DNA of 64,000 bases from Hydrolagus affinis (lineage: Eukaryota). The stretch spans positions 1-64,000 of the forward strand of contig JAAILG010000006.1 in NCBI GenBank assembly GCA_012026655.1, given 5' to 3'. Shown here one piece after another: positions 1-64,000 of the stretch. The notes under the pieces were generated by a model. The model did not search any database. It was not told the DNA's origin and saw only the letters and a list, made by a program, of their open reading frames with translations. Position numbers and translations under genes: made by a program. How positions within the stretch are numbered: position 1 is the first letter of the stretch; each line of letters begins with the position of its first letter.

Positions 1-176
1 TTCGTGAGGTGGAGAGTGCAGCCTTGGATGTTGAGGCTGGCAGCGCCCGATGTGCGGAGGCGCTGGCTTGAGCCGATCAGGAGGGCCTCGGTCTTACTCA
101 CATTCAATTGCAGGAAATTGTCCCTCGTCCAGGACTCGATGTCGGACAGACATGCTGTCAGAACATCGATGATCAG
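1..176 (-). mobile_element. LINE-2 ORF2 (reverse transcriptase C-terminal region) fragment, 5'-truncated, continuing out of the window
   Basis: Minus frame 176->3 reads LIIDVLTACLSDIESWTRDNFLQLNVSKTEALLIGSSQRLRTSGAASLNIQGCTLHLT without stops. It matches the L2 motif CLxDIxxWxxxNFLxLNxxKTExLLIG. GC/CpG-rich compared with the flanks. Confidence 0.9.
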
Positions 177-208
177 GTACTACATCAAATGCAAGGATTA
201 TTATTACT
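177..208 (+). mobile_element. 3' tail remnant of the tRNA/L2-tailed SINE, abutting the L2 fragment
   Basis: gtactacatcaaatgcaaggattattatta matches the family tail gcgctatatcaaatgcaaggattattatta. Confidence 0.75.
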
Positions 209-1457
209 GTATTATATTCTTAGTCTATACGGTAAATCAGAAAGTCTTGCATTCTATACAGAGTGGTCTTTGTGGATTAATACGAAAAGGATGTTTTGTT
301 CATTTTAATTTGACCAATTTTGAATGGCTGAGCATTGAATAGTCACTTAGCACTGAATTAAAGTGTGAAGTATGTGACGTTAACAGTGAACTTTCGACTG
401 CAGAGTGAAACCGCAGCAGGCTGAGATGGCATTTGTTCATGCAAAGTTGTCTGCAGCAAAATACACAAAGTGCAGAAATCTGCATTAAAAATCCAAGGAA
501 GATTCTGGCTTGAAAGAGAAATAATTTGTGCTCTCGGTATCTTATTTGGGTCTAAGGAAAGGGTTCATTCCAAGCAGAGCAGTGTCCTACTCATTATTTA
601 TCAGAAGCAACAGCTCATCATTCAAGTTTAATCAGCATTCAGGTGGAAGAGTCTGCAGCTACCTGACCAAGAGAACAAGATCAAAAAGATGAGAAGTCGG
701 TTCCTAACAAGCCACGTTCAGTGTGCAATATAAAATGTCGTCTAAGGAAATTCAGAAGCTGTTTGCAGAGAATAAAAGGACTGAACTCTTCAGGTAGATC
801 CAATTTACCATTTAGTACTTGAATATTGCGAAATATGAGTTTTAAGTGAGAGGTTAATCCGCATTGCGTTTTCATATAGTGTCTACAATGTTGAGTGCCT
901 CCAAACACTGTATATGTGGCAGTGCAAATCTGGTTTGAGTCTCTAATCTCTTGGACAATGCCTTAACTGAGTTGTCCCCACCTGCCCACAAATACCCCCA
1001 CTTCTATCTGCCATCCTGAGAAGTCTGACACTTCTCTCTAGCTCTTTCAGGTGTCTTCCTGACATGAAAGGTGCAATATAAATTTAGTTGTATTTTCAGA
1101 GACAGGTTGGTAGTGTGGCACAGTGTAAGACCCAATAAGGAGAACAAAAAAAATAGGTGTTACTCCCCTGATTGCCAGATGAAGGAGCCTTTCCTGTTCC
1201 CTATACTGTTCACTGGGTGAGATAAATAATTAAGGTTGCAAAGGATATGGCTTCCACTTGTAAGAGCTGGTGCCAGACCTTTGCAAGATATTCCAGTGGA
1301 CACAGCATAAATATTTATGATGGGTTAATTATTTTCAGTTATTGCTTGTAAAAATCTAGGGATGAACTACAGCAAAGAATTCACTCACTTAAAAAAAAAT
1401 TCCTTTGAATCATTTAAAAATAATATATTTATGATATTTGCTCTAGTTTTCAATAAT

Positions 1458-1746
1458 AAAATAATCTTTGCATTTGATCTAGCACCTTTCATGCCCAGAG
1501 GATGTCTCAAAGTGCTTCACACAATTCAGTCAAAAGTTTCTCAGCTACATTTGTGTCAGCAAATGTGGCAGCCAATTTGCAAACTGAAATGTTTCATAAA
1601 TAGCTATGCAGTAAATGATCAAGGTTATCAGGGGGGATTATTGGCCAGTTGATCGGGAGAAACTCCTGACTCTTTTCAAATAGTGCCTTAGGATCTTTAA
1701 CAGCCACTTCAACAGGTAGACTGGACCTCTGTTTAAGATCTCATTT
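1458..1746 (-). mobile_element. Old Deu-domain SINE (SacSINE1/AmnSINE1-like)
   Basis: L2-type tail, then gcagccaatttgc, ttggccag..ggagaaactcc..tcttttcaaatagtgcc..ggatcttta and gtttaagatctcat, as expected for a reverse-strand Deu domain. Confidence 0.75.
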
Positions 1747-2675
1747 CATTGTTGGAGGTCATTATGTTTTGGAACAAATGTAGTTTGGTATTTGAATTTG
1801 CCGCAAATCCATAGCTCTGCAAGGAACTCAAATTAGGAATAAACCAGAATCTAATCCCACATCGTTAAAAATGAATGCCAAAATAGTAGCACACTTTTCT
1901 CTCAAAACCAATAGCTTTTACGGTCAGCTCTCTTGTGTTCATTGTGTTTAATGGTTTTTCTCAACCGTAGTGACAAAGAGCTTATATTTGCATCGAAAAC
2001 TATCCGTAAACATTGGATTCTATTACACAAAGATGCCTTTAGCTAAATGCTTGTTTTTTATTCCCGGCATACAGGACTGCTCATGAGGAAAATAATCAAC
2101 CCAGCTCACTTTTAGTTATCTAAAATACACTTTGGCTGATTTTTGTTCATTTTTAATTGTATCTAACTGTTGGCTGAGGAAGCACAAATTCCAGAGTATC
2201 TACCTACAAGGTCAAACAGAATTTAAATGTTTAAATTCCACCATTCAACCCTCCCTGTAGGCTTCTCAATTATTACATCAAAAGATGGAGACTGTCTCCT
2301 TTAACTTTATATTTAAGCAACAATCTAACATCCATTTCATTGTAAAATGCAATTTGGTTCACAATTTAGAGTTTGTAAAATTACATATTGGTGTTGAATT
2401 AATGGATATTTTGTTATGGATTACTTGCAGAAAACGATGGCACTACTGCTTTTACTTAACTCTTGAGGCAATTTCCAGATACTAGCAGTTTGCCTTTGAT
2501 AAGCACTATTAGATTTTATGACCTATTTTCAGTTTAGCTCAATGTGATGTAATTTCAAGCCACTTTGCCTGAGAGAGAATATAGCTGTATAGTTTTGAAT
2601 CATGCAAGTGCAATATCCAGTGTCCCTTAATCTAAGATGTATCTTTAATATAAAAAAACTTGCATTTGTTTTGTC

Positions 2676-2782
2676 ATATACACACACACACACATATATA
2701 TATAAGCCCTTCATAGAGGTTTCTGTAAAATATATATTGTCTATAATATATATATTTTATATATAATATATATTGTTTATAA
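2676..2782. repeat. (AC)n/(AT)n microsatellite and AT low-complexity tract
   Basis: Directly visible. Confidence 0.85.
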
Positions 2783-5489
2783 TTTAAACAAACTGGGCAG
2801 CCAATTTGTACACAGCAATCTCCCACACACAATGTCGTTTTTACTTAGGAGGATTAGTGGTCAGGACATCAGGGGAAACATCTTTTCGAATAGTACCACA
2901 GGATCAATAATGTCCACTTGAACAGGGCTAGCACACATTTTTTTTAATATTGCACTTTGGGGATTATGTTTAGAAGTACAGTTATTGTAAGTGAATATGA
3001 CTGAAACCGTTTGCTGGTGCCATGTGAAATTAACCCAGGGGCTGTGATGAGTTTGAAAGGAGCTCAATCTAAGACAATTTGTTGTGAGCATAAACTCTTT
3101 GCTTGAGAAGTCTGTTGAAGTAAGCGTTGATTACTGGGAAGAGATCGTACCAGAATGATTTTTAAAAAATGCGCAGCTGGCTGAGGGAGGATTTATAATA
3201 CATTGACAATAAAACTACAGATGCCAGTTGCTTTTCATTTTATATACTGTACAACATAACACTTTATATTGTATATAATCACAATGTGCATCTGTTCTCT
3301 TGTCAAAACCATGCAAATCTTTCCATTGCAGAGGGAGGGAGAATGTTATGTCTGTAGAATTGCCTGTTGGTTTGTTGAAGGAGGAAGAGGGAGCAGAGTA
3401 GCAATTAGTCGGCTTTTAATAAAGAAATTGTATTCTTCTTTGGATAGCTATAGTATTTATGAAGCTAAGGGTTGTTTTAAAGCAAACCATTGTTCACTTA
3501 CAAAGTCCACAGTTACAACACTTCACAATATATCCTGTAAAGCACTTTGAGATGCCCTTCCTCTATGAAAGGTGCTGTGTCAAATGTATTATTAATTTTA
3601 CCACCAGGAAACATTGTCTGACCTCATTAGATTTTGGGGAGAAGCTGGGCTTAGAGAGAACACAATTGATGTACTTACAACTAGACTGTTGTGAGATGAA
3701 TTCTTATCTTTGTCTATATATCCATCCTTACAGGATACTGGGAATGCTGACAGCATCCCATGCACATAACCACAAATCACCCCATACCATCACTTATCAT
3801 AGCACAGACTCCCTAACTAATGGTGCTTGTTAAAATAATACAATTTTTTAAGAGAAAGCTGTTACTGTTGTGGGATGTTCACCATGGACACAATAAAGCA
3901 GCAATAGACAGTGGCACACTAGCCATGAACATGTAAAGGGATGTTCGATGTTTAGTCTTGTTTCACCACCGCAGAGCTGTCGAAAATTGCAAGTTTCTGC
4001 ACACGAGTGGCTTCTTGATGGAAGCCTAAAGGCCTAAAATGAAGTCCTTTAGGCCTAAAATTAAGACCTGATTTGTGTCTCGATTGGGATTATGTGGGGG
4101 GGTCTCTGGTTTGCTTCCACGTTGATCTCTGTTATTGACCCACATTGGATGGGAACAAGAAGTTGAGTTTATCACGCTTGGGTTGTGAGCAATCTTCTGC
4201 TTTCTGATGAGAATCCATTTGACTTGTGCAGGGGCTACTTTGTAAAGCTCTCAGGATCCACACTCACTGCCCACTAGGGAGATTACTTGGTACAAGTTTC
4301 AAACTCCGTAACAATTCTGCACAGGGACGCATCTAGTAAATCTTGTAGGAATGCAAAGCAACACTAACCGCAGCCCCTAGTCCTCCAGTAACTTTCTGCG
4401 TCCGTTTGTAAAAGGAATCGCACACTTTAGTAAAATGACTAACAATTTTCCAGCAGTCAGTCACAAGCTCATAGCTCTCAGTCAGCAGATCACATCACTA
4501 ACACTATTTGAGAAAAGAACTGAGACTTCCTAAATCTACAAATTCCCACCAAACGCTCTAATTCTTGGTCTCTTTCAAACTCTTCTATCGTCTCATTTTG
4601 TAGCTGAAATGAAATACAATAGCATAATAGCTATCGCTGAAGTCAATAGCAACATTTATATCCTTAAGGTGAACGCACATTTGCTACAATAAAATAACGG
4701 TGAGGATGGAAATCGATGGATAACTAAAACTTTATTAGTTCAAGGTTGTCTCAAATACAAAATCCTGCGAAGGTAACTCCTGTAAAATTGAATAGAAGCT
4801 TGGTCCAGTTCTGAAGTAGTTAATGTGGGACAAAGGTGAGGAAATGTGTACAGCGAAGGGGCTTATTATTGCCATCAATCACATCCGCATTTGACTGCTT
4901 TCCCAGTCTGGTATTCGCAGAGCACCTTGCAGTAACGCATCATGAATGCTTAATCATTAAACCTACTCAGGCTCTATTTGCCGGACCATCTAACATTGTT
5001 GGGTTAGGAGTTGCTTCACACATCCTTAAACAGCTGACCACTTCACAGCAAGTAACAGCCACAGAACTTAGTGCATTTTCTTTACTAGAAGCAGGACGAG
5101 GAGGTGTACATTAATGTGGCAAGATAACTTTTAAATTTATAATTCATTAGTCTTGCTATGGCTCTTTGCTGCTTTCCTGAGCTTTCTTACCACAGTTAAT
5201 GATGGAGACACTCACACCTGCATTCAGTAATATATATGTAACTGCAAAGCCAGTGACTCAGTAATGGATATTTTCCCTGGCAAAGCTTCTCGACACCTGG
5301 AGTGATTCATCCACCAGATGTTAGCGCTGCATTTGGGTTAACACTTTCTATTAAAATCAGCTTGAAATCAAAGCACCTGAAATGTTCAGGACAAGTCATT
5401 TTTTTGCTGCAACCAAACTTATGATTAGCTTTTAACACCTCGTAACTCCTGGTTATTCTATGTTTACTATTTGTGGGAGTATTTATGCA

Positions 5490-5649
5490 AAGACTGTTTG
5501 TGGGGCCACTGCTGTGTGCAATTGGCTGCCGCATTTCACCCACAAATATAGTCAATTCACTTTATAGTCTATTCTGTGAAGCGCTTTGAGACGTCTAGAA
5601 GATATGAAAAGCGCTATATCAAATGCAAGGATTATTATTATTATTATTA
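5490..5649 (+). mobile_element. 5'-truncated tRNA/L2-tailed SINE (3' half)
   Basis: gactgtttgtggg...aattggctgccgc...gaagcgctttgagacgtctagaag...aaatgcaaggattattattatt. Confidence 0.9.
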
Positions 5650-5719
5650 GTTTGTTAGCTGACTTTGGCCACCACACCTGGAGAGAGGGTACAGATTTTT
5701 TCTCTTTTCTGTAGTATTA

Positions 5720-5895
5720 TTTCACCAACAAAATATAAAGTCAATTCATTTTACAGTATTATTCTGTGAAGTGCTTTGAGATGCCTCGAAGACGTGATAA
5801 CAGTAGCAACAACAAAATATCTGTAATTCACTTCCTTTCACATTGGGAGGATGTCCCAAGGTGCTAAAATCAAATACAAGGATTATTATTATTAT
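5720..5895 (+). mobile_element. SINE 3' half interrupted by an antisense ~60-bp L2 tail (5801-5860)
   Basis: SINE tail split as ...gacgtgataa | cagtagcaacaacaaaat...ggaggatgtcccaag | gtgctaaaatcaaatacaaggattatt. Confidence 0.8.
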
Positions 5896-7239
5896 CAGAT
5901 CGCCCAGAATCTGGCAAATTTATGAATTGAGTCTTAATTTTGAAGTCAGCTTTCCGTAGGTCAAAGAAGAATTTACGAGCAAGACACAAAGTACTGCAGA
6001 TGCTGAAAGACAACTGGCTTCAAAATACAGCCATATTTCGAATGTATCAAATTCTGGATGCTGCATTATGTTATGGTTAATAAAGTTAGACTTAGGTGCA
6101 ATCGTTCCAACACATGTGTTGGTGCCATTGGTTTACCCTTGTAGGTACTGGAAGCCCGTTTCAAATACACACAGCTCTGAATGGTAAACTTCCATTTTGC
6201 GAGGTATTGAAAAGATTGCTGTGTTAGCAATCAACAGAAATCGATCCCTGCGATGACTTGCTAAAAAACACACAAAAACAACCTGCCTCCAAAGTATGGG
6301 TAATACTGTTGGAAATCAGTGGGTAGTAATTTAGCAAGAGTGTGTTGGTGCCACTTTGATTTTTAAAGCTTAGGACCCGATATAAACATTGCTGTCTGCT
6401 GCCCTTGTGTGTTGGACTCTAAACTGAAGAGAATACTTTTCTCTGTGTGGTCAAATGCATTGACCAATAATTATAGCATACATAACGGAAAAATGTGTAT
6501 GTAACTGGCTGCAGAAATCTGAGATTGAAGGGCTGCCATTGTATGTTTTGGCTTCAATTTAGTTGTGTTGAAGGCTCATTGCAGACTATTAGAGCTTTGC
6601 AGGATATTAGATAATATCTGTCCTTTGCACTACAACTACAAGTTGCTAATCTTCATGTTGTTTCCTTTTTTCAGAGTGCACCTAATGCCAAACACTTCTG
6701 GCTATCTTGTCACACAAATTAACAGATAGTAATAAGACACAAATTGAGAATGACTCTTGTAAGTGCTCACTGCTGTGTACTCAAGTATTCTCAGTGTTTG
6801 ACATTGCAGTGCAAACCACTTTGGATCCTGCTATCTCTGTAAATACTGAAGAAAGATGGAGAGTAAATACGTGGATCTGTGGAAGGACATGCCTCAGTGA
6901 TCAAATCATTGAATATTTTTACAATGATTGTTAAGGACTGTCTCACAAATTTGATTGAAATCTTATTATTAAGATGTTGTGTCTCCAAATAAACAACTTC
7001 TGTCAACATTGTTTCCTCAGATATTTAGAGATTAGGGTCAATAGACCCTGCGTATGATTTTATTTTCAGAGCAGTTCCTTAAAAAAAAGTGCTAGTTATG
7101 ATCCTTTTCACATGTCTTACTTACGTATCAGTTATTCATTGGATCCAAATAAAGTGAACCTACAAATAATACTTTCGCCTCATTCCAACGAGCATGCTTT
7201 TGTTTGCTCTGTTCGACAATTATGAGTCAAGCATCTTGT

Positions 7240-7500
7240 CCTATGGGTGAGATGTTAAATCGAGGTCCCAGCCATCTGTTCAGGTGAGTGGCACTATCCA
7301 AAAAGAGAAGTCTCCTGGTTTCCTGGCCAACAATCCCCCAAATAAAAATACATTGTTCACTTCATGGCTGTTTATTGGACATTGCTGTGCGCAAAATTGA
7401 CTCCAGTGTTCACCCATAAAACATACGTCCCTACACTTTACAGTGTATCCTATGATATGCTTTGATCCGTCCTCTGTACAAATGTAAAGGATTAATATTA
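7240..7500 (+). mobile_element. Old Deu-domain SINE
   Basis: gagatgttaaatcgaggtccc...gtggcactat...tcctggccaac...ttgctgtgcgcaaaattg. Confidence 0.7.
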
Positions 7501-8830
7501 TTATAAATATTATAATTCTTAATTATAATTATATTATTATTTATTATAACATATCTCGAGATTGGATGAACGACTAGATGTTGTGTTGTTTTTAATGCAG
7601 ATTTTTTTTCCGCCTGAGAACATAGAGAAATATTTGCCAAATATGTCCTTTCCACTGACAGAAAAAGATGATCTATTAAACATTTATCAAGCTCCTTGTT
7701 GAAATCACACACACCTGTTCATCACCGGCTGATCTTTTATATTAAACAAAACACCCAGGGTAAAATGAAGTTCAAATTGATTTAGGAACCAGTAATGCTT
7801 TTGAAATATAAATTGAATTTAAAAACTCACGAATGCCTAAGTACTTGCATGGTGAAATTTTAAAAAAAACAATAAATTGGATTAAGCCTTCAAAAAAGGA
7901 ATTTACATGACCATGAATTTGGTTCTGAGTTTTTCTTTCTAGTGTTAACAATATGGATGAGATGAATTTCAGATCACTACAAAACCGAAAAAACACTGCA
8001 GTCAAGTAGCTTATATAAAAAAATTCATAGGGCTATAAATATTCATGGATCTCGGTCTCTCTGAAGAATTTTATTTGTCACTTTATTTGTTTTTAAAATA
8101 TATACTGTATATATAAAGTGCCCGTCATATTTGAATTTGCTTTACAATAAAAAAATTGCATAATTTCACAGTCTTTTTGATGAATTACTACACTTTTGTT
8201 GAACTATCTGAATCTGATTGTTCATTTGCTTTATGGATTTCGCACAGCAACATACTGGACTACAATACAGTGCACAGGCCATGCAGAATATCATTAGGAT
8301 AATATAGAGCTTCCTTCAACATTTGAGGATGTTAAAGGTTCACAATTCAACCTAAGTTGTATTGTTATTTATTTTATTAAACCTGTTGGATGCTCCCCTC
8401 CCCCCTCTCCCACCTCCAATAAGATACAAGGTCATCTTGACAGCTATTATTGTGACAGATTGTCTTAATTATACCCTTGAGTTAAAATGCTCAAACATAC
8501 ATCAAGTAAAAATACATCTTAGTGACACACAATGCTATTACACCTTGAAGCTGGAACCTTGTTTGTTAGTGTCTGCAAGGGACAATTCTATCTTAAACAA
8601 ATTAACAACTGATGTAATGTTCATCACCAATTCAAAATATTTTTCCACCGTTGTTAAAAAATGTGTGAGATACAATTTCACCTGGTTTAGGATTAATTCT
8701 GCCGATGCGGCATTTTAGAGAGCACAGAATTTGATAAATTCTTCAAATAGTCTTCAATGTTGAAGCCAGGTTCCTGCGATATCTTTGAAGAATCATGGAA
8801 ACCGGACTTCCGAGTTAAAACTGAACTCTC

Positions 8831-9080
8831 TGATGATGATGATGATGATGATAACATAATAATCCTAGCATTTGATATATAGCGCCTTATCACATGTCTC
8901 AAAACGCTTCACAGAATATACTGTAAAGTGAATTGACTATATATTTTGTGGGTGAAACGTGGCAGTCAATTGTGCATACAGAGCCATATGGAATCAGGAA
9001 ACTAAGGTTTTGTCTCACCCAAAAATTTAACCCGGGTCCTTTATTGGCTAGGCAAGTGCTCTGACCAATACTGAACAGGA
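8831..9080 (-). mobile_element. tRNA/L2-tailed SINE (internally deleted) with adjacent (GAT)n run
   Basis: aataatcctagcatttgatatat...cttcacagaatatactgtaaagtgaattgac...aaggttttg and a degenerate tRNA head near 9030-9080. Confidence 0.75.
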
Positions 9081-10754
9081 TCGTTGGATCAACTATGGTT
9101 AGAAATGAAATGTCGAAATGGAGTCACTCCTCTGTGGCAGTGTCTAATAATGCTACATTAATAGAATAAACTTGGAGCCAGGTTGATTTTCTAAAATCTG
9201 TATTTAGTTTATTTTTCCCTACTATTTACTGCGCAATCTAACACCTTATAAAATTATTAACTTATGTACTTATCTTATGTAAAGTATTTTGATACAGATT
9301 GTTAGATACTGCTTCTTTAAACCAAAATTCCTTAAACAGAAATCTCGCCACCAGGAGCAAAAGCTAGAGCAATTGTATGAAATAATTGATGCAATACAAA
9401 AGTATTTGTATTGTGCCTTTCACGACAGGAGGATGTCCCAAGGCACTCAGCTATATTTGAGCAGTTTGTACTACAGGGAAGTTTTTAACTATATTCTTGC
9501 CTACATTTACATTTTGTTTAAGATTCAAAATTTTGGAAAGATCGAGAAATTAGATCTGTATTACCTAGGATGAAGGGTCAATCGAATAAAAAAAAACACT
9601 TGCTGGTTACATTTTTGCCTGTTCAAATGAAAGCCAACATGAAACAAATAGGATGTTAGGTTAAACAAATATCTATCATGTGGACTGATAAACAAAGAAA
9701 GAAATAATAATTTGTTCACTCAATCCACGTATAGAACACTGTATGTGCAATTGGCTGCTGGCTTTCAGCAACAAAATAGAGGTACATAAACACTTAGTAC
9801 TTGCAGATGATTGACTTGGTATTATGATCCCTCGTTCAAATTGCAACTATGTGGTTAACTTTACAGTATTTCTTAATGCAATACATTTCACAAAATCAAA
9901 CCTGTATTAGCTAGGTGACTCAAAAGACTTGTCTTACAGTACTTTGCTTGAACAGAAGCCTTCATTAGAAAATAATTACCCTGTAGCCTGAAGGGTTCAG
10001 TTTCTATCAGAGTAAAGCCAGTGCAAACATTTTATGCTGATTATGCCTAGAATTGGTATTAGTACAGTTTAAAAAAAATGTTATTCAATACTTTGAGCTG
10101 TTTTATCTTGACTGAATAGTAGAACCCAGAGGATATGGCCAGCAATTGAAGGAGGATGGATTCAGAACAAATGTGTGGAAACACAGTTGATTTCTAAGGC
10201 TGAACAGTTCAGGCAGAAAAAGAAAATTGAAGTTTGTTGGACAAATGACTAATGCACATAAAACTTAATGTAGGATACAAGTGAATTATGCACATCTATA
10301 ATAATGACTGCTATTTCATACATACAATTCAACTTTGATTTAGGAATTTTTTTGGATCCATTAATGTTATCATTTCAAAACTAACATATTAGAGAAAAAA
10401 ATTATCCATTTACATTCTGGAATTTGACCTGAAAGCTACAGTAGAGTGCTGGTATTATGGTTTTGAAATGCAGAGTGAGATCATGTGCACAGTCTTTTAT
10501 ATGTCTGCATGTCATTGCTCATTTACGGAATTCAGATCAAAGATTGCTACCAAGTCAATTTAATAAAGCATTGCCTGCTATTTGGTTTTCATCACCATAC
10601 GCAGTAGTCTCTGGAGTATAATGTTACAGGGAAATTATCCAATCTCTGATGTGGTTCTTTTTTCTTATGTGCTGCTGTTGCCTCTGCTCACATAGATGGC
10701 TTTGTGTCTCTGATTCAGAGTAAACCTTGATCCTCTCAATATGTCACTTAGTGT

Positions 10755-11088
10755 TAGTGGCGCGCTGCATTGTTGGAGATGCCGTTCTTTGGATGAGAAT
10801 TTGAACCGAGCCCCCATCGGCTCGTGCAGGTGGACAGTAAATATCCCGTGGCACTGGTCGAACAGGAAAGGGAATTTCTCCCAATGTCCTGGGCAATAAT
10901 CACCGCAGATTAAATTGATATTTCACTTTATGGCTGTTTGTGGAACATGGCTGTGTGCAAATTGGCTGCCGTGTTTGCTTACAAAATACTCAATCACTGC
11001 ACTACACTGTAAATCCTGTGAAATTTGAGATGTCCTCCGAATGTGGAAAGCACTCCATCAAACAAAAGGTTTAATAGCATTATTATTT
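10755..11088 (+). mobile_element. Deu-domain SINE
   Basis: gctgcattgttggagatgccgttctttggatgag...gtggacagtaaatatcccgtggcact...gctgtgtgcaaattggctgccgtgttt followed by an L2-like tail. Confidence 0.85.
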
Positions 11089-11459
11089 TGAGCTGAGCAT
11101 GTTGCATGCATTTAATTTGCTGATAACCTCCCATTCCTAGGTAAGGTTTACTCGTATGCTGAATGTTACCCGCTGCAAAGCCAAGCGTCAATTTGTAAAT
11201 CAATATTGTTGGAGTTGGATGCTGAGTACAGCTTGTGGAATCATTGCACTGTTTTTGTTTAAAGTGTTGCTGCTCAGGAAGTATCCACTCCATCTGATAG
11301 CTGTAACACTGACAACTTTCCTGTGGTGTTTGGTGAATATCGCTTCACCAGTAAAAAGTGTACATTTTCCATCCTGCTCACCCCCTTTGCTTTTGTTTAA
11401 AACAACATCTTTGTTTCTCTTCAAATGTTCTCTAGTTAAATACTTATTTGATTTTACCA

Positions 11460-11703
11460 TTCCCTTTGGAACTCCATCCCACAGTCCCTCCACCTCGCTC
11501 CCTCCCTCCCTTACCTCCTTCAAGGTCCGTCTCAAGACCGTCCTCTTCAACCGTGCCTTTGGTCACCCTCTTACACCCACCCTTCCTGCCCATCCCTCCT
11601 GATCTCTATCAACCAGGGAAGGTCCAAATCCCTGACTGTTCAATGCCTTGGGACGTACTCTCAACGTGAAAGGTGCTTTACAAATGTAAACTGTTGTTGT
11701 TAT
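11460..11703 (+). mobile_element. LINE-2 3' end (ORF2 terminus, 3'UTR, (GTT)n tail)
   Basis: LWNSIPQSL..SFKVRLKTVLFNRAF motif (frameshifted), stem-loop gccttgggacgt..acgtgaaaggtgc, tail ctgttgttgtt. Confidence 0.9.
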
Positions 11704-13529
11704 TCAATTTTGTTTTACATAACCTTGGACAAATTGTGGCAGTCTAAGCTAATCTGCTTTCTCAAGCAGTAAATAGCTTTGACATGAGAAACAGTTTAGT
11801 CTCTCAGCAGCGAACCGATGATTGCTCCTGCTGCTTAAATGGCACTGTTAATCTGCTTGTGCTGTATCTTCTCTCCCTTTGTTATATTTCTTCATGCGTT
11901 TTTAGTAGAAAAAAGAAGTCTGGGGTCATTGCTGTGGTTATTTATTTGTTTTCCCCTCCCCTTGGTCTTCAGATTGCAGTCTGAAATAATACAGAATAAA
12001 TCTCTATAGAGTGCAAATTATTTAGTTCGGAGGTAACAGTAAAGAGTAGGCTATGTGATGATGTTGTGACATTTGTCAATTATACTCCTTATCCAGCACT
12101 CTTCCATTTCAAGAGGACACCTCAAAGTGCTTCTTCATAGGCTATGCTGTGAAGTGCGGTGACTGTATTTTGGAGGTTAACGTCTACCCGCATGTTAATT
12201 CACTTAGGTGTAACATTCACTTTGAGCTAGAACCATGCAAGCAGACATGCAAAGAGAATTACAGTTTGCCTTTTTGCGATTTACAATGAATAAAAAGGAT
12301 TTTTTTGGTGGTGTTTTGAAGCAGCAACACTTCAGACAATCTGTAATAATCACGTTATATTGCTGTGTTTTGGTATTTCCCAGTGCTATTTTGAACTTTG
12401 AAACATTGAAATACTGGGTAGCATTTCAAATAATAATAATACTAAACTTTGCAATTCATACGCTGCCTTTCATGTCAGGTGGATATCTCAAAGCGCTTCA
12501 TAGGATCTTACTGTAAAGTGCAGTGACTGTATAATGTAGGCAAATATACTGCTCCTTTCCAGAAATATATCTGATGATAGAGTGTCTTACATCGTGATGA
12601 AAACAGGAGCTTGGAAAATATTGCTAAAGGGTCTTATGCACCTTTTAACTAAGCTGAGGAATTTTTGCTTCTGTCCCAGATTTCAAACAGAAATGTTCGA
12701 GAAATAATTCTGAACGTTCCACTCCAGACTTTTCTTTCACGTCATTTTTCTTAACATTTCCCTTAAGAACTATAATTTATATGCTTCACCTTAGCCAGAA
12801 GCAATGCTGACTTTCTGACTGTCCCAAGGGTTTCGGTGAACTTTAATCCCAAAGAGAATTATAAATGTTGAGCCCTTATGTTATGATGCATTATTAAATA
12901 CAACTTTAATCAATCCTTTTCCCCCATATTTCTACCATGACTGTGAATCATTTCAGTTTCACATTTCTAGCAGAACTCATTCAAAGGCCGAATAAATATT
13001 TTGGAACATGCTGTAGCTCGAGCTATGTTTCCTATAAACATTTTACCTCCTACTCACTCATGTGATGACGAGGTTTCTGCAAGGTTCCCTGTACCAATAT
13101 CATCCCTTGACTTTGGATGAAAAAATACTCTCAGCACAATCATAGGCACATTCTGACAGGTTTGTTTTGTGTTTGCATGTTTAAAGGATAAATAATGGTT
13201 AACAGTAGTTTGTTGGGAAGTGATAATACCAATAATAATTAATAATCTTTGGATATTTATATGGTGTGTACCACATTGGGAGGGTATCTCAAGGCATTTC
13301 ACTCAATATGTGAACATTGTTTTTGTTTCCAGGGGCTTCTGAAATGACTCTTCCCAAACCCACAATTTTCGTTTCTCTCAAGATCCATGTTAGGGCACAG
13401 TTCTGCAGATCTAAACATCTCTTCAATACCTTTTACCAAGATGTTGTCCATCATTTTTTAGTCTAGACGTTCAGGTTTGTTCTTTCAGTCTATTCTTTTG
13501 TCCCTTCAGTCTTTTTCAGTCTAAAAATA

Positions 13530-13768
13530 ATAATAACTTGGTCACTCTATCCACGACTGTTTGTGGGACACTTCTGCGTGCAAACAGCTGCTGCGTTTCG
13601 CCCACAAATATGCAGTTAATTCACTTTGCAGTATACAATATATAATATATAGCAACTTTGGATGTCCTACTGACGTGAAAGGCGCTATACAAGTGTAATT
13701 TTGTTGTTGTCGAGACGTCTAGAAGACGTGAAAAGCGCTATATCAAATGCAAGGTTTATTATTATTGC
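13530..13768 (+). mobile_element. SINE 3' half with a nested same-orientation L2 tail (about 13651-13710)
   Basis: SINE body, then an L2 stem-loop with ttgttgttgt, then the SINE tail resumes (gagacgtctagaagacgtgaaaagcgc...ttattatt). Confidence 0.8.
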
Positions 13769-14603
13769 CCACACCCCCCACCAAAAAACAAAAACGCATT
13801 CATCGCTGGCAATCCATATCAAGCTTGGGTTTGCTGCCAAACCATTGATCCTGTCTGTGTGAACTATTTCTTGAGCTATCAAACATTCCTCCTGACGCAC
13901 TGACAGACACACAGGACCGATATATTTGTGAGGCCATGTTTAACTGAAAAGTATCAATAGGATATGACATTGCTGTCAACATTTCAGGGGCTTTTGTGGG
14001 AAGAGTTGCTCATGTTAGAGATGAAAGATGACTGTTGGGAATTGTGCCTATCAACAACCTTGTGAGTAATCTCAGAAGAGCCTTGATGGAGACAATTGAT
14101 TTAGTTTTGAACAATTGGTACTTTTCCCCCAATATCCAAATCTCCAACTGTGGCTATCTGAATCAGACAGAAATATTTATTTCCTTCACTCTGTGTAGGG
14201 AGATTGTGATGTCATGCTTAATACTCAGGCTGTTTGGCAGCGAGGGAACGTTCACTGCCGTTCTTTTCTCAGTGAAACATTGCAGTGTATGCGCCATTTG
14301 TTGTGTACTCTGTGTTTCACGTGGCTTTTCACTGGAAATTGAGAAGTACTGCATCTTCATTGCCTTACTAAACTAACTGAAACATGTAATCATGGTAATT
14401 CAATCTGCATGGCATTCCGAAAATTTAGCAGCGTTGCAAATTAGTTTCCCCGCTGTTATGTTAAAGATTGTTTTGCGCTGTTGCAAAATTTATTTAATTC
14501 TCGACTAATGATTAAGAAATGTGGAGAAAGTCATCAAGTCTTTTGAAGTTAAGCTAACATTCTGTGAATTGGCCATGAAATGTTGTAGATATCCGGATTG
14601 GAG

Positions 14604-14730
14604 AATAATAATAATAATTCTTGCGTTTGATATAGCGTCTTTTCACATCTTCTAGACGTCTCAAAGCGCTTCACAGAATTGAAGTGAATTGACTGTATAT
14701 TTAAGGGACAAGAGAGAGAGAGAGAGAGAT
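14604..14730 (-). mobile_element. SINE 3' tail followed by (AG)n
   Basis: aataataataattcttgcgtttgatatagcg...tctagacgtctcaaagcgcttcacagaa, then (AG)n at about 14711-14728. Confidence 0.85.
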
Positions 14731-14965
14731 TAAGAGGAACTGTAGTAGGTTCAAAAAGGGCTTGTGACTAATTCAATGGCTTCTATGAGCAGCTTTGGGA
14801 TTTATCTATTTTCACAAACCCGGGGGTATTTTTTTTAATATTGCCTTGATCACTACCAGATAGAGGAATGTCTGCCAAATGACTGAGGTTGAATTTGTTC
14901 GACACTTGTCACACAACCATTTCGATTTGGGGTCCTGGAGCGTATTGGTTAGTGCACTTTAAGAG

Positions 14966-15037
14966 ATTTGTCAAGTTCCTCAAGCTCTGAAACGCTACAT
15001 AAATAGAGTAAATCTAGAGCTGAGGGAAATTCTCCCC
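14966..15037 (+). repeat. Arm of the TCTAGA palindromic element family (cf. 36711-36936)
   Basis: atttgtcaa...aaacgctacataaatagagtaaatctagagc matches the right arm at 36871-36921. Confidence 0.6.
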
Positions 15038-16215
15038 AGTGGAGTGCATTGTGCCGTTAAGATGAAAATTGTGAAGGCAGTTCAATTTGCCGCAATAATC
15101 ACAGCCACCATCTAACATCTGAACACGAATAGTGCCCTGGCTATCAGATTTGTGGTCCGCATTATGTGCTAATATGAACTGGAAAATAAATTAAAACCGC
15201 TCACACTCATTTATTGCCAGCAGCTACTATTTAATTACCCAAACCCCTGTGACATTTATTGCTTATCTTGGTTTATTTCTAATATCAAAGTAAGCATAGT
15301 TAATTCAAGTGCAATGATGCACACATCTCTTAGCATGAATCAAATGAGGATAATTTAAAGCTGAACAGCTAAGCGTGTGGATATAATGGATACCTGGGAG
15401 TGAGTTTGAAGTTTGAAGGGTTCAGATGATATCATTACACAATTAAGAGCTCTGTTTGTGTGGTTGAACCCTGGGGCGAGATTGTTGCTTGAAGCATTTC
15501 TCATTTGCAGTGTGGCATTTGGGAGACTTTCTTTCTGGCTCTTGGATTGTTTTGCTTTGTCACTGACTGACTGATTGACTGGTGCCTCAGTGGCCAGAAG
15601 AAATACTTTCAAGAAATATTCACTCAAAATTCTTGACCCTTGGACCAACAGCACGCTCGAGGAACTCCGAGCAATGCCTTAAAAAGTGTTTACAGCTCAA
15701 ACATTGTGATGCTGACATTAATCCTTGTACCTGTTAATAGCAAGTGACTGTGTAATTGTCAAGCATTTTCTGCATCAGTCAAAGTTAATATCATTGCCAT
15801 TTGAGTTGCAACAGCTAGCTCGCCAGTGCACTTTGTCTGTGCATCCCCAGATACCTGAAGGAAATCATTCCATTCCATTACATTGATATGCCTTTGTTGG
15901 ATCAGTAATTCTTGCTTTGTAGTTCTAAAAAAAGGAACTTTCAAGGCAGTGACGCATGTCGAGGTTAAGATAACATTGATCTGTATTCAAATGGTTATCT
16001 ATTATTCCGAGGAATTATATGCCTTGGTTTCATACACCTATCTGCCATAAAACATAAATTAAATTAAGAGGATTATTTAAGGATTGCTTTGAGGTACCCG
16101 AGGAACTCTGTTTTACCTGCACTCACGTATGCTTCTGTGTACAGAGTCCCTCAGCTATTAAAAAGCAATATAATAAAATACATTACAAGCAATGTTAATT
16201 GACTCTGATGATTAC

Positions 16216-16480
16216 AAATAATAATAATCTTCATCCTTTGCGTTTGGCGTAGCACTTTATGTTATCAAGATGTCTCAAAGCACTTCGCAAGTTTTTTTTA
16301 AGATTAAAAAAAAGATTAAGATTAAAAAATACGTGAAGGGCAACAACTGTAAATTTCTAGGCAAAGATAACAGCCGATTTACGCACATCAATGAGTTACA
16401 GACAGCCATTCAATTTTATTTCAGGGACTGTTGGCTAAGACACTGGGAGAAACTCTGTTTTTTGAACTAGTCCCATAAAA
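16216..16480 (-). mobile_element. Old Deu/L2-tailed SINE
   Basis: ataataatc..tttgcgtttgg..gatgtctcaaagcacttc...gttggctaagacactgggagaaactc. Confidence 0.65.
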
Positions 16481-17482
16481 ATCAATCACAAAATCATAAG
16501 ATTGCTTTGGATGAAGAAGACCCTTCCATTTATTTGATCTTATCCTTTCAAGATACCCAAGCTCCCTGGACCTCATACTTAAATGCCATCCACTATATAA
16601 TTATAAAAATGGTGCTTGCCTCTTGCTTTTTTGTCCCCAAAAGAAATGAATTTGCATTATACATCAAATAGCCTGTCTTCTGTGTGATTACATAAAGTAT
16701 ATGTAAATACTGTCACAAATGTTTCAAGGAATATGTCATTTTGCCATCTTAAGCCTTGTCTTGCCAAATAAATGTGTAGATTGATCGCCCTCTATACATG
16801 AGAGAGACAAAGAGGGGTACCCTTCCCTAGTGCTCCTTCTATCTGCGTGAAAATGAGTAATCCTGGCATTTTGTTATGGTGCGTATCACGTTGGAAGGTA
16901 TCTCAACGCATTTTCATTGCACGGCACAAGACAATATCAAACGATGGTTATTTCCGTATTCAGAACAAAAAATCGGATTTTTGTTTCATTTACACAAACT
17001 TCCCGTGGCAAACGAATTAGATTTTGTGTTGCACCATAATCAATAGACCCTTCTGTGCTGTTTCACATCCACTGAACACTTGTGATTGTCTGTGATATAA
17101 ATGTAAACAGACTAATGGTGCCAGCTAGTGGACCTGACTCCTGTTTTGTGGTTGGTGTACGAGAAATGCAGCAGATTACTGGAAGAGCTCTGAAAACTTC
17201 TTGTATCTGTCGATTAGAAATCAACCCACTGATTACTGGGCAAAGTCTTCTTTGCAGGGCTCATGCCATGTGCTCAGACAAATTTTATCCGTTTGAAATA
17301 AACATTCTGAAATGGTAAATTCAGATTTACCTGTAGCTTGTAGTTTTTGCTTCCACACGTGGGTTTGGCATTTGAGTTTCATTAAAAAAAACTAATTGCA
17401 TTCTCACAATTTATTCCTACAAATTGTATGTTTATAACCTTCAAACCACAGAGGTAAAATTCCTCCTAGGTCTATATTTGCT

Positions 17483-17785
17483 GAGTCTTGTAGCTCAGTG
17501 GTTAGAGCACTCGCCTTAAAAGAGAGAGGCCTGGGTTCTATTTCAGGCAAAGTGAAATCTTGGGCAAGTTTCCTTACTCCACACATCCAGTAATAATCCC
17601 TCAAAAAAAACAATAACTAAGTGGTCATTTCAATCCACAACTGTTTTTGGGACACCGCTGTACGCAATTGGCTGTTGTGTTTTGCCATCATATATACAGT
17701 CAATTCACTTTACAGTATATTCTGTGAAGCGCTTTAAGACGTCAAGAAGATGTGAAAAGCATCAAATGTAAGGATTATTATTATT
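17483..17785 (+). mobile_element. Full-length tRNA-derived SINE (CORE-like segment, Deu-like 3' body, L2 tail)
   Basis: A-box tagctcagtgg, B-box-like gggttctattt, cttgggcaagtttcc, aattggctg, tail aaggattattatt. Confidence 0.92.
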
Positions 17786-17845
17786 TAATATATTATGTAA
17801 TGTTTTGGAATGTCCCAAAATTCTAAATTGAGGCTGTATTTAAGA

Positions 17846-17906
17846 ATTTGTCAAATTCTGTATGCTGTAAAATGAAGTAAATCTAGACCCAGGTTAAATT
17901 TTATCC
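17846..17906 (+). repeat. Arm of the TCTAGA palindromic element family
   Basis: atttgtcaaattctg...aaaatgaagtaaatctagacccagg. Confidence 0.55.
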
Positions 17907-18043
17907 TGCTCTGGCAAAGGGTTGTCAACCCGAAATGCTGACTCACTTTCCTTTCTCCATAGATGCTGCCTGACCTGCTGAGTGTTCCCAGTGATCTCTG
18001 TTTCTGCTTCAGATTTCCAGCTTCTGCAGTATTTTGCATTTTT
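17907..18043 (+). mobile_element. Single arm of the Penelope-like hammerhead-bearing element (degenerate)
   Basis: ctggcaaagggttgtcaacccgaaatgctgactc...gatgctgcctgacctgctgag...gcagtattttgc, homologous to 34327-34570. Confidence 0.8.
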
Positions 18044-18384
18044 GAAATTTACCAAAATTGATTCTGGGAGGCTAGATTGGCAGGTAAACCATCCATATTG
18101 CCTCAGGCAATTGTAGACCTCCCTAGTTTCAACGAAAATGTCTCCTTAGAGTCCAGTCAAGTTTGGGAAATGTTATAACAACTCCACTTTATTTCCAAGG
18201 ATATTTTCAGGTACTGTACTGTCAACCTCAGTGGGTGGTGAGGCTGAATGAATTCAATAGGATACTGAGCCCAGAATTTCCTGGCTCGAAGGTTAATAAA
18301 ATATTAATACAACTGTTTAAATTGACTACATTGGATCAATGTGCTATTTTAGCTTTGTAAAGGCAGTGTTGTGGGAGCTGCTAG

Positions 18385-18633
18385 ATTATCCTTTGGTGGA
18401 AGATAAAGATCCCAAGGCATTATTTGAAAAGAGAAGGGAAACTCTCCCAGAATCCTGGCCAACAATCCCAAGGTACTATTGGTCATTCTCTTCATGACTG
18501 CTTGTGGGACATTGATTTGTGCAAATTGGCTGCCGTATTCACCTACAAATTCAAACAATAAATCTTGTGAATAGCATTGAGATGTTTTGACAACCTACGA
18601 CACTGTATCAAACGTGGGCATTATCATTATTTT
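18385..18633 (+). mobile_element. Old Deu-domain SINE
   Basis: aaagatcccaaggcattatttgaaaagagaagggaaactctccc..cctggccaac..gtgcaaattggctgccg. Confidence 0.75.
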
Positions 18634-20814
18634 GATAACCACTGACTCAGACGTGTTAATTTAGGATTTAATAAAGCTTCAAAAGCTTCAAAAGCTGGAT
18701 TGATTGAGCCCACCTCCACTTTTCAGAGACTACTTTGTGACAGTGATTCACGATGAGAATAATTCCAGCTCTAAGTTTAAAATCACAAGCTATTAAAGAA
18801 AGATTTTCTCACCTATTTTTATAGGAAGGCTGATATATAATATTATTCACATCCAATTTTAGTGAGAACAAGAGATAAAAATGGAGCACAATTTTCATGA
18901 AATTATACCAAAATAGATAGTAGCAGTAGTAATGGACCTTGCGTTTGATCTCGCGCCTCAAAGCATTTTCGAAACGTCTCAATAACCTTCACAGAGTATA
19001 CTGTAAAGTCAATTGACTATATTTGTGGGCCATACACGATTGGATTGATTGAATGACCAAACGATTTTTTCTAAAGTGGATTGGAAGCATTTAATTCAGT
19101 TCTACTTAATTGTTTTCTAATTACCTTTCTGTTAGGTTTCACTGCACATAGTTCCACACAGGTAACAATGTCAAATTCATTAAGACCGGTTAGGTTCCTA
19201 ATATATTCCAAGGCTGAATAGTAGTTTATGAAAGGGACGGGTGGGTGAGGGGCAGCGGGGGGAGGACTGTTTCGAGGGTGAAACCCCATAAAATGTACAA
19301 AAGGAGTTTTAATCACAACCAGCAAAATGATCATTGGTTGATCTATGAATCTATCATTTACATTGGCTGTTTGCTGCATAATTAAGTGCATAATTCTGTA
19401 TGTTTACACACGAGCTGTTAACCCACATTTGTGAGGGGATCTGAACTGAATTGATTTGGTACGATATGCCCTGCGTCCTGTTTGCCTTGTTTATTGCTGC
19501 CTTTCACTGTTTTGACACGGAGAGCAATGAGTCAACTCGCACCTCTACAACGTCTTCAAGATTCCCTCTTGACAAGCTCTATCTGTGCCGACATTTGTGG
19601 TTGAACTGGATACAACACACATATTCAATGCTGGTTCCTCCATGGCTGAAGACCTGCTACGTCTCTAAAGTTATTTTAGCTCAGGAATTCCTTCTTACCA
19701 GTACACTTCATGATGTCATCAGCAGTCACTGCAAGATTGAAGTTTCATTTACCAGATTTACCAGATTAATGGATATTAAATCTTCCATTGGCACAGTAAT
19801 TAATGCTAATGTTCACACTGCTGGGAGCAAACCCAATTGGTTCCCAGCAGTCTAGCGATGTGCAGCATGAACCCTCATCGCTTTCAATGTTTGTTGCATG
19901 CACCTTTTGTGTGTCTAGTTCCAAAGATTATTGAAAAGCAACTAGCTCTTTAAGAAATTGATCCTTCAACATAGTTTGATCAGGCAGTGATTCAGTGAGC
20001 CAATATGATTTAGCACCTGCTGAGTTCGTTCAGATTGGGTGCAAACTGCATTGCTTCTGAAATTACCTCCCCCAGGTGGTGCTAGGAGCAGGGCTCCTGC
20101 ATCATTCATGCTGCCTGAGCCTTAAATTATTGTATGTTTAGCAGCAAATCTCTGTTGTGAGGAGCAAGCTGGATTGCTACCAAATTTACGGAATAAACAC
20201 TGCATTAATGAGCATTGTTCCGATTCACTTGTGGTCTAAGACAAGGAAGGAGAAAGGTTTGTATCCAAGTATTCAGTTATGGTCTAATGGGAAGGTTGTA
20301 TGTGCAAGCCATTCAGAGTTTAATGGTTGGTTATCAACTTATTTATATTGTTTATGATGTAGGTGACTGGATACATTCATGTCCCTGGCAGGCTGTACAA
20401 GGGCAGAAATATCTTGATGCTTAATGGACTGGTGTGGGGCGGTTACAGTCAATATTCCTGAGTTGTCCGGGATGAATATAAATGCTTCAGTTTTGTTAAA
20501 TTGAAGTTTGGCTTTAGATCTTTTGCATCTGGCCGTCTGACTAATCTTCACCATTCCCATTTCTATCTTGTATAGAATTAAATGAAGGCCGACCTTCCTG
20601 TTGCATAAGACTCATGAATATCAATTTAACAACATCATGCTGACCTTTAGTTTAGTCTGAGTGATTCTTTTTGGAATACCTTCAATCAATCTGCATTGTG
20701 CCTCAATGCCACTAAAATAACTGGCAATCCAATGCTTTTAAATAGAGAAACATCATTGTTGACGGTTGTCTCATATCAGTACAAAAGTCTTTTTCGCGAG
20801 TTACTATCTACACC

Positions 20815-21165
20815 TACAACAACTTGCACTCGTACAGTATCCTTCATGATGGATGGTTTTGGGGAACAATGGCACTGAGTTTGACATTGGGGAGAATGGT
20901 GGTGGGGAAGAGTGGGGAGGGGTAACCAATGGCAGGATCTAAGTGGAAAGTCTACACGAGCGATTTTAAGACTGGTACAGAAGGCAATGTGGAAGGGTTG
21001 TGACAGAGAGTTCCAAAGATTCAGGGTGCATTGGCTGAAATATTTGCCACAAATCTTAGAGTGGAGAGTTTGAGGGACGCACAGAAGATCAGTGTTGGCC
21101 GAACAGAGGTATAGGACTGGGTTTAAACAGAATTGAGAGATAGGGAGGTGCTTGGAGTCATTTGC
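20815..21165 (-). mobile_element. Old LINE-2 3' fragment
   Basis: acaacaacttgcac tail, purine-rich UTR, gagagttccaaag...tggctgaaa (reverse of the FS...LWNS motif). Confidence 0.65.
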
Positions 21166-21274
21166 AGGTGTTTATTTTTTTGCTGGCAAATAAAATTCTC
21201 TTTAATGGTCTGCATCTTGGAACAAATAAATGATCCACAAGTATACCATCTCTGATGCCACGGATGGTTGTAAA

Positions 21275-21420
21275 TTACGTCTCAAAGTGCTTCACAGCAT
21301 ATACTGTAAAGTGAATTAACTGTAAATATTTGGGGTTAGAAAGCAACAGCCAATTGTGCACAACAGTGTCCCACAAACAGTCGTGGATTAAAGTGACTCA
21401 TTTATTATTACTATTGAGAG
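21275..21420 (-). mobile_element. SINE 3' half
   Basis: acgtctcaaagtgcttcacag..gtgtcccacaaacagtcgtggatt. Confidence 0.8.
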
Positions 21421-22079
21421 ATGGAATTGTCCCAATTGTCTTTCATGGGAGAATATGTACACTAGTTTACAACTGCTCCATTGTTAGATTAGTAGGTGTG
21501 GCTCCTTTATGCCAATGCACTCAAACTGATGTGATTTTTTGAAAGCTGCTTTTGCTTAACCTCCTGCTGTACAACAAATTATTCCTTGTAGCTCCATCGG
21601 AATTATGTAACCTGTTAAACATGAGATAATGGCTTTGATCTCTTGACATTAGAGATATTTTCAGATTGGGTCCAAAGTACACATTCTATAGTGTTATCGT
21701 CAAGAGGCATCGATCCCCGGAAGGGACAACAATCAGGAGGGTGACATGGTGCGCAAGCGAGATAACGTCTTCACAATTCAATGGGTGCATTTCATTGCTC
21801 TTCTTGACGCACAACAAAAAAAGCTAAAACAGTTTAATGGAAACATTTTATCTGCAGTGGAGAAAGGAAATGTTTTGCTCAACACCGAAATGGTAATAAG
21901 AAGCGTTACAGTGCTTCAGTTGGTGTGTGAGCAAGCTCAGTGCAGCATTGCTTGCTTGAACTTGTGCTCACTTTTACACGCCTTCTGATTGTACATTTGC
22001 ACATCTTTCAATTTCTTCCCCACTTCAATCATTCACTTAGCTTTAGGGATCCTGATGGTGCATTGAATGAATCCCCAAA

Positions 22080-22260
22080 AATAGTAGTAATAATTTGGCC
22101 GCTCAATGAACGACTGTCTGTGAGACACTGCTGAGCGCAATTGACTGTCCATTTAGCCTGCAAAATGTACAATCAATTCACTTTATGATATATTCTGTGA
22201 AGTGCTTTGAGGTGTATTGATAAAGTGTTATTTCAAATGCAAGTACATACTACGGTATTA
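22080..22260 (+). mobile_element. SINE 3' half (diverged)
   Basis: cgactgtctgtgagacactgc..caattcacttta..attctgtgaagtgctttgag..caaatgcaag. Confidence 0.7.
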
Positions 22261-23266
22261 TATGTTTATCCTATCTATTTAATCTAAAATGAGCCTAAGG
22301 TTGTCCTTAAACCAGCTAGCTGGGAAAAACCTAACACTCTCTTTCCCGCTCCCCTCCCCTTTGTAAACCTCTGAAAGTGGAAAAGATGATCTGTTAGCTT
22401 TTTATTCACAGTGCGTGTGATTGATGGGACCCACCTCAGCTAAGTATGAAGACAATCTCATACCTTAGATAGCTAACTGTTTAGTGAATGTGTTGCCTTC
22501 TTCCACAATTAAAAAGGCCCAGGTCTGTAGCTGACTCTTCTGAAGGGATATATACTCCATCTTCCGATTAACTAGCTGGCTTTACTGTAATAATCTAATT
22601 GATGTTTCATTGTCCACGTGACATATTCAAGAGGTGCTCCCTCAGATGAACCTTTTTCTCCACAACCTCAGTGTGAAAACCATCATTCTAGCATCCGACA
22701 GACAATCCAAAGTTAATTACAATAGAAAAAAATTCAGTGCAAAGGCTAAGAGGTTAAGATTCTTGAACATCAAAAAAAAACAGGACTGAAAACTTTCTCG
22801 AGGAAAGGAAGGCGGACAAATCTACTTTAGTGTGAATCACGTGCCTTGGCAGAAGAGCTCATGATGAAAAGAGAATGCCCGTTCCCGAAAGGCACTCGTG
22901 ATGGGAAGTAAATGAGCTTGAACAGTATGCGAGAAAGACATTTAAATTTGGCTGCTTAAAAAATCCCAATTGATTTGAGATTGATCGAACAATTAATGAC
23001 CTACACAGGACTAACTGCAGCAGATACAATCAGATCTCTTCACTTGTTCATTTGTCGTATTAAGGAAGACTGTTGTAACAAATGAAAGTAGTGAGAAATG
23101 AATACTTTCATTCGTAATGAAACAAAGCATGTATTTTATATAATGATCTGTGTTGCCTGAAATTCCCCTGGTTATTCTGAGTTTTAGTGACTTAGTGTCA
23201 CCTGGACAGATAATAATCTGAATCAACAATGTACCAAAATCAACAATGAAAATCAGCGACTGAATA

Positions 23267-23615
23267 TAATAATAATAATCCTTGTATTTGAAGTACTTTA
23301 GCGCCTTTAACATCTTCTAGACATCTCAAGGTGATTCACAGAATATACTGTAAAGAATATACTATATAACTGATTGTATATTTGTGGGCAAAAGGTGGCA
23401 GCCAATTGTACATAACAACAATAACAAAAATTACACAGCAGTGTCCCACAAATAGTTCTGGATTGAAATGACCAATTTTTTTAAAAAAAATTGAGGGATT
23501 ATTATCAGGTGTGTGGACTAAGGAAACTTGCCCAACGGTTCACCCTGCCTGGAATTGAACCCATGTCTTTCGCTTGTGAGGTGAGTGCTCTAACCATTGA
23601 GCTACAGGACTCCAC
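23267..23615 (-). mobile_element. Full-length tRNA-derived SINE
   Basis: Tail aataataatccttg through head gagtgctctaaccattgagctacaggactccac, with a small (AAC)-rich insert at about 23413-23432. Confidence 0.92.
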
Positions 23616-25259
23616 AATACAATCAGTTATTGGTGATGTTAATGGGAAAGATTTACTAAAAGCTGGAAGCTTGCCAAACAATGCTTTCAATGGCAAGCAA
23701 TGCAACTTTAGTGGTTAAACTCCAGAAGTACTCAATATACACTCTGGGGTCCTTGAGCTTTGGTTTCTGCCATCATGCACCTGGTACTCTCTGGCATTAG
23801 ATGAGCATGATGCATCCCTCCAGTCAAAGAGTTTTTGGAAGTGTTATGGCATGGAATTCTGGCTGTTAAGCAACATGTTAAGCTTTGAAGTGAGCATTGG
23901 AACTAATTATGCTTTAGCATAATGAGTTTATGTTCAACAATTTATGTGGTTAAAATATTATTGCTCTCATTATTATTATTACTACTACTTCCATTGTGAA
24001 GTAGTGTGTTATCTTAATGCAAATGAATGATAATTAAGCAAAGTGCAAAAACAGTTGCCACCTGATTCCCTCTCTATACGGTGATAACAGCAGCAGGATT
24101 ATTTGCAAAAGCATGAATAATTTTTGAGGCCTTTGTAAATTTATGCAGTATGGAGCTGAATGTTAATTGTCCGTATACGTTTTTCAATCCAATTGAATGT
24201 CCTAACAGAACTTCGAGGGACATATGGGAGGAGAGATCACGAACAAAGAGCGAGAAACGCCAACCAACACAATGAAATAAACAGCTCCCATTATAAGAGC
24301 ATGCCCATTATTTCAATTCCATTTTAGTTAAGTATCATTTACTGCCAGAGAATTTATTATTCGTAGATGTTCTCATCATAAAATGACCTGTTTAACATCA
24401 TAATGCTACTTTAGGTTAATGGTCCTGAGTTTGTGTCTACGCAGTAACTGGAGTTTATGGACTTGAATCTTGGCTGTGTCATGTACCATTTATTTTGTTT
24501 CCACAGTGTTTTCACCTCTGTTGGCATTATGCTACCAAGCCACCATATAAGGCAATATTAATACAATAAATGAAGGCAATTTAAGCCCAATTAAAATATG
24601 TAAATATAGGACATTGACCCTTACTTTATTGCAAGTCTTGCTAGCATACTGAGCACAAGTTACTAGTATAGCTGTAGCTTTATGGAGTGAACGCACAAAG
24701 CTGGAACCAGGAATAAAGTAATGTAGAGCCAGAATGCTCGATGAGCACAATTTTACACCACTGGTAAAATAAAAAGGCCAAATCCTGACAGGTAAGAAAA
24801 TGAAGCACTCTATACCTGATTACACTTTTTTTGCTGAATAAACGGAGTCCAACTATTTTTTTTTCTGAAAACAGGCACATTTAGAGATAATTAATGCAGT
24901 TTCGAAAGAAGTTCAACAGATGAACAGCAGATACAATGAAGGAAGTTGCATTAAAATGTGTTTTTCACAGGAAGAAGATCTGAGAACTCGAGCGCCTAAT
25001 ATTGTATTACAATGTGCTGTCGACAACAGCTGACAGAAGTAGGAAGACAATGACAAGGGGTAGAATTCCTAACGCATTTTCTAACACTAAGTACTAAGAT
25101 GAGTCTGATGTCCGGGTTAACAAAATAAGATTTTTAAGGTATGCTTAAAAATGAAGAATGACAGTTAGCTTCTGATCAATAGCCAGGTGAAATAAGTCAA
25201 CGTGAGTAAAGCCGTTGTTTGACCTTAAAGAGTATTCTAGAATGTGCAATGAGTACATA

Positions 25260-25575
25260 TATAATAATAATAACAACAATCCTTGCATTTGATATAGCAA
25301 TTTATCACGTCTTCGAGAGATCTCAAAGCACTTTCCAGAATATACCGTATAGTGAATTGACTGCGAATTTTGTGGGCGATACATTGCTAATTGCGCTCAG
25401 CAGTGTCCCACAAACAATCGTGGATTGAGTAACCAATTTATTATTTTTTTGGAAGGAATTATTACACTTGGAAATGCGGTCTGCCAATATGCTAACCTGC
25501 AGCTTCCTACTTCCTACTAGGTAAATGGAGGCATGTGGAGTTGGGAAACTTGCCTAACATTTTGCCCTATATGGG
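25260..25575 (-). mobile_element. SINE variant with a longer CORE-like segment
   Basis: Family tail and body plus cctactaggtaaatggaggcatgtggagttgggaaacttgcc. Confidence 0.8.
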
Positions 25576-26221
25576 GAAAGAAGGAACATTTTGCCACATC
25601 ACTGGCACCGGCTTAACAAAACAATCATCTTCCTGACCCTAATCCCTTCCAGTGGATGCTAATGAATTAATTAAAATTGCATATGTGATACAGTCTACAA
25701 AATGCACAGTCACTACACTCCAGCATAAGTCTTGCAAAATTCTTTGAGACATCCTCCTGACATGAAAAGTGATACCAAATGTATGGCAGTTCTTATTGTT
25801 TCTCACAGATGCCAGAGCAATTTCATGGCAGCACTGTGTATTTTGACAACCTTTAAACACTCTGATTGATGGGCGACCTTCAGTTTCTGCTATAGTTTTC
25901 TGGGCCTGCTGACAATCAGGTCAATGTGGACGACTTATACACCTCCACACAGCTGTTCCTTAGAGATGTAGGCTGGACAGTGTTTGAAATTAATAAGCTT
26001 AGATGTTCATTACCAATTAATGCTGTAAACCTATCCAACCTCAATATTTCATTCGATGAACAGTTTTGAATAAATACACAATATTATTACTAATTTAAAA
26101 TCATCAGTGTTTTCTACATGATTAAACAATATAAAATGTACTAAATTCTCCAAATTGTACAACCAAATCATCAGTTTCTATTCTCTTAAATGGTTAAAAT
26201 GTTTCATGTTACATTATCTTT

Positions 26222-26290
26222 TAGCGCCTTGGGACGTCCTCCCGACGTGAAAGGTGCAGTACAAATGTAATTTTATTGTTATTGATGTTG
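26222..26290 (+). mobile_element. Ultra-short L2 3' terminus (stem-loop plus tail only)
   Basis: gcgccttgggacgtcctcccgacgtgaaaggtgc followed by agtacaaatgtaattttattgttattg. Confidence 0.8.
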
Positions 26291-27419
26291 TAGAACATGG
26301 CTTTACTGCTGTTTCTTTTATTAAACAAGTAATTCATGTTTGAATCTGTGTGGAATCTGAAAGGTGAACAGGGTAGACAACCTCTTCTCACTCACGGATC
26401 TGGACATCAATGAGGATATTGAACTGCCTAGAGTTGTGTTTCCAAAGGAGAAACTATCACTCGATATATTGTCATGATCTCTATTCCAATTCCAATGATG
26501 AAGAGTGGTACATACAGCACATTGCTGTTTCCATGCCCTGTGGTGAAAGAGCAATGTACACAACTGAATGAGCAAAGGATTTGTAAAATATTGAATTGAC
26601 AAAGTTTTTCCTTTTGCCTTTTAATGCATGGCTTCCAAATCACTGTGTGATATTAATCTTTACGTCCAATGCAAAGAGACCGTGGGTAGCAGAGAAGCCA
26701 TTCTATATGATTTCATTCCTGAGCAAGTAATTCATAAGCAGTGCAAATTACTAGGAATCATGTTACTGAAAGGCAAATATAGCAATAGCCCCAGTGCGTA
26801 TTGTTCAGTGGGACCTTATCATTTCCACTGAGTGGTGTGCGCAGTGCATTTGCAGGTCTGCTTCCTATTCAGTATCAACTCACTGAGGCCTTTCAGACAT
26901 GTCTAGGGAAATACTGTAAAGATAACTGAACTGTAATGGTTTTCTATAGCTCCATATCAGCAGCAAAGATTCAACTCAGGATCATTTTAAAGCTGCGCAG
27001 TGTAATTTTTTTTGCTGCAATTTTAAATTTTAATTTTTTCCTTCTCCATGTCACCATTGTTCCCCATTAAGAGGATCACCCAGTCAGCCAGCCAGCCATT
27101 GCAACACATTTTTCAACTTCTTGTGTGGAAATCCAATCATCTCATGAATCACACCATCCCAATTAAGAGAAATGCATTGGTATTGATTTGAATACTGCGC
27201 ATTCAGAATTAATCCATCCCTGAACAAACCTGCAAGTAAATAATACCCTTCATTAACTACCTTCTGAATAAACAGGCACCAGCCATATTTGTACATCGAG
27301 GCGCCAGTCACTCGTTTCTCATCAGCATGCAGATATAAAGGCCATCAATAGATTCGATCCCATCACCATGAGATGAATTTGATATAGAAAATGCTGTAGC
27401 ATTTTTTCTAATTCATATA

Positions 27420-27830
27420 GTAACAACAGTATATAAAAAAAACTCATATTCCTAGCTCCTTTCACATAGCTCCATAGAATGGACATCTCGAACAAATTCA
27501 CAGGGTGATCGAGAAAATTGTGTTACAGATGGTGACCCAAAGCACTGTCAAAAAGATGTACCTTTTGGAAGATTTCGAAAGCGGAGAGAGAAGAAATGAG
27601 ACGATGAAGGCTTGGAAGAGGGCGAGAGTTCCAGAGGGCAGAATCGCTGGCCCCCATCGGAGCTGACGATGTAACAGAGGAAGGTGAGGACCAAGCAGAG
27701 GGCCGGAATTATAGGAGTGCAAGGTAGGGAAATGGATGTAGGATTGGAAGAGATTCAGTGCTGACATAAACAACAACAAAATTACATTTGTATAGTGTCT
27801 TTCACTGCAGGAGGACACTAAAGCGAGTGT
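27420..27830 (-). mobile_element. Old LINE-2 3' fragment plus a second L2 tail (about 27770-27826)
   Basis: gagttccagagg (LWNS reversed) and purine-rich body; second tail caacaacaaaattacatttgtatag..ggaggac. Confidence 0.65.
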
Positions 27831-28049
27831 ATAATCATTTATATATAAAGCGTACTTCTTTCTTGCGTGGCAGGGAGTGTTTTTACATATTCAGCTGTTG
27901 TTTAGGGACTTTTCCTTTATGTATTGATTCTCTTGAATATTTAAATAGCCTTGAAATTAAAGTGGACAGGAATGACTTGCAGCCCCCACTAGCCAAATCA
28001 CTGAATAATGAGCCATTTTGCTTGGATTGTTGTTCTATGATTTTCAGTA

Positions 28050-28255
28050 GTATGACCAATTTTATCTGGATGTTTGTTGGCCAGGACACTGCGAGAAATT
28101 AATTTTCTTCTTTTTGAATAGTCCCATGGGATAAAGTGCACCTGAACACGCAGATGATACTTCCATCATTGCTGCACACTCCCCAGCACTGTATTGGATT
28201 TTCAGTCATCTCCCATGGAGATTCAGAGTCTTGTTATTGGATTAAACCCCGCAAC
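28050..28255 (-). mobile_element. Old Deu-domain SINE
   Basis: gttggccaggacac..ttttgaatagtcccatgggat..tgctgcacactccccagcactg. Confidence 0.65.
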
Positions 28256-28304
28256 AACTTTGTCACTTCATTGCTAGAGATTAGATGCTTCCTGTAAATA
28301 TATC

Positions 28305-28588
28305 AATAATAATAATCCCTGCATTTGATACATTGTGTAGCTGACGTCTCAAAGCGCTTCACAGAATATACTGTAAAGTGAATTGACTGCATATATGTGG
28401 GCAGCCAATTGCGCACAGCATTGTCCCACAAACAGTCGTAGATTGAAACATGACAATTTTTTTTGGAGAGATTATTATCAGGCATGGAGAGTAAGGCAAC
28501 TTGCCCAAGGTTTTGCCTTGCCTGGAATTGAACCCAGGTCTCTTGCTTGTAAGGCAAATGCTCTAACCACTGATCTACAGGACTTCAC
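28305..28588 (-). mobile_element. Full-length tRNA-derived SINE
   Basis: Complete tail, body and head (gaattgaacccagg...ctctaaccactgatctacaggacttcac). Confidence 0.93.
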
Positions 28589-29927
28589 AAATAGCCACTG
28601 ATGGCAAACACGTGTTGGATGTGGTTAGTATGCTTGCTGTAGATCAATTGTAAAATGAATAATACTATAACTACCTTTATCACAATGGCCTTGGGTTCCA
28701 AAAATCAGCCACTCTCTTGTTACCAAGGACAGTAGATGAAGAAATTGCTGTCCCACTTGTGTAGCTGAGTATTTTATGCCTCTTCAGATGTCAACAATCA
28801 TTTCTGGAATGATTGGATCAACAAAAGGATTCCAATTGGGGAGGAGCTGGGGAGTTCAATTACAGATCTGCCCAATTCTGTGATGGGGCTATCTGTACTC
28901 TGAACACCACTGCTAATCTTTCTGTTTTTTTACAACCTGAGAATCAATAAACCGGCAATGTATGCTTCATCCCTGTAAAGTATCATTGCATTTGTGATGT
29001 ATCTGCAGGATAGTGGGAACGAATATTTATACAACAGGCATTTTAATAAATCATGTCTGATGAAAAGATCTCACTAGAGGCCAGTGTGTGTGTGTGTGTA
29101 TAATATGTGGAGATCATACTTTTTTTAAAATCTGAAAGGCAATTTAGAACGTGATCGTATCGTATCTGGAAATACAATCCTACTCCTCTCTCCTGCTGCA
29201 AATCTGTTCCTTTCAATTGGTTTGTGGCAGTCTGGCCCCATCGATCAGTGGCCATATGGGATCGAAAAGGTGGATGGATTGAGCTTTCTCTGCATCATTA
29301 GGTTTGTCGGGATGAAATCCGACAGTCTTAAAATGACCTCGCTTAAGAAGGCCACTCATTTATGTTACCAGAGAAAAACTTAAAGCATCCCCCACATAGT
29401 TGAACACTATAATTCTCCTCCTCACCCACTATTAGGCACAGTGATCTCGCCATGGGTGGTCTCAGTGCTTCATTTGATTCTAATAGTGTATGAACACACT
29501 CTTCACTTCCTCAAATAGGTAATTTGCGACATGCTGTTATACACATCAGGGTCTAATTTGCCACATTTCTTAATAAGAAATGTCTAATTATTGAATCCTT
29601 AATGCATTAAATATGCTGAGGAATATGCAGAAGGTTCACAAAGCCATCGCCGCTGATGTTTCAGGAATTTGAAAATTATACTTATTAAGGAATATTTTAA
29701 GACGTATTGCATATTGGACCCCATCACAACAGAATCATGGAAAATCTCAAACTCCTATTTATATGAAAGTGGCCTCTTTATTGAAAAACATTGTGCAAAA
29801 CATCGTAAAATATGCTTCAATTTTTAAAACAGTGATGAAACATTTATACTGATTATAACTATCAAGTACCTGTGTAAACCTTATATAAATAAATTAATTC
29901 TATGTAATTCTATATAATTCTTTCTGG

Positions 29928-30050
29928 CTATGTTTGTTTCACCCACAAAACATACAGTCAATTCACTTTACAGTATATTCTTTCAAGTGCTTTGATACAT
30001 TTCAAAGATATGATAAGACACTATATCAAGTGCAAGGAACATTATTATTA
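29928..30050 (+). mobile_element. SINE 3' half
   Basis: tttcacccacaaaacatacagtcaattcactttacagtatattct...caagtgcaagg..attattatta. Confidence 0.8.
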
Positions 30051-30189
30051 CATTAAATTCCTAAATTAATTTATTTTTCATTATATTCTATATATTCTTG
30101 GTTCATGCTGTTTTATTCTCTTTTGCTTTTCACCCTTATAATTCTGCTATAGTTTGCCACGATGTTGTGATTTCTGGGACCACATTATT

Positions 30190-30522
30190 GGGTTCATTGA
30201 AGCAGAGAAGGTTTGAAAAGAACCCAATAGAGGCATCACAGAATTATGAAAGGTTTTGACAGGTTGAACAGGGATACAATATTCTCTGGTAAGAGAGGCA
30301 GTGACCAGGGGGTCATAGTTATACAACAGAGGGTTGTGGGATGTGGAATGCCAAGTAAGGTAGAATCCATTTGAAGACTGAACTGGTAGATATATGAGAG
30401 AAAGAAGCTTGAAAGGGGATGGGGATAAGACAAAGGAGTGGAATTAAATTAAAGCTATTGTGGACTCAATATATTTAAAGATCTCCTCCTATACTACACA
30501 ATGTTTTACAATTCTATGATTG
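30190..30522 (+). mobile_element. Old CR1 LINE 3' fragment
   Basis: ttcattgaagcagagaagg (SLEQRR-like), aattatgaaaggttttgacagg, gagggttgtgggatgtggaatg, tail attctatgatt. Confidence 0.75.
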
Positions 30523-32329
30523 ATTTTCCCTTATGTGTGCATTTTGTATAATGTTTAGGCCTTGACTGTACAGTTGGAGTAAATGTGTCAAGACGTACAT
30601 TATTTTCCAGTGAGTTCTGGTCACATTAACATTATTGGACATTGAATGTTCAAGATTCTGAAACAGTTTGAGAGCCTAAAGAGTTGGTGGATAATTCTCA
30701 CCACCTTGGCATGAACTCAGGATTATTGCTTGAAGTGTAAAGGGATGCTTTAAAATATATTTAGTGTTTGAAGGGTGCAGAGAATGTGAATTGGTGTGAT
30801 TCAAGCGCATGCACGTAGGTAGGTCAATCGCGCCATTTAAACTTGAATTGGATGCTTGAAAAATATACATTGATGCATTTGGGGGAAAAAAGAGCACGGA
30901 AATAGGATGAGAGCAGATGGCTCAAGTGAGGAGTTAGCAAAGCGTGCGAACAATGGTTAGAATGGCCTCCTCCTGTGCTGAAATTTTCATGATTAATTGA
31001 GTGCTCTTCCAGGTTGGGTCATCGCTGGTTTCTTCCGTGCAACGTTGAAACTGATCTCAGCGTGCTTTTATTTCACGAGATCCCGGTAGTTCACCTTTCA
31101 GCATTGTTTCTACCCTGTTCAGACCATGCTTACATTAAGGCTGAACGACTGTACAGGCACTGGCAGGTCACAGTACCACTCTGGAGAGTACATGTGTAGC
31201 TTTGACCTGCAGCAAGCTGGATACAGAAGATCGACACCAGGCTAATATAAACGCCACACACATACATAAGTCCACACACATTTAAGACAGGGGCACCACA
31301 ACAATTAGTCTGTACAAGCCTCGCTGATTTGCAACAATGACAGTCCAAGGCAATAGGAGACTGAAATGATCTGAATGGGGAATTATCAAGGAATACCGTA
31401 AGGGTATTATTCCATAATGAAATGCCAGAGACCCATAAGGAAATTGAACCAATATTATCTACAAATATTATGTATTGTGGCACTTGCTCAAATATAGTTG
31501 GGTTTGATTTAGCACACAGCAATAACAATTACCGAATCATAGTATCCATTCTGTGCTGTTGCAAAGCCTGCTATTCATCACTGCAGCTATCTTGTTATGA
31601 ATAAGTGTTTGTCCTATCTGATACTGTAATATAATTAGCTCTTTTTGTTTTACATTGGTTAAATAACTCAGTATGGTTTCAGGGACAAGGGTGGTGCAAT
31701 ATAAAGGAGGGATTATTGAATTTCTAAATAGGTCAAATGCACCCAATGGCAAGTTTGAGGACAGTAATATGCAAATTGCCTGCCTTAATTAATCCACGAC
31801 CTACCAGCCTAATGTACGAGGATATTATAGATCCGCTAATAGCAAACAGTGTAACAGCCTGGTGCAGTAAAACAAATTCAATTAAAGGTTAAGATGCTGA
31901 CATTTGATAGTATTTCAAATTAGTAACGTGTTGTTAGCAGGACCATTATTATGTATTAACTCATCATTCGTGTTTCTGTCGCTTGGCCTTGCATCAGGGT
32001 TTTAACTTTGACGTGATATATCACTGCACTGTTATTTAAATGAGTTGGTCAAATTAGCCCGATTGCTGACGGCTGTAATTTTCATGAAAGATGAAATGCA
32101 CTCAAAACACCCAAAGATATGATAAACTGTTGTGGAGTAGGTTGCGTTTATATTCTACTTTCAAAAAATGTCCAATCTGAGAATAAATGGAGGGAATGGT
32201 TTAGGATTTCAAAATGTAGAATGTAGGTGATCCTACACACTCTAGGAGGTCTAAACATAATAATGTTGAAATCTTGAATTTATGTAGAGCCTTTTGCAAA
32301 GAAATAGCCTTTTGCTCACGATACATTAC

Positions 32330-32720
32330 AGTGAAAGGCTGAGCAGTTTGGGAGATACAGCTAAAAGGGTTAGGAGCAAGGTGACCAAGAGCTCAGCTAA
32401 AGAAAGAATTTGCAATAGAGAGTGTGAAGTAGCTGAAAGGTCTTTTGCTGTGACGGGATGGAGGTGGCAAGGAAATAATATTAATTATAATAATAATCCT
32501 TGCATTTGGTATAATGCCTCATCACGTCTTCAAGACATCTCAAAGCATTTGACAGAATATATTGTAAAGTGAATTGATTGTACATTTTGTGGGTGAAATG
32601 TGGCCAATTGTGAACAGCAGCGACCCACAAACAATGGTGGATTGAATTATTATTATTTTGTCATTTTCTTTTGATTCTCGCTTCTGAGGGGAGAGCTCTA
32701 ACCAATACGCTGCAGGACTC
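32330..32720 (-). mobile_element. Old L2 fragment (32330-32470) followed by an internally deleted tRNA SINE (about 32484-32720)
   Basis: aaggtgaccaagagctcagctaaagaaag; then ataataatccttgcattt...gagctctaaccaatacgctgcaggactc. Confidence 0.7.
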
Positions 32721-33269
32721 TGCGAGTTGGTGGTGGAGAAGGGCAGCAAGACCTTTAAAGGGACATTTAAAACTTAGAATGTGATGTTGAAGTCATGTCA
32801 TTCACTAATAGTACTCTGAATCACTACTTAGTGAATCCGGCTGCTTTTTCAACCTAGTAATCAACACCAGACAGACTGACATGTAGAATGTCAGTCTCGC
32901 CTCTGAATACTTCACACAAAACACATCTCCTGACACTTTCCCAACCCACCAGTCAACTGTTTCCAGACGGCAAGTGATCAGAAGGCAGTAGTACATTAAG
33001 GCTGTATATGCCTACAGTGCGATCTTTGTCTTGCATTGCTCCACTACAGATTTCATCGCTTGCGAGATGGCTTAGGTTTGACTGACAGCACGTGGTCTGT
33101 TGCACTTTACACTTGAACAAGAGCAAAATATATTTGCAGACCTTTTGTACTTGATTGATTGTTTCCTTGTTGATCTCTTACAGTCATCTGCTAATGCTCA
33201 ACTTAAATGAAATGATAGAACAAAACCACTATGAATTTGTGTTCATATAAAGCCCTTCACATAGCTCTG

Positions 33270-33390
33270 ACAATGCAACACACCCCAGCACTGCGTTGGA
33301 GTGTAAGCTTAGACAATGTAATTCCAAGTCCCGATATGGGGTTTAAATCCACAACCTTCGGTCTGCTTCTCCTCTGAGCCAGACTCTCAA
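33270..33390 (-). mobile_element. 5' part (tRNA head) of an old Deu SINE
   Basis: aatgcaacacaccccagcactgc..ggggtttaaatccacaaccttc..ctgagcca. Confidence 0.55.
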
Positions 33391-33524
33391 TTAAACCTTT
33401 TTCAAGAGCATTTGACTAAATCTCAAAACTAACTTTGTGTAAGCTGCATTTGGAATACCTTGGATATCTTTGGGTTTTCTTCTCCTGCTAGTCGTATGAA
33501 GATGTTTATATTGTTTTGCCTAAT

Positions 33525-33800
33525 GGACAATAGTTCCATGAGTGCATGTTACCCCTGGGCATCTCAACACAAAGGGTCGTGATTCATGTGTGAGCCTCAA
33601 CAATGAATGTTGGCAGGCTATTCGGCTGTAATAGACATTATGTCGTTCCCTGTTGTTCGCAGCTCCAGCTAAATTTCTCTGGTTAACCATCAGGTGGGAG
33701 AAGCATGGCTGATTTTCCTCTCCCTGGCACAGGGCAATAAGCAGCCCAACCACTGGCCCATGTGAGATCAGTTAACTCCACGCAGAGAGAAAAGGAAACA
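33525..33800 (-). mobile_element. AmnSINE2-like ancient SINE
   Basis: Reverse strand contains gagttaactgatctca, agggagaggaaaatcagcca, cgaatagcctgccaacattcattgttgaggctcacacatgaa and catggaac in the order remembered for AmnSINE2. Confidence 0.7.
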
Positions 33801-34425
33801 AATTGAAACATACACTTCTGTCGACCACATGTAGTGAATCCATGTACAGTTTGGAAGAACAAACCCTTTCCTTTAATCTCACAGAACCTGGTGAGCTAAC
33901 AGCAATTTATAACATCAGCAGAATTTGTACTTGGTCCAAGAGGGGACAGATTATAGCATTAATTGGCAAATCATCTCGGAGCTTCACAACTATGAGCCCA
34001 GTAGTTTGAAGATACTCTTTAATACAGAATACTGATATCTTTAACTTACCAGCAGAAATGATGCAATTATTGATTTTGTGTATAAACCCTTGTGAAAGGT
34101 CCAGGTCGTCTTGCGAGGCAAGTGATCGACCCACTAAGCTACAGGACGCTATACTGTATATCAAATTCAGTCTCTTACTGATTCTCACAATCAAATTGTC
34201 TGCATTGTATCATTTTGCCCATTATATTCTATGAAGTGCTTTGAGATGTTCTCCCAACATGCAAGGTGCTGCGTCACAAGTAAGGATTATTAAAAAAGGG
34301 ATTTTGTCAACTGTGAATAAGATTGATAAAACACAAAATACTACAGATGCTGGGAATCTGAAACAAAAACAGAAGTTGCTGGGGAAACTCAGCAGGTCAG
34401 GCAGCATCCATGGAGAAAGGAAAAA

Positions 34426-34463
34426 GAGTCAACGTTTCGGGTCTACAACCCTTCGCCAGAACA
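34426..34463 (-). ncRNA. Minimal hammerhead-ribozyme motif (core variant CTGGCGA, probably impaired)
   Basis: Reverse strand gtt-CTGGCGA-A-gggt(tgtag)accc-GAAA-cgtt-gac. Confidence 0.55.
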
Positions 34464-34468
34464 GCACA

Positions 34469-34506
34469 TGTTCTGACGAAGGGTTGTAGACCTGAATCGT
34501 TGACTC
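34469..34506 (+). ncRNA. Minimal hammerhead-ribozyme motif (core variant GAAT, probably impaired)
   Basis: gtt-CTGACGA-A-gggt(tgtag)acct-GAAT-cgtt-gac. Confidence 0.55.
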
Positions 34507-34664
34507 TTTTTCCTTTCTCTATGGATGCTGCCTGACTGCTGAGTTTCCCCAGCAACTTCTGATTTTGTTTGTGAATATGATTGAAGTCTCTTCATGATGA
34601 GAGAAATGGAGAGGATCAGGGCAATGTAGAGAGTTCAAGATGCAGGGAATGTCAGAGATGGATC

Positions 34665-34732
34665 AGAGTGAGAGAGAGACAGAGAGAGAGACTGAGACTC
34701 ACAGAGTGAATCAGAGTCACAATGAGAGACAG
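34665..34732. repeat. (GA)n-rich simple repeat
   Basis: Directly visible. Confidence 0.8.
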
Positions 34733-36710
34733 AACTAATGTTGATTTTAAACTTTGAAACCCAAACCTCCACTGAAAGCTTTATTTCGATTATATTTAGA
34801 TACAGAGTGCATGAATAGATGATGCAACGGGAAATTGTATTGCACATCTAGGATAATGCAGTGCCCTGAGTTTAATGCCCTTTATTAAATATATATAATA
34901 TATATATGTAATGCTCTGTGCACTAAGATGCTGGTGTATGCATTAAGAGAATCTGATTTAAGAATCAGACATGTTTGTACATCAGAGGATGCAGATGAAA
35001 TTGAGATTATTTGGGGCTAACACAACAACAGTTTGGTTCTGTACAAGTTTTTACCTTATCAAAAGATCTCTAGAGGAACCATCACTCTAAAACCATTAGC
35101 TCAGTTATAGGCAGGTTCAATGTTAAATAACATTCAATTGGTTACAGGCTCAATCTGGGTCACAATGCTGACAGAACTTGAAAACATCTAGATTATTGTC
35201 CTTTGTGCTGTGTGATAAAATGAAATTACCCTTTATTCTGCCTCCTGTTAATCTTGCTTTAACCCTGTTTGGTGGTTTTAACAGGCATCGATGTGAATAC
35301 AGTATATTGTTCGTTAGAGAGCACAGGATCTTACACTGCCTGATCTCAAGGTGGTTTGAAAGTTGGAAAGATATACTTTGAATTGAAAGTTCTCGCACAT
35401 TAAAGTTTAAAATGCTATTTACATCTCAACATGTACCTCTTGGACCATGCTTTCGCTATCTTGCCCACCTCATCCACTTCAGCTCTGATGCCCAGCCAGA
35501 ATTGGCAAATGCTTTGGGATGTCTGCCAGACATGAAAGTCAACATGAAAGTCATTTATGTGTAAACTGTATATTTTTTGTATTGTAAGAAGCAACTCTAT
35601 TTGTTCCATTTTAGTCGTCTATTGTCCTTCACACATTCACAACTAACCAAAGTACAAAAGATTGGCATGGAATAATAGTTTTCCTTCTCCTAATTGAAAT
35701 AGTGCATTGGCTAAGTTATGAAAAATTAGCCTCTAGGATTAGATATATTTTTAGAATCTTTCTTATTTGAACACTACAAGTTGATAACAATGCTAAATAT
35801 TAGAGCCAGACAGCTTTATTGGAAATGTGTCAAAGCAGAGGATTAATTCTGTTTCTCAGTAGTTTGACTCTTTTGGTGCCCTTATTAATTTTAATGGCAC
35901 TTTAACTGGGAGGAGAGGTTTGTTGCCGCAAGGGATTCATAAGAATGTAACCCAAGAAAGCATGGAGTTCATACTGTATTCCAACATAGACTCTATCCTA
36001 ACTGTTTAATCCTCTGAGGAGAGGTTTTACATGATATCTCCAAGCCCGCCACCTCCTCCGACACCCCACACTCCCCTAGTGTAAATCAAGGCAATGCTGA
36101 TATTTATCTAACCTTCCATTATGAGTTATTCCTTTTTAACCACATGCCTGTCTTGGTATGACTTTTCTCAGCAGCTCTGGAACCATTGTACAACCATAGA
36201 GGATTTATTCTCTGCTTTAAATTCTGTATGAAAGCCTTAGTCTTGTTTATAATGCAAACAATCTTCTTTGAAGGTATTAATGCTTCGAGTGCCGGAAAGT
36301 GAAATGGGGAACACTATCTTTGCGGGCTGACCATTTTGCATGTTTATGTTTCCAGCACACACAATATGGCAGGATTTGTTGAGGAAGGGGTGAAAGCCAT
36401 CTCACTGGATTACGTCGTATTTAATTTTCAATGCAAATGTGTTGAATCTTTGGATTTTAAATGCTTTTCCAATAGCTTTTCAATAATCTGTAAATGGCTT
36501 TTCCAAATGAAAGGTGTATATACTATGGTAATATCAGATGCTCAAAATGTGAATGATAGCCAGAACTGACTTGAATTTGCCAAGAGCTAGTAAATAGCAC
36601 AAGGTTGTGAATCAGTTTGAGTCATTGCAAAGGTAAAAAAATTGGGCATCCCTGCATTGCCCTGAGCTATGACCTGTAGCCAGCAACTGAGTCTGTGAAA
36701 GAGAACAGAG

Positions 36711-36936
36711 GAGAAATTCCTCCTGGGATCTAGATTTACGCTATGTAGCATTTCCAAGTGTCAACTGAATAATAATGAAACTGTTAAATGCCAACCCAAG
36801 TCTGAAGCCGTTTTACTGCTTTTTAAGCGACTGGAGAAAACTTGCCTCAATGCTGAGGCTGATTTCAACAATTTGTCAATTTCTGGAGACTCTAAAATGC
36901 TGCATAGAGTAAATCTAGACCTGGGTGGAGTTTCCC
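36711..36936. mobile_element. Palindromic MITE-like element with TCTAGA-containing inverted repeats
   Basis: 36729-36753 (tctagatttacgctatgtagcattt) matches the reverse complement of 36895-36919 at 23/25 positions. Looser pairing extends about 18 bp further out. Confidence 0.7.
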
Positions 36937-37949
36937 TTCACCCTCACGTGTTCAGAATGAAGCACTTCTGCAGCAGTCACACTGCTAACACTTAGCGTTA
37001 AGCCAATTAGACACTAATACGAAGGAACTAAAAGAATTAAATGTTTATAAGACAACCAGGCCAGACGGGATGAATCCTCGAGGGAACATGAGAGGAAATG
37101 GATAAAACTTTGATTAATATTTTTAGCAGCTCCATAAAGACTGGAGCTGTACCAGAGCACTGGAGCAAACATTATCCTGTTGTTTAATAAATGACAGAAA
37201 TATGAGCCTGAAGACGTTAGAAGCGCTTAGTTTGGGAGTGGGTGTGGTTTGGAGGGGGTATCACTTGAGGATGTTGAACTGATGAGTGCAAATGCTGTGA
37301 TGAGACAGAAGTTTCGCGATTCTTTGTGGCAAAGATCAGTTTGTTACCTAGCACGTAATGTTTGCAATGGAGTCTCATTAGTGAGATACGCGATTTGGAA
37401 ATGATCAATTCTTGATGTTTCCCTGGGGGGCTGGGTAGAACTGCACTGAGACTCGGAAGTCACAGAGTCAAAACCAAGACCCGCATCAAACTGAGTTGCA
37501 GACGTACATAGGTGGGAACAAGCAAGGAAAGGCCCATCAAAACATATCTTGGAAACTCACTCACCACTTCCCCGACAAGAAACATTTGCCTCTAAAGTGC
37601 ACAGTCACCGCACTTTACAGTCGATCTTCTGAAGCACTTAGACATCCTCTTAACATGAAAGGTATATCGAAAGCAAGGATTATTATACTTATTGTTTGTG
37701 CGCAAATTTGCTGCTGTTCGCCTACAATTACAGTCACTACACTTCACAGTAAAATCCACGAGTGCTTGGAGATTTTTGATGACATAATGAGGCACTATTT
37801 CAAATTCTAGGATTATTATTATATAAAACCCTTAGAATTTGTACTGTATTTAAACCATACTACATTTGTGTTTTTAAAAAAAAATCTGCTTTGTTTCTCT
37901 AGGATGTTCCTAGAACATTTAATGGCAATTAAGGAATAAAGATTTTGCT

Positions 37950-38640
37950 TCAACTGCAAAATTACATTTGTATAGCGTCTTTTGCATCAGGAGGACGTCC
38001 GAAGGCACTGGACAGTCAGTGTTTTGGACCTGATCTGGGGTCAGGATCGGAGAGGATGAAGGGAAGGGTGGGAAGTGGTGGTGGGGGAGGAGGGCGTAAC
38101 CGATGGTGCGGTTGAAGGGTTGGAGGGTCTTAATAATAATAATAATCCTTGCATTTGATATAGTGCTTTTCACATCTTCTAGACATCTGAAAGTACACAG
38201 AATATACTGTAAAGTGAATTGACCATATATTTATGGGCGAATGCGGCAGGCAAATGCGCACAACAACAGGGTCTCCAAACATTCATGTTTCAAATGACCA
38301 ATTTATTATTGGTTTTTTTTGAGAGATTATTATTAGGCATGTGGAGTAAGGAAACTTGCCCAAGGTTTCGCCTGGAATCAATCACAGGTCTCGTGCTTGT
38401 AAGGCGAGTGCTCTAACCACTGAGCTACAGGACTCCATGTCTTGAAGCGGGACTTGCGGGAGGCTATGGAGGGAGCAAGGCAGAGGGCTTGAAGGATGGA
38501 ATTCCAAAGGTTGGGGGCAGAGTGGCTGAAGGCTTGCTCGCCGATGGTGTGGGGGTAGGTCGGGGCACATGGAGCAGGCTGGTGCCACTTAGCAGAGGGA
38601 ACAGACAGGTTAGTAGGGGTTAGGAGGTCACAGAGGTAAT
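37950..38640 (-). mobile_element. LINE-2 3' fragment split by a SINE insertion
   Basis: Tail and UTR at 37950-38131; ORF2 end HTIGEQAFSHSAPNLWNSILQALCLAPSIASRKSRFKT at 38439-38640. Confidence 0.9.
38132..38438 (-). mobile_element. Full-length tRNA SINE nested in L2, with 5-bp TSD GTCTT
   Basis: GTCTT at 38127-38131 and 38439-38443; complete head and tail. Confidence 0.9.
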
Positions 38641-39317
38641 GAATCACTAAGGAATCAAGGCTCATCAGTCAGGGAAAATATTTTTTTCTGAAACCATCTT
38701 TTGAATATCCTCTCCACTTAACTTTGTTAATGTGCGTAACGTTAACCCGAATAAAGGCACGGTACACATCATTGCACATCTTTCTTTTTTTAACCTATGC
38801 TAAGGTCAAATCTGCCCACGAAACAATTTTCGCATTCGGCCCTGCAGAGTCGCTTGTTGCTTATTCTGCTCTCCATAAAAAAGGATAGTAATAAATGTTT
38901 GTTGCTGCATGGAAACCGAGATAAAAAGGTATAATAAATGATCATCTCTCCTATAAACCAGTACATCTCCTCCAGCTAGAACTGATTTGAGCAATTATAT
39001 GCCTGGTCGTCGGCTTTCAAATTATACTTTTGCTGAGCAGCCTGTGTTAGAGACCCATAAATAGATATGGTATTAAGCTAGCATTAATCAAAGTATGTTT
39101 TATGGATGCTAAGCAATTTCTAACTGCATTCAGCTTGAAACTGGAATACATTGATAATGTGTGAGGTTGCAGATCTATCGATCCTGGCTTAATATTTGGA
39201 TATTAATATTTAGATGGTGTTTTCTTTTATCGGCACAGTCTCTGTGATCTTGTACAGATCATTCTTCCTTTTGATTCTCGCTGAAAATACCCCAAATATG
39301 TCATGTCATTTCAAATC

Positions 39318-39712
39318 ATAACAAAGTCCTTGCAATTTGAGGCAGCTCTTTATCACATGGCCAAAACGCCTCAAAGCGCTTTGTAAGATTTACTGTAAAG
39401 GGTGGTTACTCTGTATTTGTAGGCGTAAATGGCAGCCATTTGCACAAGCCACCATGAATTGAGTGACCAATTTTATCTGAGGGATTGCTGGTGAGAACTC
39501 ACCCAGGTTTTTGTTTCAATTGGTGCTATAGGTCTTTAACATCCACTTGAATAAACAGATGTGACCTCAGGTTAACAGCTAGTCTGAAGGACAGTATTTT
39601 CAGCACTGCACTGGAGCATAGACTGTATAAGTTTGAAATCCTGATGTGGTCTTCAACCTACAATCTATTGACCCAGAGGTCAAATGATTATCAATTGAGC
39701 CAGGTTAACACT
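39318..39712 (-). mobile_element. Near full-length old Deu SINE with tRNA head
   Basis: Tail, gcagccatttgcac, tctttaacatccacttgaa, cagcactgcactggag, ttcaacctacaatct..caattgagcc. Confidence 0.75.
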
Positions 39713-39837
39713 TGAATAGCTGCCGCGTTTCGCCCACAAATATACAGTTAACTTTAAAGTATACTCTGTGAAGCGATTTGAGATGCCTAGAAGATGTGAT
39801 GAGGCGCTTTATCAAATGCATGGATTATTATTATTAA
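39713..39837 (+). mobile_element. SINE 3' half
   Basis: gctgccgcgtttcgcccacaaatatacag...atcaaatgcatggattattattatt. Confidence 0.85.
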
Positions 39838-40074
39838 TAAGCCAGAGTATCTGTAATAGATGTTGAGGCAGGACATTAATGTGATATTCTTTGATTCTTC
39901 CAAATGAATCATGACTGATTGTTGACTTACACAACCGGTATTATTTGGTTAAGGATGTTAAGAGACATTTTTAAAAAAAATATATGGAAAGAGGAGAATT
40001 AGTTTTAAACTATACAGAGATCGGCGATTTAGCAGAATGTATATACTAAAAGACTTGAGTGCGAAGCTCAAGCA

Positions 40075-40560
40075 GTTTGAAACTTTCGGAAGGATGTCGA
40101 GGCATTGGAGAGGGTGCAAAGGTGATTCACTAGGATGGTACCAGGAATGAGAGACTATCAGGAGAGGCTGGAGAAGCTAGGATTATTCTAATTGGAGCAG
40201 AGAAGGTTAAGAGGAACCTTAATAGAAGTTTTAAAAATTCTGAGAGGATTCAATACGGTCAGTAATCTGAGGACACCAATTTAAAATAGTTGTTAAAAGA
40301 AACAGAGCGGAGGTGAGGAGACATTGTTTTCTCACAGTGTGTTATTTGGATCTGGAATGCATGGCCTGAAAGGATGGTGGAAGCCGATTCAATAACAACT
40401 TTTAAGAGAAAAGTAGATAATTATTTGGAGAGGACAAGTTTGCAGGACCACAGTAAGAATGCAGAGGAGTGGACTTGATTTCAACAGCTCTTTTCAAACA
40501 CCAGGCACAGACACGATGGGCCAAATGGCCTCCTTCTGTGCTGTATAATTCTATGATTTC
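40075..40560 (+). mobile_element. CR1 LINE 3' end (pseudogenised ORF2 C-terminus and 3'UTR)
   Basis: FRKDVEALERVQR*FTRMVPGMRDYQERLEKLGLF*LEQRRLRGTLIEVLKILRGFN; terminus gatgggccaaatggcctccttctgtgctgtataattctatgatt. Confidence 0.92.
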
Positions 40561-40619
40561 ATTATTTTCATTTGAAGTAAAGTAGAGTAACATTACACCA
40601 TGCGCTACACCATACACTA

Positions 40620-40808
40620 AATAATAATCATAATAATCCTTGCATTTTGATACAGCAATTTTATATGGCGACCAAATTATTCTTTTTATTTATGGATTAT
40701 TATTAGGCATGTAGAGTAAGGAAACTTGCCCAAGGTTTCTTAATCTTGGAAGTGCTTTGAGACCTTGACGTGACATGAAAGAGCTATATCAAATTCAAGG
40801 ATTATATG
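40620..40808. mobile_element. Rearranged SINE pieces (minus tail, minus middle segment, plus tail)
   Basis: ataatccttgcatttt...gtaaggaaacttgcccaagg, then gaagtgctttgagac...atcaaattcaaggatta. Confidence 0.65.
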
Positions 40809-41358
40809 AAAAAAAATCTTATTGAAAAACACTAGAAGTTGGACTTTGAATATCGAATAAAAGATTTGAGATGAAATGCAGTTTCAAAATTCTGTACTTG
40901 AAGAAGCAAAATTGAGAACGTCATCAAAGGGAGCCCACTTTAAAGATTATGCTATATGGAGATTATAGGAGCAAAGTTATAAGAGTAAAGATCTAAGATT
41001 CTTACCAATAATGCAAATTATTGTTAGTGTTGTTGTTGTTGTATAGAACATATAAAGATTGTAGAACTCTCTATTGGGTTAGAATTCCAGACAGATATAT
41101 AAAGCTGTATTTGGTGATGTCAGCCTTGCAATAGGATTTCCTCATAATAATTGCCTTGCACTACATTCTTTCCCCCGTCTCTCTCTGTCCAGTTTCACTT
41201 AATCGATCAGGCAAACTGCCACTAAGTTCATGAAGAACTTCCCTGAGATTGATCGGGTTGTACTTCAGGAGGGTTCTGTGAGGTCCTCTATTAGTTAAAA
41301 GGTTATTGACCGTACCCGCAAAAAGGTTCAGAGAGATTGACGTGGAGTCATGTATATA

Positions 41359-41758
41359 CATTAAAAGTTTGGTTATCCGGCACCCAATCAACCGGAATGA
41401 TCAACCAACCGGTATCTCCGAATACAATTCACCATTCCAGCAACCGGATCCATACTGTAGCCATCTGGCACACCCGCGGTATGCTCACTTTGCGCATGCG
41501 CACTTATTAAATTTACCGAGTGTGCTGGGATGCTTTTTTACCGATCATGTTACCGAGTGTGCTGGAATGCTTTATTGGTAAGTATCCATACAATATTCTG
41601 TTATTAATTTAGCCTATTATTAATATGATATGTATTAAAATAAGTTAATTTTTTGTGTAGGATTTTCAGCAACTTGAAAATATGCTCGAATATCCAGCAT
41701 ATTTAATTAACCGGCAATGGTCAGGTCCCGAGGGTGCCGGATAACGAAGCTTTTACTG
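41359..41758. mobile_element. Tigger/pogo-type (Tc1-mariner superfamily) MITE, 400 bp
   Basis: Left TIR cattaaaagtttggttatccggcac vs right TIR reverse complement cagtaaaagcttcgttatccggcac (22/25). TA duplications at 41357-41358 and 41759-41760. Confidence 0.9.
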
Positions 41759-42459
41759 TAGTAACCAGTGCACGTCAGCCACATGCAAAACAGTATCAGC
41801 TTTAATAAAATGAAGCTTGACGGGTTGAATGGCTTGTTCTTCAACCTCTTATGCTTATCTTTGGATAGAGATATCACAAGAGCTAAACCAGGATTAGGTG
41901 GCTTTTAGCTGGTATCTCTTGCTAACACTAAGCCAGAGTAGGTGTATGTAATTTCACAAAGTCGGCATAGTTTAATTAGTGGCTGGCTGCCTTTCGTCCG
42001 AGAAGAGAATGCATAATTCCCTTGATTAGTGTCTTTCTGTGTAATGCTTCGACTGAATCAAATGCAGGAGTAATGGTATTCTGTGGAGTGCAGGCAGGAT
42101 TAGAAATCACCGCATTTGGATTTTCTTTTGCCCATTTCTTTTCTTCAGAAAGGTTGAAGGAAACCCAATTTTTAAAAATGTTTTCCCGCGTAAGCCAAAA
42201 ATGCCGCCTGCTGTTAAGTGCGTGCGGAAGGACGGCAGGCGGGGGGAAGGAGCTAAGAGAAAGAGCTAAGAGAACTGCAAAACTGACCATTTCTGAATGA
42301 TTCCCCCAACTTTTTTGTGTTGAAAAACTTCCAGCCAAGCTGTTCATGCTCTATCAACCATTGTAGTGGATGGGCTGTGCAAATCAGACTAAAGTGGGCC
42401 TATTTTTTAAGGGGTTTTAATATATGTTTTGAAGTTGATGATTGTGAGAAATGGAAAAT

Positions 42460-42810
42460 GGTGCTGTTTGTTTTACTTCTGGAACCTGGGTTCAAATCCA
42501 GCTGATGCTGATGGGATGGAAGCTGCCTCTATAGTCTATAACGGTCATACATGTGAAAGGACTTTAGACGGTCTAGTTTGGGCTCAGCAGCAAGTGTAGG
42601 TTTCCAGTGAGAAACTGCCTTTAATATGATTAGAATTTTTAATCTCGTTCACAGAGGCCACAGGACAGCTTGTATGCAAAGTAGAACTTGTGACTTGGTT
42701 GCAATTGGGGTGGGGGTGGGGGGGGGGAGGGGTGCAAGCCACTGTAATCTTGGGGTTAAGGCATGGGCTGGTGTTTGAGTGGAGTATAATTACTTAGATC
42801 TGGCACCTAT
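42460..42810 (+). mobile_element. Highly decayed LF-SINE-like element
   Basis: ttacttctggaacctgggttcaaatccagc (B-box region), atgtgaaag, cagaggccacaggac; similar to 59845-60080. Confidence 0.45.
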
Positions 42811-44757
42811 TGGTGTGGGTGGCTCAAGCGATGAAATGTTACGGTGTTTCCCCAGTTTGTTTCATTTTTCCACATTGATCAGTCTAAAATCCCCTCCACA
42901 TCCCATTTCCGGTGGCATGTAAATAATACTACAAACCTCAAAGGCAAATGTAATTACCCGAAAACACGATAGTGAAAACAATACAAGCCATCCTGCTTTT
43001 AATCTGTTCATCTTGTACAACTGTATGATTTGCTATTGATGCTGCTGGAATATTAAACCTTCATTCAAACTTGGTGCCAGAGGGTTGTGGGATTAAAGTC
43101 TAAAACTAATAAGTGCAGTTGCTTTTTTTTCCCTATACTTTTCAGACTGACTCCTTTTTCTCTCTTCATCAAACGATCCATCCTTCACCATCGTGTTTAA
43201 TAATTCAAAAGCCGCTTGATGATTTTAAGCTTAAGTGCATGGATGTGGGGTTTATTGAAGTGACTTAATTTCTTTACTGGTTTAGCGCTGCTCGGACAAG
43301 GTTTGGTAAGGTTGACAGCACTCAAGAGACTCTTTTTAAAAAAAGTGTGGGGATGGTGAGGGGTTGAGGGGTGGAGGGAGAGAGGGGTTGATCATGGAGA
43401 GATGGAAGTTTATATTAGGTCCTGGATCAAAGAAATAAAGCATAGATGTGTGGGTCTAATTCTGTCTTCATTCAAAGTCTTTGTGGGTGAAATCTGCCCC
43501 CTTACTGTTTAATAATTACAGTAAGAGCATTAGAAAAGAGTTCATTTTAAGATAAATCCTTTCACTTAAACAGTAAGGATTTTTATTTTTGCGTGCCGTG
43601 GTTAATGATGACATGAATCATGTAAAACTCAGCGACTGTCTTATGGTATCAGCAATGCTAAAATAAGACTCACTGTTGATGCCAAAAACATATCCTTGTA
43701 CAATGGGATAAAAAAAATCAGAATTTCTTTACCAATTCCTTGAGTTAACGAGCACATTAAAATAGTCAAGGAACACTGTATATGTTATCCCTCTGTGAAC
43801 CTGTCCCGCTGGACACTGTGGAGAGAAATGGAATGCAATATTTGCGACTTTTTGCAACAAAAATTCTATCGACTCAGGAGAAAAGAGAGAGAGATTTCAT
43901 GATCTGTTATAAAAATGCATTGCAGCTTCAATAGTTGACTGGTGCACCATTATTCCAGATACACTACGAAAGACCTGACTCTGCAACTGTTCAGCATAAT
44001 TGCTTGAGATATAATTTGTATTACAAACATTCAGTCCTGTGATGCCAGTTTCATCTCCTAAACCTGTAACTAATGAGTTTCCCATTCCAAAACAATCCAG
44101 CAGTGCCATTAATTATGAATTGACCAATAATTCATTGCGATTTTTTTTAATATCCAAAAAGCAGCAATAACCAACTGTTAGGCAGCAGCCACAGGGATTA
44201 TAGCAAATGTGAAAATGAACTTCACCGTACAACAGAACACAAAGCGCAGCACTCAGGAGTGTGGGTTTACCAATTGACACATTTGCAAAATAAAATGTAC
44301 AAATAGGATTACATTTTAGTGATAATCTTGACTCAAACCTGCCTGCCAGGTTTTTATCCTGATTTGCTTTTAATCCTTCATCCTCTCTCATTCCAGTCAT
44401 CACCATTACTAATGATTGTTCAGGGTAGGCGCAACAGTGTCTGCTTAAGAGTCCTTCTGGATTATAATGGGGGCAATTTCCTATTCCAGGTTGGCGGGAC
44501 TCGAACATCTGCACTGAATTGCTATACGTATATTAGAAATATTGGTGAGAACTGCAGTGAAAATAAAAGGTTACATGGGCTGGGTTATCAATGTTTTAAA
44601 GCAAATCATAAAGTGATTACGGAAAGGATTGCCAACTCGGTGGATCTCTCGATTAGCAGGCTCGCTTTTCAACTCAGGGTATGGATTCTGTCCAAATTAA
44701 TGAGCTGAAGTTTTTTTCTGTTCATGTAAGGGACCATGTAATTGTAATTATGATACA

Positions 44758-45090
44758 ATAAATAAGAATCCTTGATATTTGATCAATAATATTTGATATA
44801 ACGCTTTATCACGTCTTCTAGGCATGTCTAAGTGCTTCACAGATTGTATCGTAAAATGGACTGACTGTGTGTGTTGTGGTTGAAATGTGGCAGCCAATTG
44901 GGCACAGCAGAGTCCCATAACCAGTTGAGAACTGAAGTGACTAGTTTATTATTATTTATTTTTGAAGGGATTATTAACCCCTAATAACCAGGTCCCCACT
45001 TACTGCTAGGTAAACAGAGGTGTGTGGAGTAAGGAAACTTGCCCAAGGTGTTGCCCTGCCTGAGAATCAATACGAATTCCTCTCACTTGG
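44758..45090 (-). mobile_element. SINE variant with a longer CORE-like segment
   Basis: Family tail and body plus tccccacttactgctaggtaaacagaggtgtgtggagtaaggaaacttgcccaagg. Confidence 0.85.
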
Positions 45091-45923
45091 CCAGTAATTT
45101 TTGATGTGCACGCCGTCTGAGAAAGAAACATTGAAGAGACTTATGTGAATCACCAACCAAGTCCAGGCACAACATTGGAATAAATCTGGAAAATCATAGT
45201 TTTATATGCAAATAGGTAACATCTGGTGAGCAAAAAAAACTCAATGGTTCAACATGATCGGAATAATGATTTCTTTAATCTCTGGGGAACTGTAGGTTAT
45301 GCAGCTAACCTCCCATAATCAATTTGGATATAAAGGATGCTCTTTGATCCTGGCATTAGTCAGAGCAAAGAGATAATGCGATCTTTTTTTCAAAAGAAAA
45401 AAAATACAAACATGCTTGAGTTTTGCAGCGGGTTGAATCAGCATCAGAAACGAATGGCTGATCTATTATCTGGTGTGTGAACATTCTCCATTAAAGCACC
45501 CCAGGACGCTGACCCGCTGTATAAATGCAAGCTGTTGTTGTTGTTGATGATGTTGTCATCATCACTGGGGTCCCTTATAGCAGACTGAGAAGCTTGACTC
45601 AGACCAAGAAACAGACAATAGGAAGTTGATTAAAACTATGTATTCCTCAGAGAGCTACATCGCTCCTTTAATCTATCTCTTTTTAAAATCAGGTGCTGAT
45701 TGACTTGTTCTGTGTTCCTGTCCATTTCAGATATCCTGCATTCCCAGTTTTTCTCATGTCAAACAATGTGACTTACACACTTGATTCATCCGCAGTATTT
45801 TGCGTTTTTGATTCATCTGCAGTTCAGCCCCTGGCTAGTATATTCTGTGCTAAGTTTCTTACAATGTCATTCCATCCTCACTTATTTAGCCTTATTCTTA
45901 GCAAGGCAGCAATTCTGTGAGTA

Positions 45924-45992
45924 ATCCCTGACTGTTCAGCGGCTTGGGACGTCCTCCCGACGTGAAAGTCGCTTTACAAATGTAATTTTGTA
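45924..45992 (+). mobile_element. Short L2 3' terminus
   Basis: ctgactgttcagcggcttgggacgtcctcccgacgtgaaagtcgctttacaaatgtaattttg. Confidence 0.85.
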
Positions 45993-46047
45993 CAGTACTG
46001 TATTGTATTATCCTGGGAGAGCAAAGATCAAGCGTTAAGCCATTGCC

Positions 46048-46378
46048 AAACAACAACAACAACAACAATTTAAACTTATAAAGCACCTTTCACGTCGGGA
46101 GGACGTCCCAAGGCGCTGCACAGGAGGCGTGTTACCCGAGCTGGGAGGGGAGTGTTCAGGAAGGGGTGAAACATGTGGGGGAGGTCGAAAAGTTTGGGGG
46201 TAAACAAAAGGCACGGTCGAAGAGGAAAGTCTTCAAACCGGCCTTGAAAGAGGAAAGGGAGGAAACAAGGCGGAGGGATTGGGGGATGGAATTCCATAGG
46301 GTGGAAGCGGAGAAACTGAAGGCCCGGCCTCTGATGGTGGGGCGGTTCGGGTGGGGGGCTTGGAGCAGGCCAAGTCTT
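46048..46378 (-). mobile_element. Young LINE-2 3' end
   Basis: ORF reads LGLLQAPHPNRPTIRGRAFSFSASTLWNSIPQSLRLVSSLSSFKAGLKTFLFDRAF; (CAA)n tail. Confidence 0.95.
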
Positions 46379-46439
46379 TGTCTGGACACAGCTTCCTGGT
46401 GTGATGCCTTACAATTCAGAATAAAAGCACATGGATACA

Positions 46440-46521
46440 AACATACACCCACATACTTGTACATATACACACACACATACTCGTACATACGCACACACAC
46501 ACACATACATACACACACACA
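46440..46521. repeat. (AC)n/(ACAT)n microsatellite
   Basis: Directly visible. Confidence 0.9.
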
Positions 46522-47499
46522 GAGTTTATAGAGCAAAAGAGCAGAACAAATTAATTCTCTGTTCAACAGCAGTGTCAGGGCTCCAAGTTGACATACAATC
46601 AGACAAGATCAGCTCCATCGTTGACAATGACAAACCCAATAAAATAGCTGGCAGTCTCAAAACTAGAGGGAGAGAATTCTGAAGCAAGAGAAATGACTTT
46701 GATAGGTAACGCACGTTGCTGCTTTCAAATGGCAAAAAAAGGTATGTATCTTCTAAGCTTTTTTTTAGGCATATATAAAATTACAAGTCCTTGTGTCCCA
46801 TTCAGTCCACCCATCAGAATGAGAAGATATGCTTCAATCAAAGACCTTTTTGAAAATTCTTATATTTAGTTGCATTTTATTTCTAAAATTAGTGGATTAA
46901 TAGAATAAAAATACTTGCAGTTGATGCAGTGCCTTTCACATCAGTAGGATGCCTGAAAGCTTTTTACTGGCTTTACTGTAAATGCAGTGACTGTAGTGAA
47001 TGTGTATTTTCTTGGTAATGAAATTACACAGCAAAAGGAGGTCATTTGGGCTGTAAAGTGTTGTGTGACAGCAATTGGTGACTTTTTCCAACTAACATTA
47101 GAAAAATGTTAATTAGAAAATGCGGGTATTTATTGTGGGCAATTAATAAACTCACAGTGAAAAATGTGTTAACTTCTGGAAGGAGCACCTAGTTGTTTTG
47201 CAATGACATTAATTTCTTTTCTAATTAATCTGTGAAGAACTTTCAGGCTTATCTTTAACACAGAAGGTGCTACATAAATATAATTTGCTAAAGCATTGAA
47301 ATCACACAGGAACCTCTCATTTCAAATGGAATTAGGAATCCTGGTTTGAAATTTATTATTTTAGCAAAATATTATTTGGAGTCATTAAAGAGGTATTGAT
47401 TCAAGGCAGATTGGTTCACACTGGAGACACACTTAATAAAAATGTGTTATAGTCAGAGGTGGGTTATAGATGTATATATGGAGTGTATGCAGTATCAGT

Positions 47500-47905
47500 C
47501 TGGGTCAGTTGGTAACACTCACGTCTGTATCAGAAGATTGTGAGTTTCAAGCCTGGATCAGGGCTTTGAACTCATAGTCTAGGCTGTTCAATGTCAGGAG
47601 ACCCCATAGTTTTGGGGGATGGGATGCATTGTCAGAGTTGCTCTCCTTTTGTATGAGATATTAAATCAAGTTCCCATCTCCTCGTACAATAGATGTTAAA
47701 GATCTCATGCCCCAATTTGTAGAATAAAAGGGAGCTTCTCCCAGTGTTCTAGCCAACAATTTTCCAGAAAGAAAATTGTTATTCGGCTGGCACATTTACC
47801 CACAAAATCCAATCACTACATTTTGTACTAAATCATGTCAAATGCTTTGAGATGTCCTCTCAAGAGTGAAATTCGCTCTATCAAATGTAAGCATTATTAT
47901 TAATA
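47500..47905 (+). mobile_element. Near full-length old Deu SINE
   Basis: Head gggtcagttggtaacactc..gagtttcaagcc; Deu-like gatgttaaagatctcatg..ttctcccagtgttctagccaac; tail agcattattatt. Confidence 0.75.
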
Positions 47906-50289
47906 ACTATGTTTGAGAACAACGCTTTGAAAGTATTACCTTTTAGTCAAATGATTGCCTTGCACAAAAGTCAGAATTTAAAATCCGGATATGAAATTGA
48001 TTTTAAAGTAATATTGAAGAAAAGGACAAGAGAACGCTTAAAAAAAAATTAATTTCCTGGAAGGTGCCAACATTTGTTTTAGAAGATGTGGAAAAGCAGT
48101 ACATCCAATGCAAAGGATTATTGTTTTATTTAACAGTGTATTCAAGGCACTTTGTTCCTACAGCAACAGGGAGATTAGTGGAGGTAGGCGTTAAGGTCCA
48201 TTTGGCTACCAGCTGATGTAAAGTATATATGCAAAGAGGCATACTGAGCCAAAGCCTGCGAATTCCGATCAGAATGAAGTCACTACCACTTAGGAAGTTG
48301 CCTGCGCTAACACCTCCTTTGTAACACCTCCTTTTACCCCCAACATCTCCAGCCATTACTGGCATCGCCTCCGCTGCTGTTAAAAGATGCAGTACTGGAA
48401 CGCACTACCTTTACTCGGTCGAGCCAGTCTGTAGCGTATTAGGTTGAAAATAAATTCCAAGTCACACAAAGTTTTTTTTTGCCACTTCAATGATCTGCAA
48501 CCCACACTCTTCTGGCAAAATACACACGGCTTAGAATTCATTTTACTGATGGCTGATCCATCAATAAATACTGCAAAATGAGCTTTGGCAGAGGCAGTCG
48601 TAAACAGAGTGACTGACAAGAGGCATATTAAAGAGAAATCTGGGATTGCGTGCATGGTGAAATGACAAAACTGGTTCTCGAATAAGGCTTTTGGGAGGTT
48701 ATTTATTTAAAAAAAACACAATTTGACTGTGATAGTTTGGATGCTTTTGCTTGAATGACTGTGAAACAATGATTTCCTTCCATGTAAATTGGGTTTGTGT
48801 ATCTGTGGTGGTTGGGAGGAATTGCTGGGATGTCAGTGTTCTAGTAAGTGTTTAGGAGCAGGTCTGGACTTTGGGGCATTTTAACCATTTTAGGCATTTT
48901 AACTCAGCTTAACCATTTGAGATCCATTGCACTTACTAGGAAAACAAACAATCTAGAAATGTAATTCATGTATTTAGAATTGTAATTGTATTTAGAATTT
49001 GACCCGTGAATTAAGATCATGCTAATGGCAGCAGGCCTGTGTACCTACCAAAAAAAAGTTCCAAGTCAGGCAAACTTTCTGTTTTGACCTGGATCTCACT
49101 CTGAGAATCATCCTCCATGCTGCACTTAGAGGCTTAAAACCATTGCATTGGTTTACAGTTTGCAGCAGAACAGTGTTCTGTGCACATCACAAAAATACAG
49201 ATCACATTTCAAAACCATAGCCCGAGCCTTTGGCCCCGGGATGTTAAGTATACTTATATTGTCTTATTTATTTAAACATGCCAACAAATCACATAGCTGG
49301 AAAGTTAAACTAGTTATGTAGATTTTTGCTTTATAGAGTGTATTGGTTTTGGGTTGCGCTCGTCTTTATAAGCTAAATTCAGTTCTAATTTGATGTATTT
49401 ACATTGTGGTGGGCACACACCTCCGGGCATTGGAGTAATGTTATCTCACACAAACTGATGATGAGCATTACAATATTCTCCTTGTTTAGAATAATCCCCC
49501 CAATTCTCAAACAAGTTATAATAAGAACTTTATATTTTAAAATACGCTCCCTGCACTGTGCTGGAGATATGAATAAAAATTGCGAGTTGAAAACAGTGTT
49601 TATCCCACACATAAGAGGGAGGGAGTCTACAGAAGTTACACCTACAAGCCATGTATTATTCATTCCCTCTCGCTTGTTAGGTAAATTATTGATTCAGCAC
49701 CTGAAGGAAGACTAAAATTGTAAGGCTATCATGTTCTCTGCACTTAATCTGTTGAACTGCAACGCTGGAAGAACACTGCAATAAAGTGTGGCCGGTAGTT
49801 TAAGGGTTAATTAGTCTCCCAGCCCCTCTGCACAACACAAAATATTCTGCGTGTAACTGTGCACTGTGTCAGGAAATGAAACGTTGATTTCACACAGCGC
49901 ACATAATAAATGGAAGGGGGTCAAGGGAGTTAATTAAGCAATAAAATTCATTATCTGCAATTGAATGAAGCGATAAACGTTGCCGACAATAGATAAATGC
50001 CAATGTTGGCGGGGAGGGTGCTCCCGAAACCCAACAGGAAATCCTCCCTCTGCCTCTTCATAAACTTAAGGCTTTCCAGTGGACCTTCAGAAAAATAAAA
50101 AGTGGTTCATTGAGGAATGTTGAGTTATTTAAATGTGTTCACATCTACTCTATTCACATTTGCTACCAGTTGGGAAATGGCCATTGGCCATCAATACCAA
50201 TCCTCTTGAGTATAAATACATAATGTATATGAGTCTATATGATATTAAAGGCAAAGAATAGGCAAATATGGCTGTGATAGTGTTTCATA

Positions 50290-50620
50290 ATAATTTCTTA
50301 TAGTGCCTTTGACATCACTATGGCCATCTCGTAGTGCTTCACCTGATTGCTGCAAAGTGTAGTGACTATGTATTTGTAGGCAAATGCTGCAGCCGAATTG
50401 TGCACTGTCCCACAAACAGCAATGATGTGAATGGTTGATTTTATTTGGGAGATTATTGACTTTAGGGCACCAGGGAGAATCACTTTTCGAGTAGGGCCAT
50501 GGAACATTTTATGTCCAGCTGCAGAGCACTGTCCTGGAACGTCAGCCCAGACTGTGGTGTTCAAAGTCACAACCTTCGGATTCAAAGGCGAGAATGCCAC
50601 TAACTGACGTCAGGCTGACA
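50290..50620 (-). mobile_element. Old Deu SINE
   Basis: gcagccgaattgtgcac..cccacaaacagcaatg..caccagggagaa..acaaccttcggattcaaaggcgagaatgccactaactga. Confidence 0.75.
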
Positions 50621-52284
50621 CACAAAATGGATTAAATTTGCATAAAAAATGGCACAACAGGGACAAAGGAAGGTTTTGCTCCAGTTTTCCAGCTACCCTT
50701 ATGTTTGTGCCGTGCTCTACAGGCTTATTTGATTATTTGGTTTCTGCCTCCGGTGTTTTAATTGCTGGAAGAAAAAAAAATCATCTTAAAATAATGATCG
50801 AATTAATTAATATGCCGTTGTTACCCTTTTTGTTGTTGCTGGCATTTTCTCCTGAAGGTATGAGCTGTACAGTCGGGCCAATTGCAGCGCTATTCAACAC
50901 ATAGAACTGATGCTGAGGTTTCCCCCCTGTTCTGGGATAACTGCTCTCAATCCCATCCCAGGATTGGCTGAAGAAGCCTGGTGCTGGAGAGAAGAAAAGC
51001 ATTCATGTTTTTGGGGTCTGGTTCCATCAGCCGTGACTGCTTATCTGCTATCTGACCCAATTAGTTCATTTTCATTTGCAAGTGTGGCTAGTAAATGTTG
51101 GCAGGATGTGTGACCACCCAAGACTTCATGGCTCCACTTCCTCAATGCCTGAACAACTAACTGGCCATTGGGCAGTGATCACAAATAAACTGTCTTTTTT
51201 TGCGCTTGATGTGTTTCTATTAATTCTCCGTGGTTCAAAATACATTTATCACCCATCTAACTTACCGATGACAGATTTATGCTTTCTCCATAAACACCAA
51301 CGATGGGACAATTGATTGAGACTCAGCCTGTACTACTCGACTCTGACTATTGCATATGTTCATGGCACTGCACTTCAGCAAAAAACTGGGTTACGTGATT
51401 TATTGCAAAAGGAAGAAAAACAACACTAGACACGTCAATAGCAGTAAAGCTGTCGACTCGGAGAGAGATTTCATTGCAACTTATGGCGTGATTAGCTTCT
51501 TTGATATGTTCCATTTTTTAAAAAAACTTCATATGATAGGAAAAAGGTATAGTTTAATAAAAAAAATGCTTTTGGAAAGCTCTAGTTTGAATCACTAAAC
51601 CTGCAGGAACTGTGCTTTGATAAAACCTCCAATGGTTATTTCTGAATCTTACTGAACATGCCATTATTCAATTATACTGGCATCAGAAACTCAAGCTTCT
51701 GGTTGATACCAGAAGGTTGTCTGGGATATTAAGGACTATGTGCATTGCTGGTTAATCCAGGCAATCATGAATGACAAAGATTATTGTTGGGTATTGTGCT
51801 ATTTGTTCCAACAAGTTAGCAATTCAATTCATCATTGTTTCTTCCCCTGTAAGGGAAGCTTTGGGACATGCAATGGAATAGGATTTGGACTTAAATTAAA
51901 GCCAACATAAATAAAGTGTGTGTACGCTTCTAAGAGCATCAATCATTACTGTTTCATATTTCCTGTGAGGCGCTGGAAACACTGAAGTACCTGAATGTAC
52001 AGTGACTTCTTGTCAAGCAAACCTGCCAAGTGTGGCTCATTAGCGGTGACAGACACTCATGATGGTTAAAAATGAAACCCATTCCGTTGAAAGTCACTCT
52101 TCAGAATAAACACAATGCCGTGAGTTCATTTGACAATCATTTGTTTTACTGCTGCTGACAGCCCTGCACTGCAAAAGACGTGTGATTTGTCCCACACTGC
52201 CATCTACCTGTCAGACTTTCTGCTGGTTGCTGAGTCTCAATTACTCTTAAAAGATTGGCATTAGGCAAAAGCAATAGTGCAATA

Positions 52285-52438
52285 AGTGGCTCAGTTGGTA
52301 GCCTCTGAGTTAGGTTGTGGGTTCAAGGCCCAGTTCGTGACTTTCAACGCAGTTTGTCTATGATGACACTCCAGTGCAGTACTGGGTGTTTGCTGTGTTG
52401 TCAGATGTGCTGTCCTGTGAATGAAACATTAAGATGAT
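52285..52438 (+). mobile_element. 5' part of an old Deu SINE (tRNA head)
   Basis: gtggctcagttggtagc..ggttgtgggttcaaggcc..gacactccagtgcagtactg. Confidence 0.7.
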
Positions 52439-53733
52439 GAACAACTTTCTTCTGTGCCATATCATTTTTATGGTTCTATTTCATCTCATGTCAGTGCAGC
52501 TAAAATAGCCCGTGCCAATATTATGCTTGCTCAGAACATCGTTAATGCAGCTGCATTATAAAATGTGCAGAACTTTTCTCCCTTGCCAAAGATTGCCTTT
52601 CATAAATTGTGTGAATCCTTGCATTGCACTGCTCTTCCCTCTACGGACAGTCCAGTTGCTTGCTCTCAAGATGAAGCGGACTAATTTTTCTCACAACTCC
52701 AATGTTTACAACCTTTCCAAAGAAACTGCTATTGTTTTAATCTTTTTTTTGGACCTCTGATGATGTATCCATTTTTATTGCCAAATCCTTCATCTGTCAA
52801 ATCCTTCACTTCCTGGCATTAACCACAACTCAGCTCCTGATGGTATTCCTGCTATTGTTGTCAAGAAATGTACGTCCAAATTGACCCATCTGTATTGCCA
52901 TTTCTACATCCTCTAACCTCAGCCCACCTTTCCAAAGGCTTGTCATTTGGTAGGTGATTCTTCCCTTAACTATGACTCTATCTCTTACTCTCTCAACTTT
53001 CCCATTGATCATATTGAAACTTTCCCTTCTTTAATATTAATATTTCTGTAGCATTGCTTCATTAAATCTTCCTTGCTTATTCTTCCCAAGGTCCAAAAAG
53101 CCCTTCCATCAGGCTCTTCCCCTGAAAACCCCTGTGCATCTGAAGAACTAGAATTTGGCGAGAGATGTGCCTGATCAATGTAAGTGGAGCAGATGGTACA
53201 CTGCAGATTAAGCAGAAATACAGCAACTCGCTATGACCATTCAAACTGAAATGTGTCTGCAATAAAATTGAAAGTATGTAATAAATTCATAGAATCAATA
53301 TGGATGGATGGTTAAGCAGCAAAATGTTTGTAATGAGAAAATGTCCTGCATTATTGTCTTGAATCTGGTAGGAGTGACAAACAGTATATCTAAGATAACA
53401 ACAGAGTTGGGAAAGCAACTAGTGATTTGTACTGTTTCGGTTATTACAGGCTGGAGAAAAATGGCATGTAGTTGTTTTCTGGACAACGTTTGGGATCTGT
53501 TTATTTTGCTAATGGAAGTTGTAAATGTAGTATTATCACAAACGTTCAGTGGCCACACATTAAAGAAATAGTCTGAATGTTGCTCAATGCAGATCTATGC
53601 GTCAGAATTGCTCATTTGGCAGCATTCTTAAACCTCCAATTCTACATCAAATACATTTATTATTCTTATTATGATTGATGGTTTTGTATCACATTTTTGG
53701 CAATTGATGGCATGCAATGACAAATGCTGAGTA

Positions 53734-54126
53734 CAGTAAAACCTCGATAATCCGGCACGGTTGGGCCCAATCACATTCCAGATTTCGCCAGTGTTTAGAA
53801 ACCTACTTAGAAATCACTGGAGAAGATTCACCTCATACATCATCTGTGCTGTAAACAGAGCACTGAAGCCCCAAAATGTTCAAATTCCACCTACAGTGCC
53901 GGATGACAGAGCGGTGACACTGTGAACAGCAACAACAAAATTACATTTATAGAGCGCGCTTCATGTTGGGAGGATGTCCCAAGGCGTGAACTACAAACAG
54001 CTGTTCCGAACTTCGGCAGGTTTGCCGGACATCGGAAAAAAAATCTGATGCTGTATGTAATTTGAAATCTTGCTGGTTTTAGGGAGTTGCCGGCTTTCGG
54101 AATGTCGGGTTGTCAAAGTTTTACTG
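53734..54126. mobile_element. Tigger/pogo-type MITE carrying a nested L2 tail
   Basis: TA-cagtaaaacctcgataatccggca ... tgtcgggttgtcaaagttttactg-TA. Antisense L2 tail at 53928-53985 flanked by GTGAAC repeats. Confidence 0.85.
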
Positions 54127-56427
54127 TATTACAAGTTGGTCCTTTGAGGTCTTGAAATTTCACCTAGTTTCACTTAGCGAGACCAATTGTATCTCAAAAA
54201 TTTTCAGAATAACAGAATGGTTAAATCTATCAATTTGGAAATTGGTTGTCCGTAGTTCGTGAAACCGAACAGGGGTTCAAATTAAGACTGAATTTTAAGA
54301 ATTCACCACAATGAAATTTTTAAAACAACATGGACTAGAACAGGCTAAGGTTGGGTGAACTTTGAGGCCTCTGATGCCTGCATTCGGCTGCACTGCTCAG
54401 ACGTGAACACTCAACAGAAACAAATTCTGAAGAACTACTTGATGTTTGTCAAATACAGGGCCGTGCGAGAATGTTTACTCTAACCCAAGTGAATGACTGC
54501 ACTATTGGCAAGGGAATTAAGCAATAGATGCCCAGCAATTAGAATTGTTACAATAAGCCCCCTTTGACAAGAGCCAAAATACCTCCGCCCTCATCTGAAT
54601 CAATCTAGCACTTCAGTTTTATTAATATTTCTTTCTCATGAATAAATTAATTAATCCTGGCTGTACTAACAGTACAGACAATTAAACAACAAATTGAAGA
54701 GATAAGTAGAGCATTGATTCAATCGACTCCCATGACATGAAATATCCAATAAGAAAACTCAGATTTATTCTGCACATTGGAGCACTACCAATCACATGGT
54801 AGACAAGGTCACTGTTGGATCCATATTGCATTGAATAAACCCCACTCACTGCCACACACACACACATAAAATGCTTTCTGCTAAAAATGATGAATTTCCA
54901 CTGAGGAGAATTGCTTGATGATCTCCCTTTTTTCAGTGAGATGTGACATTCGTGGTAATCAGATTCTTATTTTCAATATCTTTCTACGCAAGTGTGATGA
55001 ATGCTACCTTTTTGATTTTGAAGCTACATCAATGAAACCAATCGAGCCAATATTAATGGGAGTCATCAAAGAAGCCTGTTGAGAGCAAAGTTATCAGTGT
55101 TCAGAGACATTCGTGCTCCACGGGCTGCCTCCTTTTTTTTCTCTTCTGGCATATTTGGGAATGAAAAAGCATTAGGATTGTTAATAAATAAGGTATTACG
55201 AGAGAACGATGGATTCAACATTGAACAATGGGAGCCCTAGCCAATGCAGAGTCATAGAGGCATAAGGATCCATACAAATCCAGGCCAGGATAACAACCCA
55301 TATTGTTGGGATCATTTGTCAAGTAGTAGTACACTCTAATGCTACACTCCACCAATGGAGCAAAGAGAGGCAAGGGCAAGGTCCAATTGTTCTTAAATGG
55401 AGCAGTTCCAAAGCACTCATTCTCTAGCAGAATTTAAATGGAGGGTTTCAATTTCAAACAGGATTCTTCAATGAAGGAATTGATGTGGAGTCTTCTTTCT
55501 GCAGCCAATCGTACATCTCCCAGATGGAAAGATTGCAAAAGGTACATCGCATCATAGGGGAGTTCCTGCCAGAAGAGAGTAATGTGCATCCAGATTTCTT
55601 GATTGAAGAACCCCATTTGAGCTCGCTCCGTGTTTGAGATCCCCGGCGCCACTTAAATAAGTGTACGTACATTGACCTTGGCAAATCTACCAAAATGAAC
55701 AAACAAATACAACCGAATAAAAAGCACAGACAAATGCAAGCTCCATAAAAAAACAACTACCAAGTACAGGAGCATTCAATTACTTTTCAATGCTACTTAT
55801 ATGCTGAGCAGCAGTGATTGAGCAACTAGTGTATATGATGTATTTCTAAATTAAATATACCTCATTTGTTGGTCTGTTCATAAGAAATTGTAACAAAAAT
55901 GAATCTTTTCATAACCTTGAGTGATTGAAAATAGTTTCATATTCTGAACTGACAACATGCACAAGTGGGAGCAGAATTTTTATGTTCCCAGCGAGCAAGA
56001 AACTGATTAAAAATATGCATATAGCTTGGTGCCTTTCTCCGAATAGAACTCATAAATTTAGTTTTAATATTTTATTTTTTTCAGCGATTTTCTTTTGAAT
56101 TACAGAATCTCCTTAAAAATATCAGACAATAAAGTCCGCTTTATAGCAATCATTAATACATTTTGTCTTTGGTTGAATTAAATAGAGCTCAGTTAATAAA
56201 AACAATTATGAAAACCTGGTTTCGACAAAATATAAGTTTGTGGGAATATTACCATATAAATCATCTAATGCCCATCAGATCTCATTTCCAATTTGCAAAG
56301 TGTTGCTTTTTACACCTCTAATTGCAATAATAAATGGTGTATTATTCCACAAACAGTGGAGTCTAACATGCAGCTTGTGCTCACTGTAATAAGTAATCCT
56401 TACATTTAGTATAGCCCCTTTCTTGTC

Positions 56428-56861
56428 AGGAGGGTTCAATTCAAGATCCTTGTCCTCACCTGCAAAGCCCTCCATGGCCTCGCTCCCACTACCTCTGTGA
56501 TTTCCTAACCCCCTAGCAACCTGCCCGTTCCCTCTGCTCTGGCCTGCTTCACATCCCCCTGCCTTGCTCACCCCACCATTGGCGGGTGGGCCTCCGGCCA
56601 CTCTGCCCTCACCCTCTGGAACTCCATCCCGCAGTCCCTCCACATCGTCCCCTCCCTTGCCTCCTTGAATCTAGATGCATCTCAAGATTGACCGTGCTTT
56701 TGACCGTGCCTTCGATCACCCTCCTTCCCCCCGTCACTCCACCCTCCCCAATCCAGACCGCCCCCCCCACCCCAGCTCAGGTCTGAAACACTGACTGTCC
56801 AATGCTTTGGGACATCCTCCCGACATGAAAGACACTGTATACATGTGGTTGTTGTTGTTTG
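56428..56861 (+). mobile_element. LINE-2 3' fragment
   Basis: RVQFKILVLTCKALHGLAP..YLCD, LWNSIPQSL, stem-loop and (GTT)n tail. Confidence 0.93.
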
Positions 56862-58993
56862 TAAACCTTTCTTTGTGAGCATTCACCTCTGGGGAGTGAC
56901 AAGAGGCAGCTTATGAAATAATGAGAAATGTTGCTTTCATCTTTAATATACAAACCAACCACATGCATGTATTGATTGCTATAATGTGACAGCAATGTCA
57001 TGTGAATAAATATTCGAAGAACAATATAAAAAGGCATGATAAGAAGAGCAGAGAATTGGGATTAAATGTATGTACATTGCAGTGAAGGAACTAGCACCCT
57101 TTTATGATTGAGGATGAAAATTGACTCCCGCTGAGCTGAACCTCTAGTTCTGTGAACGCATACAATGTGGCACATGGGAATATTTAGATTGTTTTGCTTG
57201 TGATGAAAGCCTCCCCAACTCAATCATCCTCTGTGAGGTGTTATGCTACCATTACCAGCTAGGTGCATAGGTAGAGTACACTCTGTTCTCTATCATATCC
57301 CAGTTGTTAATTCTTTGGGGGTATATGTGTGTGTGTGTGGCCTTTTCACTTCTGAAGGAATCCCTGAGAAGAGAGAGAATGAAGAATGTCTCGCTGTCTC
57401 ACTGTATTCCTTCCTGCTTTTAAGTTATGACTTGATATGAGTGAAAGAGCGCTGGTCTCTGGTGACATATTTTGTTTATTCCACAGGAATCAATGCTATC
57501 TTGCTGCCCGTGAGAGACAGGATTTTAATTTAATTGTAAAATTCTAGGTGTGACTGCCAGCCAGCAATTGAAAATTTACACAAGTAAATTATCATATTTC
57601 TGTTCCACTAATCTGACGTATCGCTTCATTGGGCACAAACAACATAGTCACTCCCATAGAATGAGCAGATGCCACTATATTGGTAAGGATGCCTTGCCGG
57701 CTTTATTATACCAGCCTTAGAGAGTCCAATAATTCATATGCTTTGGCATTTTTGTTTTGCAAATATGTTATTTTTTGAGAGGTGGAGGTGAAGGGAGGAA
57801 TTCTCGCTGAGACGAATGAATTGCTTTTGGCCAGAGACAGTGGAAAATAATAGTAAAGGGATCAGCAGCAAATACAAATACAAATACACTCAAGTGAATC
57901 AACTGTGTCTTCGTTCAACATTCTAATTTAATTATGGAAATGCAATCACTTGAGGAGCCATAGGATCAACTTGGGGCTCACTTAACTCAGAAATGAAACT
58001 AAGGAAATTAAACATTCAGAGTCGTGCTCCCTGACTGAAAGCAAAGAATACCAGCTGATGGGCTGTCTGGGGAATTCTAAAATTGTTCGACCTTTGCCTC
58101 CCGGCTACAGATGAACAGTTCCTACTTGGCGCTGTGCCAAATCCGGAAAAAAAACTCCGCTATTTTATGATCACAAGCAGTTGCTCCCATCTAAGGCTGG
58201 TAATGAAATAAATCGGATCAAAATGCACACTTAGTTCTTATCATTACAAACTTATGGTGACTGTCAAAGTTGATCTCATCATGAGTTTTACAATACAACC
58301 AATTGTTCTCCTGCGCTTTTTAAGTATTTTGAGATTAGGGTGTGCTATTATGACTTTGTGCTCTGTGGTTATAATGAGGTTTGACTTTACTTACGGTAAT
58401 GTGTTATTCAACACACACAGTACGTTTCTAGGCAAAGGCCAAAAATATATCTCAACTCCTCGGTAACAGAGGACATTAACTGTAGGACATTAGCTCCCAC
58501 TTCAATTACAGGCAAGGAGCTATCAGGATCCAGAAATCCCAATTAAAATCGAGTAACATTTGAAGCACAAAATCTGTGTAGAATCCCAGAGTTATATTTG
58601 TAGAAATTGATTAAGTCATTATTTTACGACGAGCACAATAATTCACCAAATAACATTGTGTGAGAGTAGATGGAGTGATCTGTAACGTTAACACTCCATC
58701 AGGTTGTGTGAAGTCGATTTATTTGGAATATGTTGAGTGGTTTGTTCAATCTACATTTTAGAAATAATTGAAGTTTACTGACACCAAACCATTTTGACTC
58801 AACTTTCATTCTCACCCCGCTGGCGTGATGCAAGATGCTCCCTGGTTCTTCATCCCATCAGAACATGACTTCAAACAAGAAATTTAAAAATGGTTCAGCC
58901 AACGTAAAAACTCAGTTCATGATGTGCAAAGAGTTTTTATTGCTGTGTAGCGTGTTTCACCGTTGCTACGATTCATCCGGTTTGCTGCGCGTG

Positions 58994-59056
58994 GCAACGA
59001 CAACAATTTGCATTTGTATCGCACCTTTCACATCGAGGGAGCGTCCCAAGGCATTG
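58994..59056 (-). mobile_element. Ultra-short L2 3' terminus
   Basis: caacgacaacaatttgcatttgtatcgcacctttcacatcgagggagcgtcccaaggc. Confidence 0.75.
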
Positions 59057-59240
59057 TAATTTTATAAAATATTATCTGGGATTCTACACAGATTTTGTGC
59101 TTCTGTTGGTCATTGCTGCATTCAGATTGGTTCCTGAACACTATACAATCACAAAACAGTGAGTCTCCTGAAGTGCTACAAGACATCTTGATGATGTGAT
59201 AAGATGCCACATCAAATGCAAGCATTATTATTTATTATCA

Positions 59241-59562
59241 TAATAATAATCCTTGCAGTTGATATCGCGCTTTTCACATCTTATCGACGTCCCAAAGCGC
59301 TTCACAGAATATACTGTAAAGTTAATTGACTGTATATTTGTGGGCGAATCGCGGCAGCCAATTGCACACAGCAATGTCCCACAAACAGTCGTGGATTGAA
59401 ATGACCAATTTTATTATTTTATTATTTTTTTGGACGGATTATTATTATTATTAGATTGTCTAAGGTTTCGCCCTGACCTGCCAGGATTCGAACACAAGTC
59501 TCCCCATCTTGGTCTCCCCTGCTTGCAAGATGAGTGCACTAACCACTAAGCCACAGGAGCTC
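59241..59562 (-). mobile_element. Full-length young SINE (14-bp head-duplication subfamily), tail-to-tail with an older SINE tail (about 59165-59238)
   Basis: Complete tail, body and head; duplicated units at 59498-59511 and 59512-59525. Confidence 0.93.
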
Positions 59563-59844
59563 GAGTACACATTGCCAAGTACAGTATCAGTATGTTGCGC
59601 AGGCTCTCCAACAGACTATGTTGTTTGTTTTTATTTACCACATTAACAGTCAATTTCCCAGAGGAGTCGTTCCAATTTCCCATCACACAGCAGCAGCACA
59701 ACAGTCTAATGAGTCATTTTGTTCAACCAGTTGATTTGCATCAGTGAAGGAGAGTTTGGTGTGGAGAACCCAAATGGCTCATTTCAAAACTGTCAAAATT
59801 CTACAGGATTGCGTGGCAAGGAGTGTTAGAGTATTAGAATCATT

Positions 59845-60080
59845 GGGAGTATTAACAATGCCCGTCTTCCACCTCTGGGACCTTGGCTTGAATCCAAATA
59901 AAACAGATGGGAGAGTCCTCCTCTCTTGGTTTAGAATGGTCTACAGGGAACTGAGGTCTGTCATTCTCAATCATGTTTCTAATAAGTCAACACGTACAAC
60001 GCTGCCCTGAACCTGAATTCAGCACTAATTGGCACTGTTGTCACAATTTAGTTCTAAAAAGCCAGGACCATGAGCTGGAT
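59845..60080 (+). mobile_element. LF-SINE-like ancient SINE
   Basis: cttccacctctgggacc..ggcttgaatcca, gcactaattggcac and gccaggac in the order remembered for LF-SINE. Confidence 0.6.
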
Positions 60081-60419
60081 ATGGTAAGCTATCAGAATTA
60101 TCACCTCAGTGCAGCACCTCTATATTTTGTAATTCCTACACATTGTCTAGGGAATCCAGGGGGTGCCTCGATGTGGTCGAATTTTAAATCTCAAGAGTTC
60201 ATATAATAGCAGCAGGTAAAATTGCATCTGTTTTAAAGAAAGAAAATAAAAACAAAGTCTCGGGCTTTCCCACTCTTAGTCATTTCTCTGCACCTCCCTC
60301 TAAACACGTACGTACACAAAAAAAACACCTCCACACGCTGATAAAAGACTGTGTATGAGGCATTACACAATGACTGTGTGTATTGGGCACACACCTCTGG
60401 GTGGGAATTGAGGCCAGAG

Positions 60420-60640
60420 TCAACAACAACAATGTTCGCATTTACATAGGATCCTTCGTGTATGACAACACATTGGAGAGGTTCACAGTGGTGAGGTTGG
60501 ATCAGAGCAAGAGAGAAGGTAGAGTTTAGAGGTGACATGTTTAAAGAGGTAGGTTTTCAGGAATTTAAAGACAGAGTTGGATGAGGCATAGGTTAGCAGG
60601 AAGGAGTTTCAGAATTTAGGGGCATAGTTAATGAAGAGTA
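60420..60640 (-). mobile_element. Old LINE-2 3' fragment
   Basis: caacaacaacaatgttcgcatttacatag tail; aaagaggtaggttttcagg..ggagtttcaga. Confidence 0.65.
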
Positions 60641-60677
60641 CCACTGATGATAGCAGTGAGGGAGTATAACAATAATA

Positions 60678-60946
60678 TCCCCCGAATCCTCCGCTCCACC
60701 CTCTGCGGCCGTGCCTTCAGCCACTACGCCCCGAAGCTCTGAAACTCCCTTCCTTACTCCCTTCACCTCACCCCCCTCTCTTCCCAATTTCAGGTCATAG
60801 CTAAAGACCTTTCTCTTTGACCGCGCCTTTGGTCACCTTCCTACCGCTGCCCCCTGGCTCGGTCCCGGGATCTGCTACTGTGATATGCTCTGAGACGCCG
60901 TCCGGCGTGGAGGGCGCTATATAAATCAAAGTTGTTGTTGTTGTTC
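60678..60946 (+). mobile_element. LINE-2 3' end (different subfamily), abutted by an antisense SINE tail (60950-61017)
   Basis: LCGRAFSHYAPKL*NSLP..LKTFLFDRAFG, stem-loop acgcc-gtcc-ggcgt, (GTT)n tail. Confidence 0.9.
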
Positions 60947-62058
60947 TTGTAATAATCCTGGCATTTGTTATAGCGCTTTATCATATCTTTAAGATGTCTC
61001 AAAGCGCTTCACAGAATGACAGGATATGGGGAAAACGGGATTTCGATTTAGATGAACAGGCAACAGTGATATGGATACGATCAGTTGAGATGCCTTTTTT
61101 GGTTGTGTTTCTTTGTTTAGCTTTAATTGCCAGTCTCAATCAGACAGGCCAGCTAGGATGGCTGGAAAGAGAAAAATAGCAAATGTCACACTGGCGTGGT
61201 TTGAAGATGGTGCATTCCTCTGGAGATTGGAGTTGAGGATTAAAGTTAGGAGTGGATACTGTTGGGGGAGGTTACCCTGTGTTTGGTGCCAAGTGACAAT
61301 TGGTGTGTTAGACATTGCCCAGAAATAGGATGTATTGGTATTCCATTTCTGAGCATCACATAGTATATAAGTGTACTGTAACATTTTTCATCTCAAGAGT
61401 AGCAAATTCATGTTAAAAAAAAGTAGAGGGGGTGCGGAAAGTGGGGGGAGTGAAAGGAAGACACAATTGGAAGCATTTTTTTCATTGTAGTTGGATGGTT
61501 TATAAAAGGCAAAAAATAATGTTGTGTCACACTTAATATAGTTTGAACTGCTTATTAAATGAATAAATACACTACAGCTATCTACAGCCAGGGAGCTTCA
61601 GACACTATCATAGCTGTATAATAGCTTTTCATTTTAGCAAAGTGAGCATGATATGCTCCTTTAACTTGCTTGGGCTTCAGTCCACAGGGTATATTAGGCT
61701 TCCTTCACTGGCAAGTTTTGCTTAATTATCTTTCCAAAGTGCTTAATTTCTCAGAGTAAACCTGGAAACGAGCCATTCAGAATCGCTTCAGCTCGCGGCA
61801 TCTGCTCCCAGCAGTGGAGGAGGGGAACTGGAGGACAGGAATTGTCTTGGCTCAACTTTCTTGTGTTTGTGCCACACTACGCGTGCAGATAACACTAATA
61901 GTCCATTTATGCAACTAAACGTATACATTATTTATCCAGTTAAACGGTTAAAAGTCTCAGAGCGCTTTACGAAAATAAATCGACTCGAAATGATACTGAA
62001 TGTTATATCGGCAACTGATCTGAATCAGCTCCAGCCCCATGAATAAGAAGATTAGCTC

Positions 62059-62400
62059 GTGGAGCTCCTGTAGCTTAGTGGTTAGAGCACTCGTCTTGCA
62101 AGCTGGGGAGACCAAGCTGGGGAGACCTGTGTTCGAATCCAGGCAGGTCAGGGCGAAACCTTGGGCAAGTTTCCTCACTCCACACGCCTAATAATAATAC
62201 GTCTAAAAAATACCACAATAATAAAATTGGTCGTTTCAATCCACGACTGTTTGTGGGACATTGCTGTGCACAATTGGCTGCCGCGATTCGCCCACAAATA
62301 TACAGTCAATTCACTTTACGATACATTCTGTGAAGCGCTTTGGGACGTCGATAAGATGTGAAAAGCGCTATATCAAATGCAAGGATTATTATTATTATTA
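62059..62400 (+). mobile_element. Full-length young SINE (14-bp head-duplication subfamily)
   Basis: A-box tagcttagtgg 62071-62081, B-box gttcgaatcc 62131-62140, perfect duplication caagctggggagac at 62099-62112 and 62113-62126, CpGs retained, (TTA)n tail. Confidence 0.95.
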
Positions 62401-63199
62401 GACAATTGATTTGAATTTTGGGGGTAGATTTGTGGAGACTAATCTCATGCCAAAGGTATGTTAAAATTTTGAATGCATATGCATTTGATTTTGCACCACA
62501 AGTGAGTGAGGCTCTTAACTGCAGTGTAAGGCCACTGGGAAGCAAGTCGATTTCACCTCTTCTTTCCATTGGTTTTGTATGCAGTTCCCAGTGTGTGCTC
62601 ATCCAGAATATGTTAGAGTTTTTTTTTCTCTCTCCCACCTCATCTGCTTTGTTTTATGACCCAGTAACCCTACTCAGAAATCTGCTTCCCGTGGTTAATT
62701 TGCAAGCCGGTAACAAGCCTTTAGATTCTGTTTAAGATGCTTTCATTTAAGTGTTTAGCAAAAGATATATTGCAGCAATGTTATCTTTCTTAAAACCTTA
62801 TTCTGGATTGTACAATAGTTGAATGTCACTGTGAAGGTAAAAACATTCAAAAGTAATGTATCTAAAATAGACATCTCTGCTTTACTTAATATCCCAACAA
62901 CCTCTTTGTGTGATAAATGAGAAAAATATCCTATTTCTGTCAGTGCAATCTTTAGCATGTCTAATGCATCACCGACCTCTATCATTCTTCAACCTAACAA
63001 ACTAATAGTAATGCCATGTTATGTGGTGCACAATTCCACTATCTTTCAAACCCAATATCAATGACTTTTATGAGGTGACACAGTGGCGGAGAACAATGCT
63101 GTTTCATTGTCGAGGTCCTTCGAGTTAACGCTCTATTGCACAACATGGGATCGTATCATTTCTGTAAGATAGTCAACAGTAATTTGTGCAGGATAGCGA

Positions 63200-63390
63200 C
63201 TCAGAGCACTTAACAGAGTGCCTTACATCGAGCAGGGGGAAGGTGACCGTAGGTACGGTCCAACAGCGAGGACTTCAGGTATAATCCGAAAATGAGGAAA
63301 GAGGGGCAAGAGAGGGAGAGAGTTCCAAAGTTTTGGGGTGCAGTGTCTTAAAGATCGGCTGCTGATGGTGGAGCAGAGGGGACAAGGAAT
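63200..63390 (-). mobile_element. LINE-2 3' fragment
   Basis: Minus ORF reads STISSRSLRHCTPKLWNSLP. Confidence 0.75.
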
Positions 63391-63667
63391 AATCAGACCA
63401 TTTTCTGATACTTTCTTCACACAGCAAAGTGTAGAGTTATGAAGGGTATAGGTGGAGTTAGGGGAAATCAGAGTGTGGGTTAATCAACGATTTCTCTTAC
63501 AGGGTTTAAGATCAACGTTACTGGAGGTTTTAGTATAGCCTTATTATAATAAATATTAATAATCCATGCTTTTGATGTTCCAGGGTTCACGTCAGGAAGA
63601 TGTCTCAAAACACTTCACAGGATAAACTGTAAAAAGTGTAATGATCGTGAATTTTGTCGGTGTAAAT

Positions 63668-63735
63668 GTTCCTTTCTCTAGCCCAGGGCTTATTGAAGCC
63701 AATTGTAGCCCTATCTACTTCCATTGCTAAGATGA
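63668..63735 (-). mobile_element. AmnSINE2-like fragment
   Basis: Reverse strand gggctacaattggcttcaataagccctgggctagagaaagga. Confidence 0.55.
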
Positions 63736-64000
63736 AAAGCCTGAAATTCCACCTTGTTTTAGCCTGCAGGATCTATTTGTCTTAAAATTAAACGATCTTT
63801 CAGAATTGAGGAAATAAAATCCTGCATTCAGTCTGAATTTGAAAGTCTGCTCCACCTAAGAACTGCAGGAAATTGCCTGCCATATATTCTGAAATATTCT
63901 GAAATTTAGAAGTTTTCACAAATCTTCAACTTTAAGGCATTATGGTTTTGCAATTTAACAATGTCTAAAATCAAATATTTGCAGTCGATGCGGCAATTAT

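Follow-up and report, generated by a model that had tools for sequence, protein, structure and literature searches.

Penelope-like elements (PLEs) leave insertions of a recognizable anatomy. According to PMC3846280, a typical Penelope insert carries an adjacent inverted copy of its pseudo-LTR (pLTR), mostly head-to-head, with a 31-bp tail on one pLTR and a target site duplication (TSD) of 8 to 10 bp, and the same anatomy is stated in PMC8969392. The tail is given as 30 to 40 bp in PMC8557442, often at one end only, while palindromes at the head-to-head junctions and the occurrence of solo pLTRs are described in PMC3846280. Metazoan PLEs also carry a minimal hammerhead ribozyme with an extra base between positions 9 and 10.1, a G10.1-C11.1 pair, a palindromic 15.2-16.2 and no helix III, and dual PLE hammerheads lying 100 to 700 bp apart on opposite strands have been noted (PMC4209133). 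Cleavage by PLE hammerheads is weak even when they are intact, and takes place in dimers or with the help of protein (PMC4209133, PMC11167929, PMC6765202). As for the enzyme, both strands are cut and extended in vitro by the PLE protein of the anole, which prefers ATT; its reverse transcription begins at either of two internal sites, located downstream of the hammerhead and delimiting the tail (PMC11167929). Every vertebrate examined in PMC4350176, among them the elephant shark, has PLEs, and retrozymes have been reported in the one chondrichthyan covered by bioRxiv 10.64898/2026.07.22.740005.

Fold-back PLE architecture is, in other words, already published. For the repeat family described here we found no paper among those listed for the Penelope, hammerhead, shark, chimaera and fish literature, a search of papers rather than of Repbase and Dfam; the supplements of PMC4209133 and bioRxiv 10.64898/2026.07.22.740005 may list the family.

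The locus lies in a window (the whole stretch of DNA analyzed) of 64,000 nt. It is a 244-nt insertion made of two head-to-head copies of a repeat unit inside a TSD of 14 to 15 nt. Its parts, together with a solo copy of the unit elsewhere in the window, are as follows.

34312..34326, no strand: left copy of the TSD (14 nt from 34313, or 15 nt counting the T at 34312)
34328..34360, minus strand: optional 33-nt tail, confined to the left arm; the family has two common 3' ends, one of which is the outer end of this tail
34361..34464, minus strand: left arm, a pLTR-like unit with the element sense on the minus strand
34428..34462, minus strand: minimal type I hammerhead motif of the left arm, with A6G; predicted cleavage after 34431
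34464..34468, no strand: head-to-head inversion junction of 5 nt (34464 also closes the left arm)
34469..34570, plus strand: right arm, a tailless pLTR-like unit that terminates at the second common 3' end of the family (the equivalent of 34361)
34470..34504, plus strand: minimal type I hammerhead motif of the right arm, with A15.1U and C11.1U; predicted cleavage after 34501
34570..34584, no strand: right copy of the TSD (14 nt from 34571)
17906..18042, plus strand: solo, non-inverted copy of the arm unit with tail, 84% identical, with a decayed core and a 5' start shared with the arms

The arms (34361-34463 and 34469-34570) are identical in 97 of 103 aligned columns, with five substitutions, one indel and a 5-nt spacer, and they fold into a hairpin of -187.2 kcal/mol (z = -24.6) that none of 200 shuffles equaled. 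A short palindrome occupies the hairpin centre, and the head-to-head orientation was assigned from the sense of the hammerheads. The two copies of the TSD, at an AT-rich site, match at 13 of 14 positions (34313-34326 versus 34571-34584), or at 14 of 15 with the preceding T (34312-34326 versus 34570-34584). One of 3,000 random pairs with the same spacing scored equally high, and that draw may be the locus itself. An exhaustive scan of 15-mer pairs (1,593,200 pairs at spacings of 246 to 270) gave 20 matches, which were the TSD and 19 overlapping ones from one SINE-tail pair near 5618-5650. The near-perfect inverted arms of ~100 bp around a 5-nt loop and the 14-bp TSD reported in the initial annotation of this locus were both recovered, but it had overlooked the 33-nt extension of the left arm (34328-34360), which is unpaired, has no counterpart on the right and renders the insertion asymmetric. 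ATT stands 3 nt upstream of both junction 3' ends (n = 2) and likewise at the solo copy, numbers too small to test.

We read the insertion as derived from a PLE because an inverted pLTR, a one-sided tail of 30 to 40 nt, a TSD and a minimal hammerhead make up the published signature of these elements, and the locus has adjacent inverted pLTRs arranged head-to-head, an optional 33-nt tail, an AT-rich TSD and a hammerhead within the pLTR. An origin of PLE type is very likely when a truncated end and a discrete non-autonomous unit are taken together. With moderate confidence, we favor the former, that is, a dead-on-arrival pLTR end truncated from an autonomous PLE. The complex insertions of endonuclease-positive PLEs (PMC3846280, PMC8557442) share with the locus the inverted head-to-head arms, the tail at one end, the TSD, the AT-rich target and the existence of solo copies; they differ in that no ORF remnant is found here between the arms and in the size of the TSD (14 to 15 nt versus 8 to 10 nt in Adineta). 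In layout, the unit also resembles PAc, a Poseidon element of Anolis carolinensis (PMC11167929), in which the hammerhead is likewise followed, some 90 to 125 nt on, by two alternative ends that bound a tail, with ATT at the junctions. Measured from stem II, the 3' ends of our family fall at 91 and 124 nt, versus 111 to 118 nt for the main site of PAc; the ORF of PAc starts at stem II, whereas here the same frame meets a stop within a few codons in each of the three copies. Several points count against a PLE origin: no RT or GIY-YIG ORF was found linked to the arms in the window or among the protein matches, no Rfam hammerhead model matches, stem II has no compensatory change in the three copies, the TSD exceeds the 8 to 10 bp of rotifers, and there is no empty site among the 15 listed of 184 joints (see below).

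Like the minimal hammerheads of metazoan PLEs (PMC4209133), the motifs combine CUGANGA and GAAA boxes with an extra base before stem II, G10.1-C11.1, a palindromic 15.2-16.2 and no helix III. The Schistosoma examples in the same source are larger; here helix I has 3 bp and helix II 4 to 5 bp, the cleavage triplet is GUU, and both genomic copies are mutated. Considering the arms and the solo copy, helices I and II are paired in 23 of 24 cells, with a two-sided change in none of eight pairs (three copies only). The fifth pair of stem II is seen as U-G, U-A and C-G, a pattern that CpG decay could produce. A descriptor of the minimal type I motif, allowing one core mismatch, retrieved exactly the two arms in the 64 kb, and all 30 dinucleotide shuffles came out empty; it was composed with the motif already known, and shows rarity rather than independent discovery. 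The looser CUGANGA...GAAA pattern occurs six times in the window versus 5.2 expected, which is the chance level, leaving the structured descriptor as the informative one. Covariance models, the check suggested in the initial annotation, did not back the hammerhead: no Rfam hammerhead family matched in the window at the gathering threshold, and none was among the 12 matches at E ≤ 10 in 34200-34700. Such a miss would be expected from a motif without helix III.

The mutations themselves appear unremarkable. That the two motifs are mutated differently had been noticed, and A6G on the left and A15.1U on the right are both present, but C11.1U in the right arm, a CpG-type change, had been missed, and nothing is special about the difference, since three of the six differences between the arms fall inside the 35-nt motif (P = 0.33, no enrichment). 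A concentration of arm differences in the ribozyme was accordingly rejected. Changes at A6 and 15.1 lower hammerhead activity, as shown for A6C and U15.1-A16.1 rather than for the exact changes found here (PMC3088659). In the predicted fold of a read-through RNA from either strand, stem II forms with a probability of only 1e-17 to 1e-19, and by this prediction both ribozymes should be masked by the long hairpin. Because the motifs occupy opposite strands, no dimer is possible within one RNA. With mutated cores, opposite strands and burial in a 103-bp hairpin, neither ribozyme of the locus is predicted to be active; transcription of the locus, if it occurs, would yield ~100 bp of dsRNA.

The family to which the arms belong was surveyed in the Logan contigs of 4 of 20 sequencing runs (X1, X9, X12 and X14, from four organisms and four studies), aligned to 34100-34800 at 80% likeness. 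It is very abundant, with 21,914 contigs in X1 and a summed depth of up to 4.3 million versus 47.6 on the unique flank, a figure that is not a copy number; the ratio of summed depth to that of a unique contig, from 1.6e4 to 9e4, likewise measures abundance and not copy number. In all four runs, A6 is intact in 95.0 to 99.2% and A15.1 in 97.4 to 98.5% of the family depth, so the core change of each arm is private. These depths bear out the intact minimal-hammerhead consensus (CUGANGA...GAAA) that had been proposed from the two arms, and the hammerhead core (C3-A9, G12-A15.1, U16.1-H17) is complete in the family and in neither genomic arm.

Among the 24 of 1,299 rows listed, loose contig ends piled up at 34328 in three of the four runs (560 contigs in X1, 104 in X9 and 397 in X12) and at 34361 in all four (208 in X1, 36 in X9, 182 in X12 and 129 in X14); smaller peaks stood at 34334, 34362 and 34365. 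Beyond 34328 and 34361 the sequences are dissimilar AT-rich flanks (agreement of 0.38 to 0.43). The two peaks point to a family with two main alternative 3' ends 33 nt apart, and the locus uses one of them at each copy of its TSD.

Only 0.2 to 1.3% of the depth at 34456 carries on over the hairpin centre, and the left arms of other fold-backs come in at least 12 different lengths, with cuts between 34349 and 34433. Variably cut left arms were joined to one right-arm start, ~34468-34473 or equivalent, in 7 of the 15 listed joints and in 7 of the 12 listed joint inserts. The joints are mostly single contigs stemming from other repeat copies and were used as evidence on those copies; one X1 contig holds the unique flank and 24 nt of the element, too short to serve as a bridge. 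Given the variable arm lengths and the scarce depth over the centre, the hairpin was likely formed anew at every insertion, and is likely a product of insertion and not a mobile unit. The solo copy at 17906..18042 has a candidate TSD of 7 of 8 matching positions (score 5), which was equaled or beaten by 220 of 3,000 random pairs and is not significant. Short matches to the tail end of the family were also seen at 5981-6008 (minus strand) and 45787-45808 (plus strand), at 86 to 88% over 22 to 25 nt; their extended alignments score 54.5 and 52.5 versus a random 99th percentile of 50, and they are possibly old copies of a related family.

The alternative closest to our preferred reading is a discrete, non-autonomous SINE-like family of 100/135 nt with its own short transcript starting at helix I, which would be copied in trans by a PLE enzyme and inverted at insertion; it amounts to the idea of the initial annotation minus the fold-back and retrozyme parts. 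The solo copy and both arms begin within a few nucleotides of one position, and 5' ends look clustered at helix I rather than randomly truncated, which fits such a unit too. Depth in X1 also drops from ~210,000 at 34456 to ~2,500 at 34463, the loose ends at 34462 (among the 24 of 1,299 rows listed) are long and dissimilar (agreement of 0.39 to 0.42), and non-autonomous PLE derivatives that share terminal sequence are known (PMC8557442; bioRxiv 10.64898/2026.07.22.740005). However, the majority line of the 34462 loose ends opens with the same nine letters in all three runs that list it, so some copies appear to enter a shared upstream sequence, and if reverse transcription began internally on a full-length PLE mRNA, close to its 5' end, this would, as can be extrapolated from PMC11167929, yield the same short product of fixed length. 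We regard the non-autonomous family as rather unlikely on balance, yet as the one competitor of real weight. Slightly more doubtful is the broader proposition that cartilaginous fishes harbor a huge family of 100/135-nt hammerhead-headed mini-retroposons with a 5' end fixed at helix I, be they strong-stop products of internal reverse transcription or a PLE-dependent SINE, whose fold-backs record twin priming by a dimeric PLE enzyme. If true, thousands of fold-backs, each using one start site per TSD copy, would constitute a genome-scale record of twin priming and would settle how the inverted junctions of PLEs form.

The remaining explanations have far less to recommend them. A MITE or fold-back DNA transposon, with terminal inverted repeats that resemble a hammerhead by chance, would also be short and non-coding, with long inverted arms, a flanking direct repeat and many copies. 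Its repeats should be symmetric against the TSD, though, and here the ends differ by 33 nt; moreover, the arm exists solo, about 1% or less of the depth passes the centre, arm lengths vary (at least 12), and the common DDE superfamilies leave TSDs shorter than 14 to 15 nt. We consider this origin very improbable, and the asymmetry, the solo copy and the variable arms sustain the earlier preference for a Penelope type over a DNA MITE. No more credible is a solo copy that gained its second arm later, when DNA repair produced a local inverted duplication: in its favor are arms that differ by just about 5 to 6% and a short palindrome at the centre, but both arms lie within the TSD and the right one stops exactly at the second 3' end of the family. 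The least probable of all is a non-LTR retrozyme propagated as circular RNA through double hammerhead cleavage. Animal non-LTR retrozymes (PMC7229834; bioRxiv 10.64898/2026.07.22.740005) resemble the locus in being non-coding, in their type I hammerhead and in their likely kinship with PLE pLTRs, and their TSDs are longer than 4 bp (PMC7229834), but they are tandem repeats with canonical type I motifs, a type marked by loop-loop contacts, whereas the motifs here have a helix I of 3 bp and no helix III. There is no tandem array of the arm unit in the 64-kb window, and the motifs of the locus are minimal, on opposite strands, mutated in both copies and masked. Of the initial interpretation, what survives is thus the Penelope type and the intact family core; the retrozyme-like character is not supported, in view of the missing array, the strands and the stem II probabilities, nor is the fold-back as mobile unit, in view of the depth over the centre, the diversity of arm lengths and the existence of solo copies.

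Returning to a truncated PLE end, we infer the steps of its insertion that go beyond geometry. A PLE RT/GIY-YIG protein would nick both strands of an AT-rich target ~14 to 15 nt apart, and each 3' end would prime reverse transcription on element RNA at one of two internal starts, the left cDNA beginning with the tail site and the right one at the inner site, without tail. Both cDNAs would halt at about helix I of the hammerhead and then be joined head-to-head. The arms would initially have been near-identical, with an intact core, and would since have drifted about 5 to 6% apart by neutral decay, while the hammerhead may serve the RNA of the parent element, acting as a dimer or with the help of protein. 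We lean slightly towards this twin-priming route, which would explain the orientation, the one-sided tail, the TSD and a right arm that ends at a family end. A single cDNA snapping back on itself has a lower, though still appreciable, probability; it would explain the inversion, but less easily the second end. The origin of inverted PLE junctions is a matter of debate between self-priming, with snap-back on an antisense template favored in PMC3846280, and the priming on both strands seen in vitro (PMC11167929), and of the papers listed that join Penelope with twin priming none concerns PLE mechanism, judging by title. An abundant family with two sharp 3' ends permits a direct count of the types of inverted PLE junctions.

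The search for a partner gave no RT or GIY-YIG domain. None of the 131 peptides of at least 75 aa in the window had a Pfam match above cut-off; viral contigs had no match to two arm patterns, and plasmids none to the arm. Six metagenome loci, all of 60 to 67% GC and with only 21 to 26 nt of similarity, were rejected as chance, and one locus in prokaryote genomes, with 11 matching residues, was judged likewise. Translations of the arm had no protein match in one search, five in another and 3 among 2,256 candidates in a third, and no RT or GIY-YIG domain was among these matches, in collections that are mostly microbial or consist of context-less predicted proteins and cover animal genomes poorly. 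Two of the five, P0004 and P0008, are of repetitive sequence and appear to have no relation to the arm. The arm translations do match peptides in gene models of Scyliorhinus torazame and Heterodontus francisci, which makes a cartilaginous fish the likely source of the window. In four of them (P0006, P0007, P0009 and P0011), the arm or tail is translated in shark models, namely a Scyliorhinus hypothetical protein and Heterodontus PIKfyve-like, RNF14 isoform X2 and CPAMD8, which represents either mis-annotation or exonization of the repeat.

The locus is probably an ordinary, inert retroelement stub. Hairpins of this kind mimic MITEs or microRNA precursors and are a hazard for annotation: 5 of the 12 sub-threshold Rfam matches over the arms are miRNA hairpins, which score below the gathering threshold and reflect the hairpin only.

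Two putative splice acceptors were seen in the unit. A pyrimidine tract followed by CAG lies at the border of arm and tail (34358-34375, minus strand), and in the majority line of the 34462 loose ends AG stands directly before helix I. Both placements recall Drosophila virilis Penelope, which has an intron ending at helix I (PMC4209133).

The window has a GC content of 34 to 43% and is rich in a tRNA-headed repeat. This SINE-like family, of ~330 nt with an (ATT)n tail, is represented at 17484-17785, 23266-23614, 28297-28593, 38131-38437, 59237-59562 and 62062-62398 as well as by many 3' fragments, one of which, near 34220-34292, lies just left of the insertion; the three Rfam tRNA matches are heads of this family. 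A second dispersed repeat of ~250 nt and ~70% identity (11462-11704, 46055-46301, 56612-56859, 37957-38094 and 45932-46123) is probably the 3' end of a LINE and includes an inverted pair (45932-45988 and 46067-46123). At 56780-57061 (minus strand), a MOZ/SAS Pfam match of 20.5 bits versus a cut-off of 32.2, with no PDB match, is either chance or a decayed pseudogene and assigns no host gene to the window. Finally, a short palindrome at 59193-59280 consists of two SINE 3' ends placed tail to tail.
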